A DNA stretch of 64,000 bases, from NCBI GenBank assembly GCA_011525665.1, contig WYAU01000093.1, positions 3,793 to 67,792 on the forward strand. The letters are read 5' to 3'. Made by a program: the position numbers and the translations under genes. Below are positions 1-64,000 of the stretch, one piece after another. Each line of letters starts with the position of its first letter. Position 1 is the stretch's first letter. The notes below the pieces were generated by a model. It was not told the DNA's origin and searched no databases. It worked only from the letters and a program-made list of their open reading frames with translations. The DNA is from Candidatus Brocadia sp. (lineage in GTDB: Bacteria > Planctomycetota > Brocadiia > Brocadiales > Brocadiaceae).

Positions 1-1
1 T

Positions 2-130
2 ATTACTGCTGAGTTGAATGAAAGCGGTGAATTAATTGGCATAGAAATATTAGAGGCAAGTTCTTTTCTTCGCGATTCAATACTGGAATCATCACAAGCC
101 AAAATACTCAAATTAAAAAAAAACGCATAA
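2..130 (+). CDS. C-terminal fragment of a DUF2283-like small protein (5' end outside window)
   Basis: Open frame from the window edge to TAA at 128-130. Translation ITAELNESGELIGIEILEASSFL... resembles the G-x-x-I-G-I-E-I-L-x-A-S tail typical of DUF2283 proteins. Confidence 0.35.
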   Translation: MTAELNESGELIGIEILEASSFLRDSILESSQAKILKLKKNA

Positions 131-165
131 CAACCAAATCCAGCGCATGGAAAAAACCCGAAATT

Positions 166-921
166 ATGAATCAAAATCAGATAGAACACTACCGGTATTT
201 TCTCAAGGATAGTATCCGGAAGGAAATAGATTTTTCTCTGACAAACCAAAACAGGGGCGTGGATATTCCTCCCCTCGAGAAGCCGTATCCGGCCGATGCC
301 GTGCGCATTGACCTGATGGGGCCCGGTGCATGGAAAAACATCGCCGGAATCGATCTTGTCACAGCAATCGGGAATCGGAAGAGTCGCCGGTCATATACAA
401 AAGAACCGCTTACCCTGGAAGAAATCTCCTTTCTTCTCTGGGCAACCCAGGGTGTGCGGGGTGAAGTTACGCGCAGCCATGCATATCGCACGGTGCCCTC
501 AGCAGGTTGTCGTCATGCCTTTGAGACGTATCTTGTTGTAATCAACGGAAAAGGGCTGAATCCGGGTGTCTATCGGTATTTGCCGCTTTCTCATCAATTG
601 CTCTTCGAATTTTCTGAACATCACCTTGCCGGAAAGATTGTCGATGCCGTGTTCCGGCAGCCCTACCCCGGGAATGCATCGGCAACATTCATCTGGACGG
701 CGATTCCTTACCGGATGGAGTGGCGCTACCATTTGGCAGCGCACAAGGTAATTGCAATCGATGTTGGGCACGTCTGTCAGAATCTCTATCTTGCATGCGA
801 GGCAATTAGTGCAGGAACGTGTGCCATTGCCGCCTATGATCAGGAAGCTTTGGACCGGCTACTTCGGATTGACGGAAAAGATGAATTCGTTATCTATCTG
901 GCGCCGGTTGGCAAGATATGA
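166..921 (+). CDS. SagB/ThcOx-type nitroreductase-family dehydrogenase
   Basis: 251-aa ORF. Motifs NRKSRRSY, RTVPSAGCRHAFETYLVV and a nitroreductase-like C-terminus (AYDQEALD) fit the SagB-type dehydrogenase domain. Confidence 0.7.
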   Translation: MNQNQIEHYRYFLKDSIRKEIDFSLTNQNRGVDIPPLEKPYPADAVRIDLMGPGAWKNIAGIDLVTAIGNRKSRRSYTKEPLTLEEISFLLWATQGVRGEVTRSHAYRTVPSAGCRHAFETYLVVINGKGLNPGVYRYLPLSHQLLFEFSEHHLAGKIVDAVFRQPYPGNASATFIWTAIPYRMEWRYHLAAHKVIAIDVGHVCQNLYLACEAISAGTCAIAAYDQEALDRLLRIDGKDEFVIYLAPVGKI

Positions 922-1155
922 GAGAGAAAATGCGGGAATACTTATCGTTGTCATTTACCTGCGGAACGATAGTTTCCGGCACAGCACGCCCCGCCGGGCA
1001 CCGTTACGAAGGAATTCTCCCTTCGTTGCTGATTCCGAAGCATCAATAAATTAATTGTCACGCGGGGTACAAATCTTTATACTGAAGACGTTAAATGAGG
1101 ACATTATGTTAGTCTTAAAGAGAATCAGAATTTACCGCTCTTAGCGGAAGTTTCC

Positions 1156-3483
1156 ATGATAAAAAGAATACAAATATCGGCCACGGGTCTTGTTCAGGGC
1201 GTAGGGTTTCGTCCTTTTATCTATCATCTTGCCACAAAGTTTTCCTTAACCGGTTTTGTGCAAAATGACACGAACGGTGTTTTTATAGATGTCGAGGGCC
1301 ATCATGAATCTCTAAAAGCATTTCTCGATTATCTTATTAAATCACCTCCCCCCCACGTCATTATTGAAGATATCTGCCATAGAACCTTTCCTCCCAAAGG
1401 CTATAAAGACTTTAGCATCGGGGAAAGCGTCGTAAGAGATGGCAAGGCAACAATAATTTCTGCTGATATATCACCATGCCAGGATTGCCTCAAAGAACTC
1501 TTTGATCCGAATGACAGGCGTTATCGCTACCCTTTTATTAATTGTACGTGTTGCGGCCCCCGTTTTACTATCATTAAAGATACCCCTTATGACAGGAAAA
1601 ATACAACGATGTCGGGTTTTACCATGTGCCAGGGTTGCAGCAGGGAATACCACGATCCCACAAACAGAAGATTCCACGCCCAACCCAATGCCTGTCCCGT
1701 TTGCGGTCCGAAGCTGGCATTATACAATAATGAGGGTATAAAAAATCACACGGGCGATCCCCTTTCAACCCTTTGCTCCATTCTTAAAGAGGGCGAGATC
1801 GTTGCCGTAAAAGGGCTGGGTGGATACCACCTTGCCTGTGATGCAATGAATAATGATGCCGTTTCACTGCTGAGGAAAAGAAAGAACAGGGATGATAAAC
1901 CTTTTGCCGTAATGATAAAAGACGTGGAGACGGTAAGGCAGTTTTGTTACGTTAATGGCAAGGAAGAGTTACTCTTAATATCTGCAGAAAAACCCGTTGT
2001 GTTGTTAAGAAAAACAAGTAGTTGTCCGCTTTCTACAAAAATTGCCCCTGAAAATAAATATCTTGGCGTACTGTTGCCGTACACCCCCCTCCACTATCTG
2101 CTACTAAATGAATCAGGGCTTTCTCTCGTAATGACAAGTGGCAATATCAGCGATGAACCAATTGTTTTTAGCGACACAGAGGCTTTTGAAAGGCTCAAAG
2201 GCATTGCAGGCTATTTCCTTACCCATGATCGTGAAATCACGATGAGATGCGACGATTCGGTTGTAAGGGTCAATGAAGATAAGGAAACGATCATTCGGAG
2301 GTCGAGGGGTTATGCGCCATTTCCACTCAGACTGCAATATTCCTTTGCAAGACCTATCCTTGCCTGCGGGGCGTTCCTGAAGAATACATTCTGCCTGGCA
2401 AAAGACAATCATGCCTTTTTAAGTCATCATATAGGAGATCTTGAAAATAGTGAAACACTAAACTCTTTTGAGACAGCTATTGAACATTATAAAAGGCTTT
2501 TTTCCCTGGAGCCGCAGGTGATTGCATATGACCTCCATCCGGAATACCTTTCTACTAAATATGCCCTTGCACAAAACAACAGCCTTTTAAAGACAGGAAT
2601 TCAGCACCATCATGCCCATATTGCAGGCTGTATAGCTGAGCATGGAATTAGACACAAGGTTATTGGCGTGGCATTTGACGGGCTGGGGTATGGGGATGAC
2701 GGTAATTTCTGGGGAGGCGAATTTCTTATTGCAGACCTTTCAGGCTATGAGCGCGCCGGCCATCTCGATTATGTGCCTATGCCCGGAGGAGAGCAGGCAA
2801 TTAAGGAACCGTGGCGTATGGCTGTTTCATATCTTTACCATATTTATGGTGATAATATACCCGTGTTTCCACAGACGGGTATTTCTTTGTCGGAGGCGAA
2901 AACTGATTATGGGTCAGATCACACAAAACTAAAGATACTCTTAAAAATGCTGTCGCACCGCATAAATTCGCCTTTAACATCAAGCATGGGAAGGCTTTTT
3001 GACGGTGTGGCTTCAATACTTGGTCTGCAGCACTCTATTACGTACGAGGGTCAGGCTGCAATAAAACTTGAATTTATCGCCGACGAACGCACAACAGATT
3101 TTTACCCCTGTGAAATTGATATTTCCGGAGGGATGCGCCGCACGGTGCCCCTTCATATTATTCATTGGAAACAAATTATCGAACATATAGTAAAAGATGT
3201 GAAATCCGGGTTTCCGCATTCGGTAATTTCCGCAAGATTTCATAATACCATAGTAAATATGGCCGTTCGGGTATGTATTATACTCCGCGATAACACGGGT
3301 TTAAACGAAGTTGTCCTGTCCGGCGGCGTATTCCAGAATAATTTCCTTTTAAATCGCCTCATAAACAGGCTTACTTCATATGGTTTCACGGTATATTTTC
3401 CTCAAAAAATTCCCTGCAACGACGGTGGCATTTCATTGGGACAGGCAGTTGTTGCCGGTGAAAGGTACAGGACATGTGCTTAG
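1156..3483 (+). CDS. hypF: [NiFe]-hydrogenase maturation carbamoyltransferase HypF
   Basis: 775 aa. N-terminal acylphosphatase-like segment (GLVQGVGFRPF), two CxxC-x18-CxxC zinc fingers (CQDC...CTCCGPRFT, CQGC...CPVCGP), YrdC-like (KGLGGYHLACDA) and Kae1-like C-terminal domain. Confidence 0.95.
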   Translation: MIKRIQISATGLVQGVGFRPFIYHLATKFSLTGFVQNDTNGVFIDVEGHHESLKAFLDYLIKSPPPHVIIEDICHRTFPPKGYKDFSIGESVVRDGKATIISADISPCQDCLKELFDPNDRRYRYPFINCTCCGPRFTIIKDTPYDRKNTTMSGFTMCQGCSREYHDPTNRRFHAQPNACPVCGPKLALYNNEGIKNHTGDPLSTLCSILKEGEIVAVKGLGGYHLACDAMNNDAVSLLRKRKNRDDKPFAVMIKDVETVRQFCYVNGKEELLLISAEKPVVLLRKTSSCPLSTKIAPENKYLGVLLPYTPLHYLLLNESGLSLVMTSGNISDEPIVFSDTEAFERLKGIAGYFLTHDREITMRCDDSVVRVNEDKETIIRRSRGYAPFPLRLQYSFARPILACGAFLKNTFCLAKDNHAFLSHHIGDLENSETLNSFETAIEHYKRLFSLEPQVIAYDLHPEYLSTKYALAQNNSLLKTGIQHHHAHIAGCIAEHGIRHKVIGVAFDGLGYGDDGNFWGGEFLIADLSGYERAGHLDYVPMPGGEQAIKEPWRMAVSYLYHIYGDNIPVFPQTGISLSEAKTDYGSDHTKLKILLKMLSHRINSPLTSSMGRLFDGVASILGLQHSITYEGQAAIKLEFIADERTTDFYPCEIDISGGMRRTVPLHIIHWKQIIEHIVKDVKSGFPHSVISARFHNTIVNMAVRVCIILRDNTGLNEVVLSGGVFQNNFLLNRLINRLTSYGFTVYFPQKIPCNDGGISLGQAVVAGERYRTCA

Positions 3484-3686
3484 CTGTACCCATGAAGCTT
3501 ATCGAAAATAAAGGCGCTACCGGCGTAGTTGAACTTGGCAGCCTGCAAAAGGAGATCGGACTTCACCTGTTAGATGACGTAAAGGTGGGTGATTATGTGA
3601 TTGTTCACGCCGGCTATGCAATCAAAAAGCTTGATGAAAATGAGGCCGCTGAAACAATCGCATTGCTGGAAAGCTTTTTAGAATAA
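3474..3686 (+). CDS. hypC: Hydrogenase maturation chaperone HypC
   Basis: 70 aa starting MCLAVPMKLIE (canonical HypC N-terminal Cys2). Start overlaps the hypF stop by 10 nt (ATGTGCTTAG). Confidence 0.9.
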   Translation: MCLAVPMKLIENKGATGVVELGSLQKEIGLHLLDDVKVGDYVIVHAGYAIKKLDENEAAETIALLESFLE

Positions 3687-3852
3687 GCCTTGGGTTTTTT
3701 TCCTCCGCCACCGTCTGACTGATCTAAAAACAGAAAAAAAGATTGCATTTTCACATGAGTTCTTATAACATTTTAAACTTTCTCTCATCCGCAGCATCGG
3801 TTTTTTTTAAATCATTCAATTTGACAGTATCATAATTTAAGGGGGGGACGAC

Positions 3853-4464
3853 ATGACGGTACAAAAAGCTACCAATATTAAATGGCACCATGGAAAGATT
3901 ACCAAAGATGACAGAATAAAACTAATGAAACAAAAAGGGGTAACCATATGGCTTACAGGACTATCGGGTTCGGGAAAGTCGACTATCGCCGTTGAACTTG
4001 AGCATGCCCTCCTTGAAAATAAACATCTGGCATATATACTCGATGGTGACAATATCCGCCATGGTCTGAATAAAAACCTTGGCTTCTCACCCGATGACCG
4101 CACGGAGAATATTCGCCGCATTGGAGAGGTGGCAAAGCTGTTCACGGATGCGAATATGATAGCCATAACGGCATTTATATCTCCCTACAGGCAAGACAGG
4201 GATAATGTCAGGAAACTCTTGAAAGAAGGGGAATTTGTCGAAGTCTATGTAAAATGCCCTCTTGATGTCTGTGAACAGCGTGACACGAAAGGTCTCTATA
4301 AAAAGGCACGCGCCGGCGAGGTCAAGGAGTTTACCGGCATATCAGCACCGTATGAGGAGCCTTTAAATCCCGAATTGACAATCGATACCTCAAAGATGAC
4401 GGTTGATGAATCAACGCGGGCAGTACTCAATCATCTTGAAGAAAAAGGATATGTGAAGTTTTGA
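3853..4464 (+). CDS. cysC: Adenylylsulfate (APS) kinase
   Basis: 203 aa. P-loop GLSGSGKSTIA, LDGDNIRHGLNKNLGFS and ISPY motifs typical of CysC. GGGGG Shine-Dalgarno-like run upstream. Confidence 0.9.
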   Translation: MTVQKATNIKWHHGKITKDDRIKLMKQKGVTIWLTGLSGSGKSTIAVELEHALLENKHLAYILDGDNIRHGLNKNLGFSPDDRTENIRRIGEVAKLFTDANMIAITAFISPYRQDRDNVRKLLKEGEFVEVYVKCPLDVCEQRDTKGLYKKARAGEVKEFTGISAPYEEPLNPELTIDTSKMTVDESTRAVLNHLEEKGYVKF

Positions 4465-4544
4465 TGATGATGGTTGAATGAAAATTGTTCAATCTATCAC
4501 CAGCCGTCATGGCGATAAAATACGGCCAATCTTAACCAAATCGA

Positions 4545-4668
4545 CCACCCCTGCTCCCCTCCTTCGCAAGGAGGGGACTTCGTCGTGAGCGCTCAGTCGA
4601 ACGATAAAGGGGATGTTTAGAATTGAAACCCTTCCGATTTCTCCTTGGCAAGGGGTGGACAATGGGGT
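4545..4668. repeat. GC-rich hairpin repeat element (family copy A)
   Basis: Perfect 9-bp stem CCCCTCCTT-cgc-AAGGAGGGG (4556-4576). Core ..cgaacgataaaggggatgtttagaatt.. is shared with copies at 17018-17090 and 25723-25793. Tail tctccttggcaaggggtggacaatgggg is shared with 44893-44925. CCACCCCT/AGGGGTGG flanks are inverted. Confidence 0.6.
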
Positions 4669-4698
4669 AGTGAAACTCTTCTTTTTAAAAGGGGAAAG

Positions 4699-5646
4699 CT
4701 AAAAATCCTTTATTATGCTGAGCCAGGCGCGCTTATCAAATTCTTCTGAGCCGTTTAAAGGAAATTCATATCCTGCCAGCACATAGAGTTCCTGGCAAAG
4801 GTCCCACCGAAGTCCGGGCAGAAGATCGACAAAATACTGTTCCCCCTCATCCAATCCAAACCCCTTATGCCCGTTTAACTCAATAAAAGGCGTAATACCA
4901 TGCAAAAACTGAGTTTTGTGTAGAGTAAAAGTTTTTGATACCGCAACGCCAAAAAGAAAATCCATATCTGCGTCTTTTTTGTTGTTTCCGCCTGTGGGGA
5001 CATCTACACCCAAAAAGGTATGGAGGTTTATACGGTGTCCCAGATCTATCCAGAAGGCAAGTTGTTGGCCAAGAGTCGTTATTCCCTTACCCAACCCGCG
5101 GTCATCATCACCGGTAGGAATGTTGATTACGGATCCTGTAGATAACGATACCCTCTCATTCTCAACAAGCATGGCTCTCAGAGCAAGCCTGGTATCGCCA
5201 AATCCAGCAATATCGGTGTCTTCCTTGGTATTGATATGCAACACCGTGGGCTCAATATCGATCTTAAAACGCAGCGTAAGGGGCAACTCTAAGGCTACTG
5301 CAAACTCATTAACATCCGCTTCCCCATGATGTTCGTCATCTATATAAATATAGTTAAAACGAAATTCCCTCTTAAAAAATGCCGGTGTAATACGCAAGAG
5401 TGGCACCCTCGGCGCCTTGTCTTCGGTTTCTTCATAGATCTGCCAGGGGGTAAGCCATCCGTCAAAAAAATTTGAAAATCCAAGGTTTCTTTTTTTACCG
5501 TGATGTTCTGACGGTATTTTTAATATCTCCCGCGGAGATGTATTCCCCTTGATTTGCTGGATTTTTTCTTCATGCGCAAAACCATATATTGTTTCCGTAA
5601 TGAACAAACCCAGCAGACATAATAAAACTGTTATACGACAAGGCAT
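4699..5646 (-). CDS. Putative outer-membrane beta-barrel protein (MetA-pathway/transporter-like)
   Basis: I prefer the internal start MPCRITVLLCLLGLFITETIYGFA (signal peptide) over the ORF-track start at 5721. Alternating-hydrophobic strands and a C-terminal ...IIKDF (terminal Phe typical of OMPs). Confidence 0.45.
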   Translation of the reverse strand: MPCRITVLLCLLGLFITETIYGFAHEEKIQQIKGNTSPREILKIPSEHHGKKRNLGFSNFFDGWLTPWQIYEETEDKAPRVPLLRITPAFFKREFRFNYIYIDDEHHGEADVNEFAVALELPLTLRFKIDIEPTVLHINTKEDTDIAGFGDTRLALRAMLVENERVSLSTGSVINIPTGDDDRGLGKGITTLGQQLAFWIDLGHRINLHTFLGVDVPTGGNNKKDADMDFLFGVAVSKTFTLHKTQFLHGITPFIELNGHKGFGLDEGEQYFVDLLPGLRWDLCQELYVLAGYEFPLNGSEEFDKRAWLSIIKDF

Positions 5647-6072
5647 GTCCCTTCTCCTTTCTGCATACGAAAAAATGATCGCTTCCGGACAGTAAACATC
5701 ATAGAGTTTATTCTCCCTCAAATAAAGTCCTCCGTATTAAACCCGTTGTTCATGGCGTTGTCAACAGTCCATATCTGAAACGGGAAAAAAACAGTGTATG
5801 TCCAAGGAAAATCAAATAAGCGCTTCCACTTCTCCCGGACAATGATTAACATTATTTCCGTAATATACTTCATTCTTTTTATAATTCACCGGATAAAAAT
5901 ATCTAAATATTTTTTCGAATCTTCCGATAATAATGAAGCTTAAGTCCTGAGTAATTGCTTTGGACAGATATCGAATGCTTTAGAATATTTTAGAGCACAC
6001 TGGCATGCATTATTGACGTTACTAAATAAAGAAAATTTATTGCGGTAACGACTCCGGAAAAGGAGAAGGTGT

Positions 6073-6753
6073 ATGAAGCTGACCATAGGGAAAAAAATTA
6101 ATAGCAGTTTTGTAGGAATAATCCTCGTAGCAACGGGTATCGGTAACTTAGTTTTACATAGAGAAACGGACTCTGCGTTAATTACCCCTACACTAGCAAA
6201 GGTGATAGCGCCATCTATAACAGGCGTTGAAACTCTTTATAAATTAGTCCTTAACACGATACGGGGTTCTCTTACCTCTGAAAATGAAAGATACATTCAA
6301 GACCTTGAGAATAGAAATAATGCAGCGCATCTTTATTTTAATCTAAACCTTGTATCCTCATGCAAATCGATGGATGAAAAAGCGGATGAACTATTGACTA
6401 TCCTTGAGGGCATGCCATCTTCCGAGATGGTAAAAAATGCCCTGATAGCTACGGCGCATTTCAGGACAGGAATAGCGCATTCTGGTTTTGTAATATCGGA
6501 ATTTCTAAAAATTCCGGATGAAGTCTACTTAAAGGGTTATGAGGCTGCGGTGCTTTTACGTATGAGAGGATTAGCTGAACTGCAGGCATGTTCAAAATGG
6601 TTAACCAACGGCGCTCAGGACTTGATTCACAACCTGCAAGACGAGGATGAACAACTTACAAATCATGCGAAAAGAGTATTTGAGTTACAGAGCGGACACG
6701 GCTATCCATTTAACCCAAAATACCTGAAGGAAAAACTCGTATATAATCCTTAA
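6073..6753 (+). CDS. Hypothetical membrane-anchored helical protein
   Basis: 226-aa ORF with AGGAGAAGG SD 5 nt upstream and one N-terminal TM segment (FVGIILVATGIGNLVL). No family recognised. Confidence 0.4.
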   Translation: MKLTIGKKINSSFVGIILVATGIGNLVLHRETDSALITPTLAKVIAPSITGVETLYKLVLNTIRGSLTSENERYIQDLENRNNAAHLYFNLNLVSSCKSMDEKADELLTILEGMPSSEMVKNALIATAHFRTGIAHSGFVISEFLKIPDEVYLKGYEAAVLLRMRGLAELQACSKWLTNGAQDLIHNLQDEDEQLTNHAKRVFELQSGHGYPFNPKYLKEKLVYNP

Positions 6754-6785
6754 AAACTCAAATTTGTTAGGCGCTTCTGCAAAGA

Positions 6786-7895
6786 TTAAATTGTCTTTTG
6801 GCCTTCCTTCACATTATTTCGCTTCCAGAGAAAAACGATCAGGCGGTCTACAAGCACGTAGACAAGTCCGGAAAAGGCGGCCAGCCAGGCCGACAATGCT
6901 ATGTACATAAAGTAGCGCGGAATCGCGTTCAGAAATTCCAGTTCCATCGCCCGGGCCATCTGGAATGTACAAGCGGTGTACATGCCCAGAGGGAAGATCG
7001 CTCCCCAATATAACGGATCATATTTCAAGGGAAACCGCTTGTAGACATACCTCCACATAGCCAAAATAAAGAGCATAGGGATCCACCACGTCCCTGTCGC
7101 CCAAAAAAACACCGTGAAACCCTTCATAAACGGGAGCAGCGACCGGAGAAATGGAGCGTCGGGCGAGTTAGCAATCAACAGAGAACCGGCAAGCGTGGAA
7201 ATGGCCATAGCTCCCATGTTGATCCAGTAAGGCGGAGCCAGATCGCCGGGAGAAAACTTAAAAAAAGTGTAACGGTAGAAAATAAGTGAAATCATCCAGA
7301 TGTAGAGCATGCCACCCCATAACCACATAGACAATGCAAAGAAATTCACCTCAAGCTTATAGGGCTGTTCCCAGTGTGACGCTATAAGTGCGCTCAGGAC
7401 GGCAATCGACTGGGTTGAGACAACGGCAAGAAGCCACGCTCCGGTGATGCCCTCGTCCAGGAGGGGCTTATTCTCCTTAATCGTAAAGGCGGTAAATATC
7501 GTGTAGGTCAGGGCTATCCAGAGAACGATACCCAGAATCCATAAAAATATCGCTACCCCGTAATTCCCTGAGATCAACACGAATTGGCTGCCAAGTACAC
7601 AGGAACCGGCAACGGATGTAAAGAAACCCGGACCACGCTTATGATCAACCATATCGGTGAAGAACTGTCTCCTGAACCAAAAAATCCGCAACGCATTTAA
7701 GAACCATAAGACTAAATAAACAATGATATTCAGCCAGAACAGGGCACAAGCAACAAATTGCATTCCTAATAAATGGGCTGCGATGGAAATAATCCCCGTG
7801 GCCATGACCATTGCAAAATAGGACGGGGACAAACCCCGCGCGCTCTCTTTCAAGCCATTCAGGAAAAATATGTAATAATAGTTCTGATTGTTCAT
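6786..7895 (-). CDS. Tellurite-resistance/dicarboxylate transporter (TDT/SLAC1) family membrane protein
   Basis: 369 aa with about 10 predicted TM helices. The N-terminal SPSYFAMVMATGIISIA signature and overall architecture resemble TehA/Mae1-type transporters. Confidence 0.7.
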   Translation of the reverse strand: MNNQNYYYIFFLNGLKESARGLSPSYFAMVMATGIISIAAHLLGMQFVACALFWLNIIVYLVLWFLNALRIFWFRRQFFTDMVDHKRGPGFFTSVAGSCVLGSQFVLISGNYGVAIFLWILGIVLWIALTYTIFTAFTIKENKPLLDEGITGAWLLAVVSTQSIAVLSALIASHWEQPYKLEVNFFALSMWLWGGMLYIWMISLIFYRYTFFKFSPGDLAPPYWINMGAMAISTLAGSLLIANSPDAPFLRSLLPFMKGFTVFFWATGTWWIPMLFILAMWRYVYKRFPLKYDPLYWGAIFPLGMYTACTFQMARAMELEFLNAIPRYFMYIALSAWLAAFSGLVYVLVDRLIVFLWKRNNVKEGQKTI

Positions 7896-8006
7896 AAAGT
7901 GAACGTTAATTGTGAATTTACGGTTATAACGCGAACTTCAATTCGCGCTACGGTGAAAAAACTGCCAAACGCGTAAATTTATAATAAAGAATTTTAAAGT
8001 CATAAT

Positions 8007-8225
8007 TTATTCCTCCCTTTCCTGAAGCACCTGATGGTTTCCGCCACATTTCTTACACCGAAAATCGGTCGGTTCAATCTCCCCACGCTCGTACATGGTT
8101 GCCAACTCCATTGCATGGTCTTCCGTATTGGCACATGCAACAAGCGCATCTATTTCAGTATAATCCTTGTAACAATTAAAAGGATGAACTTCACCGTCTA
8201 TAATCGTGTACAAATTTTTTCCCAT
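8007..8225 (-). CDS. Small hypothetical protein (72 aa) with C-terminal CxxC
   Basis: Internal ATG at 8225 preceded by a GGGGGG SD-like run. The 181-aa ORF-track version has an implausible hydrophobic, Cys-rich N-terminal extension. Ends ...FRCKKCGGNHQVLQEREE. Confidence 0.3.
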   Translation of the reverse strand: MGKNLYTIIDGEVHPFNCYKDYTEIDALVACANTEDHAMELATMYERGEIEPTDFRCKKCGGNHQVLQEREE

Positions 8226-8674
8226 ATCCCCCCCCTTTGCATTAATAAGAACTTCACTGCAGTTATCATACCGCTTTTGTGAAACGTAAAGCCATAAAAA
8301 TATTTCAGATGTTCCGGTGTGGGGACACATCGAAACGTATGTACATTTCCGGACTATGGTGTTTTGGTAAGAGGGTATACAAAAATATTCCGGCATCGCT
8401 TCATAAAAATTTCGCACCCCGCTTATAAGACTATACAACAATACTGTATAACAAACAACCGTAAATTGTCTTGAATCGGCTGAGATTATTAGTAAAATCA
8501 AAAAAGCTCGCAAAAGACCATAAAATATATTACCCTCCCTTAAAGCCGCCATCGTTTGCCTGAGATCTCGCCGAAAACCACGGGGAAGTCAAGGGAAGGA
8601 AAATTTCTGTATTCACTGCGAGGGAGCACCCGGGCGAGGGTATTTTTCGTGTCGAGACGAACGGTGATATTTTC

Positions 8675-9823
8675 ATGAAATATATTGATGAGTTTCGCAA
8701 AGGAACTATTGCGGCGGGCATATCCAAAAAAATGGCTGCCCTTGTGGAAGGGCACGACAGGATTACCATTATGGAGGTATGTGGAAGCCATACCATGTCC
8801 GTATACCGGTATGGACTAAAAAATCTGCTTCCGCCAAAACTGAGATTACTCTCCGGCCCCGGGTGTCCCGTATGTGTTACCTCTCCCGATTATATTGACA
8901 CTGTTATAGCAATGGCTCAGCTAACAAATTCTTCTTCACCTGCAAAAAAAGACATAATAATAGTTACATTTGGGGACATGATGAAGGTACCTGGCTCTTC
9001 ATCGAGTCTGGAAATAGAACGGGCTAAAGGGGCATCTGTTGCCGTGGTTTATTCGACACTTGATGCCTTGCGTCTGGCGGAGAAACATCCGGAAAAACAA
9101 ATCGTTTTTCTGGGTGTAGGTTTTGAGACCACTGCCCCAACCATTGCCGCGTCTGTTATTGAAGCGGAGAGGAGAGGACTGAAAAACTACTTTGTCCTTA
9201 CCGCACATAAGATAATGCCACCTGTCATGAGGGCTCTTCTCACAGACAAAGAATTGAATCTCCATGGTTTTTTGTGCCCGGCGCACGTAAGCACTATTAT
9301 CGGATCGAGACCGTATAAATTCATTGCGCAAGACTTTCATATTCCCTGCGTAATCGCTGGTTTTGAACCATTGGATATTTTGCAGGGTATTTACATGCTT
9401 CTTGAACAAATTGTAGGGAAGAATGCATGTGTCAAAATCCAATACTCGCGGGTGGCAAAAGAGGAAGGAAATCCAACAGCCCTGGCTTTATTAGAAAAGG
9501 TTTTTGAGCCATGTGATGTTGAGTGGCGAGGACTCGGGCTGATCCGGAAAAGCGGCCTCAAATTGAGAAAAGAGTATGAAAGATTCGATGCCCTCACGGC
9601 ATTTCGGATTTTTGATTTCGGATTTCGGATTAATCCAGAAATCCGAAATCCGAAATCCGCATTCCACGGTTGTATCTGCGGTGATATCTTACGGGGTGTA
9701 AGAATGCCGCCTGAATGCAGGCTTTTTAAGACGGTTTGCAATCCGGAACATCCAGCAGGCGCATGCATGGTTTCAAGCGAGGGAACGTGTGCGGCATGGT
9801 ACAAATATGGAGAAGCCCCGTAG
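8675..9823 (+). CDS. hypD: Hydrogenase maturation factor HypD
   Basis: 382 aa. MKYIDEFR start, MEVCGSHT, GPGCPVCV, FETTAP, and the C-terminal CxxHP...MVSSEGTCAAWYKY motif. Confidence 0.95.
   Translation: MKYIDEFRKGTIAAGISKKMAALVEGHDRITIMEVCGSHTMSVYRYGLKNLLPPKLRLLSGPGCPVCVTSPDYIDTVIAMAQLTNSSSPAKKDIIIVTFGDMMKVPGSSSSLEIERAKGASVAVVYSTLDALRLAEKHPEKQIVFLGVGFETTAPTIAASVIEAERRGLKNYFVLTAHKIMPPVMRALLTDKELNLHGFLCPAHVSTIIGSRPYKFIAQDFHIPCVIAGFEPLDILQGIYMLLEQIVGKNACVKIQYSRVAKEEGNPTALALLEKVFEPCDVEWRGLGLIRKSGLKLRKEYERFDALTAFRIFDFGFRINPEIRNPKSAFHGCICGDILRGVRMPPECRLFKTVCNPEHPAGACMVSSEGTCAAWYKYGEAP
9601..9660. repeat. In-frame heptamer-repeat palindrome inside hypD
   Basis: Perfect 18-bp stem gatttcggatttcggatt (9614-9631) / aatccgaaatccgaaatc (9640-9657) with an 8-nt loop. 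Built from ATTTCGG/CCGAAAT heptamers. Encodes FRIFDFGFRINPEIRNPKSA. Confidence 0.85.
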
Positions 9824-10049
9824 GGATGAAATCTCGTGAAAATGAATGATACCATGCATTCTTTTACGGTTATCCAAACAAATATCATAATGTCATTGCC
9901 AAGGAGGAACGACTGAAGCAATCTCTTAATTTATGAAGCATTTCGGAAATAGATTGCTTCGCAGGGTTTTCACCGTGCGGTGCAGATGTACTCGCAATGG
10001 CATTTAAAAATACACTCTTTGGAATAGTCCATTTTCTCGAAATATTCGG

Positions 10050-11060
10050 ATGAAAAATACTAAAATAACACTTGCTCACGGTAGCGGCGGGAAATTGACT
10101 CATGAACTTGTTAAAGGACTTTTTCTGCCGAGCTTCACTAATACCGTCCTTTCTCAGTTAGGTGATTCCGCCCTTTTACAACTCAAGGATATGAATTTGG
10201 CTTTTACGACCGACTCTTATGTCGTTAAGCCCCTCTTTTTCCCCGGCGGGGATATTGGAAGACTCGCGGTCTGCGGAACCATAAACGACCTTGCAGTGGT
10301 GGGCGCACGACCCCTGTTTCTTTCCGCGGGGTTTATTATCGAAGAAGGCCTTGAAATGTCATTGCTTGAAAAGGTTGTGTGTTCTATGAAAGAAGCAGCA
10401 GTATTTACCGGCGTGGATATCGTTACCGGTGATACTAAGGTTGTGGAGAGGGGAAGCGCTGACGGTCTCTATGTCAACACCTGCGGGATAGGTATTGTTG
10501 ATAACACAATACATTTTTCCACAGCACTCATTGAAGTTGGCGATAAGATCATCGTTAGCGGCACCATCGGAGACCACGGCATGGCAGTGCTTTCCGAGCG
10601 AGAATCTCTGGGTTTCAGCCCACCCATACAAAGCGATTGCGCCCCCCTTTCCGGAATGATCGGCAATCTGATCGCCTCCGGCGTAAACATAAAATTTATG
10701 AGAGACCCCACGAGAGGCGGTCTTGCAACCACACTCACTGAGATAGCAAGTACGCTGCAATATGGCATTGTGATTGAAGAACGAAATATTCCAGTGAAAA
10801 ACGGCGTGAGGGCTTTATGCGAAATACTGGGTTATGACCCGTTGTATATTGCAAATGAAGGAAAGGTCGTAGTTGTTGTTTCGGAAAAAGATGCCGTAAA
10901 TGCCCGTGGCATACTCAGACAAGACGAGGTGGGCAAAGACGCCGAAATCATTGGAGAGATAGTTGATGAGCCGTCCGGTAGGGTGTGCCTGAAAACGGCA
11001 ATCGGCGGAATGAGGATCGTTGATATGCTTGTAGGCGACCAACTTCCGAGGATATGTTGA
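10050..11060 (+). CDS. hypE: Hydrogenase maturation carbamoyl dehydratase HypE
   Basis: 336 aa, AIR-synthase-like fold (TTDSYVV, GGDIGRLAVCGTINDL), ending in the invariant C-terminal PRIC motif. Confidence 0.95.
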   Translation: MKNTKITLAHGSGGKLTHELVKGLFLPSFTNTVLSQLGDSALLQLKDMNLAFTTDSYVVKPLFFPGGDIGRLAVCGTINDLAVVGARPLFLSAGFIIEEGLEMSLLEKVVCSMKEAAVFTGVDIVTGDTKVVERGSADGLYVNTCGIGIVDNTIHFSTALIEVGDKIIVSGTIGDHGMAVLSERESLGFSPPIQSDCAPLSGMIGNLIASGVNIKFMRDPTRGGLATTLTEIASTLQYGIVIEERNIPVKNGVRALCEILGYDPLYIANEGKVVVVVSEKDAVNARGILRQDEVGKDAEIIGEIVDEPSGRVCLKTAIGGMRIVDMLVGDQLPRIC

Positions 11061-11169
11061 TTATGTGTTTTTTGTCATTCCGGGCTAGTCTCAGAGTTTT
11101 TCGTGGTTACTTTACCGCGTCGGAGAGACGTTTACAGGTTGTTTGCAGTGAACCAATCAAATTCCGCCT

Positions 11170-11586
11170 TTATTGCTGGTCAGCGGTTTGAGGTGAAAAT
11201 ATACTTTGTAACATCTCGATCTGACTTTTTCCCATCACCCTTTCAATCTCCTGCCTGATTTCTTGTGCATCAAATGGTTTTCGTATATATCCGGCAGCGC
11301 CAAGTTTTTGAGCCGCGTCCTTTTTTTCCTCCCATCCAAGCGCCGTAATCACTATCACCTTAGCCTCCGGGTTTTCGTTCATAATAGCAGACAACGCTTG
11401 CATCCCATCGCTCTCATCCAGCATTATATCCATTGTCACCAGATCCGGTTTAAGTTCTTTGTAGAGTTTTACAGCCTCATCCCCGTTTCCCGTTAAACCT
11501 ACAACTTCATGATACGCCTTCTCCATAATATGGTGCAATGTGCGTCTCATAATTGCAGAGTCATCCACAATAAGTATTTTTGCCAT
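11170..11586 (-). CDS. Single-domain CheY-like response regulator
   Basis: 138 aa. KILIVDDS...DLVTMDIMLDESDG...KP receiver signature. Confidence 0.85.
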   Translation of the reverse strand: MAKILIVDDSAIMRRTLHHIMEKAYHEVVGLTGNGDEAVKLYKELKPDLVTMDIMLDESDGMQALSAIMNENPEAKVIVITALGWEEKKDAAQKLGAAGYIRKPFDAQEIRQEIERVMGKSQIEMLQSIFSPQTADQQ

Positions 11587-11678
11587 ACATTCACTCCGTT
11601 CTTTTTGGATATTTTGTTTAATTTATTACGTTACCGGTATTGATTTGCAAGCGCATAATCAACAGAAGTAATTGCCGC

Positions 11679-13211
11679 TTATTTTTTTTGTGTATAGACG
11701 GTAACCATGTTTCTGCCATTTTTCTTTGACTCGAACAACGCCTTGTCCGCGAAATCAATGAGATCGTTTTTCGTAAAGGCGTTTGCGGCGGGCCTTATTT
11801 CAGCTATTCCGCAGCTTATCGTTACACGAAATGTTTTATTGTTATAGATAAAGCTATGGCCGCAGATTGATTGACGAAGCTTTTCGGCCACACCCTGAGC
11901 GTCTTTCCCGGTTGTTTCAGCAAGGACAATGGCAAATTCCTCGCCTCCATAGCGGGCGATAATATCATAGCTCCGGAGCGATTTTCTCATCACCGTGCAG
12001 AGTTCTTTTAAAATAAAATCACCGGTTTGATGTCCGTATTTGTCGTTAAATATTTTAAAATCATCAACGTCTGCCAGAATAAGACTAAGGGTGGTATCTT
12101 TGCGGGCTGCAAGGCTAATTTCGTTTTCAAGATAGCCCTGAAAATAACCGTGATTGTATACTCCGGTTAGGCTGTCCAGTTGTACAAGTTTTTCAAGATA
12201 TTTTTTATTTTCTTCAAGTTCTTTGTTAAGCCTTTGCAATTGCACCTTGGCGGCGATGAGTTCCCTGTTCATCTGATCATAAGTTAGGTTTATAATACTC
12301 AGCGACGCGTTGGCCTCCTGGAGGATTTGTTCTATTGTTTTTTGGTTTTCGATATGAGAACCGAATAGATGGGCGGTTTCGTTGATTTCCACGGTAATAC
12401 GTTCCAATATCCTGTCTATGATGACATCGTTGAATCCGAGCGTGGATTCAGATTCATTTCGAAATATTTGATGATATTTCAGGGGATTATTCGAGTAGAG
12501 AATGTTGGTAATTAAACCTGAAAGATAGATGACATTAACGATAACTTTAAGCTTTTTGTCGCTATTTATGTAGCTTTTCGGACAATGATGGTGCCGGATA
12601 GGGGCCAATAATATATCAGGAAAGTTCCATGTTTTTGCAACCTCATACCCGATAAAAGTATGGTCTGCTCCTATAATTTGCCGTTCTAATTCACTGATGT
12701 CCTTATCACTCCTGGAGGCTTCTTGCACTATTTCTTTGTATTCATGAGGAAAGGAAAGGGCTAAAATCAGTTCTCCTATATCCTGCAAGAGCCCTGCAAT
12801 AAATATTTCTTCCCAGTCCGATTTTACAATCTCCGTAATGATGAGTTTTGTTGCGACGGCGTTGGCAAGCGACCGCTCCCAGAATAACTCATAGCTGAAA
12901 TTGTTTTTTTTGTCCTGTGCCCTCATGGATAAAAATGAGAAAGAAAGAAGCAGGCTTCTGATCGCATTAATGCCGAGCCTTGATGCCGCCTGATGTATTG
13001 TGCTCACTTTATGGGGAAGGTTGTAAAAGGCAGAATTGGCCATCTTTAATACCTTCGCAGAGAGGGAAAGATCTTTTGAGACCATATCCGCAATCTCCTT
13101 CATGCCCGTTTCTTCATTTGAAGAAATTGAAAGAAGCTTGCATGCAACGGCAGGCAAGGTAGGCAGAGAAGGTGATTTCAGGACAATCTTTAAAACATCA
13201 TCCTTTGTCAT
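11679..13211 (-). CDS. HDOD domain / coiled-coil / GGDEF diguanylate cyclase
   Basis: Start moved to the internal ATG (MTKDDVLKIVLKSPSLPTLP) with a GAGGGAA SD. HDOD N-terminal domain, long coiled coil, C-terminal GGDEF domain (RYGGEEFAIVL). Confidence 0.85.
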   Translation of the reverse strand: MTKDDVLKIVLKSPSLPTLPAVACKLLSISSNEETGMKEIADMVSKDLSLSAKVLKMANSAFYNLPHKVSTIHQAASRLGINAIRSLLLSFSFLSMRAQDKKNNFSYELFWERSLANAVATKLIITEIVKSDWEEIFIAGLLQDIGELILALSFPHEYKEIVQEASRSDKDISELERQIIGADHTFIGYEVAKTWNFPDILLAPIRHHHCPKSYINSDKKLKVIVNVIYLSGLITNILYSNNPLKYHQIFRNESESTLGFNDVIIDRILERITVEINETAHLFGSHIENQKTIEQILQEANASLSIINLTYDQMNRELIAAKVQLQRLNKELEENKKYLEKLVQLDSLTGVYNHGYFQGYLENEISLAARKDTTLSLILADVDDFKIFNDKYGHQTGDFILKELCTVMRKSLRSYDIIARYGGEEFAIVLAETTGKDAQGVAEKLRQSICGHSFIYNNKTFRVTISCGIAEIRPAANAFTKNDLIDFADKALFESKKNGRNMVTVYTQKK

Positions 13212-13317
13212 GACGGATTCCCTCTGACGGCATAGCCGCAACCAAAAAGTGCAGGAGGCAGTACGCAGTTGGCAATGAAAACGGATCAGTCTTCGTCTTT
13301 TGTCAACTGCGCACCGC

Positions 13318-13686
13318 TTACTGCTCAATCATAATAGCTTCAAGCTTTGGCTTGAGACGTTCTATCTCATGTTTCAGCGTCGTATATGCTTCCTGAACAC
13401 CGGCCATATCCTTCTCCCTTCCCATAATTTCCAACCTCAGCGCCGTTTCAAAAACACGTTTTGCGCAAAAGACACCTACCGAGCCTTTGAAGTTGTGGGC
13501 GATGCTTTCCAATGCCTTGCTGTCTTGCCGTATAATGGCACTTTTTATACCGGTTAATTGTGCCGGATAGTTTTCAAGAAATAATCCTGCCAGCTCTCGC
13601 AATAACTCCGTATCACCATCTATACGCGATAACGCCTCGTCTATATTACAAATGTCATTTTTCAGGTGCCATCCCCGTGTCATCAT
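13318..13686 (-). CDS. Histidine phosphotransfer (Hpt) domain protein
   Basis: 122 aa four-helix protein with the phospho-accepting motif AHNFKGSVGVF. Confidence 0.8.
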   Translation of the reverse strand: MMTRGWHLKNDICNIDEALSRIDGDTELLRELAGLFLENYPAQLTGIKSAIIRQDSKALESIAHNFKGSVGVFCAKRVFETALRLEIMGREKDMAGVQEAYTTLKHEIERLKPKLEAIMIEQ

Positions 13687-13690
13687 AAAT

Positions 13691-14145
13691 CAAGCCTTCA
13701 GCGACTTCCCCCCTTTTTCCCATAGGTGTCAGGTTAAGGAACCAATAAATCACTACGAATCCCTTATTTGTGTTAAATCCGTTATGTCCCCCGCCAGCGG
13801 GGGTGCAGGGGGTGGATTGGACTTCTTTGCCACTTCGACTAGCCCTTTGTCGTAAATACAAATCCTTATCTTGAACCCTACGGCAATGGTCCGCCAATCA
13901 TTGCATAGGAACTGTCTAAACAAACTTATGGATATTCAGGTTATAAGACTACCGGAATTTTCACTCATGCCATTCCACCCCCTTAATCCCCCGCCAGCGG
14001 GGGACAATGGCCTGCAACATCCCTGGCGGTTTTCATACCCTTGTAAACCACAAGCAGCCACGGACAAACATGGATTGTCCATACACCTCAAATCGTTTAA
14101 CTTAACGCCTATGCCCTGTTTCCCATTGTTCACGGAAGGATTGTA
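13691..14145. repeat. Composite palindromic/MITE-like element in the Hpt-kinase intergenic region
   Basis: Two identical 16-nt GC palindromes cccccgccagcggggg at 13788-13803 and 13988-14003, exactly 200 bp apart. They sit in an extended 28-nt inverted context (13788-13815 vs 13975-14003). Weaker outer inverted repeats cataggtgtcaggttaagg (13721-13739) / gtttaacttaacgcctatg (14095-14113), 14/19 matches. Confidence 0.55.
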
Positions 14146-14167
14146 GGAGGAATTTCAATCCCAATCA

Positions 14168-16921
14168 TCAGGATACAGCAATCAGGTTATCGATGGCATC
14201 ATAAAGTTCCTTCGATCTGACCGGTTTGGATACATAGCAATCCATCCCGGCTGCCAAACACCTTTCCCTATCGCCCTGAACGGCAATTGCCGTCATGGCA
14301 ATAATAGGAATATGACCGCCGTTTACTCTTTCTTTTGCACGAATGGATGCAGTGGCTTCAAAGCCGTCCATCTCTGGCATGTGAACATCCATGAGGATAA
14401 GATCGAAATGTTCATTTTTGAGGATTTCAAGCGCTTCTCTGCCGTTGTTTGCAAGGACAACTTCATGTCCACGTTTTTCCAGCACGCGGACAGCGAGTTT
14501 TTGATTTACGGCATTGTCCTCCGCCAGAAGGATGCGCAAAGACCGCACCCGCGCTCCTTGTGCCGACGACAGGGTATCCACAGGAACTTTGGCTTTCACT
14601 GGATTTTCCTGAGACACAGAGTTTGTCTGGTCCATTGCCCGGCAGACGGCGTCTTTCAGGTGAGATCGCTTTACAGGTTTCACCATGTATCCTGTAATGC
14701 CCAACTCCTTACACCGTGCGATGTCGTCACTTTTGTTATCCGAGGTAAGCATCAGGATAGTCATGGCCGGAAGGTTTGCTTCCTTTTTGATTTGCTCTGC
14801 CGTCATGAACCCATCCATACCGGGCATACGACAGTCAAGAAGCACCAGGCCGTAGCTATCGCCTCTTTCTTTGGCATTTCTGAGTTCCTCAAGCCCCTTC
14901 GCACCGTCTTCAGCCTCGGTTACCACTGCTCCCCACCCGGTGATCATTTCCCTTAAAATCATGCGGTTTGTTGCATTGTCATCAATCACAAGCGCCTTTA
15001 AACCCCCTATACTCAGAGGTCTTGACTTATTACGGGATTTATTTTCCGCTTGCATTCCAAATTGGGCGGTAAAAGCAAAAGTACTCCCCCGTCCCACTTC
15101 ACTCTCTACCCCAATGCGTCCACCCATGAGTTCAACCAGCCGTCTGGAGATAGCCAAACCCAATCCGGTTCCACCGAATTTTCTGGTGGTAGAGCTGTCA
15201 ACCTGTGAAAAAGTTTGGAATAAGAGATGTTTCTTATCCTCTGAAATACCGATTCCTGTATCCCGAACGGAAAACAGCAGTTTTGTCTGTTTTCCGTTTG
15301 AAAATTCACCGCATTTTTTCTGTACCTTTTCTATACTCAGTATAATTTCACCTTTATTGGTGAACTTAACGGCGTTCCCAATGAGATTGACGATAATTTG
15401 CCGCAACCGGAGGGGATCGCCCAGAAGATAAGCCGGCACATCCGGCATTATGTGGCATGCGAGCTCCAGCCCCTTTTTGTGGGCGCGTAATGCCATGATT
15501 TCACTAATCTTTTCAACAATCTCATAAAGATCAAATTCAACCTCTTCGAGCGTAAGTTTGCCGGCCTCAATCTTTGAAAAGTCAAGGATATCATTAATAA
15601 GATCTAAAAGATTCTCCCCTGCCGTTCTGAATAATTGAATATAATCCCGCTGTTCCGGGGTAAGAGGAGTATCCAGTAGTAATTCCGGTATACCGATAAT
15701 GGCGTTCATGGGAGTCCGGATTTCATGGCTCATATTGGCAAGAAATTCGCTCTTAGCGCGATTGGCCGCCTCTGCCACCTCCTTTGCCTTTTCCAGTTGG
15801 TCCTGGTTTTGTAACTTCACCAAAGCAGTGCGTAATTCTTTCGTTTTTCTTTGTAATTCAAACCTCGCCTTACGTAAATGGTGTATCATATTGTTGAACG
15901 ATGACCCTAATAAGCCAATCTCATTTCCGCTCTTTATATTTATTGAGTAACTCAAATCACCGCCGGATATCCTGGCCATCCCCCGTATCAACGTATGTAT
16001 CGGCTTCACGATACCTCTTGTGACAATGATACTCATGAATATTATCAGCACAAGACCAATGCCTAAAATGGAAATCAGGTTATACTTTAATTTCACTATA
16101 GTGAACAGGGCGTCTTTTTTTGCCTGCGCCACAATTATGTTCCATTCCGGAAATATGTAGCCTGAATCAAATGTACATTTCTCCAAGCGATAGATAAACT
16201 TTTCAGATCCAGACCCCGGATAACCGGCAGCGACGGGTTGCAGTTTCAAAGAAAAATCTGACTTCCGGAATAAATTCTTCCTGTCGGGGTGGGCAATAAA
16301 CTTATTCTGACTATTAATAAGCGCAACAAACCCATCCTTACCGATCACTACATTGTCTGTTATATTCCATACCTGCTCCATATTGAGCTGTCCGACAATT
16401 GCCGCCTGTATTGTTCCCGTGTCATTTTTTAACGGAAAGGCAATGGCAATAACAATCTTATGCGGATCAAGGATGACATGCGCATCCGAAATATACACGT
16501 TTCCTTTTATTGCTTCCTGAAACCATTTTTTTGTTCTCCAGATACCACGATAATTATATGCCGTAGAAACCAGCACCTTACCCTTCGTATTGATTAACGT
16601 AATGTCTTCAAAACGATGGTAATATTCCTGGATTTTTTTCATCTCTGACAATTTTTTACCGGGGGGAATATTCGAATTCCTCATAATTTCACTTTCGGAC
16701 AGGATTTTTATATCTGCCACGCAGCTTTCCAGAAGGCGATGTATTTCGTTTCTCGTGTTTCTCGCCAACACATCGAGATTATTGCCTAGTTCACTTTTTA
16801 TATAATTCTCCGAATTTTTGAAGAAATATGTTATGCCGAAGAATAACGGCAAAATCCCCACCGTCGAAAAAAGTAAGGGCATTTTAACCCCCAATCGTTT
16901 GAATAAGCTTATTTTCCCCAT
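14168..16921 (-). CDS. Hybrid sensor histidine kinase (periplasmic Cache-like domain, HAMP, HisKA, HATPase, two receiver domains)
   Basis: 917 aa. Two TM segments flank a ~250-aa sensor domain. H-box [14 protein letters not shown]2 box [13 protein letters not shown], and receivers [10 protein letters not shown]...DCRMPGMDG and [11 protein letters not shown]...[10 protein letters not shown]. Confidence 0.9.
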
Positions 16922-17017
16922 GCAGCATTACTGTGTAAAAACCTCTTTTTTAGGAATTTCATTTTTTTTACGTGAACCATAAGGATCACGTGATACAAAT
17001 TCCCGCTTAGAATAAAC

Positions 17018-17090
17018 TAGGGGATAAAGGGGATGTAAAATTACCCAAAAAGGCACGAATCCCCTTATCCCCCTTGCTTAAGGGGGACTA
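17018..17090. repeat. GC-rich hairpin repeat element (family copy D)
   Basis: ggggataaaggggat / atccccttatcccc inverted pair, plus the 7-bp hairpin CCCCCTT-gctt-AAGGGGG. Shares the gataaaggggatgt..aatt core with copy A. Confidence 0.55.
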
Positions 17091-17092
17091 AC

Positions 17093-18196
17093 TTAATCTG
17101 GAATAAGTTCCGCCCAGCATTTATTGAAGGCTATTTGGACGTCAGGCTTTAGCAATTCATATACCTCAAATTTACCCGTTACCTTCATGTAGATATAAGG
17201 ATTTCTTAAAATTTTTTTGTCGACAAATGCCCACGCCTTGCTGTTACAGTTGGCATAATGAGAATAATTGGTATGTCTTGCGCTTATTTGCGGACGAAGC
17301 ATAAAATCAATAAAAGCTTCTGCAAGAGGCTTGTTTTTTGCTCCTGCGGGAACGGCCATACCTTCCACCCAGTAACCGGTGCCTTCCTTTGGCAGTACAA
17401 ATTTCACATTGTGGTTTTCTTCATTGGCGATAGCGGCATCGGCATTGTAACACTGGGCTATCCATAATTCCTCGCTGATCAGCCTTTCCCTGATCTTGTT
17501 ATATGCCATAAACCCCTCATCCTGAAGCAGCGGTTTTATTTCCCCCAATAACTTCAAAGCCTTATCCATAACATCCGGCATGTTTGGATTCAATGGATAA
17601 CCCAGCAACTTTTGTCCTATTGACATCACTTCATTGCCATTATTCACCAGCGCCATTCTCCCTTTGTATTTCGTGTCCCAGAAGATATGCCAGCTATTAA
17701 CATGACCCTTTACGTATTTGGCGTTATAGGCGATGCCTACACCGCCCCAGTCCAAGGTTACGAAATACCCCTTCCATTTTTTGTTTATGAGGGTTTTAAA
17801 CCGTGATTCTATGTGCTGTTTGTTAGGAATTCGGTCCGGATCGAGTTTTAATAATAAATTGGTTTTTATCATTAAATCCGCCATGTAATCAGTAGGAAAA
17901 ACAATATCATACTGTCCCGTGCCGGACTGGATGGCAGAGAACATTTCCTCCTCGTCATCGTAAACATCGACGTATACCTTCGCGTGAAATTCTTTTTCAA
18001 AGTCTGAAATAATCTCCGGGTCCAGATAATCCACCCAGGTATACACGTTAAGCAAGGAATTTTTGCTATGAGCCACGTTCCTGGTATCCGGCTGCTGTGT
18101 GTTTTTAGCCGGGCTGCACACACTGCCAATGCAGATTCCGAACCAGAAAACGAGAGTAAGGGCAGGAATGTTTGTTATTGAATACATGGTTTTCAT
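17093..18196 (-). CDS. Periplasmic polyamine (spermidine/putrescine)-type ABC substrate-binding protein, PotD/PotF-like
   Basis: 367 aa with a signal peptide. LNVYTWVDYLDPEIISDFEKEF..., YDIVFPTDYM and the overall PBP2 pattern resemble PotD. No cognate permease or ATPase genes nearby. Confidence 0.75.
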   Translation of the reverse strand: MKTMYSITNIPALTLVFWFGICIGSVCSPAKNTQQPDTRNVAHSKNSLLNVYTWVDYLDPEIISDFEKEFHAKVYVDVYDDEEEMFSAIQSGTGQYDIVFPTDYMADLMIKTNLLLKLDPDRIPNKQHIESRFKTLINKKWKGYFVTLDWGGVGIAYNAKYVKGHVNSWHIFWDTKYKGRMALVNNGNEVMSIGQKLLGYPLNPNMPDVMDKALKLLGEIKPLLQDEGFMAYNKIRERLISEELWIAQCYNADAAIANEENHNVKFVLPKEGTGYWVEGMAVPAGAKNKPLAEAFIDFMLRPQISARHTNYSHYANCNSKAWAFVDKKILRNPYIYMKVTGKFEVYELLKPDVQIAFNKCWAELIPD

Positions 18197-18216
18197 TTTT
18201 CGATTCCCTTATTTTC

Positions 18217-19713
18217 TTAAAACGTAATTTCCGTTGCAAATTCAATCTGGTAAGCAATGTCTGCCCCTCCGTCAAAACGCGGGGACGGCGCTAAGCCCAG
18301 AATATCCTCATCATCCCGCTTTTCGTGATAATACTTTCCCGGGAAAAATAGACCGGACAGGAGGTTAAATGAGATATTTTCCGTTACATCATAACTTCCA
18401 TAAAAATCCAGTTCATGCCCCAGGTCGGAACTCAGCGTAATGGGACGGTCATCCCGCATCCCTATGGCATGTTCAAAACTCCTGAGATACCAATAGTCTA
18501 CCGAGACAGACCATTTGTCTGTTATTTGTATGTCCACCCCTATATTGGGTAATATGAGATCATTTAATTGATAGGGATCACCAAAGATACCTGGCCTGGC
18601 AATGCCGTAATTCAGCGCGGCGCCCCCTCCCGTTGCCAGATAAGGACCGTATGCTGCAGGATAAATAGCATCCGAGAGGTTTGCATTTGTGGGAGAATAA
18701 ACGGAAAATGCATAATTGCTCCGGGAATAAAAACGGCCATTTACTACATCGTCTGCATCCATTTTGTTTCCTGAACTCACGAGCAGTTTCGATCGGGGGG
18801 TAATTTTCTCAAAACTATAAGAAACATCAGCGTACGCCATGTATCCTTTATGGATTATGTCCGACTCTTCCCCTGCGACATTTGCCCGTCCAAAATTCTT
18901 TGCCACCTCAAACCCAAAATTCAGCTTATCCATGTTCCTGTCAATATCGATACCAAGAGTCCCCAGATTGTCCTCATTGACAGGAAAAGGGTAAGCGTTG
19001 GTCCTGCGATTACTGTGTGTTGTGTCGTGTAATAAACCAATGTATGGTTGGAATGAATAGTCATTCCATTGAATACTCATGTCAAAGCTCAAAAAATGGG
19101 CATCTGAATCGTATTCCACATCCAATGCCTTTTCCTGAGAAACCTGGGGTCCCAAAATAATTTTATTTGTCAGATCAGGCCTGGCATAGTAGACCGTCCA
19201 TGTGAAATCCTCATCGGTGCTGTAGACACTGAGACCATAATTTTCATAATATCCACCAAGTGCATACCCGTTTCCAACCTGATAGGGATATTGCCCTATC
19301 TTGAGTTTTACCGGCAGTTGAAACACTAATGAGTCAATCCAATATTCTTCAACTCTGGGGATCACCTCTGGAATACTATAATTGTCGACCTTTCCAAAAA
19401 AAGTTTTAATTTTTTTATCAGACATGATCGGGGCGTCAAAGTCAAACGGTCCGTTACTTTCCAATTTAACAAAAGACGTAAGAACATCTTTATATTCCAT
19501 ATTAAACTTCAGATCATAGGTATATCCCATGTAAGTAACACCGTCGCTCTTGTCATTATCCAGGTCGAGATTATTACCCAAAGTATTTCCCGATATACGT
19601 AAGTGGCTTTCCAGAGAAAGTTTCACGTCCGGAGATAAATCATACGAATTTCCCCCAAAGACGACAGTTGGCAAAAATACAATCAATACCGTAAAAAAAT
19701 ATTTTTTTGGCAC
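18217..19713 (-). CDS. Putative outer-membrane beta-barrel porin
   Basis: 498 aa. Signal peptide (FFTVLIVFLPTVVFG), Tyr/Gly/Asp-rich alternating strands, C-terminal ...EFATEITF (terminal Phe). Confidence 0.5.
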   Translation of the reverse strand: MPKKYFFTVLIVFLPTVVFGGNSYDLSPDVKLSLESHLRISGNTLGNNLDLDNDKSDGVTYMGYTYDLKFNMEYKDVLTSFVKLESNGPFDFDAPIMSDKKIKTFFGKVDNYSIPEVIPRVEEYWIDSLVFQLPVKLKIGQYPYQVGNGYALGGYYENYGLSVYSTDEDFTWTVYYARPDLTNKIILGPQVSQEKALDVEYDSDAHFLSFDMSIQWNDYSFQPYIGLLHDTTHSNRRTNAYPFPVNEDNLGTLGIDIDRNMDKLNFGFEVAKNFGRANVAGEESDIIHKGYMAYADVSYSFEKITPRSKLLVSSGNKMDADDVVNGRFYSRSNYAFSVYSPTNANLSDAIYPAAYGPYLATGGGAALNYGIARPGIFGDPYQLNDLILPNIGVDIQITDKWSVSVDYWYLRSFEHAIGMRDDRPITLSSDLGHELDFYGSYDVTENISFNLLSGLFFPGKYYHEKRDDEDILGLAPSPRFDGGADIAYQIEFATEITF

Positions 19714-19992
19714 AAAAGCGTTTTCTCCTTGCTCCCGTAAAACAACTAAAGAAAAAATTAATATAAAAGCAATTAATTAAACAAACTGTATAATTCTTAG
19801 ACATTTTTGGACTTTTAGAAATAAGAAATATACAGGTTATCAGAGCGCAAAGCTAGTTCCGATTTATCAGAAACAAGGGTATTTTCCTTCCTGTTGTTAT
19901 TCTCTGGTCAAAAAAACACATGATATTCGTTATATCCGTGTTATAATAAATATTTAAATATTTTTCAAATAAACTGCTATAAGAGTATACAA

Positions 19993-20961
19993 ATGATTCC
20001 CAAATTTTCTGTGCGAAATATTCCTCTGTGCGGGGACCTGATCCTCTCCCCGATGGCCGGTTTTTCAGATGTCCCTTTTCGGCTCATCTGTCGGGAATTT
20101 GGCATGGCAATGAGTTATACCGAGGTGATTTCTATGGATGGTGTATTATGGAAAAACAAAAAGACCTTTAAACTCCTTGATTACAGGCAGGGAGAGAGGC
20201 CTGTCGTTTTCCAGATTCTTGGCAATAATGAGGACGGAATTGTAAGGGCCTGTCAAATGATAGAACCACTTGGACCGGATATTATCGATGTTAATATGGG
20301 TTGTTCCGTGTCAGATATAGCCGGCAAAGGAGCTGGCGCAGGACTTTTAAAAAATCCTGCCAGGATCGGCCGCATTTTTCATAAACTCACAAGAACACTC
20401 CGGGTACCCGTAACGGGTAAAATTCGGCTGGGATGGGATGACAAATCCCGTAATTACCGGGAGGTTGCCCGCATACTTGAGGATAACGGTGCCTCTCTCA
20501 TAGCCGTACACGGCCGGACAAGATCACAGTTCTTTTACGGCAAGGCCGACTGGGACGCAATTGCTGAAATCAAACAAATCGTAAAGATCCCGGTGATTGG
20601 AAATGGAGACGTGAAGTGTGTGGCTGACATTGAGCGAATCAAAAGAAATACCGGATGCGACGGGGTAATGATCGGGCGGGCTGCAATAGGCCATCCCTGG
20701 ATTTTTCAGCACAAGGACAGGGAACAGGTTATGTCCTCCGATAAGATAGAAATCATCCAAAGGCATTTATCGCACATGCTGGAATACTACGGGTCTGATA
20801 CCGGTATTATTCTTTTCCGGAAACACGCGACAAAGTACATCATGGGTATGCCGAATGCAACGGAACTGCGTCCGCTCCTTGTAACGAGCACTAGTGCTGA
20901 GGAGATTGTCGATCTTATTGCTTCTCATTTTGATCGTATTCAGAAACACAGAGCAGCATAA
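19993..20961 (+). CDS. dus: tRNA-dihydrouridine synthase
   Basis: 322 aa. LSPMAGFSDVPFR, DVNMGC, IAVHGRTR and GNGD motifs of the Dus family. Confidence 0.9.
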   Translation: MIPKFSVRNIPLCGDLILSPMAGFSDVPFRLICREFGMAMSYTEVISMDGVLWKNKKTFKLLDYRQGERPVVFQILGNNEDGIVRACQMIEPLGPDIIDVNMGCSVSDIAGKGAGAGLLKNPARIGRIFHKLTRTLRVPVTGKIRLGWDDKSRNYREVARILEDNGASLIAVHGRTRSQFFYGKADWDAIAEIKQIVKIPVIGNGDVKCVADIERIKRNTGCDGVMIGRAAIGHPWIFQHKDREQVMSSDKIEIIQRHLSHMLEYYGSDTGIILFRKHATKYIMGMPNATELRPLLVTSTSAEEIVDLIASHFDRIQKHRAA

Positions 20962-21064
20962 CGTTCGAGTTATGTGAATGTCAGAAATTTCACACAAAAG
21001 TAAAAAAACGTTGTTATCTGCGTTTTATCAGAAAAAATCTGCATCCTATTGAAAAGGAAGACAA

Positions 21065-22084
21065 ATGAAAACAGGTGTCATACTAATTTCGCATGGCAGT
21101 AAATTAAGTAGCGGTAATGACGGGTTGTTTAAAGTTGCTGAAATGCTCCGTGCGATGAATCGCTGGGATATGGTGGAAGCCGCTTTCCTGCAGTTGGCAG
21201 AACCAGGATTTCCTGATGTTGTAAAAAAGACCGTGGAAAATGGCGTGAGCCGTATTGTTGTGGTGCCGTTGTTGTTGTTTAAAGGAAATCATGTCTATAA
21301 AGACATCCCGGAAATGCTGGAAACTGAGAAGAAAAACTATCCCCAGGTTGAGTTTATCTATTCCAGCAATATTGGCGCCGATGAGAGAATTGCCCTCATT
21401 GCGGCCGACCGCATTCACGAGGTGTTGATAGAAAAACAGTATGGGAACAGGCAGCGCATTGAGCAACCGCAGGCTATCGTTGACGAGAGTTTTGAAATTA
21501 TTGAGAAACTGGTCGACCTGGAATCAGTACCTGAACGGCACCGGCCAATTATCCAGCGTGCTATCCATGCAACGGGAGATACGGAATATGCATATAATTT
21601 AATTTTTCATCCCAAGGCCGTTGAGTCTGGCATTTGTTCCTTAAGAAGCGGAAAAAATATTGTTACCGATGTGAATATGGTAAAGTCCGGAATCAGCAAA
21701 GGGCCTGTCGAAAAATTTGGGGGTAAGATCGTTTGTAAGATTTCAGATAAATCTGTCATTGACGAGGCCAGGCGGTTTGGCAAGACCCGTGCCATTGTGT
21801 CTATGCAGCAATCTACAGATGAGATGAAAGACGGCATTGTGGTTATTGGCAACGCCCCCACCGCCCTGTTTGAGCTTATTGAACTGATAAAAAGGGGTTT
21901 AGCACAACCCGCCCTTGTCGTAGGTATTCCTGTGGGCTTTGTGGGGGCTGTGGAGGCAAAGTATGCGTTAAAGGATATTTCAGTACCTTACATAACCAAT
22001 ACCAGCAGGAAGGGAGGCAGTGCCGTGGCGGTATCGATTGTAAATGCTGTGATAGCACTGGCAAAAGAACAACCAGGGAAATAA
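21065..22084 (+). CDS. cbiXC: Fusion of sirohydrochlorin cobaltochelatase CbiX (small form) and cobalt-precorrin-8 methylmutase CbiC
   Basis: N-terminal ~125 aa: ILISHGS...VVPLLLFKGNHVYKDIP (CbiX-S). C-terminal ~210 aa: IHATGD, GNAPTAL, GIPVGFVGAVEAK, RKGGSAVAVSIVNA (CbiC/CobH). Confidence 0.85.
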   Translation: MKTGVILISHGSKLSSGNDGLFKVAEMLRAMNRWDMVEAAFLQLAEPGFPDVVKKTVENGVSRIVVVPLLLFKGNHVYKDIPEMLETEKKNYPQVEFIYSSNIGADERIALIAADRIHEVLIEKQYGNRQRIEQPQAIVDESFEIIEKLVDLESVPERHRPIIQRAIHATGDTEYAYNLIFHPKAVESGICSLRSGKNIVTDVNMVKSGISKGPVEKFGGKIVCKISDKSVIDEARRFGKTRAIVSMQQSTDEMKDGIVVIGNAPTALFELIELIKRGLAQPALVVGIPVGFVGAVEAKYALKDISVPYITNTSRKGGSAVAVSIVNAVIALAKEQPGK

Positions 22085-22461
22085 GAGGAAGGATCCGTGG
22101 GGAGAAAAGAATATTGAAAAGTATTCACGTTGAGAGTTTGCGCTATCCCTGTTTTTTGCATTGTTTAACGGAAAAAGGTTGAAATTTCTTATCATTGAAA
22201 TAGTGGGGGGATGGCTGTTGAAGGAACAATCATATTGTCAACCGGGGATGGTTGACCTGCCATGACACGTTTTGGGATTTGCCATATCATCAATCCATCA
22301 TCCATCATATTTGGCATGACAAGCGTCTCTGCTTGTCATGATGAAGCATTTCCTTATTTATTTCTTTTTTTCTGCCATAAATACTGATAAGATATTTTTT
22401 GCCGTTAATGTGTATTTATGACAGTAAGAATTTGTGGTGGAATGGATTTAAAGAATTATAC

Positions 22462-23721
22462 ATGTCTTTACGATTTGGCTACACAACAGGAAGTTGCGCA
22501 GCGGCAGCGGCCAGGGCGGCTGCAATCGGTTTGTTTCAGGGAAATATCCCTGATGTGGTAGAGATTGATACCCCGTCAGGTATAAAGCTTAGGCTTAATA
22601 CACTCGATAAGCAGTTATCAGACACTGTGGCATGTTGCGCGGTACAAAAAGATGCCGGAGACGATCCGGATGTGACTAACGGGTGTCTGGTACATGCACG
22701 GGTTGAAAGAACTTTTAGCGAAGCAATCGAGATTGATGGAGGCGAAGGCGTAGGCCGCGTGACAAAACCAGGATTGCAGGTGCCGGTGGGTCACGCAGCA
22801 ATTAATCCTGTACCGCGACGCATGATCGAGAATGCAGTCAGAGGAGCCATTGGCAATGGCGCCGGGGTCAGGATAACCATCTCTGTCCCCAGCGGAAAGA
22901 TTTTAGGGGAAAAGACATTTAATCCAAAGCTCGGCATCATTGGCGGGATTTCCATCATTGGAACCACAGGGATTGTGAGACCAATGTCAGAAGACGCATT
23001 CAAGACCTCTTTGCTGTGTGGACTTGATATCGCACGTGGAATTGGATACGAAACGGTAGTATTGGTACCGGGTAACATGGGTGAACGCTCTCTGTTAAAT
23101 TTGGTCACTATTCCCAAAGATCAGATTATTCAGACAAGCAATTTTGTGGGCTTCATGCTGGATGCAGCCCGGGAAAGATGCTTTCAGAAGGTCATACTTG
23201 CAGGACATCCGGGTAAATTGGTCAAGCTGTTGCGGGGTGATTTCCATACCCACAGTGCCGTTTCTAAACCTGCAAACGATATCCTGATAGATATCATAGT
23301 ACAACAAGTACAAAACAGGGGTCAGGGGCAAGGGGTCGGGGATCAGAAGGCGGAGGCCAGAGGCCGGTGGTCTGAAGGACAACACCCGGCGTCCGGAGCA
23401 AAACCCGGAGAAAACAAATATCCTTTACACGATAATACCTCCAGGGAAAGCCCCCAGGCAAACGCATTACTCAATCGCGTAAAAGAGGTTTTAACCGTAG
23501 AAGGGATCGTTGAATTGTTGAGAGCATATCAATGCCTGGCTATAATGAACGAAGTTGCGGAACGGATTGAGGACAAGGTACGGATATTTTGCAAGGGCGA
23601 ACGGCAGTTAGCCCCTCCAGAGGTTGGTGTAATTTTATTTGATATGAAAGGCGCAATTATAGGTATTTCAGACAGTGCTCGGTCATGGTTGAATCTTATA
23701 AAAACAAAGTCATCCTTGTAG
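22462..23721 (+). CDS. cbiD: Cobalt-precorrin-5B (C1)-methyltransferase CbiD, with internal low-complexity insertion
   Basis: Start set at MSLRFGYTTGSCAAAAARAA (canonical CbiD N-terminus). Motifs KDAGDDPDVTNG, GGISIIGTTGIVRPMS, GHPGKLVKL. A G/Q/E/R/P-rich segment of about 45 aa is encoded at 23314-23455. Confidence 0.9.
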   Translation: MSLRFGYTTGSCAAAAARAAAIGLFQGNIPDVVEIDTPSGIKLRLNTLDKQLSDTVACCAVQKDAGDDPDVTNGCLVHARVERTFSEAIEIDGGEGVGRVTKPGLQVPVGHAAINPVPRRMIENAVRGAIGNGAGVRITISVPSGKILGEKTFNPKLGIIGGISIIGTTGIVRPMSEDAFKTSLLCGLDIARGIGYETVVLVPGNMGERSLLNLVTIPKDQIIQTSNFVGFMLDAARERCFQKVILAGHPGKLVKLLRGDFHTHSAVSKPANDILIDIIVQQVQNRGQGQGVGDQKAEARGRWSEGQHPASGAKPGENKYPLHDNTSRESPQANALLNRVKEVLTVEGIVELLRAYQCLAIMNEVAERIEDKVRIFCKGERQLAPPEVGVILFDMKGAIIGISDSARSWLNLIKTKSSL

Positions 23722-24329
23722 GTTGCGGGCCGGGATTGAAGGCTTACATTTCTCCCAAGGCCCTTTACAATGTTAAAAAGGCTGATATCCTCGTGGGAAG
23801 CCGGCGCTTATTGAAGCTCTTCCCCGGTGTCGATGCCGAAAAGATAATTTTGGAGAAAAATTATAGTATTTTGATAAAAAAGATTGCCGACTGGAGTTCT
23901 ACGAAACAGGTCGTGGTGCTGGTGAGTGGCGATCCGTGTTTCTTCAGTTATGCAAAGATGATTGTAAAGAAGATGGGACGCGAATCTTGCATAATTATTC
24001 CCGGTATCAGCAGTATACAGCTTGCCTTTGCAGCCGTTGGTGAAAGCTGGGATGATGCGTGTTTTGTTAGTTTGCACGGAAGAAATGATGGCTATGACCA
24101 CCTTATGAAAAAAGTCAGGGAATATAGTAAGGTTGGAATCCTGACAGATCTTAAAAATACACCTGCCGTTATTGCCCGCCAGTTATTAAAAGGCGGAATT
24201 CAGGAGAGACAGATGTTTGTGTGTGAAAATCTTTCCCTTCCGGAAGAATCTGTTCGTGAGACAGATTTGGTCTCAGCGGTACATTTAAAAACAAACGCTG
24301 CATCTGTAGTGATTATAAAAAAGTATTAA
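23685..24329 (+). CDS. cbiE: Cobalt-precorrin-7 (C5)-methyltransferase CbiE
   Basis: 214 aa. KVILVGCGPG, VVVLVSGDPCFFS and IPGISS tetrapyrrole-methylase motifs. Overlaps the cbiD end by 37 nt, so the start is somewhat uncertain. No CbiT domain. Confidence 0.8.
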   Translation: MVESYKNKVILVGCGPGLKAYISPKALYNVKKADILVGSRRLLKLFPGVDAEKIILEKNYSILIKKIADWSSTKQVVVLVSGDPCFFSYAKMIVKKMGRESCIIIPGISSIQLAFAAVGESWDDACFVSLHGRNDGYDHLMKKVREYSKVGILTDLKNTPAVIARQLLKGGIQERQMFVCENLSLPEESVRETDLVSAVHLKTNAASVVIIKKY

Positions 24330-24410
24330 AACTGAAACATTTACGAGCCACAGACTCACAGGAAAGCAGGAAGGCAGAAACAGAAAGAATGAACTCCTGT
24401 TTTACGGTAA

Positions 24411-25145
24411 ATGCTATATATAAAGGGTTTTCATGTGGCAAAAGGTAATTTCTACGGTATTGGTTTGGGTCCGGGTGATCCCGAACTCCTCACATTAAAG
24501 GCGATTCATACCCTTCAACAAGCAGATTGTATCTTCGTCCCAAAATCAGATACAAAAGAAGACAGTCTGGCGCTGGAAATTGTCAGGGATTATGTAAAAG
24601 GGAAAAAGGTCACTGAGCAGATTTATCCCATGACAAAGGATAAATCCGTTCTGAATGCCGCGTGGCTCAAGGCTGCAGAAGAGGTCTATACCGAGGTGAG
24701 AAACGGATACGATGCGGCTTATCTCACAGTGGGGGACCCCATGACATTCAGCACCTATATTTATTTGCTGCGCCATTTAAGCACCATGTTGCCGGAGAGT
24801 ACTATACACACAATCCCCGGTATTACCTCATATAATGCCGCTGCATGCGTGGCCAATTATCCCTTACTGACGGGTGATGAACGTCTGGCAGTAATTCCTG
24901 TGCCAAAGGATATAAAGGAATTACGTCCCATCTTGGAAGCATTTGATACAGTTGTTATAATGAAGGTGGCCAAGACACTGGATGAGGTAATTCAACTGCT
25001 CGAGGAAATGAATCTCTCCGATAATGCCTTGTTTGCCTCTTACGTCGGACAAAAGGATGCCTATCTTACGTGTGATCTTGTATCACTAAAGGGAAGCGGA
25101 AGAGGTTACATGTCTGTGTTGATTGTAAAGCGAGTGAGGCATTAA
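24411..25145 (+). CDS. cbiL: Cobalt-factor II / precorrin-2 C20-methyltransferase CbiL
   Basis: 244 aa. FYGIGLGPGDPELLTLKA, LTVGDPMTFSTY and IPGITS. The true start may be the GTG 8 codons downstream. Confidence 0.85.
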   Translation: MLYIKGFHVAKGNFYGIGLGPGDPELLTLKAIHTLQQADCIFVPKSDTKEDSLALEIVRDYVKGKKVTEQIYPMTKDKSVLNAAWLKAAEEVYTEVRNGYDAAYLTVGDPMTFSTYIYLLRHLSTMLPESTIHTIPGITSYNAAACVANYPLLTGDERLAVIPVPKDIKELRPILEAFDTVVIMKVAKTLDEVIQLLEEMNLSDNALFASYVGQKDAYLTCDLVSLKGSGRGYMSVLIVKRVRH

Positions 25146-25211
25146 TACATCATGTAAAGGAGTCAATGAACGCCGGCAGCTTCAAGCACGATATCCTTTC
25201 CGATAATCTTT

Positions 25212-25643
25212 TCACCCCGCAAAATCTTGACTTGAACTGGACCGTCGCGTGCGTTTGGTCTCACCCCTGCGGTGCTTGGATTCCAAACGACGCTTCTTCG
25301 AGGCGGACGTAGGCCTTGTCCTTCGGCGAAGCTTCGGTTTTTCGGTTGCCTTACGGGTCAATTCAATCAGGCGGTCAATCGCATCCTGACGGTTGCGCTC
25401 CTGGGTGCGAAACCGCCGGGCGTTCAAAATGAGTATTCCCTCTTCGGTAATACACTTACCGGCAAGGCGAAGCAGACGTTCGCGGACATCATCAGGAATG
25501 CTGCGAGAGTTACGCACGTTGAAACGAAGTTGCACGGCCGTGGCAACCTTGTTGACATTCTGTCCACCCGGTCCGGAGGCACGAATGAAATCAAACTGAA
25601 CTTCATCATCGTTAAGTGAAATTGTTCGTGTGATTTGGATCAT
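25212..25643 (-). CDS. arfB: Peptidyl-tRNA hydrolase ArfB (alternative ribosome-rescue factor B)
   Basis: 143 aa. SGPGGQNVNKV (GGQ motif) followed by a very basic C-terminal tail (KPKLRRRTRPTSASKKRRLESKHRR). Confidence 0.85.
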   Translation of the reverse strand: MIQITRTISLNDDEVQFDFIRASGPGGQNVNKVATAVQLRFNVRNSRSIPDDVRERLLRLAGKCITEEGILILNARRFRTQERNRQDAIDRLIELTRKATEKPKLRRRTRPTSASKKRRLESKHRRGETKRTRRSSSSQDFAG

Positions 25644-25722
25644 GTCTTTTTTTTATCCACCACGAGCAACAAGAGGTAACCTCCCGGCGCACGTATCCCC
25701 CCTCTCAAGTTGGCCCCCATCA

Positions 25723-25793
25723 CTTCCCGCCTTCGCACGAAGTAACTTCAGCGAGAGCTCAAACGAACGATACAGGAGAAGTATAAACCTTCC
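25723..25793. repeat. GC-rich hairpin repeat element (family copy E)
   Basis: ccgccttcgcacgaagtaacttcagcgagagctcaaacgaacgatacaggagaagtataaaccttcc aligns by eye at roughly 70% with 4558-4632 (copy A). Confidence 0.5.
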
Positions 25794-25875
25794 TAAAAAA
25801 TTTTAACAGGTCAATACTTTTGCATTCACCATCAGAGAAATCTCCTCGCTCCCGGCCTATTTAAAAAATACTTTT

Positions 25876-26385
25876 TTAACTTTCAGTAATTGTCACCTTC
25901 GTCATGATTTCACCCTGGCGGATTGCATTGACCACATCCTGGCCGCTGACCACTTTGCCAAAGACTGTGTGCTTACCATTGAGGTGTGGTTGCGGCGAGT
26001 GTGTGATAAAGAATTGGCTCCCATTCGTGTTCGGTCCGGCATTGGCCATCGAAATCACACCGGTGTCATGGGTTAAAGGGTTGCCTTTTACTTCGTCTTC
26101 GAATCTGTATCCGGGCCCACCTCTGCCGCTGCCGGTGGGATCGCCGCCCTGGACCATAAAGTCGTTGATTACCCGATGAAATGACACACCATCATAAAAT
26201 CCCTCCCGGGCCAGAAATACGAAGTTGTTGACCGTTTTGGGGGCGTGTTTTGGATATAACTCAATCTTAATCTCACCCATCTCAGTTTCTATTGTTGCCT
26301 GGTAATTTTTTTGCGGATCTATCTGCATTGCCGGCGGGCTGCTCCAGTGTTTGTTAGACACAATGACTCCTTTCTCAAAAAACAC
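25876..26385 (-). CDS. ppiB: Cyclophilin-type peptidyl-prolyl cis-trans isomerase
   Basis: 169 aa. [25 protein letters not shown] and [17 protein letters not shown]. Start uncertain (possible internal Met at MQIDPQK). Confidence 0.9.
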
Positions 26386-26502
26386 AGTGAAAAATTTTTA
26401 CTGACAATTTATCTTCACATTTTGATGAAGTATTTAGACGCACTGCTATAACCACAGATTTCAAAAGATAAAGAAACATATCCTCCGGGAAATCTGTGCT
26501 CT

Positions 26503-26531
26503 AAAAATATTTATGGCATAAGAATGCCATA
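26503..26531 (-). terminator. Candidate rho-independent terminator downstream of cobT
   Basis: 8-bp stem TATGGCAT-tctt-ATGCCATA on the minus strand, followed by AATATTTTTAG, 12 nt after the cobT stop. Confidence 0.5.
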
Positions 26532-26542
26532 TTCTCTCCCTG

Positions 26543-27604
26543 CTACTGTATGTGTGGTTCTGATACCCCTGCTTCCTGGAATGTAGCCATTTCAGTTAAT
26601 AATTTTACCCCTGCTTCCATCATGCTTATGCCCAGTGCGGCACCAGTTCCTTCGCCAAGTCGCATGTTTAAATTAAAGAGCGGTTTTTTGCCCAGCAGAT
26701 CCAACATGATCCTGTGCCCCTTTTCCGCCGAAACGTGGGAAGATATAAGATACCCGTTTACTTTAGGCTCAATCGCGTGGGCTATGAGGGCTCCAGCCGT
26801 TGAAATAAAACCATCCAGAATTACCGGAATACGATAACGAGCGGCTCCTAAACATAAACCGGCAATCCCCCCAATCTCGTATCCACCGACCTTCGCCAGC
26901 ACGTCTAAAGGGTCATCAGGATCGGGTTGATTCACATCGATTGCCTTTTTAATCACACGAACCTTTCTTTGATAAGATTCTTCATTCAGACCCGTCCCCC
27001 GGCCTGTTGCCGAATCAACGTCCATCCTTCCCAACACAGCAAGTATGGCGCTGCTGGGGGTTGTGTTGGCAATTCCCATATCCCCCGCGCCGATAATATC
27101 CAGACCCTCTTTCACTTCCTCCTCTATCAATTCAATACCAGCTTCAACAGACCGAATCGCCTCTTCCCTTGACATTGCAGGACCTACTGCCATATTCTTT
27201 GTGCCGGGACCAATCTTCTTCATCTTCAGACAGGGATTCGTTTCCACATACGATACAATCCCGCAGTCTACCACAATAACCTTTGCACCGATATGACGTG
27301 CGAGGACATTGATCGCGGCCCCCCCTTCTATGAAATTTCGAACCATTTGTCCTGTAACGTGCTGCGGAAAGGCACTGACACCCTCTTCCACCACACCATG
27401 GTCACCCGCCATGGTAAAGATTTTCTTATGGTTTATTTTGACGTTCACACCTCCTCTTATGGAGGCGTATATCGTAGCCAACTCTTCCAGTCGCCCCAGG
27501 CTTCCCTTTGGTATGGCAAATGTTTTAAATTTAGACGCGATTTCACCATAGGGATCTATAATAACATCATCCAACCACTCTAAGGTACGTTTTAATAGTT
27601 TCAT
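26543..27604 (-). CDS. cobT: Nicotinate-nucleotide--dimethylbenzimidazole phosphoribosyltransferase CobT
   Basis: 353 aa. KPKGSLGRLEELA, GDHGV, GDMGIANTT and LGEGTGAAL motifs. Confidence 0.9.
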   Translation of the reverse strand: MKLLKRTLEWLDDVIIDPYGEIASKFKTFAIPKGSLGRLEELATIYASIRGGVNVKINHKKIFTMAGDHGVVEEGVSAFPQHVTGQMVRNFIEGGAAINVLARHIGAKVIVVDCGIVSYVETNPCLKMKKIGPGTKNMAVGPAMSREEAIRSVEAGIELIEEEVKEGLDIIGAGDMGIANTTPSSAILAVLGRMDVDSATGRGTGLNEESYQRKVRVIKKAIDVNQPDPDDPLDVLAKVGGYEIGGIAGLCLGAARYRIPVILDGFISTAGALIAHAIEPKVNGYLISSHVSAEKGHRIMLDLLGKKPLFNLNMRLGEGTGAALGISMMEAGVKLLTEMATFQEAGVSEPHIQ

Positions 27605-27777
27605 TATAAAGCTGCTGAACTAAACAAGTTAAACCAATAATTTAACTAAAGTTATTTTCTATCTGACCGATAATATCAGTTAAGCGACATACCAGTCTTT
27701 CACGATAAGGTATTTTGAAAAGTTCCTTCTCCGTAGTGTAAAATCTGTGAAATTATTACGCATTTCACAAATTTTAT

Positions 27778-29529
27778 ATGTCAAAACAGGATATTTCAAG
27801 CAAATTCACCATGAATAACTTTTTCACCCATATCGAAAATGCCCTGTTAAACGGCGGCATTATCACTGAAGAACAACTGAATAAGGCAAAAGAAATCCAG
27901 AAAAAAGAGAACTCGCATCTTGAAGATGTTCTCGTTAAATTGGGATATTCGACCTACACGACCATTATTCAGTGTCTGGCAGCCCACTATGATTTACCGG
28001 TAGTTGATCTGGGCAAAACCGCTATTCCGCCAGAAATTGTTTATGTGTTGCCTGTCTCTCTCATAAAGAAGCATTGTATTATGCCCGTTTCAAAAAATAA
28101 CGGCAGCGTTACAATCGCCATGAATAGTCCGCCCGATCTTGGATTTATAGACAATTTACGTTTTATGCTGAACGCAGACATTAAATGCGTTCTTGCCACC
28201 CGCGATGACATAAAGGAAACAATTCGTAAATATTTTGAGATGGAGCCTCAGGAAACCGTGGACACCTTGCTGAAGGAATTCACCGTTTACGAGACAGCAC
28301 TCTGTGAACCAGAGGTTGAGTGGCTGGGTGCGCTTCAAGCAGAATCGAAAACCTCCGAAAATGAAGGACCTATTATTCAGCTGGTTTCCTTAATTATCAA
28401 TAAAGCCGTTTCCTCCCGCGCCAGTGATATTCACGTGGAGCCTCTTTCCAACAGGCTGCGCATACGATACCGAATCGATGGCGTGTGCCAGGAAGCCGAT
28501 GTCCTTCCTAAACATCTTCAGGAGTCTCTTATTTCCCGGATTAAGATACTGGCTCACATTGATATTTCAGAAAAGAGGAGACCACAGGACGGCCGCATCA
28601 GCCTGAGGCATGCAGGAAGGGAACTGGATATTCGTGTGTCCTGCCTGCCATCTATTTATGGAGAAAGTGTGGTTATGCGCCTCCTTGAAAAATCAGCCAT
28701 CCTGATGAATCTGAAAAATCTCGGGTTTTACGAAGATGACTACAGGCGCTTTCATTCCCTTATCAGGAGGCCCAATGGCATATTGTTAATTACAGGTCCC
28801 ACAGGGAGCGGCAAGACAACTACGTTATACGCAGCCATAAATGAACTGAATAAACCTGATACAAAGATCATTACTGCTGAAGACCCCGTGGAGTATACCA
28901 TTCCCGGAATTAATCAAGGCGAGGTAAATGAAAAAATTGGTTTTAAATTTCCTGTTATTTTGAGAACGATGCTCCGTCAGGACCCGAATATCATCCTTGT
29001 TGGTGAGATCCGCGATACGGAAACCGCCGACACCGCCATTGCTGCAGCCCTTACCGGACACCTCGTTCTCAGCACCCTTCATACAAATGACGCTCCTTCC
29101 GCCATAACTAGACTGATTGATATGAATGTAAAACCCTTTCTTGTTGCTGCCTCTTTACAGGGCATCATGGCCCAGCGCTTAGTCAGGACGATTTGTTCGC
29201 ATTGCCAGGAACACGTTCAATACACATCAGAACAGTTGTCAGAAATGGGATTCGAGCCAGAACGATTAAAAGGGTGTTCATTCTATAAGGGGAGGGGTTG
29301 CAAGAACTGCAATAATATTGGCTACTATGGCAGAACGGGTATTTATGAACTGCTGGATATGAATGAAACGTTGCGTGAGATGGTTTATGGCATGGCTGCA
29401 ACAAATGATATCAGGAAGGCCGCCAGGACACTGGGTATGACGACACTGAAAGAAGATGGACTGAGAAAGGCAAGAGACGGCAAAACCACCCTGGAAGAGA
29501 TATTCAGGATTACAGGAATGGATGATTAA
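27778..29529 (+). CDS. GspE/PilB-family type II/IV secretion ATPase (copy 1)
   Basis: 583 aa. N-terminal T2SSE_N-like domain, Walker A GPTGSGKTTT, Asp box, Walker B ILVGEIRD, His box LSTLHTNDA, tetracysteine CSHC...CKNC. Confidence 0.9.
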   Translation: MSKQDISSKFTMNNFFTHIENALLNGGIITEEQLNKAKEIQKKENSHLEDVLVKLGYSTYTTIIQCLAAHYDLPVVDLGKTAIPPEIVYVLPVSLIKKHCIMPVSKNNGSVTIAMNSPPDLGFIDNLRFMLNADIKCVLATRDDIKETIRKYFEMEPQETVDTLLKEFTVYETALCEPEVEWLGALQAESKTSENEGPIIQLVSLIINKAVSSRASDIHVEPLSNRLRIRYRIDGVCQEADVLPKHLQESLISRIKILAHIDISEKRRPQDGRISLRHAGRELDIRVSCLPSIYGESVVMRLLEKSAILMNLKNLGFYEDDYRRFHSLIRRPNGILLITGPTGSGKTTTLYAAINELNKPDTKIITAEDPVEYTIPGINQGEVNEKIGFKFPVILRTMLRQDPNIILVGEIRDTETADTAIAAALTGHLVLSTLHTNDAPSAITRLIDMNVKPFLVAASLQGIMAQRLVRTICSHCQEHVQYTSEQLSEMGFEPERLKGCSFYKGRGCKNCNNIGYYGRTGIYELLDMNETLREMVYGMAATNDIRKAARTLGMTTLKEDGLRKARDGKTTLEEIFRITGMDD

Positions 29530-29534
29530 TAATT

Positions 29535-31277
29535 ATGCAACTGCAAGGAAAAACAAAAATAGATGGAAAGATTGAGGCACAGCGAAGACTTTTCGGGCAA
29601 GTATTGAAAGATAAGGGGTTTGTCACGGAAGAGCAGATCCAGGAAGCATTGGCCGTACAAAGACAAAAAGGTGGCTTGCTGGGAGATATCCTGGTCAGTC
29701 TTCATTATGTAACCCATAAACAGATCATGCAGGCATTAAGCGAGCATCTGGGGCTGGAAATTGTAAATATTGAAGATAGGGAAATACCGTCCGATATTAT
29801 TAACCTGGTGCCCCATGCCATCGCTCACCTGTATCGTATAATTCCCGTAGGCATTAAAGACAATGTTCTTACCGTTGCCCAGGAGGACCCATTAAGTTTT
29901 GAAACCATAGATGATTTAAGATTGATCCTGAGGTATTCGATAAAACCGGTTCTTTGCAATAAAGATGAGATCATTCGCGCCCTGGAAAAATACTATCCCA
30001 AAAAACACGAATCTGTGGAACAGTTATTGTCGGAATTTAAAAAAGACACATCTTATCCTGAAAGTATGAAAGGCGAGTATATTGACATTGAAGACCTTAA
30101 AAAGATGGCCGATGCGGCCCCCGTAAAGAAGTGGGTTGGTCTCATGTTTCTGGATGCCGTTTTTAACAAGGCCAGCGATATCCATTTTGAGGCATTTGAA
30201 GACGGATTCAGGGTCAGATATCGTATAGATGGCGTACTCTACGAAAAAATTTCTCCGCCAAAACAATTGGGGATACCGATTACCTCAAGAATCAAGGTCA
30301 TATCGGGTATGGATATTTCTGAACGCAAATTACCCCAAGATGGACGTATTCAGCTAAATGTCGCCGGTACGCCCATCGATATGCGGGTGTCCACACTCCC
30401 CACGAAATACGGGGAGAGCATTGTCATGCGCCTGTTGAATAAATCGGCTGTATCGCTTAATCTGGATACCTTAGGTTTTACTCCTGAAGAATTAAAATTG
30501 ATGTACCAGTTGTTGAATAAACCCAACGGAATAATCCTTGTCACAGGACCAACAGGATCGGGAAAAACAACCACTTTGTATGCGGCATTAAATTATTTGA
30601 ATGATACCGGAACAAAGATCATTACGACGGAAGATCCTGTGGAATATGACATTGATGGCCTTATTCAGGTCCAGATAAACCCGGCTATCGGCGTAGCCTT
30701 TGCAAATTGCTTGAGGGCAATTTTAAGGCAGGATCCAGACATTATTCTTGTGGGTGAAATACGGGATGAAGAATCAGCGCGAATCGCCATACAGGCATCG
30801 TTAACGGGGCATCTGGTTTTCAGTACATTGCATACCAACGACGCTCCTACGACGGTGACCCGTTTAATTGATATGGACATCAAACCTTATCTGATAGCTG
30901 CTTCAGTAGAGGCCGTTATTAGCCAGAGGTTGGTACGTAAGATTTGCGCATCCTGTAAGGAGGAATATGAACCTTCCGGTGAAGCCTTAATGAAACTCGA
31001 TCTTACAAAAGCAGACGTCGGGGGGAAAAAGTTTTTCAGGGGGAAGGGTTGTAATAATTGCAACAAGATAGGCTATAAGGGACGCACGGGGATATTTGAA
31101 ATAATGTTGATGAATAACGAAATCCGGCGGTTAATTACCGAAAACGCAAATACGAATTTAATCAGAATGACTGCGAAAAAAAATGGAATGAAAACCTTAA
31201 GGGACAGCGGATTAATGTCAATTTACAACGGATTGACAACAATTCAGGAAGTCGTAAGGGAAACGATGTTAGTGTAA
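29535..31277 (+). CDS. GspE/PilB-family type II/IV secretion ATPase (copy 2)
   Basis: 580 aa paralog with the same motif set (GPTGSGKTTT, ILVGEIRD, FSTLHTNDA, CASC...CNNC). Starts 5 nt after copy 1. Confidence 0.9.
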   Translation: MQLQGKTKIDGKIEAQRRLFGQVLKDKGFVTEEQIQEALAVQRQKGGLLGDILVSLHYVTHKQIMQALSEHLGLEIVNIEDREIPSDIINLVPHAIAHLYRIIPVGIKDNVLTVAQEDPLSFETIDDLRLILRYSIKPVLCNKDEIIRALEKYYPKKHESVEQLLSEFKKDTSYPESMKGEYIDIEDLKKMADAAPVKKWVGLMFLDAVFNKASDIHFEAFEDGFRVRYRIDGVLYEKISPPKQLGIPITSRIKVISGMDISERKLPQDGRIQLNVAGTPIDMRVSTLPTKYGESIVMRLLNKSAVSLNLDTLGFTPEELKLMYQLLNKPNGIILVTGPTGSGKTTTLYAALNYLNDTGTKIITTEDPVEYDIDGLIQVQINPAIGVAFANCLRAILRQDPDIILVGEIRDEESARIAIQASLTGHLVFSTLHTNDAPTTVTRLIDMDIKPYLIAASVEAVISQRLVRKICASCKEEYEPSGEALMKLDLTKADVGGKKFFRGKGCNNCNKIGYKGRTGIFEIMLMNNEIRRLITENANTNLIRMTAKKNGMKTLRDSGLMSIYNGLTTIQEVVRETMLV

Positions 31278-31444
31278 CTTCAGAGGTACAGAGTATAAAC
31301 TTATTTTTATAAAGTTTTTTACCCATGATCATTTTTATTCGTTTAAGTAAGCAGTTGATTGCTTACTGCCTGCTATATTTTTTGGTTACAGCTATGATGT
31401 GCTGCGAGATTACTGTGTGAAGAAAAATACAAAGGAGTTTACCG

Positions 31445-32701
31445 ATGGCCGTTTTTCAATACCTTGCCGTTGATAACAGGGGAAAAGGCGTAAAAGACCG
31501 GATTGAGGCACCCACCCCTGACGAAGCGATTGCGAAAATACGGGGCTTGGGATACTTTCCCACCAGCGTCAAGGAGCTACATGTTCGCCAAAAATCCGGC
31601 GAGGCATCCACTGCAGGCCTGTCTTCAAATAAGCGCGGTGAGTTATCTGTCTCTTTCGGGGGAGTGAAATCTAAAGAATTAACCCTCTTTACACGTCAAC
31701 TATCAACGCTTCAGGACGCAGGACTTCCCATCATACGCGGCCTAAAAATACTTGCATCACAGATGAAAAAGGGTTTGCTGAAAAAAACAACGGTGAAGAT
31801 CATAGAAGACATTGAGGGGGGAAATACCCTTTCCGGAGCGCTTGCAAAGCATCCGAGAGTCTTCGATAAACTCTACATCAATATTGTAAAAGCCGGGGAG
31901 GTGAGTGGTTCCCTCGATGTCATCTTGCAACGATTGGCAGATTTTCGGGAGAAGATAGAGCGGCTTGTCAGAAAAATAATCAGCGCCATGATATATCCCA
32001 CCGTCGTCGCAATTGTTGCGATAGGTATTCTCGTAGGGCTCATGGTTTTTATTATACCAAATTTTGCAAAGATATTTGACGAATTGAATCTGGATCTGCC
32101 CGCCCCCACCAAGATGCTTATTGCTTTTAGCATAATTTTGAAAACCCACTGGGTATTTATCCCCTCTGTGCCGTTTGGAGCACTTATTTTTTATAAGATT
32201 GCGGGGAAGATAAAAAAGGTACGGATAATAATAGACAAAACCAAATTTACATTGCCACTTTTTGGAACAATTATCAATAAATCCATTGTGTCGAGATTTA
32301 CCCGCACACTTGCAACGCTGACTTCCAGCGGTGTACCCATTTTGGATGCCCTCAATAACGTCAGGGAGACAACAGGAAATGCAGCCATGGCGCAGGCGAT
32401 ACAGCATATCCATGACAGCATCAGGAGCGGAGAAAGCATTACGAAGCCTCTGCGCGCCTCTAAAATTTGCAATGAAATGGTAGTCAATATGGTGGAGGTA
32501 GGAGAAGAAACCGGGGAACTGGATAAGATGCTCACAAAGGTAGCTGATAATTACGACGATGAAGTGGATCGGGCTGTGGAGGCAATGGTCAGTCTTATTG
32601 AACCTGTTATGATTGTATTTCTTGGGTGTTCAGTTGGTTTTATCGTAATTGCCATGTTTGTGCCCCTGATAAAATTAATGCAGGGCATAGGCGGTCAATA
32701 A
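31445..32701 (+). CDS. GspF/PilC-family inner-membrane platform protein
   Basis: 418 aa with duplicated T2SSF domains (LSTLQDAGLPI..., LATLTSSGVPILDAL), three TM segments and a GGAG SD upstream. Confidence 0.9.
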   Translation: MAVFQYLAVDNRGKGVKDRIEAPTPDEAIAKIRGLGYFPTSVKELHVRQKSGEASTAGLSSNKRGELSVSFGGVKSKELTLFTRQLSTLQDAGLPIIRGLKILASQMKKGLLKKTTVKIIEDIEGGNTLSGALAKHPRVFDKLYINIVKAGEVSGSLDVILQRLADFREKIERLVRKIISAMIYPTVVAIVAIGILVGLMVFIIPNFAKIFDELNLDLPAPTKMLIAFSIILKTHWVFIPSVPFGALIFYKIAGKIKKVRIIIDKTKFTLPLFGTIINKSIVSRFTRTLATLTSSGVPILDALNNVRETTGNAAMAQAIQHIHDSIRSGESITKPLRASKICNEMVVNMVEVGEETGELDKMLTKVADNYDDEVDRAVEAMVSLIEPVMIVFLGCSVGFIVIAMFVPLIKLMQGIGGQ

Positions 32702-32836
32702 CCTGTTTTACCCCTCTTTTCTTTTTACAAAAACAATTTAACACAGACCTTCGTGTAGCGCAAAGTCCGGTTCGCATTACGGCGGCATATATGTGGCATT
32801 GCATGTTCCGACTCGTTCGGAGTAGGATAGTGAAAG

Positions 32837-33289
32837 ATGCTTGATCAAAGGGGATTCTCCCTTATCGAACTGATAATAGCTGCGGCCTTAATTGCAGTCT
32901 CGGCAGGAATTGCCGTTTCTGTCTATGTCAGCATGAAACCGTCACTGTGTTTAAGCGGTGCAACAAGGCAGATAACGGGGGATATCATGTGGACAAGGAT
33001 GCAGGCGATCAGTCAGAATAATCAATTCAAGATATTTTTTCAGGCAGACAATCATCGCTATACCATTCTGGATGATGATAATAATAACGGCATCATTAAT
33101 GACGGTGAAAAAACGATAACAAAAGATATTCAGGATGCCTACATTGACGTAACTTTTAGCTCTATAAACGACCCCATTTTTCATCCGAGAGGAAATGCAT
33201 CGAATTTACCGATTCAAATAACCGTCAAAAATTCACACGGCACCAAAAGTGTATCAGTTTCTATAGCTGGCCGTGTAATGACAGAGTAG
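32837..33289 (+). CDS. Prepilin-type minor pseudopilin, GspH/FimT-like
   Basis: 150 aa. Class III signal QRG/FSLIELIIAAALIAV (Glu at +5), then a GspH-like body. Confidence 0.7.
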   Translation: MLDQRGFSLIELIIAAALIAVSAGIAVSVYVSMKPSLCLSGATRQITGDIMWTRMQAISQNNQFKIFFQADNHRYTILDDDNNNGIINDGEKTITKDIQDAYIDVTFSSINDPIFHPRGNASNLPIQITVKNSHGTKSVSVSIAGRVMTE

Positions 33290-33316
33290 CGTGGTGAATC
33301 CGATTCCGGAATAATT

Positions 33317-33691
33317 ATGCAAAGTACTTCGAACCGACACCAGGACAAAGGCTTCACGATGATTGAGGTTATGCTGGCAATTGCGATCATCGCCATAGGC
33401 TTATTTGCCGTAATGACTTTGACAACAATCGTGATCAAAGGTAATGCGCACAGCAAAGAAGTCACTGTTGCAACAACACTGGCACAGGACAAGATAGAAT
33501 ATTTTAAAGGAATAGATTACGACAATGTCTCAGGCACTGACACAGTCTATACCGATTATTATCTGAAGGCAATTGTGGAGGATAATACTCCGGGCGTGAA
33601 TACAAAGACCGTCACCGTCATCGTGTACTGGAATCCGGGAACCACAACATCAATCCACAAAGTCGAATTAAAAACTATCTTTGCAAAATAG
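33317..33691 (+). CDS. Prepilin-type minor pseudopilin, PilV/GspI-like
   Basis: 124 aa. DKG/FTMIEVMLAIAIIAIGLFAV prepilin signal. Small size typical of GspI/PilV. Confidence 0.65.
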   Translation: MQSTSNRHQDKGFTMIEVMLAIAIIAIGLFAVMTLTTIVIKGNAHSKEVTVATTLAQDKIEYFKGIDYDNVSGTDTVYTDYYLKAIVEDNTPGVNTKTVTVIVYWNPGTTTSIHKVELKTIFAK

Positions 33692-33701
33692 GGACGCAGC
33701 A

Positions 33702-34292
33702 ATGTCTTGCTTGCAAAAAAGCAATAAACATGGTTTTACTCTTGTTGAATTAACGATCGGTCTTGCAATCAGCCTGATCCTCCTGGGTGTAGCAGTCAGT
33801 ATGCTCAATCTTCAGCGTAAATCATATAGCTTTCAGGAACAGGCCGCAGAGATGCAACAAAATATCCGTGCCGCCACAGATATGATGGTAAGAGAAATCA
33901 GGATGGCCGGGTATGACCCCTCAGGTGCAGGTTTTACAGGAATTGGTACTCATACAACGGAATTGCTTCAAATATTGGCGGATCTTGATGGTAATGGAAC
34001 TACTACGGGTTTGTATGAAGATATAACGTATCATTATTATAATGCCGGTGAAACGACCTATCCACGCCAAATCCGAAGGACTACAGGAGGAGAATCCCAA
34101 TCGTTTGCTGAGAATATTGATGCGCTCACCTTTTCTTACTATGATGATAACGGTGTTGCTACGAGTACGGCATCCGGCATTCGTCAGATACAGATTACGA
34201 TAACCGGAAGGACCGCTAAAGCCAGCCCTGATTTCGGGTATAGTTACGGCACGCTGACTTCTCTTGTAACCCCGGTAAATCTCGGATACTAA
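33702..34292 (+). CDS. Prepilin-type minor pseudopilin, PilW/GspJ-like
   Basis: ATG at 33702 is preferred over the TTG at 33681. KHG/FTLVELTIGLAISLILLG prepilin signal. PilW-like REIRMAGYDP motif. Confidence 0.65.
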   Translation: MSCLQKSNKHGFTLVELTIGLAISLILLGVAVSMLNLQRKSYSFQEQAAEMQQNIRAATDMMVREIRMAGYDPSGAGFTGIGTHTTELLQILADLDGNGTTTGLYEDITYHYYNAGETTYPRQIRRTTGGESQSFAENIDALTFSYYDDNGVATSTASGIRQIQITITGRTAKASPDFGYSYGTLTSLVTPVNLGY

Positions 34293-34304
34293 ACGAAAAC
34301 ACAT

Positions 34305-35660
34305 ATGGGTACAAGACGTAAATCAAAAATATTAAGTATCGCATCACCATGCGCATCTGAAAGTGGGATAGTCTTTGTCGCCGTTCTGGCGCTTGTGGCT
34401 GTTTTGGCTCTGGTGGGAACAGTATCAGTTGTAACAACCAGCACCGACATTAAAATAAGCACCAATTACAAAACCAGCGTGCAGGCGCTGTATGCAGCGC
34501 AGGCGGGTATAGAAGAGGCGAGGGCACGGCTCAGTGGACATTCATCGGCTGCCACTTATGCAGGTGATCCGGCTCCAAATCCTGATGGAAGCTGGACGGC
34601 TTATATCCTGGTATCAAATACCTGGCAGGCCTCTGATGACCCACATTATAACGCACACTACAAAAACTATATTCCTACATATAACCCCGTCAATCATACA
34701 AATACTGTTATGGTAACAAATAGTCTTCAAGGATGCATTTCATACTGGGTTAAAATCAGACATAAAAGGGAATATGACGCCGAACAAGCTGGTCATAGCG
34801 CCACATCACTCCACTATTATGACAATGACGGAAGCACAGCAACTCATACGGCCGGAGAGCCAGGTAATATTGTCTATTATGGGTACGGGGATCCATTGTC
34901 ACCCATTACTGCAGTTCAATTTACTTCAGGCTCCCCGCCGCCAACATATAAACCTGTGGAAATAATAACGGCATACGGATATAGCGGGAATAGTATGAAC
35001 AAGATTGAAATTGAAGTGATTCATTATCCAGGGCCTCCCATAGTGGCACCTTTGTATTCAAAGGGTAATGTAAACATAAATGGAGCCGGACGTTTTTACG
35101 GAACCGATCCCTGTTTGGCACCATCCCTCCCGCCAATTTATACACAAAGTCCCTATACAGTAATTACCAGTGGTAGCAGTTATACATATGATGGGAATCC
35201 ACCATCGCCGCAAACAGGCCCAACGAATATTGATATTCTGGGATATATTAATGCAATGAAAGATGATGCCACAATAACTATAACCAGCGATCAAACCAAT
35301 GGCACTTATGGAAATTCAAACAATTATGTTATCTGTTACTCGGACACATCGAACCCTTACAATGTGGATGGGTTGAGATTAAATGGTGTGACGGGTTATG
35401 GAATTTTACTGGTAAACGGGGATTTAGATTTGGGTGGTGGTTTTACCTGGAATGGATTGATCCTGGCTACCGGCAATATTAAAATGAGCGGTGGAGGCGG
35501 TAATCCGGTAAATATCAATGGAGCAGTTCTCTCCGGTAATGACTCCATGACCGAAACAACATCGGGTGGCAGTGTAACCTTGCAGTACAATAGCTGTGAG
35601 ATAGAAAATGCTTTGATTAATCAACCCCTGAAAATAATCAAATGGAAAGAGATTTACTGA
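34305..35660 (+). CDS. Large PilX_N-type (GspK/PilX-like) pilus-associated protein
   Basis: 451 aa. N-terminal hydrophobic helix without a canonical G/F-x-x-x-E site, followed by TSTDIKISTNYKTSVQALYAAQAGIEEA, which matches the PilX N-terminal pattern. Gly/Asn-rich C-terminus (VNGDLDLGGGFTWNGLILATGNIKMSGGG). Confidence 0.6.
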   Translation: MGTRRKSKILSIASPCASESGIVFVAVLALVAVLALVGTVSVVTTSTDIKISTNYKTSVQALYAAQAGIEEARARLSGHSSAATYAGDPAPNPDGSWTAYILVSNTWQASDDPHYNAHYKNYIPTYNPVNHTNTVMVTNSLQGCISYWVKIRHKREYDAEQAGHSATSLHYYDNDGSTATHTAGEPGNIVYYGYGDPLSPITAVQFTSGSPPPTYKPVEIITAYGYSGNSMNKIEIEVIHYPGPPIVAPLYSKGNVNINGAGRFYGTDPCLAPSLPPIYTQSPYTVITSGSSYTYDGNPPSPQTGPTNIDILGYINAMKDDATITITSDQTNGTYGNSNNYVICYSDTSNPYNVDGLRLNGVTGYGILLVNGDLDLGGGFTWNGLILATGNIKMSGGGGNPVNINGAVLSGNDSMTETTSGGSVTLQYNSCEIENALINQPLKIIKWKEIY

Positions 35661-37327
35661 AAATAAGTATGATTTCTCACTGGCAACCAAAAATAGTAAG
35701 GATAGTGCCAACATATGGAGATGAAAAGGGAATAATCCTCATTGCTGTCCTCTCCTTAATAGCCATTTTATCGATTGCAGGAACTACGGCAGTTATCACT
35801 ACTACCACCGATATTAAAATCAGCAGCAATTATAAGACTGGTGTGCAGGCATTTTATACAGCAGAGGCAGGAATACAGGATGGAATTAATCGGTTATTAA
35901 ATGGTATAATAATTGACAATGCAAAGACGGATACAAACTGGAATAGCACATCGACGTATTCATCTGATGGTTTTACAAATAGCTTTACCCTTTCTCATGT
36001 GATAAATGGGGGGAACGTTGTAAATGATTCTAACGGCAACCCGCTTTATACAATTACCAGTACCGGAACAAGCTCTTCGTCAAAAAAAGTAGTGGAAACG
36101 GTATTTTCTTTAACATATGACGCTGTCTTTCATGATTCTTTACTTGGATGTGACGGGATTTACGCATCAAGCTCCATTGATACAGATAGTTATAACTCTG
36201 GTAACGGGACATATGAAAGTCAAACGCCGGAAAACTCCGGAAATATCAGGACGACCAATAGTGACGCAAATATTACTATGGCAAGCAGTTCAAACATCAA
36301 AGGCAACGCCAACTCCACGGGAAACATGACTATCAATAGTAGCGCCCACGTTAATGGAGACGCCAATGCAACCGGAAATCTTACGATGTATAGTAGCTCC
36401 AAAGTTTCTGGAAATGCCAACACAGCCGGAAGTCTTACTATGGTTAGCAGCGCAAGGATTTACGGAAATGCCCATGCAACCGGAAATATATCGATGAGTA
36501 GCAGTTCCCAGATTGATGGAAATGCAATCACAGTGGGGACCATCACCATGTCAAGCAGTTCCGGAATTCTCGGAAATGCAACCGCAGGTGGCACGGTAAG
36601 CATTAATAGCGGGTCTTCTGTTTCAGGAACCGTTACTCAAAATTACACGGGTTATTCTGGCTATCCCGGTGTGCCACCTGCAGATTGTGATCCAATAGAT
36701 ACCTCTGCATTTTTTAATGACAATGCAGTACCGATAGCATCCAGTAATGATAATGGGGAATTAAGCCCTTTGTATTATAATATTTTTACCAATTCCTTTT
36801 CCATTGGCGCCAGTAATAGTTATACACTAGGAGATGCCGGAGAAAGTAAGAAATATTATTTCAGTACTGTGAGTGTTACTTCAAGTTCTCAATTGACAAT
36901 AGCAGGAAATGTTACACTTTATGTAAACGGTAATTTCTCTTTTAGCAGCAGCTCTGATCTTGTACTTGCGAGTGGCGCAAAATTAACTGTTTACATTACA
37001 GGTGCAGTAAGTGTAGGTTCATCAGGTAAAATAAATGCTGCTAATGATAAAAAGCCAGGCCATTTCTTTCTCTGGTCTTCTGCCAATTCTGCTAACAATA
37101 GTGACTATAAGGTCACCCTGACTTCGAGTTCGGACGTATATGCAGCCATATATGCCCCACGAGCGGCAATCAGTATCACTTCGAGCGTGGGCCTCTACGG
37201 TGCCGTCAGGGGAAAATATATTAACATAACCTCAAGCGGAGATTTCCACTACGACGAAGCGCTGAAAAATATGGCCGTGGGAAATCCCACGGGTTATAAA
37301 ATAGTATCCTGGCGCGAAGTCAATTAG
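35642..37327 (+). CDS. Large PilX_N-type pilus-associated protein with central beta-helix repeat
   Basis: 561 aa. N-terminus paralogous to the previous gene (TTTDIKISSNYKTGVQAFYTAEAGIQDG), six 18-aa repeats, Ser-rich C-terminal part. Start may be the ATG at 35669. Confidence 0.6.
   Translation: MERDLLKISMISHWQPKIVRIVPTYGDEKGIILIAVLSLIAILSIAGTTAVITTTTDIKISSNYKTGVQAFYTAEAGIQDGINRLLNGIIIDNAKTDTNWNSTSTYSSDGFTNSFTLSHVINGGNVVNDSNGNPLYTITSTGTSSSSKKVVETVFSLTYDAVFHDSLLGCDGIYASSSIDTDSYNSGNGTYESQTPENSGNIRTTNSDANITMASSSNIKGNANSTGNMTINSSAHVNGDANATGNLTMYSSSKVSGNANTAGSLTMVSSARIYGNAHATGNISMSSSSQIDGNAITVGTITMSSSSGILGNATAGGTVSINSGSSVSGTVTQNYTGYSGYPGVPPADCDPIDTSAFFNDNAVPIASSNDNGELSPLYYNIFTNSFSIGASNSYTLGDAGESKKYYFSTVSVTSSSQLTIAGNVTLYVNGNFSFSSSSDLVLASGAKLTVYITGAVSVGSSGKINAANDKKPGHFFLWSSANSANNSDYKVTLTSSSDVYAAIYAPRAAISITSSVGLYGAVRGKYINITSSGDFHYDEALKNMAVGNPTGYKIVSWREVN
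36302..36625 (+). repeat. 6 x 54-nt tandem coding repeat (18-aa units GNAxxxGxLTMxSSxxIx)
   Basis: Units GNANSTGNMTINSSAHVN / GDANATGNLTMYSSSKVS / GNANTAGSLTMVSSARIY / GNAHATGNISMSSSSQID / GNAITVGTITMSSSSGIL / GNATAGGTVSINSGSSVS, with one degenerate unit upstream (from about 36248). Confidence 0.85.
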
Positions 37328-37349
37328 AGTATTTTTTAAAGGAGTTTTT

Positions 37350-37859
37350 GTGCTTATCTATTCAGGAAAAAAAATAAACATCAGAAAAGATGAAATTGTT
37401 CTCGATGACGGAAGCACGGTGATGAGGGAGGTCATTGAACACCCGGGTTCGGCCGCCATTATTCCTTTTATTTCAGAAGATGAGATCATTCTTATCCAAC
37501 AATACCGGCATGCAGTCAAGGAAACCCTCTACGAAATTCCCGCTGGCACCCTCGATAAGGGCGAATCGTTCGAAGCATGTGCGGGACGAGAATTGGAAGA
37601 GGAGACGGGCTATAGAGCCGGTACGCTCGAACCGCTCATAGTACTTTACCCCTCCCCCGGTATTCTGAGTGAGACTATGCATCTCTTTAAGGCAACCGAT
37701 CTTATTAAAACCCAAACAAATTATCAAATGGACGAATCAATCAAGGGCATTGTGCTCGTTAAGATGAGTGATGCACTGGAAATGGTTAAAAACGGTAAGA
37801 TTAAAGACGCTAAAACAGTTTGCAGTATTTTGATGTGCCGGAATGACCTGCAGGAATAA
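37350..37859 (+). CDS. NUDIX hydrolase (ADP-ribose pyrophosphatase-like)
   Basis: 169 aa with a GTG start. Nudix box GTLDKGESFEACAGRELEEETGY. Confidence 0.85.
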   Translation: MLIYSGKKINIRKDEIVLDDGSTVMREVIEHPGSAAIIPFISEDEIILIQQYRHAVKETLYEIPAGTLDKGESFEACAGRELEEETGYRAGTLEPLIVLYPSPGILSETMHLFKATDLIKTQTNYQMDESIKGIVLVKMSDALEMVKNGKIKDAKTVCSILMCRNDLQE

Positions 37860-37963
37860 CATGATGCAGACAATTTCAATGGAGATGCACGGCGCACCAG
37901 CGCTCGACGACTCCATGGCAAATAAAAAGCCTCCGCAGAGCTATTTAAATTATGAATAAATCA

Positions 37964-39967
37964 TTATGCTTTTCTTAATTCGGCGCCGAGAATTTTATAA
38001 AGTGTATCAAGGATAATTTTCTGGGAACTATCGACTTCTTCGTTTGTTAGTGTTCGGTCCTGGGCCTGGAAACAGAGGTTAAATGCAATGCTCTTTTTTC
38101 CTGCCGGTACTTGTTTGCCGTAATACACATCAAAAAAATGCATTTCCTTTAAAAGGGCAGCCTTTGCTTCTGCAACGCATTTTTCAACAGATGACCACGT
38201 TACTTCTTCATTGACAATGATAGCAAGATCCCGAAAAACCGGGGGATACGGTGGTATCTTTTGATATTTTTTGGCAAAAAGTGACTTTTCTATAAGTATA
38301 TCCAGATCTATTTCCGCTAAGCAGGATTGCGTTTTGAATCCCAATTCTCCGGTAACTTCTCCAAGATATCCCAAAACGGTATTATCCATCTGAATACTTG
38401 CTGACCTTTCATCCAGAAAAAGTTTGGATTCGTTAAATCCCGTCCATTCCTGCTTCAAAGGCATGCCGAGGTTCTGGAACAGAGATTCAACAATTCCTTT
38501 TAACGTCAAAAAATCTGTATCCGCCACAATGGCAAGACAGGCCTTTTCCTCTGGCAGTGTATTTCCTGCAAGATAAATTCTGGCAATTTCATAGATTTTT
38601 ACCCGTTCGGTGCCATGATCCATGTTATATCGTTTGGTAGTGATAAGACTGGGGAGTAAAGATGTCCGTAAGCGGCTCTCTTCCTGCCTCAATGGGTTAG
38701 CAATATCAATGCTTCCTTTATCCGACCACAAATTTACAGATTGCAATGGCGAGGTATCAACGATACTAAAAGTTTTGACTTCATAAAAGCCAAGTCCGGT
38801 TAGAAACCGGCGAATAGTATCCTCAACAATCTCATATTTGCTCCTCGCGCTGCCGCGGATACTGATAGAAGTCTTTGTGGGAATGTTATTATACCCGTAA
38901 ATCCTGGCTACTTCTTCAATCAGGTCAATCTCCCGATAGACGTCGCCACGAAAACTGGGCACTTCCAGATCAATAAAGTTGTCAACGTCGTTTAGAACAG
39001 TGAACTGAAGTTTTGTTAAAATGTCAACGGCAACGTCTCTTTTTATCTCTACACCAAGCACTTTATGAAGGCGTTCCATGCGCAGGGTAATTTTTTTTGT
39101 TTCATGTCTTCCTGTTCTTATATCAATGGCACCACCGGCAATTTCTCCACCCGCGTGGTCTTTGAAAAGTTGTACAGCTCCCTGGGATGCACGGTCTATA
39201 CCTTCGGGATCTGTACCCCTTTCGAATCGATATGAAGAATCTGAAGCAATACCCAAAGCCCGTGACGTACGCCGTACTTGTCTCGGCTCAAATTGTGCAC
39301 ATTCCAGGAGGATATTTCTGGTTGATTCGGAAACCTCCGTTTCCTTTCCCCCCATAACTCCGGCAATGGCAACAGGTCTCCTGCTGTCCGCAATGACCAG
39401 CATGTCATGAAAAAGAGCGCGTCTTGCCCCGTTAATGGTAACAATTTCCTCTCCACTCCTGGCCTTTCTTACAATGATTTTCTGTTCCGTTAACTTGTCC
39501 AGATCAAATACGTGGAGGGGCTGGCCGGTTTGCATCATCACGTAATTGGTAATGTCTACGATATTGTTTACAGGTCGAAGCCCTATACACTTCAACCTCT
39601 TTTGTATGAATTCAGGGGAAGATTCCACTGTTACATGGCGAATTATTCTGGCTGTATAGCGGGGACAGAGTATCGGTTCCTCAAGGGTGATGTTAATAAA
39701 TGTTGATATCTCGTCACTCGCCGTTACAAAATGGATTTCCGGGATGCGGAGGCTTCCTCCCACCGCTGCAGCTACCTCACGCGCAATACCAATAATTCCG
39801 AGACAATCGGGACGATTGGAAGTGACTTCTATATCGAGGCAGAAATCGTCTTCAACGGGTTTAACGTCAGCGACTACCAATCCTACTTTGGTTAACCTGT
39901 CGGCCACTTCCTCCGGTGATAGATAAAAATAAACGTATTCTTTTAGCCAATTGTAGCTGATCTTCAT
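37964..39967 (-). CDS. pheT: Phenylalanine--tRNA ligase beta subunit (short form lacking the OB-fold tRNA-binding domain)
   Basis: 667 aa. MKISYNWLKEYV start, B3/4 domain, B5 (VPSFRGDV), FDX-ACB C-terminal domain. The sequence jumps from VKPVEDDF directly to CLDIEVTSNRPDCLG. Confidence 0.95.
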   Translation of the reverse strand: MKISYNWLKEYVYFYLSPEEVADRLTKVGLVVADVKPVEDDFCLDIEVTSNRPDCLGIIGIAREVAAAVGGSLRIPEIHFVTASDEISTFINITLEEPILCPRYTARIIRHVTVESSPEFIQKRLKCIGLRPVNNIVDITNYVMMQTGQPLHVFDLDKLTEQKIIVRKARSGEEIVTINGARRALFHDMLVIADSRRPVAIAGVMGGKETEVSESTRNILLECAQFEPRQVRRTSRALGIASDSSYRFERGTDPEGIDRASQGAVQLFKDHAGGEIAGGAIDIRTGRHETKKITLRMERLHKVLGVEIKRDVAVDILTKLQFTVLNDVDNFIDLEVPSFRGDVYREIDLIEEVARIYGYNNIPTKTSISIRGSARSKYEIVEDTIRRFLTGLGFYEVKTFSIVDTSPLQSVNLWSDKGSIDIANPLRQEESRLRTSLLPSLITTKRYNMDHGTERVKIYEIARIYLAGNTLPEEKACLAIVADTDFLTLKGIVESLFQNLGMPLKQEWTGFNESKLFLDERSASIQMDNTVLGYLGEVTGELGFKTQSCLAEIDLDILIEKSLFAKKYQKIPPYPPVFRDLAIIVNEEVTWSSVEKCVAEAKAALLKEMHFFDVYYGKQVPAGKKSIAFNLCFQAQDRTLTNEEVDSSQKIILDTLYKILGAELRKA

Positions 39968-39974
39968 TTATAAT

Positions 39975-40991
39975 TCAGAATTGTGATAAAAAACGCATGT
40001 CGTTTTCGTAGAAGAGTCGAATATCGCCAATACCGTGCTTCAGCATGGTGATCCGTTCAACACCCATTCCAAATGCAAAACCTGTATACTTTTCTGCATC
40101 ATAATGTACCGCCTTGAATACATTGGGGTCTACCATACCGGCCCCCAATATTTCGACCCATCCACTATAAGAACATACATTACACCCTTTGCTCCTGCAG
40201 AGTGAACATGAAATATCAACCTCAGCGCTCGGTTCGGTAAAAGGAAAGAAAGAAGGCCTGAAGCGCATCTTGATGTCCTGTCCGAAATAGGTCTTAATGA
40301 ATTGATTCAGTACACCTTTCAGATCCGCAAAACTCACCCCTTCATCCACCAGCAGCCCTTCCACCTGATGAAACATGAAGGAGTGCCGGGCATCAACAGT
40401 ATCAGGCCGGTAAACCCTGCCTGGCGCAATAATACGAATAGGGGGTTCTTGCTTTTCCATAATGCGAATTTGAACGGTGGATGTTTGACTTCTGAGGAGA
40501 ATATCGCCTTTGATGTAGAAGGTATCAAAATCCGTGCGGGAGGGATGATCTGGCGGAATGTTTAGTGCTTCAAAGTTGTAATACTCTGATTCCACTTCAG
40601 GGCCGTAAGCCACATCGAAACCCAATCGGGCAAAGACCTCTTTAATATCATCAATTGTTTGAGTAAGCGGGTGGCTCTTTCCTATGGAGGGACGTTTACC
40701 CGGTAAAGTAATATCGAATATTTCAGTTTTATTTTTTGGGATTGTTTTTGACGAGAACTTTTTAATAAGCCCTTCTATTATGTCCGTAATTTCAATCTTA
40801 AGAGAGTTGATCTGTTGCCCGTATGCGGCGCGTTTTTCAACTGGCAGAGTCGGGATAAGTTTCATTAAATCATTGATACTCCCCTTCCGTCCCAAATATT
40901 TTGTCCTGAGTTGTTCCGCACCTTTCAGGGTGTTGATTGCTTTGGTTTCTTCTTGTAAATTTCCTTTTATCCGTTCTAACTTATCTAACAT
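39975..40991 (-). CDS. pheS: Phenylalanine--tRNA ligase alpha subunit
   Basis: Internal start MLDKLERIKGNLQEE (338 aa). Class II motifs: RIIAPGRVYR, FHQVEGL, GAGMVDP, GFAFGMGVERI. Confidence 0.95.
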   Translation of the reverse strand: MLDKLERIKGNLQEETKAINTLKGAEQLRTKYLGRKGSINDLMKLIPTLPVEKRAAYGQQINSLKIEITDIIEGLIKKFSSKTIPKNKTEIFDITLPGKRPSIGKSHPLTQTIDDIKEVFARLGFDVAYGPEVESEYYNFEALNIPPDHPSRTDFDTFYIKGDILLRSQTSTVQIRIMEKQEPPIRIIAPGRVYRPDTVDARHSFMFHQVEGLLVDEGVSFADLKGVLNQFIKTYFGQDIKMRFRPSFFPFTEPSAEVDISCSLCRSKGCNVCSYSGWVEILGAGMVDPNVFKAVHYDAEKYTGFAFGMGVERITMLKHGIGDIRLFYENDMRFLSQF

Positions 40992-41167
40992 GCAGATGGG
41001 GTGTATAAAAAGTATAAAAAACGCAGGCACGTTCTTTCTGGTCTGGCCAACTACCAGAGCAGGACGTGCCTCATATTTTAGAGATACAACATACGTGAAC
41101 GGAATAGACAACTCACTAAATACTTGCGTAACGGAGAAGCGATGCCTTACCGTTATCGGTCATAGTT

Positions 41168-41521
41168 TCAGACAGCAGCTTTTACCTGTTCGACTAATTT
41201 ATCAAAAGCTGGCTTATCATTGACTGCCATTTCAGCCAGCATCTTTCTGTTTAAATCTATGTTTGCTTTGATTAAGCCACGAATGAAACAGCTATAAGAA
41301 ATACCATGCTCTCTTGCAGCGGCGCTGATTCTGGAGATCCAGAGTTCGCGGAACTTCCTCTTTCGTGCCTTTCTGTCCCTAAACGAAAATACCATGGCGC
41401 GGATATACGTTTCCATAGCCTTACGATACAAATTACCTCTTCCGCCCCAATAACCTTCCGTCTTGTTCAATAATCTTTTTCTTGACCTTTTTCTTGCACA
41501 ACCTTTTGTTGCTCTTGGCAT
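41168..41521 (-). CDS. rplT: 50S ribosomal protein L20
   Basis: 117 aa. MPRATKGCARKRSRKRLLNKTEGYWGG... Confidence 0.95.
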   Translation of the reverse strand: MPRATKGCARKRSRKRLLNKTEGYWGGRGNLYRKAMETYIRAMVFSFRDRKARKRKFRELWISRISAAAREHGISYSCFIRGLIKANIDLNRKMLAEMAVNDKPAFDKLVEQVKAAV

Positions 41522-41560
41522 GTTACAACTCTTTCATAATAAAAAAATCCAAAATATACC

Positions 41561-41758
41561 TTATGACCCTCGTAATGCCCTCTCCATGATTTTATTGAAG
41601 GCGGGAGAAACTCCCGCTTTTTTTCTCATATGCTGCCTTCGTCTTCCGGATTTTCCCGACAGCAGATGGCCCTTTCCGGCCTTCGGTCTCTTGACCTTGC
41701 CCCTAGCACTGATTTTTATTCTTTTTTTAAGCCCTTTATGGGTTTTTAACTTTGGCAT
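41561..41758 (-). CDS. rpmI: 50S ribosomal protein L35
   Basis: 65 aa. MPKLKTHKGLKKRIKISARGKVKR... Confidence 0.95.
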   Translation of the reverse strand: MPKLKTHKGLKKRIKISARGKVKRPKAGKGHLLSGKSGRRRQHMRKKAGVSPAFNKIMERALRGS

Positions 41759-41791
41759 CTGTTATACCTCCCTCATTTAAATCATATATCT

Positions 41792-42289
41792 TCACTTAGG
41801 AGACAAGATTATTCCCATTCTCCGATCATCCGAAATCTTGTCCTTTTCTACTTTAGCAATGTCTTCAAGTGCATCCGCGATTTGTTTTAATATTTCATTG
41901 CCCAATTCTGCATGGGCACGTTCCCTCCCTTTAAACATCATATTGATAAGAACACGGTCTTTATTTTCTAAAAATTTTCTGGCCTGACGAATCTTTGTTT
42001 GAATATCATGTTCACCCGTCTTAGGTCTCAGCCGTAATTCCTTTAGCTGAACAACATGCTGTTTCTGGTGCAATTTTTTCTTTTGTTTATATTTAAACTT
42101 GCCATAATTCATAATCCTGCAGACGGGCGGATCTGCGTCAGGAGCAACCTCTACAAGGTCGAGTTCAACGCTTCTTGCCTTTGCGATGGCGTCTTCCTTA
42201 CTAATTACACCGATCTGCACACCATTCTCGTCTATCAGTCGTACCGTAGACGAACGGATCCGTTCATTAATTCTTAAGTCTTGTGAAAT
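41792..42289 (-). CDS. infC: Translation initiation factor IF-3, extended to a probable ATT start
   Basis: The frame stays open upstream of the ORF-track GTG (42220) and reads [28 protein letters not shown]..., the conserved IF-3 N-terminus. ATT at 42289-42287 lies 7 nt after AGGAGGGG. Confidence 0.85.
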
Positions 42290-42315
42290 GTATGTTCCCC
42301 TCCTAAAAAATAAAA

Positions 42316-44238
42316 CTATCTTTTCTCTCTCACTTCAGATTCCGCTTTGTTTAAGAAATCCTCAGTTGCCATCACCCCTTCATTCCCATTTTTTCTGCTT
42401 CTGACGGAGACAGTGTCACTCCCTGATTCTTTGTCACCTACTATCAGCAAATAAGGAATTTTTTCCAGGGTACCTTCCCGTATCTTGTAATTAATTTTAG
42501 CATTGCTTGTATCGCATTCTACCCGAAAATTTTTCATAAGCAGCTGATTTTGTAACTTTTTTGCATAATCTCTTTGTGCATCCGTAATAGGTAATATCCT
42601 CATTTGAACCGGCGCAATCCACAGAGGAAAATCACCCGCATAATGCTCAATCAGACAACCCACAAACCGTTCCATAGCCCCCAGGACTGTACGATGAACC
42701 ATCACCACCCGGTGGTGAAGCCCATCGGGGCCGACATAATTTACATCGAATCTCTCCGGAAGATTAAAATCAACCTGTATAGTAGGCCCCTGCCACCCGC
42801 GTCCTATTGCGTCCTTCACCTTGATATCGATCGCCGGACCATAAAACTTCGCCTCGCCCTCCATCCGTCTATATTTTAGTCCCTTTTTATCAAGGGCTAA
42901 TTTTAAAGAATTTTCTGCATGATCCCAAATCTCATCCCGCCCTATATATTTTTCCTTTTCGCCCTTGCCCCGCACGCTTAATTCTATCTCATATTCATTA
43001 AACCCGAAACTCGACAACATAAACTGAGCCAGTTCAATTACCCCTAAGATTTCTCCTTCTAATTGGTCCGGGGTACAGAATATATGGGCATCGTCCTGGG
43101 TAAATCCACGCACACGCAACAACCCATGCAAGACACCTGAGCGCTCATACCGATACACGGTTCCCAACTCCCCCCACCGCAAAGGAAGATCACGGTAACT
43201 GTGAAGCTTAGTCTTGTAAATAAGCACCGCAAAAGGACAATTCATGGGTTTCAGGATATATTCATGTCCGTCAACCTCAATCGGCGAGTACATGCTTTCA
43301 CGGTAAAAATTCCAATGACCACTTGTCTTCCATAAGTTAATTTTTGCAATATGAGGACTGTAAACAATTTCATATCCTCTCTTGAAATGCTCTTCTCTCC
43401 AAAAATTCTCGATGATGTTGCGAATCCTTGCGCCCTTTGGATGCCAAAAAGTTAAGCCGGCGCCGCCCTCTTCATGAAAACTGAAAAGATCCAAATCCCT
43501 TCCGATTTTCCGGTGATCACGTTTTTCAGCCTCTTCTAAGTATCGTAAATACTTATCAAGCTCGCTTTGGGTAAAAAAAGCAGTCCCATAAATACGCTGT
43601 AACATGGGATTCGTTTCTTTCCCACGCCAATAAGCGCCTGCCACGCTGAGTAGCTTGAATGCCTTAACCTTGCGCGAACTCTGAATATGCGGGCCGCGGC
43701 ATAAGTCTACAAAATCTCCTTGCAGGTAAAAAGATACAGTGTCATCCTCGATATCCTTAATAAGTTCAACCTTAAAAGGCTGACCTAACGCTTCCATCTT
43801 CTGAATGGCAACATCGCGAGGCAATTCCATTCTCTTAAAGGCAATGTCCTCCTGGATAATCCTTGCCATTTCTTCTTCAATCTTCCTGAGATCATCTTCA
43901 GATAGGCTGTGCTGGAGGCTGAAATCATAATAAAATCCATTTTCAATGGTGGGACCTATGCCGAGTTTCACGCCGGGAAAAAGCCGGCTAACCGCCTGCG
44001 CCATGATGTGGGCTGTACTGTGACGAAGGATTTCTAAACCTTCTTCTGTGTCGTCAGTTATTACCGACAGGGAAATGTCTTCTTTTATGGGAAAACTAAG
44101 GTCTACGAGAACGCCGCCCGCCTTTCCAGCTAACGCCCTTTCGCTCAGACGGCTGCCAATATTACTGGCAACTTCACCAATAGTTATATTTTCCCTGTAT
44201 TCCTTTTTAGTCCCGTCAGGTAATGTGATCTTAACCAT
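42316..44238 (-). CDS. thrS: Threonine--tRNA ligase
   Basis: 640 aa. TGS domain start [14 protein letters not shown], editing-domain HSTAHIM, class II catalytic core, C-terminal anticodon-binding domain. Confidence 0.95.
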
Positions 44239-44593
44239 GATTAAACAACTTATAAAAATTTAGAAATATACGTTCTCTCACCACTATGGACGATGCTAGA
44301 CCCGAACCACCACCCCTTTCGTCCGCCAAGCAACCGGCGGTATTATAACAATTTTATGCTTTGGTTTCAAGTATTTTGTTTCATTTATGTTAGTATCAGT
44401 ATTAATAATTATTGAGCGGTATGGTTTTATTTGGAATTAGCTATGGGCATCTAACGCCGTGGCGCTGTAAAAAGACTTATGATATACCGGATAAAGTATG
44501 GATGGGGACAATCAGGAAAAAAGGTTCACTATTTGTTCATAATTTCCCGAAGACGGCACCCAATACTGTATATCGCAAGTCCCTTATATGGCA

Positions 44594-44670
44594 TGGTGGG
44601 CGATACTGGGCTCGAACCAGTGACCTCTTGCTTGTCGAGCAAGCGCTCTAGCCATCTGAGCTAATCGCCC
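44594..44670 (-). tRNA. tRNA-Val (anticodon GAC), CCA encoded
   Basis: Hand fold: GGGCGAT-TA-GCTC-AGATGGCTA-GAGC-G-CTTGC-TCGACAA-GCAAG-AGGTC-ACTGG-TTCGAGC-CCAGT-ATCGCCC-ACCA. All four stems are fully Watson-Crick. Confidence 0.85.
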
Positions 44671-44892
44671 TAAGTATTTAATCCCCGGTAATACACACAT
44701 CTGCTGCCTAAATCCTTAAGAATAACGTAATTTATGTTATCAGGTGGTTTTTTTTCTGTCAAGGAAAAAGGTTTTGGGTGTAGAGTGTTTGCAGAATTTT
44801 TAAAAAAGTATTTAAAAACAATTCGTGCTTTGTTATGATCTGATTATTGTAATTTTATAAAAAATATAATGAACGGCAGAGAGTAATTCCCT

Positions 44893-44925
44893 GAATCTCC
44901 CTGGCAAAGGGCAATGAGGGGATTT
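44893..44925. repeat. Partial copy of the GC-hairpin repeat family tail
   Basis: gaatctccctggcaaagggcaatgaggggattt resembles 4634-4668 (gatttctccttggcaaggggtggacaatgggg). Confidence 0.4.
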
Positions 44926-44962
44926 TTCCTTATTCGTTATCGTTACCTAATAATTATTCTTC

Positions 44963-45871
44963 ATGTCTGCTATAACAGAGAAAATTCATGAATTAAAGAA
45001 AAAAAGGAATGCGGTGATCCTTGCGCATAACTACCAAAGAGGGGATGTGCAGGATATCGCAGACTTTACGGGCGATTCACTGGGACTTTCCCGGCAGGCA
45101 GCTAAGACAAAGGCCGATATAATTGTATTCTGCGGTGTACACTTTATGGCCGAGACGGCGTCTATCCTCTGCCCTGATAAAATGGTGCTATTGCCCGACG
45201 AGCACGCCGGTTGTCCCATGGCCAACATGATCACCCTGCGAGAACTCAGGATAAAGAAAAAGGAACACCCCAATGCCAGAGTAGTTTGTTACGTAAATAG
45301 CACGGCAGCTATAAAGGCGGAAAGTGACATATGTTGCACTTCTTCCAATGCAATGAAAATTGTTTCGTCAATTCCCAGAGACCAGGAAATCCTCTTTATA
45401 CCGGACAAGAGCCTTGGGGGCTATGTATCGTCCAGGCTGAATCGGCCGATGATACTCTGGGAGGGATACTGTCCTACCCATCACAGGATATTGGCCGAAT
45501 ATATCATTAAATTAAAGTCTGAATACCCCGGAGCAAAGGTCGTTGTTCACCCTGAATGCACACCGGATGTGATTGCGCTGGCAGACCATGTTGCCAGCAC
45601 AACGGGTATTGCCAGATACTGCAAAGAGACAGATGCAGGGGAATTTATCATCGGCACTGAAACAGGCATTCTTCATCGTTTAAGAAAAGAGAATCCGGAA
45701 AAAAAATTTTACGCTATTACACAGCTTGCAGATTGTTCCAACATGAAGCTTATTAGTCTGGAAAAGGTCTTGTGGTCCCTCGAAGACCTCGTTTACCAGA
45801 TAAAGGTACCCGACGACATTGCGTCAAAAGCACGGGTGGCCATCCAGAAAATGCTCGATTTGTCGGAATAA
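44963..45871 (+). CDS. nadA: Quinolinate synthase NadA
   Basis: 302 aa. ILAHNYQ, GDSLGLS, FCGVHFMAET and VVVHPEC motifs. Confidence 0.9.
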   Translation: MSAITEKIHELKKKRNAVILAHNYQRGDVQDIADFTGDSLGLSRQAAKTKADIIVFCGVHFMAETASILCPDKMVLLPDEHAGCPMANMITLRELRIKKKEHPNARVVCYVNSTAAIKAESDICCTSSNAMKIVSSIPRDQEILFIPDKSLGGYVSSRLNRPMILWEGYCPTHHRILAEYIIKLKSEYPGAKVVVHPECTPDVIALADHVASTTGIARYCKETDAGEFIIGTETGILHRLRKENPEKKFYAITQLADCSNMKLISLEKVLWSLEDLVYQIKVPDDIASKARVAIQKMLDLSE

Positions 45872-45911
45872 TTCATCGCACAGATGCAAAGGGGTGCAAA
45901 AAGAAAGATTT

Positions 45912-46730
45912 ATGAATGCAACGGAAAAACTGAGAAAACTACAGGATACGATAAAAACTCTGGAAAGCGTTGTGGTGGCATTTTCAGGGGGTGTGGATAG
46001 CTCCCTTGTAGCAAAGGTTTGTTATGATGTACTGGGGGACAGATCCCTTGCGGTTACTGCACGGTCAGAGACGTATCCAGAGTATGAATACGAAGAAGCC
46101 AAAAAGATTGCTAAAGAAATTGGCATTGCCCACATGACCATCGATACCAGCGAGCTTGGTATCGATGGATTTGCCCAAAATCCTCCCAACCGATGCTATT
46201 TCTGTAAATCGGAATTATTCGGAAAGCTAAAAAAAATTGCCAGGGAAAGAGGTTACAAAAACGTCGCGGATGGTGCAAATCTGGATGATGCAGGCGAGTA
46301 CAGGCCCGGACTTGATGCCGCAAAGGAGCTTGAAGTACGAAGTCCCCTAAAGGAAACCGGCTTGAGGAAATCAGACATACGTGAGATATCGAAGCACCTG
46401 AATCTTTCCACCTGGGATAAGCCCTCCTATGCATGCATGTCTTCCAGATTTCCTTATGGAAATTCAATTACCGAGGAGAAATTGGCCATCGTTGCTGCAG
46501 CAGAAAACTATTTGAGGGGTATCGGGCTGAAACAATTCCGCGTCAGACATCACGACACCATCGCGCGAATTGAGGTGATGCCGGAAGACATCCCAGCACT
46601 CTTGCAGAATGGCAAGCGCAAAGAACTTGTCAAAAAATTCAAGGAAATCGGTTATAAATATGTAACTATAGATATGGAGGGATACAGGAGCGGCAGTATG
46701 AATGAGGTGTTGCAAGCAGTCAGAAGTTGA
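45912..46730 (+). CDS. larE: PP-loop ATP pyrophosphatase of the LarE/TIGR00268 family (sulfur transferase-like)
   Basis: Internal start MNATEKLRKLQDT (272 aa). PP-loop AFSGGVDSS. Three Cys in RCYFCK and YACMSSRFPYG. Confidence 0.7.
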   Translation: MNATEKLRKLQDTIKTLESVVVAFSGGVDSSLVAKVCYDVLGDRSLAVTARSETYPEYEYEEAKKIAKEIGIAHMTIDTSELGIDGFAQNPPNRCYFCKSELFGKLKKIARERGYKNVADGANLDDAGEYRPGLDAAKELEVRSPLKETGLRKSDIREISKHLNLSTWDKPSYACMSSRFPYGNSITEEKLAIVAAAENYLRGIGLKQFRVRHHDTIARIEVMPEDIPALLQNGKRKELVKKFKEIGYKYVTIDMEGYRSGSMNEVLQAVRS

Positions 46731-46811
46731 CAATTATAAATTATTATTGAATAGAGATTACCCGGATCCGCTTTTCTGCAAATAGCTGAGCAATAATACA
46801 AAAACAAAAAA

Positions 46812-46839
46812 GGGTAATATCCGAAAATGAATATTACCC
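46812..46839. terminator. Bidirectional rho-independent terminator between the larE-like gene and the DUF1559 pilin gene
   Basis: Perfect 9-bp stem GGGTAATAT-N10-ATATTACCC, flanked by an A-run upstream (a T-run on the minus strand) and TATTT downstream. Confidence 0.6.
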
Positions 46840-46868
46840 TATTTAAGTTTAAGAATTAAAATTTTTTG

Positions 46869-47486
46869 TTATTGTAAGATCGCCGTATCGGTTCCCCCCC
46901 CCGTACCTGCCCAAATGTTATCATACGCTGAGCCATTGTAAAAGCCGCACGTGCTGGTACCTTTCCATTCCACGTGACCATCTATATAAAGCACGTTTTG
47001 GCCTTTTTGATTGTGATTGTCCGAAAGGGTAGTACCGGTGCCCTTTGCATCCGCTGCAATAGCCACGCCCGGATCATCTGCCGACGTATGGTTATCATCG
47101 TAACCATAACTGCATGTGGATAGCATAAAGGAACTATTGGTCGTTGTTAAAGTCAAAACGCTCGCTTCCGTAACGGCACTATCACTGGGACATCTGAAGA
47201 CTTTCCTATCGGTAATGTAGCCATCATAAAGTTTTCCCAGTGATTGCAGTTCCCCATCTTGTCCGCTGCCACCCGAAGGAAACGTTTCATTGTTGTCATT
47301 GGCATACATATTAAGGGCAAGACCGATCTGTTTCAAATTAGAGGCGCACTGCGTCCGGCGCGCCGATTCACGCGCCCTTCCCAATGTAGGTAAAAGAATG
47401 CCTGCCAGAATACCAATTATGGCGATTACCACCAGCAACTCTATTAATGTAAAACCTGTATTCTCCCTTTTCTTCTTCATATTCAT
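46869..47486 (-). CDS. Prepilin-type N-terminal cleavage/methylation protein with DUF1559 / H-X9-DG-like C-terminus
   Basis: 205 aa. [26 protein letters not shown], then [28 protein letters not shown] and [11 protein letters not shown]. This is the pattern expanded in Planctomycetota. Confidence 0.85.
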
Positions 47487-47809
47487 AACACAATCTCCTT
47501 AACTAGAGTTAATATTAACCATATACAATTATAGGAATTATTTTCTTCGATTACCTCCTTTTTGGGCAATACGATTATATAATTCTATTGTTTATGTATA
47601 TACTACATATCCGGATTCCGTTCAATATAAAATATTTCTGGAATTCATCTGTGTAAACGAAAAACGTGCTATTCCTTTAAATATTTATCGGAATAATTTA
47701 AAAATTGTTTAGCAGAAATTCCATCCTCTTTGTTAACCCCCGGCACACGAATACACAAGAGTGATTAAAAACTTGCCAGAAAAGACAAAAGGCGGTAATA
47801 TAAAACACC

Positions 47810-48820
47810 ATGAAAGAAGCAATGTTTTTTGAAAAACTCGGGAATAACAGGGTTAAGTGTCATCTCTGCCGTCATCACTGTGTCATTGATGATGGCAAAA
47901 GGGGTATTTGCCGGGTCAGGGAAAATCATGGTGGCACGCTCTATTCTCTTGTTTACCGGAAACTCGCTTCTGAGAATATCGACCCTATTGAAAAGAAACC
48001 TCTTTTCCATTTTTATCCGGGCAGTAGCGCCTTTTCTGTGGCAACGGTGGGATGTAATTTCAGATGTCTGAACTGTCAAAACTATGAGATCTCCCAATTG
48101 CCAAAGGATCATGACAGGATCACAGGCAGAGACGTTGCGCCGGAACAGATCGTTGATGATGCCGTAAATCATCATTGCACGAGTATTGCTTATACCTATA
48201 CGGAACCAACCATTTTTTTTGAATATGCATATGAAATTGCAAAAATAGCAGCACGAAAAGCCATAAAAAATATATTTGTAACAAATGGATATATTACCCG
48301 TGAAGCCCTAGCAACAATAAAACCGTATCTTCATGCTGTAAATGTAGATTTAAAAAGCTTTTCTGAGGAAAGATACAAAAGGCTCTGTGGCGCACGGTTG
48401 GACCAGGTGCTTGATTGCATCCGTTCCTATAAAGAGATGGGCATCTGGATAGAAATTACCACATTAATCATTCCGGAAATTAACGATACGGAGCCTGAAT
48501 TGAAACGAATTGCAGGATTTATCAGGGAAGTAGGCCCTGAAATTCCGTGGCATGTAAGCCGCTTTTACCCACGGTACAGGCTGATAGAAAAACCGCCGAC
48601 TCTGATAGACACGCTCAGAATGGCCAGAGAAATCGGCCTTGCGACGGGGCTACGCTATGTTTATGAAGGCAACGTACCGGGCGAAGGCGGGGAAAATACT
48701 TATTGCTATCAATGTAAAAAAATCCTTATCCGGAGGTATGGCTATCAGATCGTTGAAAACAATATCATCCATTCAAGATGTCCTGCATGTGATGCAGTGA
48801 TTGACGGTATCGGCATGTAG
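47810..48820 (+). CDS. Radical SAM enzyme of the PflA/AmmeMemoRadiSam type
   Basis: 336 aa. N-terminal CHLCRHHCVIDDGKRGICRVR cluster motif, then the radical SAM CNFRCLNCQN (CxxxCxxC). C-terminal CYQC...CPAC. Confidence 0.75.
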   Translation: MKEAMFFEKLGNNRVKCHLCRHHCVIDDGKRGICRVRENHGGTLYSLVYRKLASENIDPIEKKPLFHFYPGSSAFSVATVGCNFRCLNCQNYEISQLPKDHDRITGRDVAPEQIVDDAVNHHCTSIAYTYTEPTIFFEYAYEIAKIAARKAIKNIFVTNGYITREALATIKPYLHAVNVDLKSFSEERYKRLCGARLDQVLDCIRSYKEMGIWIEITTLIIPEINDTEPELKRIAGFIREVGPEIPWHVSRFYPRYRLIEKPPTLIDTLRMAREIGLATGLRYVYEGNVPGEGGENTYCYQCKKILIRRYGYQIVENNIIHSRCPACDAVIDGIGM

Positions 48821-48842
48821 TGCAAAGGTAAAAGGAGATCTC

Positions 48843-49301
48843 ATGATTAAATTAAAAAAGATACTATGCCCTGTAGACCATTCCGAATGTTCGTATCTCG
48901 CCTTAAAGTATGCTATTTCTCTGGCATTAAAAGACGAGGCAAAATTATATCTTATGCACGTGATAGACACCCGTTTGTACGATACGGAAATATACAAATT
49001 CAGCCCTTATAAGATCAGTGAGATTGATATTGTGAAAATTCGTGAAGATTTGATGAAAAGCCTGCCAGAAGGCACAACAGACGTCCTGGAGGTGGAAACG
49101 ATTGTGGTAAAGGGTGTGCCATTTTATGAGATTGTCAATGCAGCGGAGGAAATCGGCGCTGACATTGTAGTGATCGGAACCCATGGCAGAACGGGACTTT
49201 CCCATGTTGTCATGGGCAGCGTGGCGGAAAAGGTGGTACGAAAAGCCCCCTGCCCCGTGCTTACCGTCAGAATTCCCCCTTCACTGCCGAGTAAGAATTA
49301 A
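48843..49301 (+). CDS. Universal stress protein (UspA family)
   Basis: Internal start MIKLKKILCPVDHSE with an AAAGGAG SD. C-terminal VIGTHGRTGLSHVVMGSVAEKVVRKAPCPVLTV motif. Confidence 0.85.
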   Translation: MIKLKKILCPVDHSECSYLALKYAISLALKDEAKLYLMHVIDTRLYDTEIYKFSPYKISEIDIVKIREDLMKSLPEGTTDVLEVETIVVKGVPFYEIVNAAEEIGADIVVIGTHGRTGLSHVVMGSVAEKVVRKAPCPVLTVRIPPSLPSKN

Positions 49302-49334
49302 ACGTGTGACTTTATTGATAATTGCTTAAAAATA

Positions 49335-49376
49335 AGCCATTGCAGCATTATGGTTCACACTGCAATGGCTCTTTTT
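49335..49376. terminator. Bidirectional rho-independent terminator between usp and the NrdD-like gene
   Basis: Perfect 11-bp stem AGCCATTGCAG-N14-CTGCAATGGCT followed by CTTTTT. An A-run precedes it, which reads as a T-run for the minus strand. Confidence 0.7.
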
Positions 49377-49416
49377 ACAAAGGGGTCATTGGGAGAAATC
49401 TACCTTTGTTTTATAG

Positions 49417-49812
49417 TTACCGTACTGAATATTTTCCCATATGCCTGTCGTGTAATTCACCAATTTTTGACTTATTCCAGTTAGATACCCGGCTATAATA
49501 TCCTACGATGCGGGTAACCCCATGAAGACGAGTGGTTATTCCCGTTTCAAGGGCATGGATAATCGATTCCAAATCCTGTCGTATCACTGAATCCACATCT
49601 ATAGCAAATGCACATTCCAACTTGTGATTAATAATTTTTAAACAATCCTCTTTTGGTGTATTTCCAGGGATTTCACCATCGATCTCTAAAAACTCATGGC
49701 CTTCCATTACCTCATCAAAGGCATTCAGCTTCTCTTCAATAAAGAACTGGATGTCCTCGCCGTCTCCAACCTTTCCCCCTATCGCAGGATTTCCCAATAT
49801 AGCTGTTGTCAT
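49417..49812 (-). CDS. Stand-alone NrdD-type glycyl-radical domain protein (131 aa)
   Basis: Strong AAGGAG SD about 10 nt upstream of the ATG. C-terminus HGVTRIVGYYSRVSNWNKSKIGELHDRHMGKY matches the extreme C-terminal glycyl-radical loop of class III ribonucleotide reductases (R-I/V-x-G-Y...W-N-x-x-K-x-x-E-x-x-D-R). Confidence 0.6.
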   Translation of the reverse strand: MTTAILGNPAIGGKVGDGEDIQFFIEEKLNAFDEVMEGHEFLEIDGEIPGNTPKEDCLKIINHKLECAFAIDVDSVIRQDLESIIHALETGITTRLHGVTRIVGYYSRVSNWNKSKIGELHDRHMGKYSVR

Positions 49813-50062
49813 TTCGCCTTATCTCCTTATATGCATTTTTAGTAATTCCTTTACCCAGTAACGATTTGCTTTTGCAAATACCCTCTTTTTTTTCAGTATA
49901 AAACTTTTGCACATGCTCCAATTATTCCTATTTTCTCAACAACAAAAATCTTCTCTGATCACCTCCCTTCCTCTGAAAAATGATTTATACCTTTATGCTA
50001 TATGTTGTACATCACTATGGTTGTATATCTATATCATAAAAAAAAACTTTGTCAAGAACAAA

Positions 50063-50078
50063 ACACAATATTTTGTAT
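50063..50078. promoter_or_regulatory. Candidate NrdR box 1
   Basis: ACACAATATTTTGTAT versus the published consensus acaCwAtATaTwGtgt, 14/16 by hand count. Confidence 0.5.
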
Positions 50079-50093
50079 ACCCCAAGAGTGTAT

Positions 50094-50109
50094 ATACAAT
50101 ATATTGGTA
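50094..50109. promoter_or_regulatory. Candidate NrdR box 2
   Basis: ATACAATATATTGGTA with a perfect CAATATATTG core, 12/16 to consensus. Its centre lies 31 bp from the box 1 centre. Confidence 0.45.
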
Positions 50110-50247
50110 TTTAACTGCTCTTTTTATAAATACTTACGATTTTGACAAACAATCTGCAACCAATCAATCTGTTGTAGGGGAAAGATTTATTTTCCTTGGA
50201 AAAATTTTTATTGAAAGACACTCCCCTAGTTAGTAAAATCCAGCATT

Positions 50248-50898
50248 GTGAAAAAGGCTGCTATATTTGATATTGATGGTACAATAATAAAAAACATCTC
50301 TTCGGAAAGGGTACTTTTCCGTTTTCTTATTGAGAAAGGGATTGTTACTTCCAAAGATTTGTTACGATTTGCGAATATTTTTTTAAATAAACTTTTGTTT
50401 TTCAAAGGGTTATATATCAGGAGAAATAAATATTACCTCAAAGACAAGGAATACGAAAAGATCGTTTCAGAAATAAATGAATGTTTTAGAAAACGGATTT
50501 CACCGCATATTTCACCAGTTGCTTTAGAAGAGATAAGCAGGTTAAAAGCCGACGGATATATGATTATATTGTTGTCGGGGACATTGAACCCTTTTGTTGA
50601 CTGTTTCAAACAATACTGCAATGCCGATATAGGCGTGGGGACCGGACTTGCCGTTAATGATGAAGGAGTAATTACCGGAGAAATAGATGGCATACATTCC
50701 TACAGCGGTGGAAAGGCAAAGATTGTAAATCGCATGGTTGCTGAGCACAACATCGATCTGGCGTCTTCTCTGGCCTATGCGAATCAATACGTAGACATAA
50801 AATTTATGCGTATGGTGGGGTATCCCGTGGCCGTCAACGCAAGTCCCCTGCTTCGCGTTTATGCAAAGTTTAATCGTTGGAAGATTGTAGAATTTTGA
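50248..50898 (+). CDS. HAD-IB family hydrolase (phosphoserine phosphatase-like)
   Basis: 216 aa with a GTG start. Motif I AAIFDIDGTII, motif II LLSGT, and a cap-domain insertion typical of subfamily IB. Confidence 0.8.
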   Translation: MKKAAIFDIDGTIIKNISSERVLFRFLIEKGIVTSKDLLRFANIFLNKLLFFKGLYIRRNKYYLKDKEYEKIVSEINECFRKRISPHISPVALEEISRLKADGYMIILLSGTLNPFVDCFKQYCNADIGVGTGLAVNDEGVITGEIDGIHSYSGGKAKIVNRMVAEHNIDLASSLAYANQYVDIKFMRMVGYPVAVNASPLLRVYAKFNRWKIVEF

Positions 50899-50910
50899 GA
50901 GGAAGGGTAC

Positions 50911-51414
50911 ATGGATATCTATGAGGTCGTGAAGAAAAGGCGAAGCGTTCGTTCGTACAAATCAGAACCCGTTGAAGAGGAAAAACTAAAGCGGATACTG
51001 GATGCGGCGCTCTCAGCCCCCAGCGCTGCAAACAGGCAACCTGTCTGTTTTTTCGTCATTCATGATGGAAAAATAAAGCAACAATTAAAAAAGGCCTATG
51101 ATGAAGAATGGTTTTATACGGCGCCGGTAATTATCTGTGCCTGTAGTCTTCCGGAAAGGGCATGGAAGCGAAGCGATGGAAAAAACTATGCAGATATTGA
51201 TGCCACGATTGCTATGGACCATCTCATCCTTGCTGCAACGGCTGAAGGGTTGGCTACCTGCTGGGTTGCTGCGTTTAAAGTGCCACTCGTAAAATCGATA
51301 CTAAATCTGCCCCCCGGAATTGAGCCCCTTGCATTGACGCCGCTTGGATACCCGTCACATATCCCGGAACCGACCTATCGCAAGCCTCCGGAGGAAATGA
51401 TTCATACCCTTTAA
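50911..51414 (+). CDS. Nitroreductase family protein
   Basis: 167 aa. KKRRSVRSYKSEPVEEEKLKRILDAALSAPSAANRQP. Confidence 0.85.
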   Translation: MDIYEVVKKRRSVRSYKSEPVEEEKLKRILDAALSAPSAANRQPVCFFVIHDGKIKQQLKKAYDEEWFYTAPVIICACSLPERAWKRSDGKNYADIDATIAMDHLILAATAEGLATCWVAAFKVPLVKSILNLPPGIEPLALTPLGYPSHIPEPTYRKPPEEMIHTL

Positions 51415-51869
51415 CGGGAAACGGGCATCTTTAACCGTTCCCGTAATTCTTCTGCATTTTGAATGACCATTTTCTGGCGTTCATGCTTTGGCATCTCTTT
51501 TAAAGGATCTAACTGGTAAGTGAAGTAATGCTCATCCTTCAGTTTCAAGGGTATCACGATCTCAGAAAAAAAGTCCAGGGGTAAAATCTGATAAAAAGGC
51601 GGTTTGATTTTTTGATAGGCGATCTTTCTTTCATACAGAAGCCTGCCCTCTGCATCAACTTTTTCCAATGTGATTTTTCGTGTTCCGTAGTAAGTAAAGG
51701 TTGTTGTCACCGGCGTCTCGCCGATAGGCTCGTCATCCAGAAAGACCATGGCGCCTGCGGGTTCAGAATCGATCGTGAGGGTCCGGAGCACACACCCGCA
51801 AAGTGCGGCGCAACTCAATGCACATAACACAACGGTTATGGTGGCGAGTTTTAAGAAATGTCGCGTCAT
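51411..51869 (-). CDS. PEGA-domain lipoprotein
   Basis: Internal start MTRHFLKLATITVVLCALSCAALCGC (lipobox-like). PEGA motif IDSEPAGAMVFLDDEPIGETP. The start abuts the stop of the upstream phosphoesterase gene. Confidence 0.6.
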   Translation of the reverse strand: MTRHFLKLATITVVLCALSCAALCGCVLRTLTIDSEPAGAMVFLDDEPIGETPVTTTFTYYGTRKITLEKVDAEGRLLYERKIAYQKIKPPFYQILPLDFFSEIVIPLKLKDEHYFTYQLDPLKEMPKHERQKMVIQNAEELRERLKMPVSR

Positions 51870-51870
51870 T

Positions 51871-52365
51871 TTACTCTTTGTCCACGGATATCGCTGAAAG
51901 ATCAATAATTTCAGCACACGATGTTTCGATGTCCAGCACCGCGACAGTACTCTTTCCATACAGCCACGCGCTGCACTCCCCAGGATTTACATATAAGGGG
52001 TTCCCTCCCTTCACCTCAGCGATATGCGTATGGGCGCTGATAATGATATCCGTATTCTTTTTTGATCTCCCCGAAAGACTCTCCATCATATGCGTAATCA
52101 TAATATGTTTTCCCTCTAAAAGAAGATCGAATGGTGGTTCATGGATGTTCCTGCAAATGTTTTTCAATCCCCTTCGTTCACCATCGTTATTCCCAAATAC
52201 GCCAATGAGCTTCGCATTGATCCTCATTAATTCTTTTAAGGAGAATGGGGCAACATAATCGCCGGCGTGTATTACATACTTTAAGTCCTGTGTATTAAAG
52301 AAACTAACGGCCTTTTGAATAGCTGCAATATTGTCATGCGTGTCAGCGATGATTCCGATCTTCAT
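51871..52365 (-). CDS. YfcE/MJ0936-family metallophosphoesterase
   Basis: 164 aa. MKIGIIADTHDN, HAGD, GNND and SAHTH motifs. Confidence 0.85.
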   Translation of the reverse strand: MKIGIIADTHDNIAAIQKAVSFFNTQDLKYVIHAGDYVAPFSLKELMRINAKLIGVFGNNDGERRGLKNICRNIHEPPFDLLLEGKHIMITHMMESLSGRSKKNTDIIISAHTHIAEVKGGNPLYVNPGECSAWLYGKSTVAVLDIETSCAEIIDLSAISVDKE

Positions 52366-52447
52366 TACGATGGATGAGAGTGATTATTGAGATATTCGGC
52401 ACTTGCGACTATCTGCTTGCAGCGAAACCGTCTATCGTGCACATACA

Positions 52448-52540
52448 TGGCGGAGAGGCCGGGATTCGAACCCGGGGTAGGGATTTAGTCCCTACAACGG
52501 TTTAGCAAACCGTCGCTTTCAGCCACTCAGCCACCTCTCC
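52448..52540 (-). tRNA. tRNA-Ser (anticodon GCT), CCA encoded
   Basis: GGAGAGG acceptor stem, anticodon arm ACGGT-TTGCTAA-ACCGT, long variable arm TGTAGGGACTAAATCCCTACC, T arm CCGGG-TTCGAAT-CCCGG. Confidence 0.9.
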
Positions 52541-52693
52541 GTTATCTGAATACTGTATTATAGAGATGTATATAAAATAAAACAACCACGGACATCCTCA
52601 ATCTCTAAATGGTGGAGGAATACACGTGGTTTTATCACTCTGTTTTAGCAGAACAACATACCAAAGTAACGGCGCTATACATGACAAAATACA

Positions 52694-52783
52694 TGGCGGA
52701 GGGAGTAGGATTCGAACCCACGGGAGACTCACGCCTCCAGCAGTTTTCAAGACTGCCGCCATAGTCCACTCGGCCATCCCTCC
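52694..52783 (-). tRNA. tRNA-Ser (anticodon TGA), CCA encoded
   Basis: GGAGGGA acceptor stem, anticodon arm GCAGT-CTTGAAA-ACTGC, long variable arm, TTCGAAT T-loop. Confidence 0.9.
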
Positions 52784-52812
52784 TCATTTTTCCGAATCCG
52801 TCCGAAACAGGT

Positions 52813-53331
52813 TTAAAACCCTTCTTCCGATTTACAAACTTCTTCTAAAACCTTTTTGGCAACAAAGATCGGCGTGTTCCGTTGCATTGCAAGTGCAATA
52901 GCGTCACTGGGCCGGGAATCGATCTCTACCAGTGAACCGTTTTGCTGTAGTATAATCTTTGCGTAAAAGGTGTTGTTCCGCAGATCGCTGATAACAATTC
53001 TTACCACTCCCGCATTCAGACCTTCAATGATATTTACAATCAGGTCATGCGTCAAAGGACGGGGGGTGGTAATTCCTTTCACTGCCCGATCAATTGCCCA
53101 TGCTTCGTGGAGTCCGATAACGATCGGAAAACTTCGCTGTCCGTCTTTTTCCTTCAGGACAATAATCTGATGATCGCTTGTCTCTGTAATTATAATTTTT
53201 GAGAGTTCCATAGGAACCATATACCGTCCCCTTTGTTCAAGCGACATCACTGCAAATCCAATCGCTCTTGTAATATTATCCTGCAAAATCTTCATTAATC
53301 TTGGCAAGCTTTTCTCATGCCCTCGCCCCAT
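52813..53331 (-). CDS. Bifunctional nuclease (BFN/DUF151) family protein
   Basis: Core VPMELSKIIITETSDHQIIVLKEKDGQRSFPIVIGLHEAWAI...PRPLTHDL...YAKIIL fits DUF151. The start is uncertain; internal Met codons at 53220 or 53211 are plausible. Confidence 0.7.
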   Translation of the reverse strand: MGRGHEKSLPRLMKILQDNITRAIGFAVMSLEQRGRYMVPMELSKIIITETSDHQIIVLKEKDGQRSFPIVIGLHEAWAIDRAVKGITTPRPLTHDLIVNIIEGLNAGVVRIVISDLRNNTFYAKIILQQNGSLVEIDSRPSDAIALAMQRNTPIFVAKKVLEEVCKSEEGF

Positions 53332-53545
53332 TCCCCCTCATTACGAAGGAAGATTAGATTGTGGCTTTGCAGCGTTATAGTACCTTGCGCATGGACAAAC
53401 TAACCAAAATTGTAGCACATCGACCCCTTTTGTCAAATGTTTTTTAGTTTAAAACTCTCCATATTATACGGCTTTCTGAGTTTTTGAAACTTTATTGACA
53501 CCCCTTAGATTGGCTGATATACTAACTTCACTTCTATAAATTCTT

Positions 53546-53567
53546 GTAGTGACAAGGTTGCCACTAC
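53546..53567. repeat. GTAGTG..CACTAC hairpin (family with 56732-56760 and 63889-63918)
   Basis: gtagtgacaa-gg-ttgccactac, a 10-bp stem with one mismatch. Confidence 0.5.
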
Positions 53568-53649
53568 GGTCTTTTCCGATTCATTCGGGTCAGGATAGTG
53601 ATCGTGAAACTTCTGTGAGACGTTCTTCCTGAATTAACAGCCCATGTAA

Positions 53650-54357
53650 ATGAAGTCGTATTTTCATCGTTCAAAAAGCCTGGCCAGCAGTTTTTTATTT
53701 ATTCTTCCCCTGCTGATTCTCTATGAAGTGGGCATCGCAATGCAGGGATCGGGCATCAAAAACGCTGCCGATGTTATTGTTAAAACACCCCTGAACTTAT
53801 TTGGCAAAAACGGTTCCCTGATATTTAACTCGCTGGTTATTGTTTTTTTATTTACATCCGTATTTTATATAGAAAATGAATATCGCTTCAGCCCCCTGAT
53901 ATTTATTCCGATGTTTCTGGAAAGCATGGTCTGCTCCCTTTTTATGGGCTATGCGCTTGGATTCCTTGTCTATAAGATATTATTCCCTTATGTGCTGGCA
54001 AAACCTTTTTCCACGGGTATAGGGGCGGGAATTATCCTTTCCGTTGGCGCAGGGGTTTATGAAGAAATTGTATTTCGGCTCCTTTTCCTGTCGGCGTTAT
54101 ATTATCTCTTCGCGGTCCTGTTAAAAATAAACAAACCGGTCAGTACAGCGGCAAGTATTCTGGTGGGCGCACTGATATTTGCCGGCATGCATTATGTGGG
54201 GGCTTTTAGCGACAGCTTTACGTATACCGGTTTTACGTTCCGTCTTTTGGCAGGAATATTTTTATCCGCCGTCTTTCTGTTTCGCGGATTGGGTATCGCC
54301 GTTTATACGCATGCTATTTACGACGTGCTTTCAGTGTTAAAGCCTTTTCACGTTTAA
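53650..54357 (+). CDS. CPBP-family intramembrane glutamic endopeptidase (CAAX protease-like)
   Basis: 235 aa, multi-TM. Motifs YEEIVFRLLF, FAGMHY and HAIYD. Confidence 0.8.
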   Translation: MKSYFHRSKSLASSFLFILPLLILYEVGIAMQGSGIKNAADVIVKTPLNLFGKNGSLIFNSLVIVFLFTSVFYIENEYRFSPLIFIPMFLESMVCSLFMGYALGFLVYKILFPYVLAKPFSTGIGAGIILSVGAGVYEEIVFRLLFLSALYYLFAVLLKINKPVSTAASILVGALIFAGMHYVGAFSDSFTYTGFTFRLLAGIFLSAVFLFRGLGIAVYTHAIYDVLSVLKPFHV

Positions 54358-54367
54358 GGGGGTTTGC

Positions 54368-54982
54368 GTGGAAAATATTATTGTCGGTATTACAGGGGCA
54401 AGTGGAGTCATCTATGGTCAGCGTTTCCTTCAAATCCTGTGCAGAAAGGACTACAATATTCATCTGTTAATATCAGACGCAGCAGCATTAGTTATTCAGC
54501 ATGAATTAGGAATCACTCTGGACCTCAGCCGCCCGGATCTTACGAAATTTTTGGGTTACACAACGGACAATGTCATCTATCACAGTAATTCAGACATTGG
54601 TGCAACTATTGCCAGCAGCCGATACCCCGTCAGGGCAATGGTCATTGTACCATGCAGTATGAATACCCTGTGCACCGTTGCCCATGGTATTTCAAACAAT
54701 CTCATTCAGCGGGCTGCAAGTGTAACCATCAAAGAGGGAAGAAAGCTTGTCGTAGTGCCGCGCGAAACACCACTATCTTCCATTCATCTGGACGCTATGC
54801 TAAGATTATCTTCCCTCGGGGCATGCATCCTGCCGGCTATGCCCGGATTTTATCATAACCCAAAAACGATAGATGATCAGGTGAACTTTGTGGCGGCACG
54901 GATACTGGATGTGATGGGTATAATACATACGCTCATTCCGGAGTGGCAGGGCGAAGAATGTATCAATACGCCGGATGCCTGA
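54368..54982 (+). CDS. ubiX: Flavin prenyltransferase UbiX
   Basis: 204 aa with a GTG start. IVGITGASGVIYG, VPCSMNTL and VVPRETPLS. Confidence 0.9.
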   Translation: MENIIVGITGASGVIYGQRFLQILCRKDYNIHLLISDAAALVIQHELGITLDLSRPDLTKFLGYTTDNVIYHSNSDIGATIASSRYPVRAMVIVPCSMNTLCTVAHGISNNLIQRAASVTIKEGRKLVVVPRETPLSSIHLDAMLRLSSLGACILPAMPGFYHNPKTIDDQVNFVAARILDVMGIIHTLIPEWQGEECINTPDA

Positions 54983-55025
54983 AGCTATTATAACAGGAAA
55001 GGAACCGTTTCGGATTTGTTGTGCT

Positions 55026-55313
55026 ATGGAAATTGACAAATTTCAAAAACTTATTGAAGACACGTATTTAAAAAAAGACACCCGGCGCGGTTTGTCCAAG
55101 ACCTTTATGTGGTTTACCGAAGAAGTGGGGGAACTTTCCCGCGCATTGAGAGAAAACAATAAAGAAGAGATGAAAAAAGAATTTGCCGATGTGCTTGCGT
55201 GGCTCTTTACCCTGGCAAGTCTGTCGGGTATTAAAATGAAAGAAACAATTAGCAAATACACCGCAGGATGTCCTGTTTGTAAAGGAATTCCTTGTATTTG
55301 TGAAGAAAAGTAG
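55026..55313 (+). CDS. MazG-like nucleotide pyrophosphohydrolase
   Basis: Internal start MEIDKFQKLIED. Motifs FTEEVGELSRAL and EFADVLAWLFTLA. C-terminal CPVCKGIPCIC. Confidence 0.7.
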   Translation: MEIDKFQKLIEDTYLKKDTRRGLSKTFMWFTEEVGELSRALRENNKEEMKKEFADVLAWLFTLASLSGIKMKETISKYTAGCPVCKGIPCICEEK

Positions 55314-55326
55314 ATAAAGAGGGTTT

Positions 55327-56412
55327 ATGACAGATACACAACATAACAACATACCACCCGGGGCGGGATGGCAACCCGTATACATCAAAAAGAGCAGGGG
55401 TGCCGGTTTCTGGGTTGCCGTTGGACTTGCCTCATTCTTTTTCCTCTGTACGCTTTTGCTATTCATGCTCTTTATCGGTTCCCTGGTCTTCAGCAAGGCG
55501 CTCATCACGAGCGCCACGACAAAAGGCAAAAAACAAGTCGCTGAAACCGTTGTCGAGGGGGGCGGAGAGGGCAAGGTTGCCATAATTCCCATCAAGGGCA
55601 TCTTGAGTAATGAATCGGCAGAGGGCCTGTTTGTAGAAAAACCCAGCATTGTCGAGGTCGTAAAACAACACCTGGAACAAGCCACAGGCGATGCCCATGT
55701 AAAAGCCATTCTGTTAGAAGTAGATAGCCCCGGTGGCGGCATTACGGCTAGCGACATTATCTATAATCAGATTATAAAATTCAAGGCCGTGACACAGAAA
55801 AAGGTTGTCGTCTATATGCAGGACATTGCGGCCTCCGGAGGATATTACATCTCCTCGGCGGCCGATGCCATCGTTGCGCATCCGACGACAATTACCGGGA
55901 GTATTGGAGTAATTATGCCGTTAATCAATGTGGCGGAACTCATTAACCGGTACGGCATAAAGGATAATTCCATTGCCTCCGGTAATCTGAAAGAGATCGG
56001 CTCTCCGCTGAAGCAGATGACCCCTGAAGAAGCAGCCGTTTTAAAGGGTATCATCGATGAAATGTATATGCAATTTATAAAAGTAGTTTCCACCGGCAGA
56101 AATATGGATATCGAAGCGGTAAAAAAGATCGCTGACGGAAGGATCTATACCGGCAAACAGGCCATCGAGCATGGATTAGTCGATCAATTGGGTTATCTGG
56201 AAGATGCCATTGGTTTAACGAAAAAACTGGCGGGGCTTACCGAAGCGACTATCGTAAGATATGAAGAACACTACGGACTGGCCGACCTTTTTGGCTTAAT
56301 GTCTAAAAAATTGCTTCAGAATAACACTATCAAGCTGGATATTTCTCAATTTCAAGAACGGGGTGATACCAGACCTATGTACCTTTGGAATGGGTATTCC
56401 AAGAGGGAATAG
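55327..56412 (+). CDS. sppA: Signal peptide peptidase SppA (36K type, S49 family)
   Basis: 361 aa with an N-terminal TM segment. LEVDSPGGG, AASGGYYISSAAD, GSIGV and GRIYTGKQA. Confidence 0.9.
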   Translation: MTDTQHNNIPPGAGWQPVYIKKSRGAGFWVAVGLASFFFLCTLLLFMLFIGSLVFSKALITSATTKGKKQVAETVVEGGGEGKVAIIPIKGILSNESAEGLFVEKPSIVEVVKQHLEQATGDAHVKAILLEVDSPGGGITASDIIYNQIIKFKAVTQKKVVVYMQDIAASGGYYISSAADAIVAHPTTITGSIGVIMPLINVAELINRYGIKDNSIASGNLKEIGSPLKQMTPEEAAVLKGIIDEMYMQFIKVVSTGRNMDIEAVKKIADGRIYTGKQAIEHGLVDQLGYLEDAIGLTKKLAGLTEATIVRYEEHYGLADLFGLMSKKLLQNNTIKLDISQFQERGDTRPMYLWNGYSKRE

Positions 56413-56435
56413 TTTATGAAATACAATGCAGTATT

Positions 56436-56693
56436 ATGCTAAAGGATAAAATAATTCAAAAAAATCTTGATTTGCTAAATGAATTCATGAAGTACGCCTT
56501 TGAACATCCCGAAGTATTAGATAAAATACCGCCGGAAGCCGAGCTTGTAATCTTACCAACAAACGACCCAGATCTTCGCGCTGTAAATAAGAAAATGGCT
56601 GACTCCCTTGTAAAAAAAGGGAAAAAGGTTGTCGTGGTCGAGCTTGAGAAACCAAAGATAGTCATACCTAAAATAGAACCGCTGGCAGTATAA
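56436..56693 (+). CDS. Small hypothetical protein
   Basis: 85 aa from the internal ATG (MLKDKIIQKNLDLLNEF...). No confident family assignment. Confidence 0.35.
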   Translation: MLKDKIIQKNLDLLNEFMKYAFEHPEVLDKIPPEAELVILPTNDPDLRAVNKKMADSLVKKGKKVVVVELEKPKIVIPKIEPLAV

Positions 56694-56731
56694 TTTCAAT
56701 GTATATGAATTTTCATTTTATTTATGCGGTT

Positions 56732-56760
56732 TGTAGAGCGAAGAGCCCCTTCGCTCCACA
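56732..56760. repeat. TGTAG..CTACA-type hairpin
   Basis: tgtagagcgaag-agccc-cttcgctccaca, a 12-bp stem with one mismatch. Confidence 0.5.
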
Positions 56761-56884
56761 GTGAAAAGGGAATGGGCTTATGAAAAAGTTAACATATTTG
56801 TTGCCGCTAAGGCAAATGGCAGTATAGTTGAATATTTTGATATTAAATATCGATTTTTCAAATATCGCTAAACATTAACAATTT

Positions 56885-58330
56885 ATGGTACGAGTTCGTT
56901 TTGCACCTTCACCCACAGGTCTTTTACATATCGGCAATGCACGCATGGCCATTTTCAACTGGTTATTTGCAAGACGGCATAAAGGCACCTTCATCTTAAG
57001 AATCGAAGATACTGATGTTGCCCGCTCTGAGAAGAAGTATATGGATCAACTCATCGAAGACCTCCACTGGCTGGGATTGACCTGGCAGGAAGGGCCCGAT
57101 GTGGGTGGTCAGTACGGTACCTATTTACAATCGGAACGTTTGCATATCTACCATGACATCTGCCAGAGATTTTTAAATGAAGATCTTGCATATCGTTGTT
57201 ATTGTACCCCAGAAGAATTGGAAGAACGCAGGCAGATTGCCAGACTGACCAGGAAACCGCCGCGGTACGACAATCGCTGCCGTAACCTGACAGACAAACA
57301 AAAAAAGGCATTTGAAACATCCGGTCTGAGTTTTACCATTCGTTTTAAAGTCCCAGAAGAATTGCTCGTATTCGATGACCTGATTCGGGGCACATGTCAA
57401 TTTGATATGAGTTTGGTTGGAGATTTTGTGATTATGCGGTCAGATAGAACACCCTCGTTTCACTTTGCCGTTGCCGTGGATGACACCCTGATGCAGATTA
57501 CACACGTCATCCGTGGAGAAGACCATTTATCAAATACACCGTGTCATATATTGCTTTTTCATGCATTGAATCGAAAACCCCCGCAATTTGCCCATCTATC
57601 ACTCACCATGGGTGCTGACCGCACCTTATTGAGTAAGCGGCACGGGGCATTTTCACTTTCGGAATACCGCAAATTGGGTTATTTGCCGGAGGCGCTCCTC
57701 AACTATATGATACTTCTCGGGTGGGCTCCCAGGGACAAAAAGGAAAAGTTTAAGATTGACGATATCATTGACACATTTGAGATAGGTACCATGAGCAAGG
57801 CATCCTCTGTATTCGATCAGCAAAAACTGGATTGGTTAAGTGGACAATACATTCGTGAAGCAGATTTAGAAAGGCTTACAAACCTGGCAATACCTTACCT
57901 GCAAGCCGCCGGTTTTATTCCTACGGACGAAAATAACATCAATAGGGCTAAATTGAGATTGGTAGTAGATGCGGTGAGAAACAATATGTCTTGTATGTCC
58001 CAAATTATTCAGGAAGTTGATATCTTTTTCAAGGATGTGGTTGTCAGTGAAAACCATGTTGAATTTTTGTCGTCGGAGATATCACAATCAGTCCTTTTCT
58101 CCTTTTACAGGGAACTCCAAAAACAGGACACCCTTTCCCCAGAAATTTTTAAAGAGATCTTAAAGTCTGTGCAGAATGAAACAAAGGTTAATGGCAAAGG
58201 GCTTTATATGCCTATTCGTATAGCCTTAACCGGTAGAGAACACGGGCCGGAACTGTATAATATTGTCAATATTTTAGGTATTAATACGTGCAATAAAAGG
58301 ATCGAACGGTATTTTGTGGTGAAAAAGTAA
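56885..58330 (+). CDS. gltX: Glutamate--tRNA ligase
   Basis: 481 aa. RFAPSPTGLLHIGNAR (HIGH) and LSKRHG (KMSKS variant). Confidence 0.95.
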   Translation: MVRVRFAPSPTGLLHIGNARMAIFNWLFARRHKGTFILRIEDTDVARSEKKYMDQLIEDLHWLGLTWQEGPDVGGQYGTYLQSERLHIYHDICQRFLNEDLAYRCYCTPEELEERRQIARLTRKPPRYDNRCRNLTDKQKKAFETSGLSFTIRFKVPEELLVFDDLIRGTCQFDMSLVGDFVIMRSDRTPSFHFAVAVDDTLMQITHVIRGEDHLSNTPCHILLFHALNRKPPQFAHLSLTMGADRTLLSKRHGAFSLSEYRKLGYLPEALLNYMILLGWAPRDKKEKFKIDDIIDTFEIGTMSKASSVFDQQKLDWLSGQYIREADLERLTNLAIPYLQAAGFIPTDENNINRAKLRLVVDAVRNNMSCMSQIIQEVDIFFKDVVVSENHVEFLSSEISQSVLFSFYRELQKQDTLSPEIFKEILKSVQNETKVNGKGLYMPIRIALTGREHGPELYNIVNILGINTCNKRIERYFVVKK

Positions 58331-58385
58331 CTATTCCGGCGTCAGAACAGTCATCCAAACAAATCATTTGCTGAGGAGATGTATC

Positions 58386-58943
58386 ATGGCACACATTGTC
58401 GTAGAAAAAAAAACGAAAAAATATACATACGAGGATTATTGCAAGATCTCAGACGATAAGAGGTACGAACTTATCCATGGAGAATTGCTTATGACGCCAT
58501 CACCGATTACGAATCATCAAAGAATTTCAAGAAGGCTTGAATTTATTCTTGAAAAATTTATAACGGAAAAAAAACCTGGTGAACTCTTTGATGCGCCCTA
58601 TGATGTATATTTTGATGAAGAAAATGTTGTTCAACCCGACTTACTATTCATCTCAAAGGACAGGCTCCATATTATCGGTGAAAAGAATGTCCAGGGCGCA
58701 CCCGACCTCGTAATAGAGATAATTTCGGAGAATAGTGCCTACAGGGACATGGTGCTGAAGAAAAAACTGTATGCAAAATTTGGTGTAAGGGAATACTGGA
58801 TAGTAATTCCGGAAGGCGAAGAAATAGAGATTTACACCCTGAAGGATAATACCTATCAACTTTATAAGGCATACGGAAAGGGCGGCACCCTCGAATCCCC
58901 CTTGTTAAAAGACTTAAAGATAGGATTAGTGGATATATTTTGA
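58386..58943 (+). CDS. Uma2-family (DUF820) restriction-endonuclease-fold protein
   Basis: ATG at 58386 (MAHIVVEKK...). Motifs YELIHGEL, QPDLLFIS, PDLVIEIISENS and YAKFGVREYWIV. Confidence 0.8.
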   Translation: MAHIVVEKKTKKYTYEDYCKISDDKRYELIHGELLMTPSPITNHQRISRRLEFILEKFITEKKPGELFDAPYDVYFDEENVVQPDLLFISKDRLHIIGEKNVQGAPDLVIEIISENSAYRDMVLKKKLYAKFGVREYWIVIPEGEEIEIYTLKDNTYQLYKAYGKGGTLESPLLKDLKIGLVDIF

Positions 58944-58992
58944 CACGTAGCGTACTATAAAAAAAATATTTGAAATCTTAAGAAATGAAACC

Positions 58993-60474
58993 ATGACACT
59001 AAAATTTTACAATTCTTTAACGAAAAAAAAAGAAGTCTTTACCCCTTTGCATGAAGGTTACGTTACTATGTATGTATGCGGTCCGACGGTGTATGATCAC
59101 CCACATCTCGGACACGCCAAGAGTTACGTGAGTTTTGACGTGATTGTCCGTTATCTTCGATATATTGGTTACAAAGTGCGTTACGTGCAGAACATTACCG
59201 ACGTCGGTCACCTGACAGACAATGCCGATACAGGTGAAGATAAGATACTGAAACGCGCGCAAAGGGAACATAGAGAACCCGCCGAACTTGTTGAAATATA
59301 TACGCGAAGCTATTTCGAGGACATGGATGCACTCAACAACGTAAGGCCCGACATCTCACCGCGGGCAACGGCGCATATCCCCGAACAAATCGAGCTCGTG
59401 GAAAGGCTGATTGAAAAGGGGTATGCCTATGTATCAAATGGCTCAGTGTACTTTGATGTTCAGAAGTTTAAGGAATATGGAAAACTCTCCGGGAGAAAAC
59501 AGGAGGAGCTTGAGGCAGGCGCCCGAATAGAAATAAACCCTGAAAAAATAAATCCCTCCGATTTTGCGCTCTGGAAAAAGGCTGCCCCTGGCCACATCAT
59601 GCGATGGAAAAGCCCCTGGGGAGAAGGTTTTCCCGGCTGGCATCTTGAATGCTCTGCCATGTCCATGAAATACCTCGGACAGACGCTGGATATTCACGGG
59701 GGGGGACTGGAAAACACCTTCCCGCATCACGAGTGTGAAATTGCCCAGAGTGAGGCAGCAAACGAGCGGCCCTTTGTGCGATACTGGATTCACAACAACA
59801 TGGTCACCGTAAATGGCCAAAAGATGGGGAAATCCCTCGGTAACTTTGTTACCCTTAAGGAAGCCTTCAAGAGTTACCACCCCTTAACGATAAGATTCTT
59901 TATCCTTACCTCCCATTATCGCAGTCCCCTTGACTATAGTAATGATGCGCTGGATGCCGCCAATAAGGGTCTTGAACGCCTGCTCAACACCGTCAAAAGC
60001 CTGCGGGAGCGGATAGCAAAAGCAAAGGACGGGTTTTCCCCGGATGAAATCTATGAAAAACTGGAACACTATAAAAAGATGTTCCTTGATGCAATGGACG
60101 AAGACATCAATACCCCCGGTGCTATTGCCGCCCTTTTTGATCTCTCAAAAGAGGTAAATACCCTGGTGAATTCCGGTCAGGAGATAAGCAAAAAATGCCT
60201 AGAAGACATTGATAAACTGTATCAGGAACTCGGGGAAGATATCCTGGGTATAATTGAGCCTAAACCTAAAACATTGACTACAACCTTCACACTCAGTTGG
60301 CAAGTAGAAGATAAAACAACTGAAGACATCATGAAAGTTCTCATTGACACGCGCAATGAACTCCGGAAGGCAAAGCAGTGGCAGTTATCCGACTTCATTC
60401 GTACGAAACTGTCAGAAATAGGCATAGTCCTTGATGACAGGCCGGATGGCACCACATGGAAGAAGATAAAGTAA
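58993..60474 (+). CDS. cysS: Cysteine--tRNA ligase
   Basis: 493 aa. YVCGPTVYDHPHLGHA (HIGH), KMGKSLGN (KMSKS), DALRYF-like region. Confidence 0.95.
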   Translation: MTLKFYNSLTKKKEVFTPLHEGYVTMYVCGPTVYDHPHLGHAKSYVSFDVIVRYLRYIGYKVRYVQNITDVGHLTDNADTGEDKILKRAQREHREPAELVEIYTRSYFEDMDALNNVRPDISPRATAHIPEQIELVERLIEKGYAYVSNGSVYFDVQKFKEYGKLSGRKQEELEAGARIEINPEKINPSDFALWKKAAPGHIMRWKSPWGEGFPGWHLECSAMSMKYLGQTLDIHGGGLENTFPHHECEIAQSEAANERPFVRYWIHNNMVTVNGQKMGKSLGNFVTLKEAFKSYHPLTIRFFILTSHYRSPLDYSNDALDAANKGLERLLNTVKSLRERIAKAKDGFSPDEIYEKLEHYKKMFLDAMDEDINTPGAIAALFDLSKEVNTLVNSGQEISKKCLEDIDKLYQELGEDILGIIEPKPKTLTTTFTLSWQVEDKTTEDIMKVLIDTRNELRKAKQWQLSDFIRTKLSEIGIVLDDRPDGTTWKKIK

Positions 60475-60477
60475 GGC

Positions 60478-61131
60478 ATGATTACACTGGAGCAGGTACA
60501 AAATCATCCGGATGTAAAAGTTTACATAAAAAAGGCGAACGACTTCCTGGGTATAATTGGCTACACGGAACACGGTGAACGCCACGGGAAATATGTGGCC
60601 AAAAGTGCACGAAAGATTCTTGAAAAACTCGGATATGATGCAAACACTTGTGAACTTGCGGCCATCGCCGGATATATTCACGACATCGGAAATGTGGTCA
60701 GCCGCCACTCGCACCCGGAGCACAGCGCACACCTTGCCAGTCAATTCTTAAAAGAGCTAAACATGCCTGTGGAAGATCGGGTTCTCGTCATGAGTGCGGT
60801 AGGAAATCATGATGAAGGCGCCTGCGATATCGTTAGCCCGGTATCGGCGGCACTCATCATTGCGGATAAATCCGATGTCCATCGGTCGAGGGTGCGGAGT
60901 CTGAAGGAGATTAAGTTTGATATTCATGACCGTGTTAATTACGCCGTAACAAAATCCGTGCTTCACATGAATGCACAAGAAAAGGCAATCACGCTCACAC
61001 TCGATATTGACAGGGAAATCTCTGATCTGGTGGAATACTTTGAGATCTTTACCGCCCGCATGGTCTCCTGCCGCCGCGCCGCCAGACTGCTTGAGTGTAC
61101 GTTTGACGTAAAGGTAAACGGCACTCCGTAG
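60478..61131 (+). CDS. HD-domain metal-dependent phosphohydrolase
   Basis: 217 aa. GERHGKYVA...GYIHDIGN...GNHDE. Confidence 0.75.
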   Translation: MITLEQVQNHPDVKVYIKKANDFLGIIGYTEHGERHGKYVAKSARKILEKLGYDANTCELAAIAGYIHDIGNVVSRHSHPEHSAHLASQFLKELNMPVEDRVLVMSAVGNHDEGACDIVSPVSAALIIADKSDVHRSRVRSLKEIKFDIHDRVNYAVTKSVLHMNAQEKAITLTLDIDREISDLVEYFEIFTARMVSCRRAARLLECTFDVKVNGTP

Positions 61132-61225
61132 ATACCTTATTTTAGAATCTGGATATTGGATGAATAGTGAGTAGAAATTTAAATATCGAAAGCCGAAACA
61201 AATGCCAATATCAGATGACAGAAAC

Positions 61226-61282
61226 TGACGCAAAGGCATTTTTCAACTATTGACATTTTCAAAAAACTAAACTGTTACGAAT
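61226..61282. repeat. Arm 1 of the inverted repeat bracketing the pdxA-cupin-rsmA operon
   Basis: tgacgcaaaggcatttttcaactattgacattttcaaaaaac (61226-61267) is the reverse complement of 63842-63883 with 2 mismatches in 42 nt. Similarity continues about 15 nt further, over the rsmA stop codon. Confidence 0.85.
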
Positions 61283-62195
61283 TTTTAAGCTTACCAATAG
61301 CCTCTGAAAGACAGACCAGTTGATCGACGCCAAGATTTTCTCCCCTTATTCGTTCATCCAGTTGCATGTCTTTCAGAATCACCATCAGATGTCCTCTTGA
61401 AACTCCGGGTAAGTTTAATTTTTCAAGACTATTTATTAATGTCTTGCGACGGGAGGTAAATATTGCATAAACAATCTTTATGAAAAACGGATATTCTGAT
61501 ATTCTGCCTGTATACTTCTCTTTGTGAACAACCACTTTAACAAGGGCAGAATGAACCTCCGGCCTCGGCCAGAAAACTTCCGGAGGCAACGTCTTTACGA
61601 CTTCCACTTCTGAAAATAACTGCGTAATTACCGATAATATTCCATATTCCCTTGTACCGGGAATTGCCGCCATACGCTCCGTAATCTCCTTTTGAAGCAT
61701 GAGCACCATCAGGCCGACAGATAAATCACCTTCTAAGAGATTGATGATTACCGGGGTGCTGATATTGTACGGCAGGTTCGATACAACTTTTATGGGGGTT
61801 TGTTTGTGTTCATTCAGCCAGTTGAATATCAGTGATGTTATATCCTCATTCAGTTCGTGCTTCGTTTTTAAGATATCTGCATTAATGAGGGTAACATTCG
61901 TATAAAATTTTAATATGTCAGATGCGAGTTCAAATAACTTTTTATCCACTTCTACGGTAAATACGTGCCGGGACCTGGCTGCCAATAGCCTGGTCAATCC
62001 TCCGGTCCCTGTACCAATCTCCAGGACAACGTCATCTTCCTTCAGGTCTGCAATATCGGGAATACTCAGGAGAATATTCTGGTCAATGAGAAAATTCTGA
62101 CCAAACCGTTTGCTGGGAATAATTCCCCGGCGGCTGAATATCTGCTTCAGTACGGCTGGTGTATGTGGTATAAAGCCTATTTCTTCAGGTGGCAT
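61275..62195 (-). CDS. rsmA: 16S rRNA (adenine1518/1519-N6)-dimethyltransferase RsmA/KsgA
   Basis: 306 aa. FGQNFL, LEIGTGTGGLT and NLPYNIS motifs. Confidence 0.95.
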   Translation of the reverse strand: MPPEEIGFIPHTPAVLKQIFSRRGIIPSKRFGQNFLIDQNILLSIPDIADLKEDDVVLEIGTGTGGLTRLLAARSRHVFTVEVDKKLFELASDILKFYTNVTLINADILKTKHELNEDITSLIFNWLNEHKQTPIKVVSNLPYNISTPVIINLLEGDLSVGLMVLMLQKEITERMAAIPGTREYGILSVITQLFSEVEVVKTLPPEVFWPRPEVHSALVKVVVHKEKYTGRISEYPFFIKIVYAIFTSRRKTLINSLEKLNLPGVSRGHLMVILKDMQLDERIRGENLGVDQLVCLSEAIGKLKNS

Positions 62196-62404
62196 GGATA
62201 CCTCACTATATAAAGCATACCTATAAATGTTTTTTACCGCAGAGACGCAGAAAACGCAAAGAAGGACTATTCTTTTAAACCTAACCCGGACAAGTCGGAA
62301 AAGACAAAATCCAAAACACGAAATTCGTGAGTCAGCCCTGCAGGGTTTTAAAACCTGACCAGGTTAATTTTGTGCATATTTTTCGGATATATGAAAAAAT
62401 CTGT

Positions 62405-62764
62405 TTATACTACCTCTTCATCTTCCGGTTGCCAGCACGGATCAACGATGCACAGGAATTTTAAATCACCCTGTCCGGTATTTTTAATACATTGGACTGC
62501 ATTTGGTGGGATATAAATGGCCTGACCCGGATGAACATCTGCTGTCTCATTATCAATATACATGATTCCCTTTCCTTCCAGAATGTAATATACCTCTGAA
62601 TTCCTGAGTCTATGACGGTATGAAGTATTACCCTCTTTAACGGTGGCATATGCCAGGCTGTAGTGAAGCTTTAGGTTCTCCTTATCGGGGTGCAGAAGTT
62701 CACGGAGAATTGCATTATCCCCGGCAACAAATTCTTTGCAATTTTTCAGGTCTTTTATAAACAT
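62405..62764 (-). CDS. Cupin-domain protein
   Basis: 119 aa. HRLRNSEVYYILEGKGIMYID...GQAIYIPPNAVQCIKNTG. Confidence 0.75.
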   Translation of the reverse strand: MFIKDLKNCKEFVAGDNAILRELLHPDKENLKLHYSLAYATVKEGNTSYRHRLRNSEVYYILEGKGIMYIDNETADVHPGQAIYIPPNAVQCIKNTGQGDLKFLCIVDPCWQPEDEEVV

Positions 62765-62791
62765 TTTTCCGGTATTTCTGTATCTCCGCCG

Positions 62792-63802
62792 TCAACGGCA
62801 CCGTGCCATTCTTACTGCCGTCTTTATGGCCTCCATCATTGAATGAGGAACGGCAATGCCCTTGCCTGCAATATCATAGGCAGTGCCGTGGTCAGGCGAT
62901 GTACGGATGAAGGGAATGCCCAGAGTAATGTTTACCCCGGTCTCAAAGGCATGCAGCTTGAGAGGGATTGCACCCTGATCGTGATAGATGGCCACAACCG
63001 CATCATAAGCGCCCTTCAAAGCCTTGTAAAAAATGGTATCGGCAGAGACAGGACCATCGCACAGTACGCCCTTTTTTCTTGCCTTTTCAACTGCAGGAAT
63101 AATAACCTTCCTTTCCTCGTCTCCAAAGATACCTTCCTCCCCTGCATGGGGGTTCAGGCCACAGACAGCAATCCTGGGCATTTTAAAACCAAAATACTGT
63201 TTCAGGTTGTCGTCACTCATGATTATTGTCCCCAGAACATCTTCGACGTTAATTGACTGCGGCACATCCTTTAAGGCGATATGCGTGGTCACAAACGCCA
63301 CCCGCAACTTTCCACCCGCCATCAGCATAACGACACGCTCAGCACCCGAAAAGATCCTGAGCATTTCCGTATGACCGGGGTAGCTATATCCGCCGAGATG
63401 GATGGCCTCTTTGCAAATCGGTGCAGTAACGAGGGCGTCGATGTGACCGCTCATGGCGAGATTAATCCCCCTGATCACAAATTGAACGGATAGTTCTCCA
63501 CCCTCTGCCGTTGCCTTCTTCTGCTTCATGAGATTTGAGTTGAAATTGCCAATAGACAACAGTGTAATGGGTCGTTTTGAGTCCTTAGTTTCCGATATAT
63601 GAGAAATTATTCGATATTTTAAGGGTATTTTTAAAGCCCTGGCCGCTTGCTCAAGTATTTTTTCATTGCCAATGATGATATAATTGGCAATTTTTCTGAC
63701 GGCCGGAGATTTTAACGACTTTACAATAATCTCCGGTCCGATCCCACACGGGTCACCCATCGTTATCCCGATCAGTAATTTTGATTTTTTATTTTTTTTC
63801 AT
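62792..63802 (-). CDS. pdxA: 4-hydroxythreonine-4-phosphate dehydrogenase PdxA
   Basis: 336 aa. GDPCGIGPEI, YPGHTE, GLNPHAGE, HDQG and TSPDHGTA. Confidence 0.95.
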   Translation of the reverse strand: MKKNKKSKLLIGITMGDPCGIGPEIIVKSLKSPAVRKIANYIIIGNEKILEQAARALKIPLKYRIISHISETKDSKRPITLLSIGNFNSNLMKQKKATAEGGELSVQFVIRGINLAMSGHIDALVTAPICKEAIHLGGYSYPGHTEMLRIFSGAERVVMLMAGGKLRVAFVTTHIALKDVPQSINVEDVLGTIIMSDDNLKQYFGFKMPRIAVCGLNPHAGEEGIFGDEERKVIIPAVEKARKKGVLCDGPVSADTIFYKALKGAYDAVVAIYHDQGAIPLKLHAFETGVNITLGIPFIRTSPDHGTAYDIAGKGIAVPHSMMEAIKTAVRMARCR

Positions 63803-63826
63803 TTTATTTTTTGAAAATCATATATA

Positions 63827-63883
63827 TGGCGTAACAACTTAGTTTTTTGAAAATGTCAATCGCTGAAAAATGCCTTTGCGTCA
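63827..63883. repeat. Arm 2 of the inverted repeat bracketing the pdxA-cupin-rsmA operon
   Basis: gttttttgaaaatgtcaatcgctgaaaaatgcctttgcgtca (63842-63883), 25-81 nt upstream of the pdxA ATG. See 61226-61282. Confidence 0.85.
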
Positions 63884-63888
63884 ATATT

Positions 63889-63918
63889 TGTAGTGGCAAT
63901 TCATGAATTGCCACTACA
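63889..63918. repeat. Perfect 30-bp palindrome
   Basis: tgtagtggcaattca|tgaattgccactaca. Same GTAGTGGCAA/TTGCCACTAC motif as 53546-53567. Confidence 0.9.
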
Positions 63919-64000
63919 GTGTATGATAATCGCATCATTACTGGAATTTTTTAAAAAACTAAATTATTACTCTATTACCAATGACCAAATTCAACTAATG

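Follow-up and report, generated by a model that had tools for sequence, protein, structure and literature searches.

The window described here is the whole stretch of Brocadia DNA that was analysed, 64 kb in length. On its minus strand, at 49417..49812, lies a gene for a 131-aa stand-alone glycyl-radical protein of the type found in NrdD, the class III ribonucleotide reductase (RNR). The open reading frame and its translation run from an ATG start to a stop codon at 49417-49419, and a Shine-Dalgarno sequence, AAGGAG, can be read from the minus strand at 49823..49828, 10 nt before the ATG. Convergent with this small gene is a plus-strand gene at 48843..49301 (likely ATG at 48843) for a universal stress protein (Usp; Pfam Usp, 126.7 bits). 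A hairpin with a 15-bp stem lies between the two at 49334..49371; an A-run precedes the stem and a T-run follows, so that it is able to serve as intrinsic terminator for both genes. The minus-strand gene with AAGGAG, ATG start and bidirectional terminator of the preliminary description was thus recovered in every part. Next to the Usp gene, at 47810..48820 of the plus strand and 597 bp from the small gene, is the gene for the radical SAM enzyme of the AmmeMemoRadiSam system (TIGR04337; 342 bits vs a cut-off of 220).

The spacer upstream of the small gene had been described as containing no ORF longer than 61 aa within 435 bp and nothing NrdD-like. The second statement stands and the first needs a qualification: a 108-codon ORF with a TTG start is present on the plus strand, of low complexity and unrelated to NrdD. 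By tblastn, no NrdD-like sequence beyond the small gene was found in the whole 64-kb window. An Rfam scan of 47-53 kb detected no leader RNA and matched two tRNAs only, and a promoter scan gave no sigma-70 consensus upstream of the small gene on the minus strand.

Two tandem NrdR boxes precede the gene. Box 1, ACACAATATTTTGTAT at 50063..50078, has 2 mismatches to ACACWATATATWGTGT; box 2, ATACAATATATTGGTA at 50094..50109, has 4 mismatches and is 31 bp from box 1. Tandem 16-bp boxes about 31-32 bp apart upstream of a gene define membership of the NrdR regulon, and the pair is therefore a predicted operator. No second pair of this kind occurs in the window, and 0.005 are expected per shuffled window. 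Of 24 Brocadiaceae loci, 20 have the same pair with the same spacing ahead of the small gene, vs 2.35% of random 450-nt pieces. The NrdR-box-like operators proposed earlier are thus a tandem pair that is conserved in relatives. Just past box 1, at 50050-50055, the hexamer TTGACA occurs, with no convincing -10 hexamer to pair with it.

Domains, family and selection

The glycyl-radical domain, LHGVTRIVGYYSRVSNWNKSKIGELHDRHMGKYSVR, comprises aa 96-131 (49420..49527, minus strand) and was delimited by Pfam and TIGR matches to the NrdD C-terminus and by hhalign. Motif alignment places the presumed radical glycine, Gly104 (codon GGA, 49501-49503, minus strand), in a TRIVGYY loop, the counterpart of RITGY in the NrdD of Prevotella copri (8p23). 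In Pfam NRDD (PF13597) aa 96-124 match positions 533-560 of 562 with an E-value of 4e-5 and 22.9 bits, below the cut-off of 26.2; in TIGR02487 the same residues match positions 551-579 of 581 with 19 bits vs a cut-off of 326. With both scores below the curated cut-offs the small protein is not an NrdD as a whole. Profile-profile comparison by hhalign aligned aa 89-131 with NrdD 755-808 (probability 99.6%, E 1.4e-23) and found no NrdD alignment outside aa 89-131. The NrdD glycyl-radical signature that had been recognised by eye in the last ~35 residues is real but short, and the C-terminal loop alone carries it in all three comparisons.

Every invariant position of the NrdD radical tail, R-[IV]-x-G-Y and NWN.[SG]K..EL.DR, is kept in the small protein, which shares 24 of 36 tail residues (67%) with Brocadia NrdD. 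All 24 anammox homologues have the segment TRIVG104YYSRVSNWNKSKIGELHDRH without change, and in 31 diverse members of the family it is almost unchanged. BLAST alignments to NrdD of ~37% over ~125 residues are driven by this tail.

The N-terminal domain, aa 1-95 (49528..49812, minus strand), is family-specific, has no counterpart in NrdD and has no Zn ribbon. Its pI is 4.3, with 20 D+E vs 7 K+R, and its two Cys (C57, C67) form no CxxC pair, in agreement with the acidic N-terminal part lacking a four-Cys Zn ribbon that was noted before. An origin from the last barrel strands of NrdD was considered and rejected; hhalign aligns nothing before aa 89. Invariant in the anammox homologues are H39, LEIDG42-46, N62-H63 and ETG89-91. 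The AF2 model (pLDDT 74 overall) predicts a helix, three strands and further helices, with pLDDT of about 80-88 across aa 21-110. A foldseek search of the PDB gave no match at E<=0.001, the top entries being unrelated alpha+beta proteins, and the N-domain has no Pfam family in any of 31 family members. At E<=1 the Pfam scan of the small protein, and likewise of all 31 members, returned NRDD alone and no match to Gly_radical (PF01228), the domain of pyruvate formate-lyase (PFL) type.

The family is large and uncurated, with members of 100-170 aa. Homologues of conserved length number 489, and the length is kept across Brocadia, Jettenia, Kuenenia, Loosdrechtia and deeper Brocadiales. At E<=1e-3 there are 782 cluster representatives; among the best 150 of these, 128 also match the N-domain and all but one have 241 aa or fewer. 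The range covers Planctomycetota, including all anammox lineages sampled, Elusimicrobia and phages, the last with stand-alone copies within bona fide phage modules. Orthologous ORFs of the same length are present in 26 related loci, the flanks of which contain no disrupted full-length nrdD. For the orthologues Q1PZP4, KsCSTR_06960, BROFUL_00982 and BIY37_03390, a search by name for literature or expression evidence yielded no papers. Annotation of the KEGG or RAST style labels such 130-aa proteins 'class III RNR large subunit', which can miscount RNR classes in metagenomes.

Against 7 relatives, dN/dS of the small gene is 0.09-0.14; in the radical-tail segment dN is 0.024 vs a dS of about 0.8-1.1. 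The small gene is a real, functional gene under strong purifying selection. The findings that the preliminary description had named as fatal to its proposal were no similarity to NrdD, a disrupted nrdD and no conservation; similarity was found, no disruption was seen and the gene is conserved.

NrdD with intact, dead and deleted radical tails

Related Brocadia chromosomes carry a complete nrdR-nrdD-nrdG operon, the product of which is an 815-aa NrdD with an intact radical tail. On CP091279.1 the operon and the small gene reside on one chromosome at 2.76 Mb and 1.58 Mb, respectively, 1.2 Mb apart. The small ORF is therefore not a remnant and not one part of a split gene either, and the earlier view that it is not simply the 3' end of an intact nrdD holds; full-length nrdD, nrdG and nrdR, which the preliminary description had suggested to look for, are all found on the same chromosome in relatives. 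The alternative offered there, a functionless but conserved remnant of a decayed nrdD, would explain why no part of nrdD but its extreme 3' end is present. It is contradicted by a dN/dS of about 0.1, by the gene's own Shine-Dalgarno sequence, start and terminator, by a conserved N-domain unrelated to NrdD, by hundreds of family members in several phyla and phages, and by the intact nrdD elsewhere on the chromosome in related Brocadia genomes together with the lack of NrdD-like DNA upstream in the window or in relatives, and it can practically be dismissed.

In other lineages NrdD has lost its radical tail or the glycine in it. The NrdDs of four Elusimicrobia loci (L053, L056, L059, L060) and of one phage contig (L176) end right after the Zn ribbon. 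In the Elusimicrobia the ribbon is kept and the stop follows 5-12 residues later; the complete ORFs (L056, L059, L060) encode 781-784 aa and all three contain the CCRL motif of the Cys finger loop, while L053 is cut at the contig end. In all four loci the small gene follows 25-142 nt after nrdD with its own Shine-Dalgarno sequence. The order in L059 and L060 is nrdR-nrdG-nrdD-small gene with NrdR boxes upstream of nrdR, and in L056 nrdG is likewise located upstream of the tail-less nrdD. On the phage contig the tail-less NrdD bears an intein and the small gene lies 4.7 kb upstream.

The radical glycine itself is lost in 44 of the 114 closest full-length NrdDs, which belong to Scalinduaceae/Scalindua and other Brocadiales. 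In these dead-tail NrdDs the tail has 38% identity to that of Brocadia NrdD, vs 80.5% in intact ones; body identity is still 76.8%, and none of the 44 has lost CCRL or any of the four ribbon Cys. The ribbon residues C740, C743, C754 and C757 are present in all 114 NrdDs compared. Dead-tail nrdDs sit in nrdR-nrdD-nrdG-smc operons, so that an activase is retained beside an enzyme with nothing to activate. The lineages concerned also carry genes for the small protein, a co-occurrence seen at the level of lineages and not per assembly (among the matches listed, the assemblies with the one and with the other did not coincide), and their genomes may contain a second, intact NrdD. The AF2 model of a dead-tail Scalindua NrdD has a mean pLDDT of only 65.8, with the finger loop scored as low as the tail.

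These NrdDs bear on a further explanation, in which the small protein is a regulator or decoy that competes with the NrdD tail for NrdG or for the barrel and thereby throttles RNR, or that stores the radical without catalysis. A motif for recognition as NrdG substrate and predicted NrdR regulation would suit such a role, as would an N-domain with no Pfam family or PDB fold match. A decoy cannot, however, account for NrdDs that lack tail or glycine and nevertheless retain a conserved catalytic core and nrdG, and we regard this explanation as very improbable.

The NrdDs of the Brocadia/Jettenia/Wujingus type (P0272-P0303) have the perfect radical motif in 32/32 sequences, with tail identities of about 80-100%; one Brocadiaceae NrdD (P0304) has RIGDY where the others have RIVGY. 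Upstream of the Brocadia nrdR-nrdD operon there is no NrdR box pair at <=5 mismatches, only an AT-rich box-like sequence, so that co-regulation with the small gene is at most a possibility. In one rival reading the small protein is not a back-up but the regular, preferred radical subunit of the Brocadia class III RNR, the enzyme normally being made up of NrdD and this subunit. In the split systems and in dead-tail lineages evidently nothing but this family could carry the radical, the NrdR operator is clearer at the small gene than at nrdR-nrdD, and P0304 has already departed from the motif. A perfect motif in 32 of 32 NrdDs would nevertheless be unexpected in an unused tail, and nrdG adjoins nrdD in Brocadia; on balance a preferred subunit appears unlikely.

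Neighbouring genes and the AmmeMemoRadiSam system

In 26 related loci the Usp gene is located downstream of the small gene. It is counted here as a conserved neighbour, not as a demonstrated functional part of the system. In L049, L050 and L055 of the Elusimicrobia the small gene instead adjoins genes for an Rrf2 regulator and a desulfoferrodoxin-domain protein, identified by family search in L050 and by sequence similarity in L049 and L055. Both kinds of context, Usp as well as Rrf2 with desulfoferrodoxin domain, fit a role in stress.

A PflA-family radical SAM enzyme 600 bp away had been cited in the preliminary description as support for an nrd link. The gene is where it was said to be; as an nrd link it fails, the TIGR04337 enzyme being a relative of PflA and neither PflA nor NrdG. 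Its assignment as the NrdG of the organism was likewise rejected on the basis of the TIGR04337 match and of a true NrdG gene adjoining nrdD. The AmmeMemoRadiSam radical SAM enzyme is widespread and PflA-like, and we know of no substrate for it. The small protein itself matches none of the three components of the system (TIGR04335, TIGR04336, TIGR04337).

The TIGR04337 enzyme is nonetheless a possible, if putative, partner of the small protein. The small protein could be its substrate or partner and use the radical in a process besides, or instead of, ribonucleotide reduction. The order small gene, Usp, TIGR04337 gene is constant in 26 Brocadiaceae loci, in which the other flank varies, and in 9 loci of deeper Brocadiales a TIGR00725 gene comes after the small gene, with Memo (TIGR04336, AmmeMemoRadiSam protein B) next in line. 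Glycyl-radical activases have no closer relatives than the TIGR04337 enzymes, and in three other Planctomycetota loci the TIGR04337 gene comes directly after nrdG, with a 4-nt overlap in L070. Several observations speak against such a partnership: in Elusimicrobia and phage systems the small gene is accompanied by NrdG, and TIGR04337 is absent; the tail is NrdD-specific at every invariant residue and the operator is of NrdR type; and synteny inside one family may be plain inheritance. Moreover, the small gene is convergent with the Usp and radical SAM genes with a terminator in between, and is thus not co-transcribed with them. A partnership of this kind seems rather improbable overall. We are similarly doubtful of a related proposal, that in Planctomycetota the AmmeMemoRadiSam radical SAM enzyme acts, with Memo, as dedicated activase or maintenance enzyme of a detached NrdD module. 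If it were true, it would provide the first substrate for the AmmeMemoRadiSam system and a second, NrdG-independent way to install the glycyl radical of class III RNR.

Proposed function and comparison with known systems

With a probability of roughly 0.7, judged from sequence comparison, the product of the small gene is an autonomous glycyl-radical domain acting in trans for NrdD, the class III RNR. Against this count the 1.2 Mb between the small gene and nrdDG in Brocadia and the nature of its constant neighbours there, Usp and the AmmeMemoRadiSam radical SAM gene, which are not nrd genes. In the proposed mechanism an activase, most simply the NrdG of the genome (TIGR02495 type), would take a hydrogen atom from Gly104 of TRIVGYY. 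The C-terminal ~36 residues would then enter the NrdD barrel beside the Cys finger loop (CCRL), where the inserted tail would yield the thiyl radical for nucleotide reduction. The acidic N-domain, standing in for the Zn ribbon, may provide docking or recognition by the activase. In Brocadia the small protein would rescue NrdD that has lost its tail, by oxygen cleavage or in another way, and expression of its gene would be governed by NrdR in step with dNTP demand.

In Brocadia, where the tail of NrdD is intact, the small protein is by analogy most likely a spare or alternative radical module similar to GrcA/YfiD. In lineages with truncated or dead-tail NrdD it is, judging from those sequences, more likely the only radical-bearing subunit. 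The preliminary description had proposed a candidate spare part for NrdD; a link to NrdD in trans is supported by the tail-less and dead-tail NrdDs, by selection and by the operator, and the term 'spare part' is used by analogy only.

Oxygen destroys glycyl-radical enzymes by chain cleavage at the radical glycine. According to a review of June 2026, spare-part proteins are known for formate lyases and for no other glycyl-radical enzyme, and repair modules for other glycyl-radical enzymes are listed as an open question (PMC13450708). The small protein resembles E. coli GrcA/YfiD in being a small stand-alone protein (131 aa vs 127 aa in GrcA), in having a C-terminus that copies the radical domain of a large parent whose gene lies elsewhere, in possessing an additional N-terminal part that the parent lacks, in its stress-linked context and in the existence of phage copies, represented for GrcA by T4 Y06I (PMC13450708). 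Here the parent is the intact 815-aa NrdD, encoded together with the small gene on CP091279.1. In contrast to GrcA, the parent is not PflB and there is no Pfam Gly_radical match; the N-terminal part is predicted to be a folded alpha/beta domain, whereas that of GrcA is disordered; and in some lineages the parent NrdD has no radical domain of its own, the small protein there being predicted to be obligatory. To our knowledge no GrcA parent enzyme has lost its own radical domain. The related organisms whose NrdD has lost its tail suggest that the small protein plugs into the enzyme from outside. Beyond pyruvate formate-lyase, it would be the first candidate 'spare part' of any glycyl-radical enzyme.

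With NrdD the small protein shares the tail motif RIVGY..NWNKSK..EL.DR; it differs in having no ATP cone, ten-stranded barrel, Cys finger loop or four-Cys Zn ribbon. In class I RNR the radical arises on a separate subunit, NrdB, and passes to the catalytic one, NrdA. Lineages with a split or dead-tail NrdD would resemble this arrangement in having a catalytic subunit and a separate radical-bearing subunit, although chemistry (here a glycyl radical formed by a radical SAM activase), fold and ancestry are unrelated and delivery would be by loop insertion, not by long-range transfer. Small accessory polypeptides of glycyl-radical enzymes are also represented by benzylsuccinate synthase beta/gamma and 4-hydroxyphenylacetate decarboxylase gamma. 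These contain Fe-S clusters and no radical glycine, whereas the small protein described here bears the radical motif itself.

Intact tail, dead tail and deleted tail, each accompanied by the module, constitute a natural three-stage experiment, and the series suggests that some class III RNRs are two-subunit enzymes with the radical on a separate small protein of 100-150 aa. No description of such a two-subunit architecture was found in the literature searched or in the June 2026 review (PMC13450708). The family provides a concrete, testable candidate for a repair module of the DNA-precursor enzyme of anaerobes. The phage copies suggest viral manipulation of the anaerobic dNTP supply of the host, and anammox bacteria in partial-nitritation reactors may owe their tolerance of oxygen to the small gene.

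The small gene and its protein family

The small gene lies at 49417-49812 on the minus strand, and its translation gives the same 131-aa sequence as the preliminary description. A Shine-Dalgarno sequence (AAGGAG) is located 10 nt ahead of the ATG, and a hairpin with a 15-bp stem, flanked by an A-run and a T-run (49334-49371), is common to the small gene and the convergent Usp gene. The NrdD-like C-terminus proposed earlier is borne out by profile searches and profile-profile comparison, which match the tail alone. Pfam NRDD aligns with aa 96-124 only, covering the final 30 model positions (E 4e-5; 22.9 bits, under the cut-off of 26.2), and TIGR02487 likewise aligns just this C-terminal part (aa 96-124). 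In a comparison of the family alignment with an alignment of full-length NrdDs, aa 89-131 pair with NrdD positions 755-808 and nothing else is aligned (probability 99.6%, E 1.4e-23). Gly104 (GGA, 49501-49503) in the motif TRIVGYY is presumed to be the radical glycine, and in an alignment its loop coincides with RITGY in the solved structure of Prevotella copri NrdD (8p23). No further NrdD-like sequence was found within the 64-kb window.

The N-domain (aa 1-95) is acidic (pI 4.3) and lacks a Zn ribbon, as had been described, and no Pfam family matched it in any of the 31 family members scanned. AlphaFold predicts a fold of one helix, three strands and further helices (pLDDT about 80-88); after it come a short strand at TRIV and a long helix at the C-terminus. 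A Foldseek comparison of this model with the PDB gave no significant relative.

Homologues number 489 at E<=1e-3. Orthologous short ORFs of conserved length, suggested earlier as a check, do occur, as nearly all of the best 120 of the 489 measure 125-137 aa; the named sources of these 120 are Candidatus Brocadia, Jettenia, Kuenenia, Loosdrechtia, Wujingus and unclassified Brocadiales, which marks the window as DNA of a Brocadia-like anammox planctomycete. An exhaustive profile search yielded 782 cluster representatives at E<=1e-3; among the best 150 of these, all but one are <=241 aa long and 128 have a match beginning inside the N-domain, C-terminal fragments of ordinary NrdDs being a minority of the matches. 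Family loci originate from Planctomycetota, Elusimicrobia and MAGs labelled Clostridia or Ignavibacteria. The family is covered by no Pfam or NCBIfam model, and its orthologues carry the annotation hypothetical protein or, misleadingly, RNR large subunit. Some pipelines label proteins of ~130 aa 'class III RNR large subunit' or 'anaerobic ribonucleoside-triphosphate reductase' (P0051, P0090, P0473; PMC9909701), so that metagenome surveys of RNR classes could score them as NrdD.

The preliminary description had offered as an alternative that the gene is a remnant of a decayed nrdD. Compared with seven relatives, dN/dS is 0.09-0.14, with a dN of only 0.024 in the tail at a dS of about 0.8-1.1, and invariant positions occur in both domains (H39, LEIDG, N62-H63, ETG and the entire tail). 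The small gene is a real gene under selection, and the remnant reading is refuted by these values.

Putative operator and neighbouring genes

NrdR-box-like operators had been claimed upstream, and a putative pair of NrdR-type boxes, 31 bp apart, was found in the upstream spacer (50063-50078 and 50094-50109). The window has no second pair of this kind, and a shuffled window would be expected to contain 0.005. Of 24 Brocadiaceae loci, 20 have an equally spaced pair in the 450 nt ahead of the small gene, versus 2.35% of random pieces. Because the pair stays where the upstream gene changes, it belongs to the small gene and not to the divergent HAD gene. The nrdR-nrdD operons of Brocadia and Scalindua (L087 5230-5474, L088, L169, L172) contain no pair at <=5 mismatches and merely show AT-rich box-like sequence past a TTGACA, whereas the pair at the small gene is clear. 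Two tRNA-Ser genes with anticodons GCT and TGA (52448-52540 and 52694-52783, both minus strand) are located 3 kb off the small gene.

Downstream, the Usp and radical SAM genes are constant in 26 Brocadiaceae loci. The neighbour that had been taken as a PflA-family link to nrd is indeed a radical SAM enzyme, but its identification as NrdG was rejected: 47810-48820 encodes TIGR04337, the AmmeMemoRadiSam enzyme. A rival reading makes the small protein a partner of this enzyme. In 9 loci of deeper Brocadiales the genes after the small gene are instead TIGR00725 and then, two genes away, Memo (TIGR04336; e.g. L006 10749-11978). In three non-anammox Planctomycetota loci TIGR04337 directly follows nrdG (L070 11285-12274, L058 12405-13394, L082 3272-4264), with a 4-nt overlap of the two genes in L070. 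AmmeMemoRadiSam components are repeatedly seen near NrdD radical-domain genes in Planctomycetota.

In the Elusimicrobia loci L049 (5797-7370), L050 (9541-10767) and L055 (5684-6569) the small gene is flanked on one side by an Rrf2 regulator and on the other by a gene whose product has a rubredoxin-like N-terminus and a desulfoferrodoxin iron-binding domain, as identified by family search in L050 and by sequence similarity in L049 and L055. This setting is an oxidative or nitrosative-stress context.

Intact, dead and missing NrdD tails

A search with a Brocadiales NrdD retrieved Brocadia NrdDs of 815 aa with an intact tail (YGISRIVGYFSRINNWNKSKIGELADRHKGSY). The full-length nrdD, nrdG and nrdR sought elsewhere in the genome form one operon in Brocadia: P0289 (NrdD) is encoded on chromosome CP091279.1 at 2.76 Mb, in the order nrdR-nrdD-nrdG-smc, the NrdG is a TIGR02495 member, and the small gene lies at 1.58 Mb of the same chromosome. 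The two genes probably also share one contig in a second Brocadia (3,250,501 bp) and in Jettenia (3,970,402 bp), since the longest contigs recorded for the two proteins are of equal size. In a fourth genome the small gene (L047) and nrdD (L085) are both on the 2.9-Mb contig CAVPVY010000005.1; here nrdD is in two frames (L085 7657-10165; 654 + 204 aa, break about 9527-9531), probably a long-read assembly error and not a pseudogene. As a complete class III RNR is encoded in the same genomes, the Brocadia small protein neither represents half of a split gene nor replaces a missing NrdD. Its tail is identical to that of the resident NrdD in 24 of 36 residues.

Three findings connect the family with NrdD in trans: dead tails, split genes and phage copies. 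In the 114 full-length NrdDs closest to the Brocadiales enzyme, the radical motif is present in 70 and absent from 44, the latter belonging, where named, to Scalinduaceae, Anammoxibacter and other Brocadiales. In these dead tails (e.g. YGIRRLVSHDKVNNWDRTR and FGIERIDSYHQRLNNWSPAR; L169 10001-12400, Scalindua, GCA_031316235.1; L172 10001-12391, a Brocadiales MAG) the glycine is replaced, mostly by Ser, with motif forms such as RRLVSH, KRDSH and RIDSY (among P0306-P0388). Body identity to the Brocadia NrdD is 76.8% for dead-tail versus 81.4% for intact enzymes, and tail identity 38% versus 80.5%; the CCRL finger-loop motif and the four ribbon cysteines are retained in all 44. Dead-tail nrdD occupies the position of the intact Brocadia gene (nrdR-nrdD-nrdG-smc), with nrdG still adjoining, and an nrdG kept beside an NrdD without activatable glycine would need a radical acceptor encoded at another locus. 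Scalindua and other Brocadiales have family members of 125-156 aa; co-occurrence of dead-tail NrdD and small gene is shown at the lineage level.

The Brocadiaceae NrdD P0304 has RIGDY, possibly an intermediate. A 127-aa ORF between nrdR and dead-tail nrdD (L172 9597-9980) has neither a Pfam match nor the radical motif. In Scalindua (L064 10884-12779, L073 10689-12590) the next gene after the small gene encodes a protein of 631-633 aa in which a BcrAD_BadFG ATPase is fused to an HGD-D domain (2-hydroxyacyl-CoA dehydratase activator-like).

In four Elusimicrobia-type loci (L053, L056, L059, L060) NrdD retains the four-Cys ribbon and stops 5-12 residues past it, exactly where the radical tail should start. 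The ORF comprises 781-784 aa in L056, L059 and L060, all with CCRL; in L053 the contig end leaves the last 166 codons only. After the TAA and 25-142 nt follows a family member of 98-106 aa with its own Shine-Dalgarno sequence. Upstream are nrdG (TIGR02495; L056, L059, L060) and nrdR (L059, L060), the latter preceded by putative NrdR box pairs. The 142-nt spacer of L060 (4140-4281) includes a unit of ~57 nt in two tandem copies, each with a GC-rich hairpin (GGGGACTGTCCCTGAACAGGGACTGTCCCC). In phage contig L176 an intein-interrupted NrdD likewise ends directly past the ribbon, and the same strand carries a 97-aa family member 4.7 kb upstream. NrdD ORFs of 1000-1600 codons, split by in-frame inserts of 1.2-1.5 kb that are presumably inteins, were found in this phage contig (15004-19881) and in Clostridia-labelled MAGs (L119, L076, L078, L079).

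Phage copies and proposed function

In 77 of 80 IMG/VR loci the motif is part of an ORF of 55-265 codons, measured from stop to stop, and no NrdD lies closer than 6 kb. Neighbours encode head protease/major head and tail proteins (L094), Mu-type transposases (L090), a replication initiator and GroES (L101) or Sak4/SSB/helicase/primase (L048). Brocadia/Kuenenia-type genomes have prophage-borne second paralogues (L045, L042, L044), one adjoining a large terminase (L045 9941-12016), and L042 (10001-12737) has a 284-aa ORF in common with the Mu-like viral contig L090 (7895-8749). As these paralogues sit in prophage-like DNA, anammox phages appear to carry the module. The stand-alone phage copies have a parallel in Y06I of phage T4, the phage homologue of GrcA (PMC13450708).

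On the best-supported reading, the small protein supplies class III RNR with a glycyl-radical module in trans; radical formation, docking and rescue are steps beyond homology that we infer. NrdG, the simplest candidate for the activase, would load the radical on the small protein, whose tail would enter NrdD beside the finger-loop cysteine. Where NrdD is split or has a dead tail, the sole radical-bearing subunit would be the small protein. In Brocadia, where the NrdD tail is intact and well conserved, it would serve as a spare or alternative module, much as GrcA/YfiD does for pyruvate formate-lyase; rival readings are that it is the preferred subunit of NrdD rather than a spare, or a decoy. 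Oxygen cuts NrdD at the radical glycine, and the product closely resembles the naturally truncated Elusimicrobia NrdD.

According to a June 2026 review, spare-part proteins are known among glycyl-radical enzymes for formate lyases alone, and their existence for other such enzymes is undetermined (PMC13450708). Full-text literature searches delivered no account of an NrdD spare part, a split NrdD or a dead-tail NrdD. The autonomous glycyl-radical cofactor is a known concept; new are its proposed extension to RNR, an N-domain with a predicted fold, and a two-subunit form in which the module would be obligatory.
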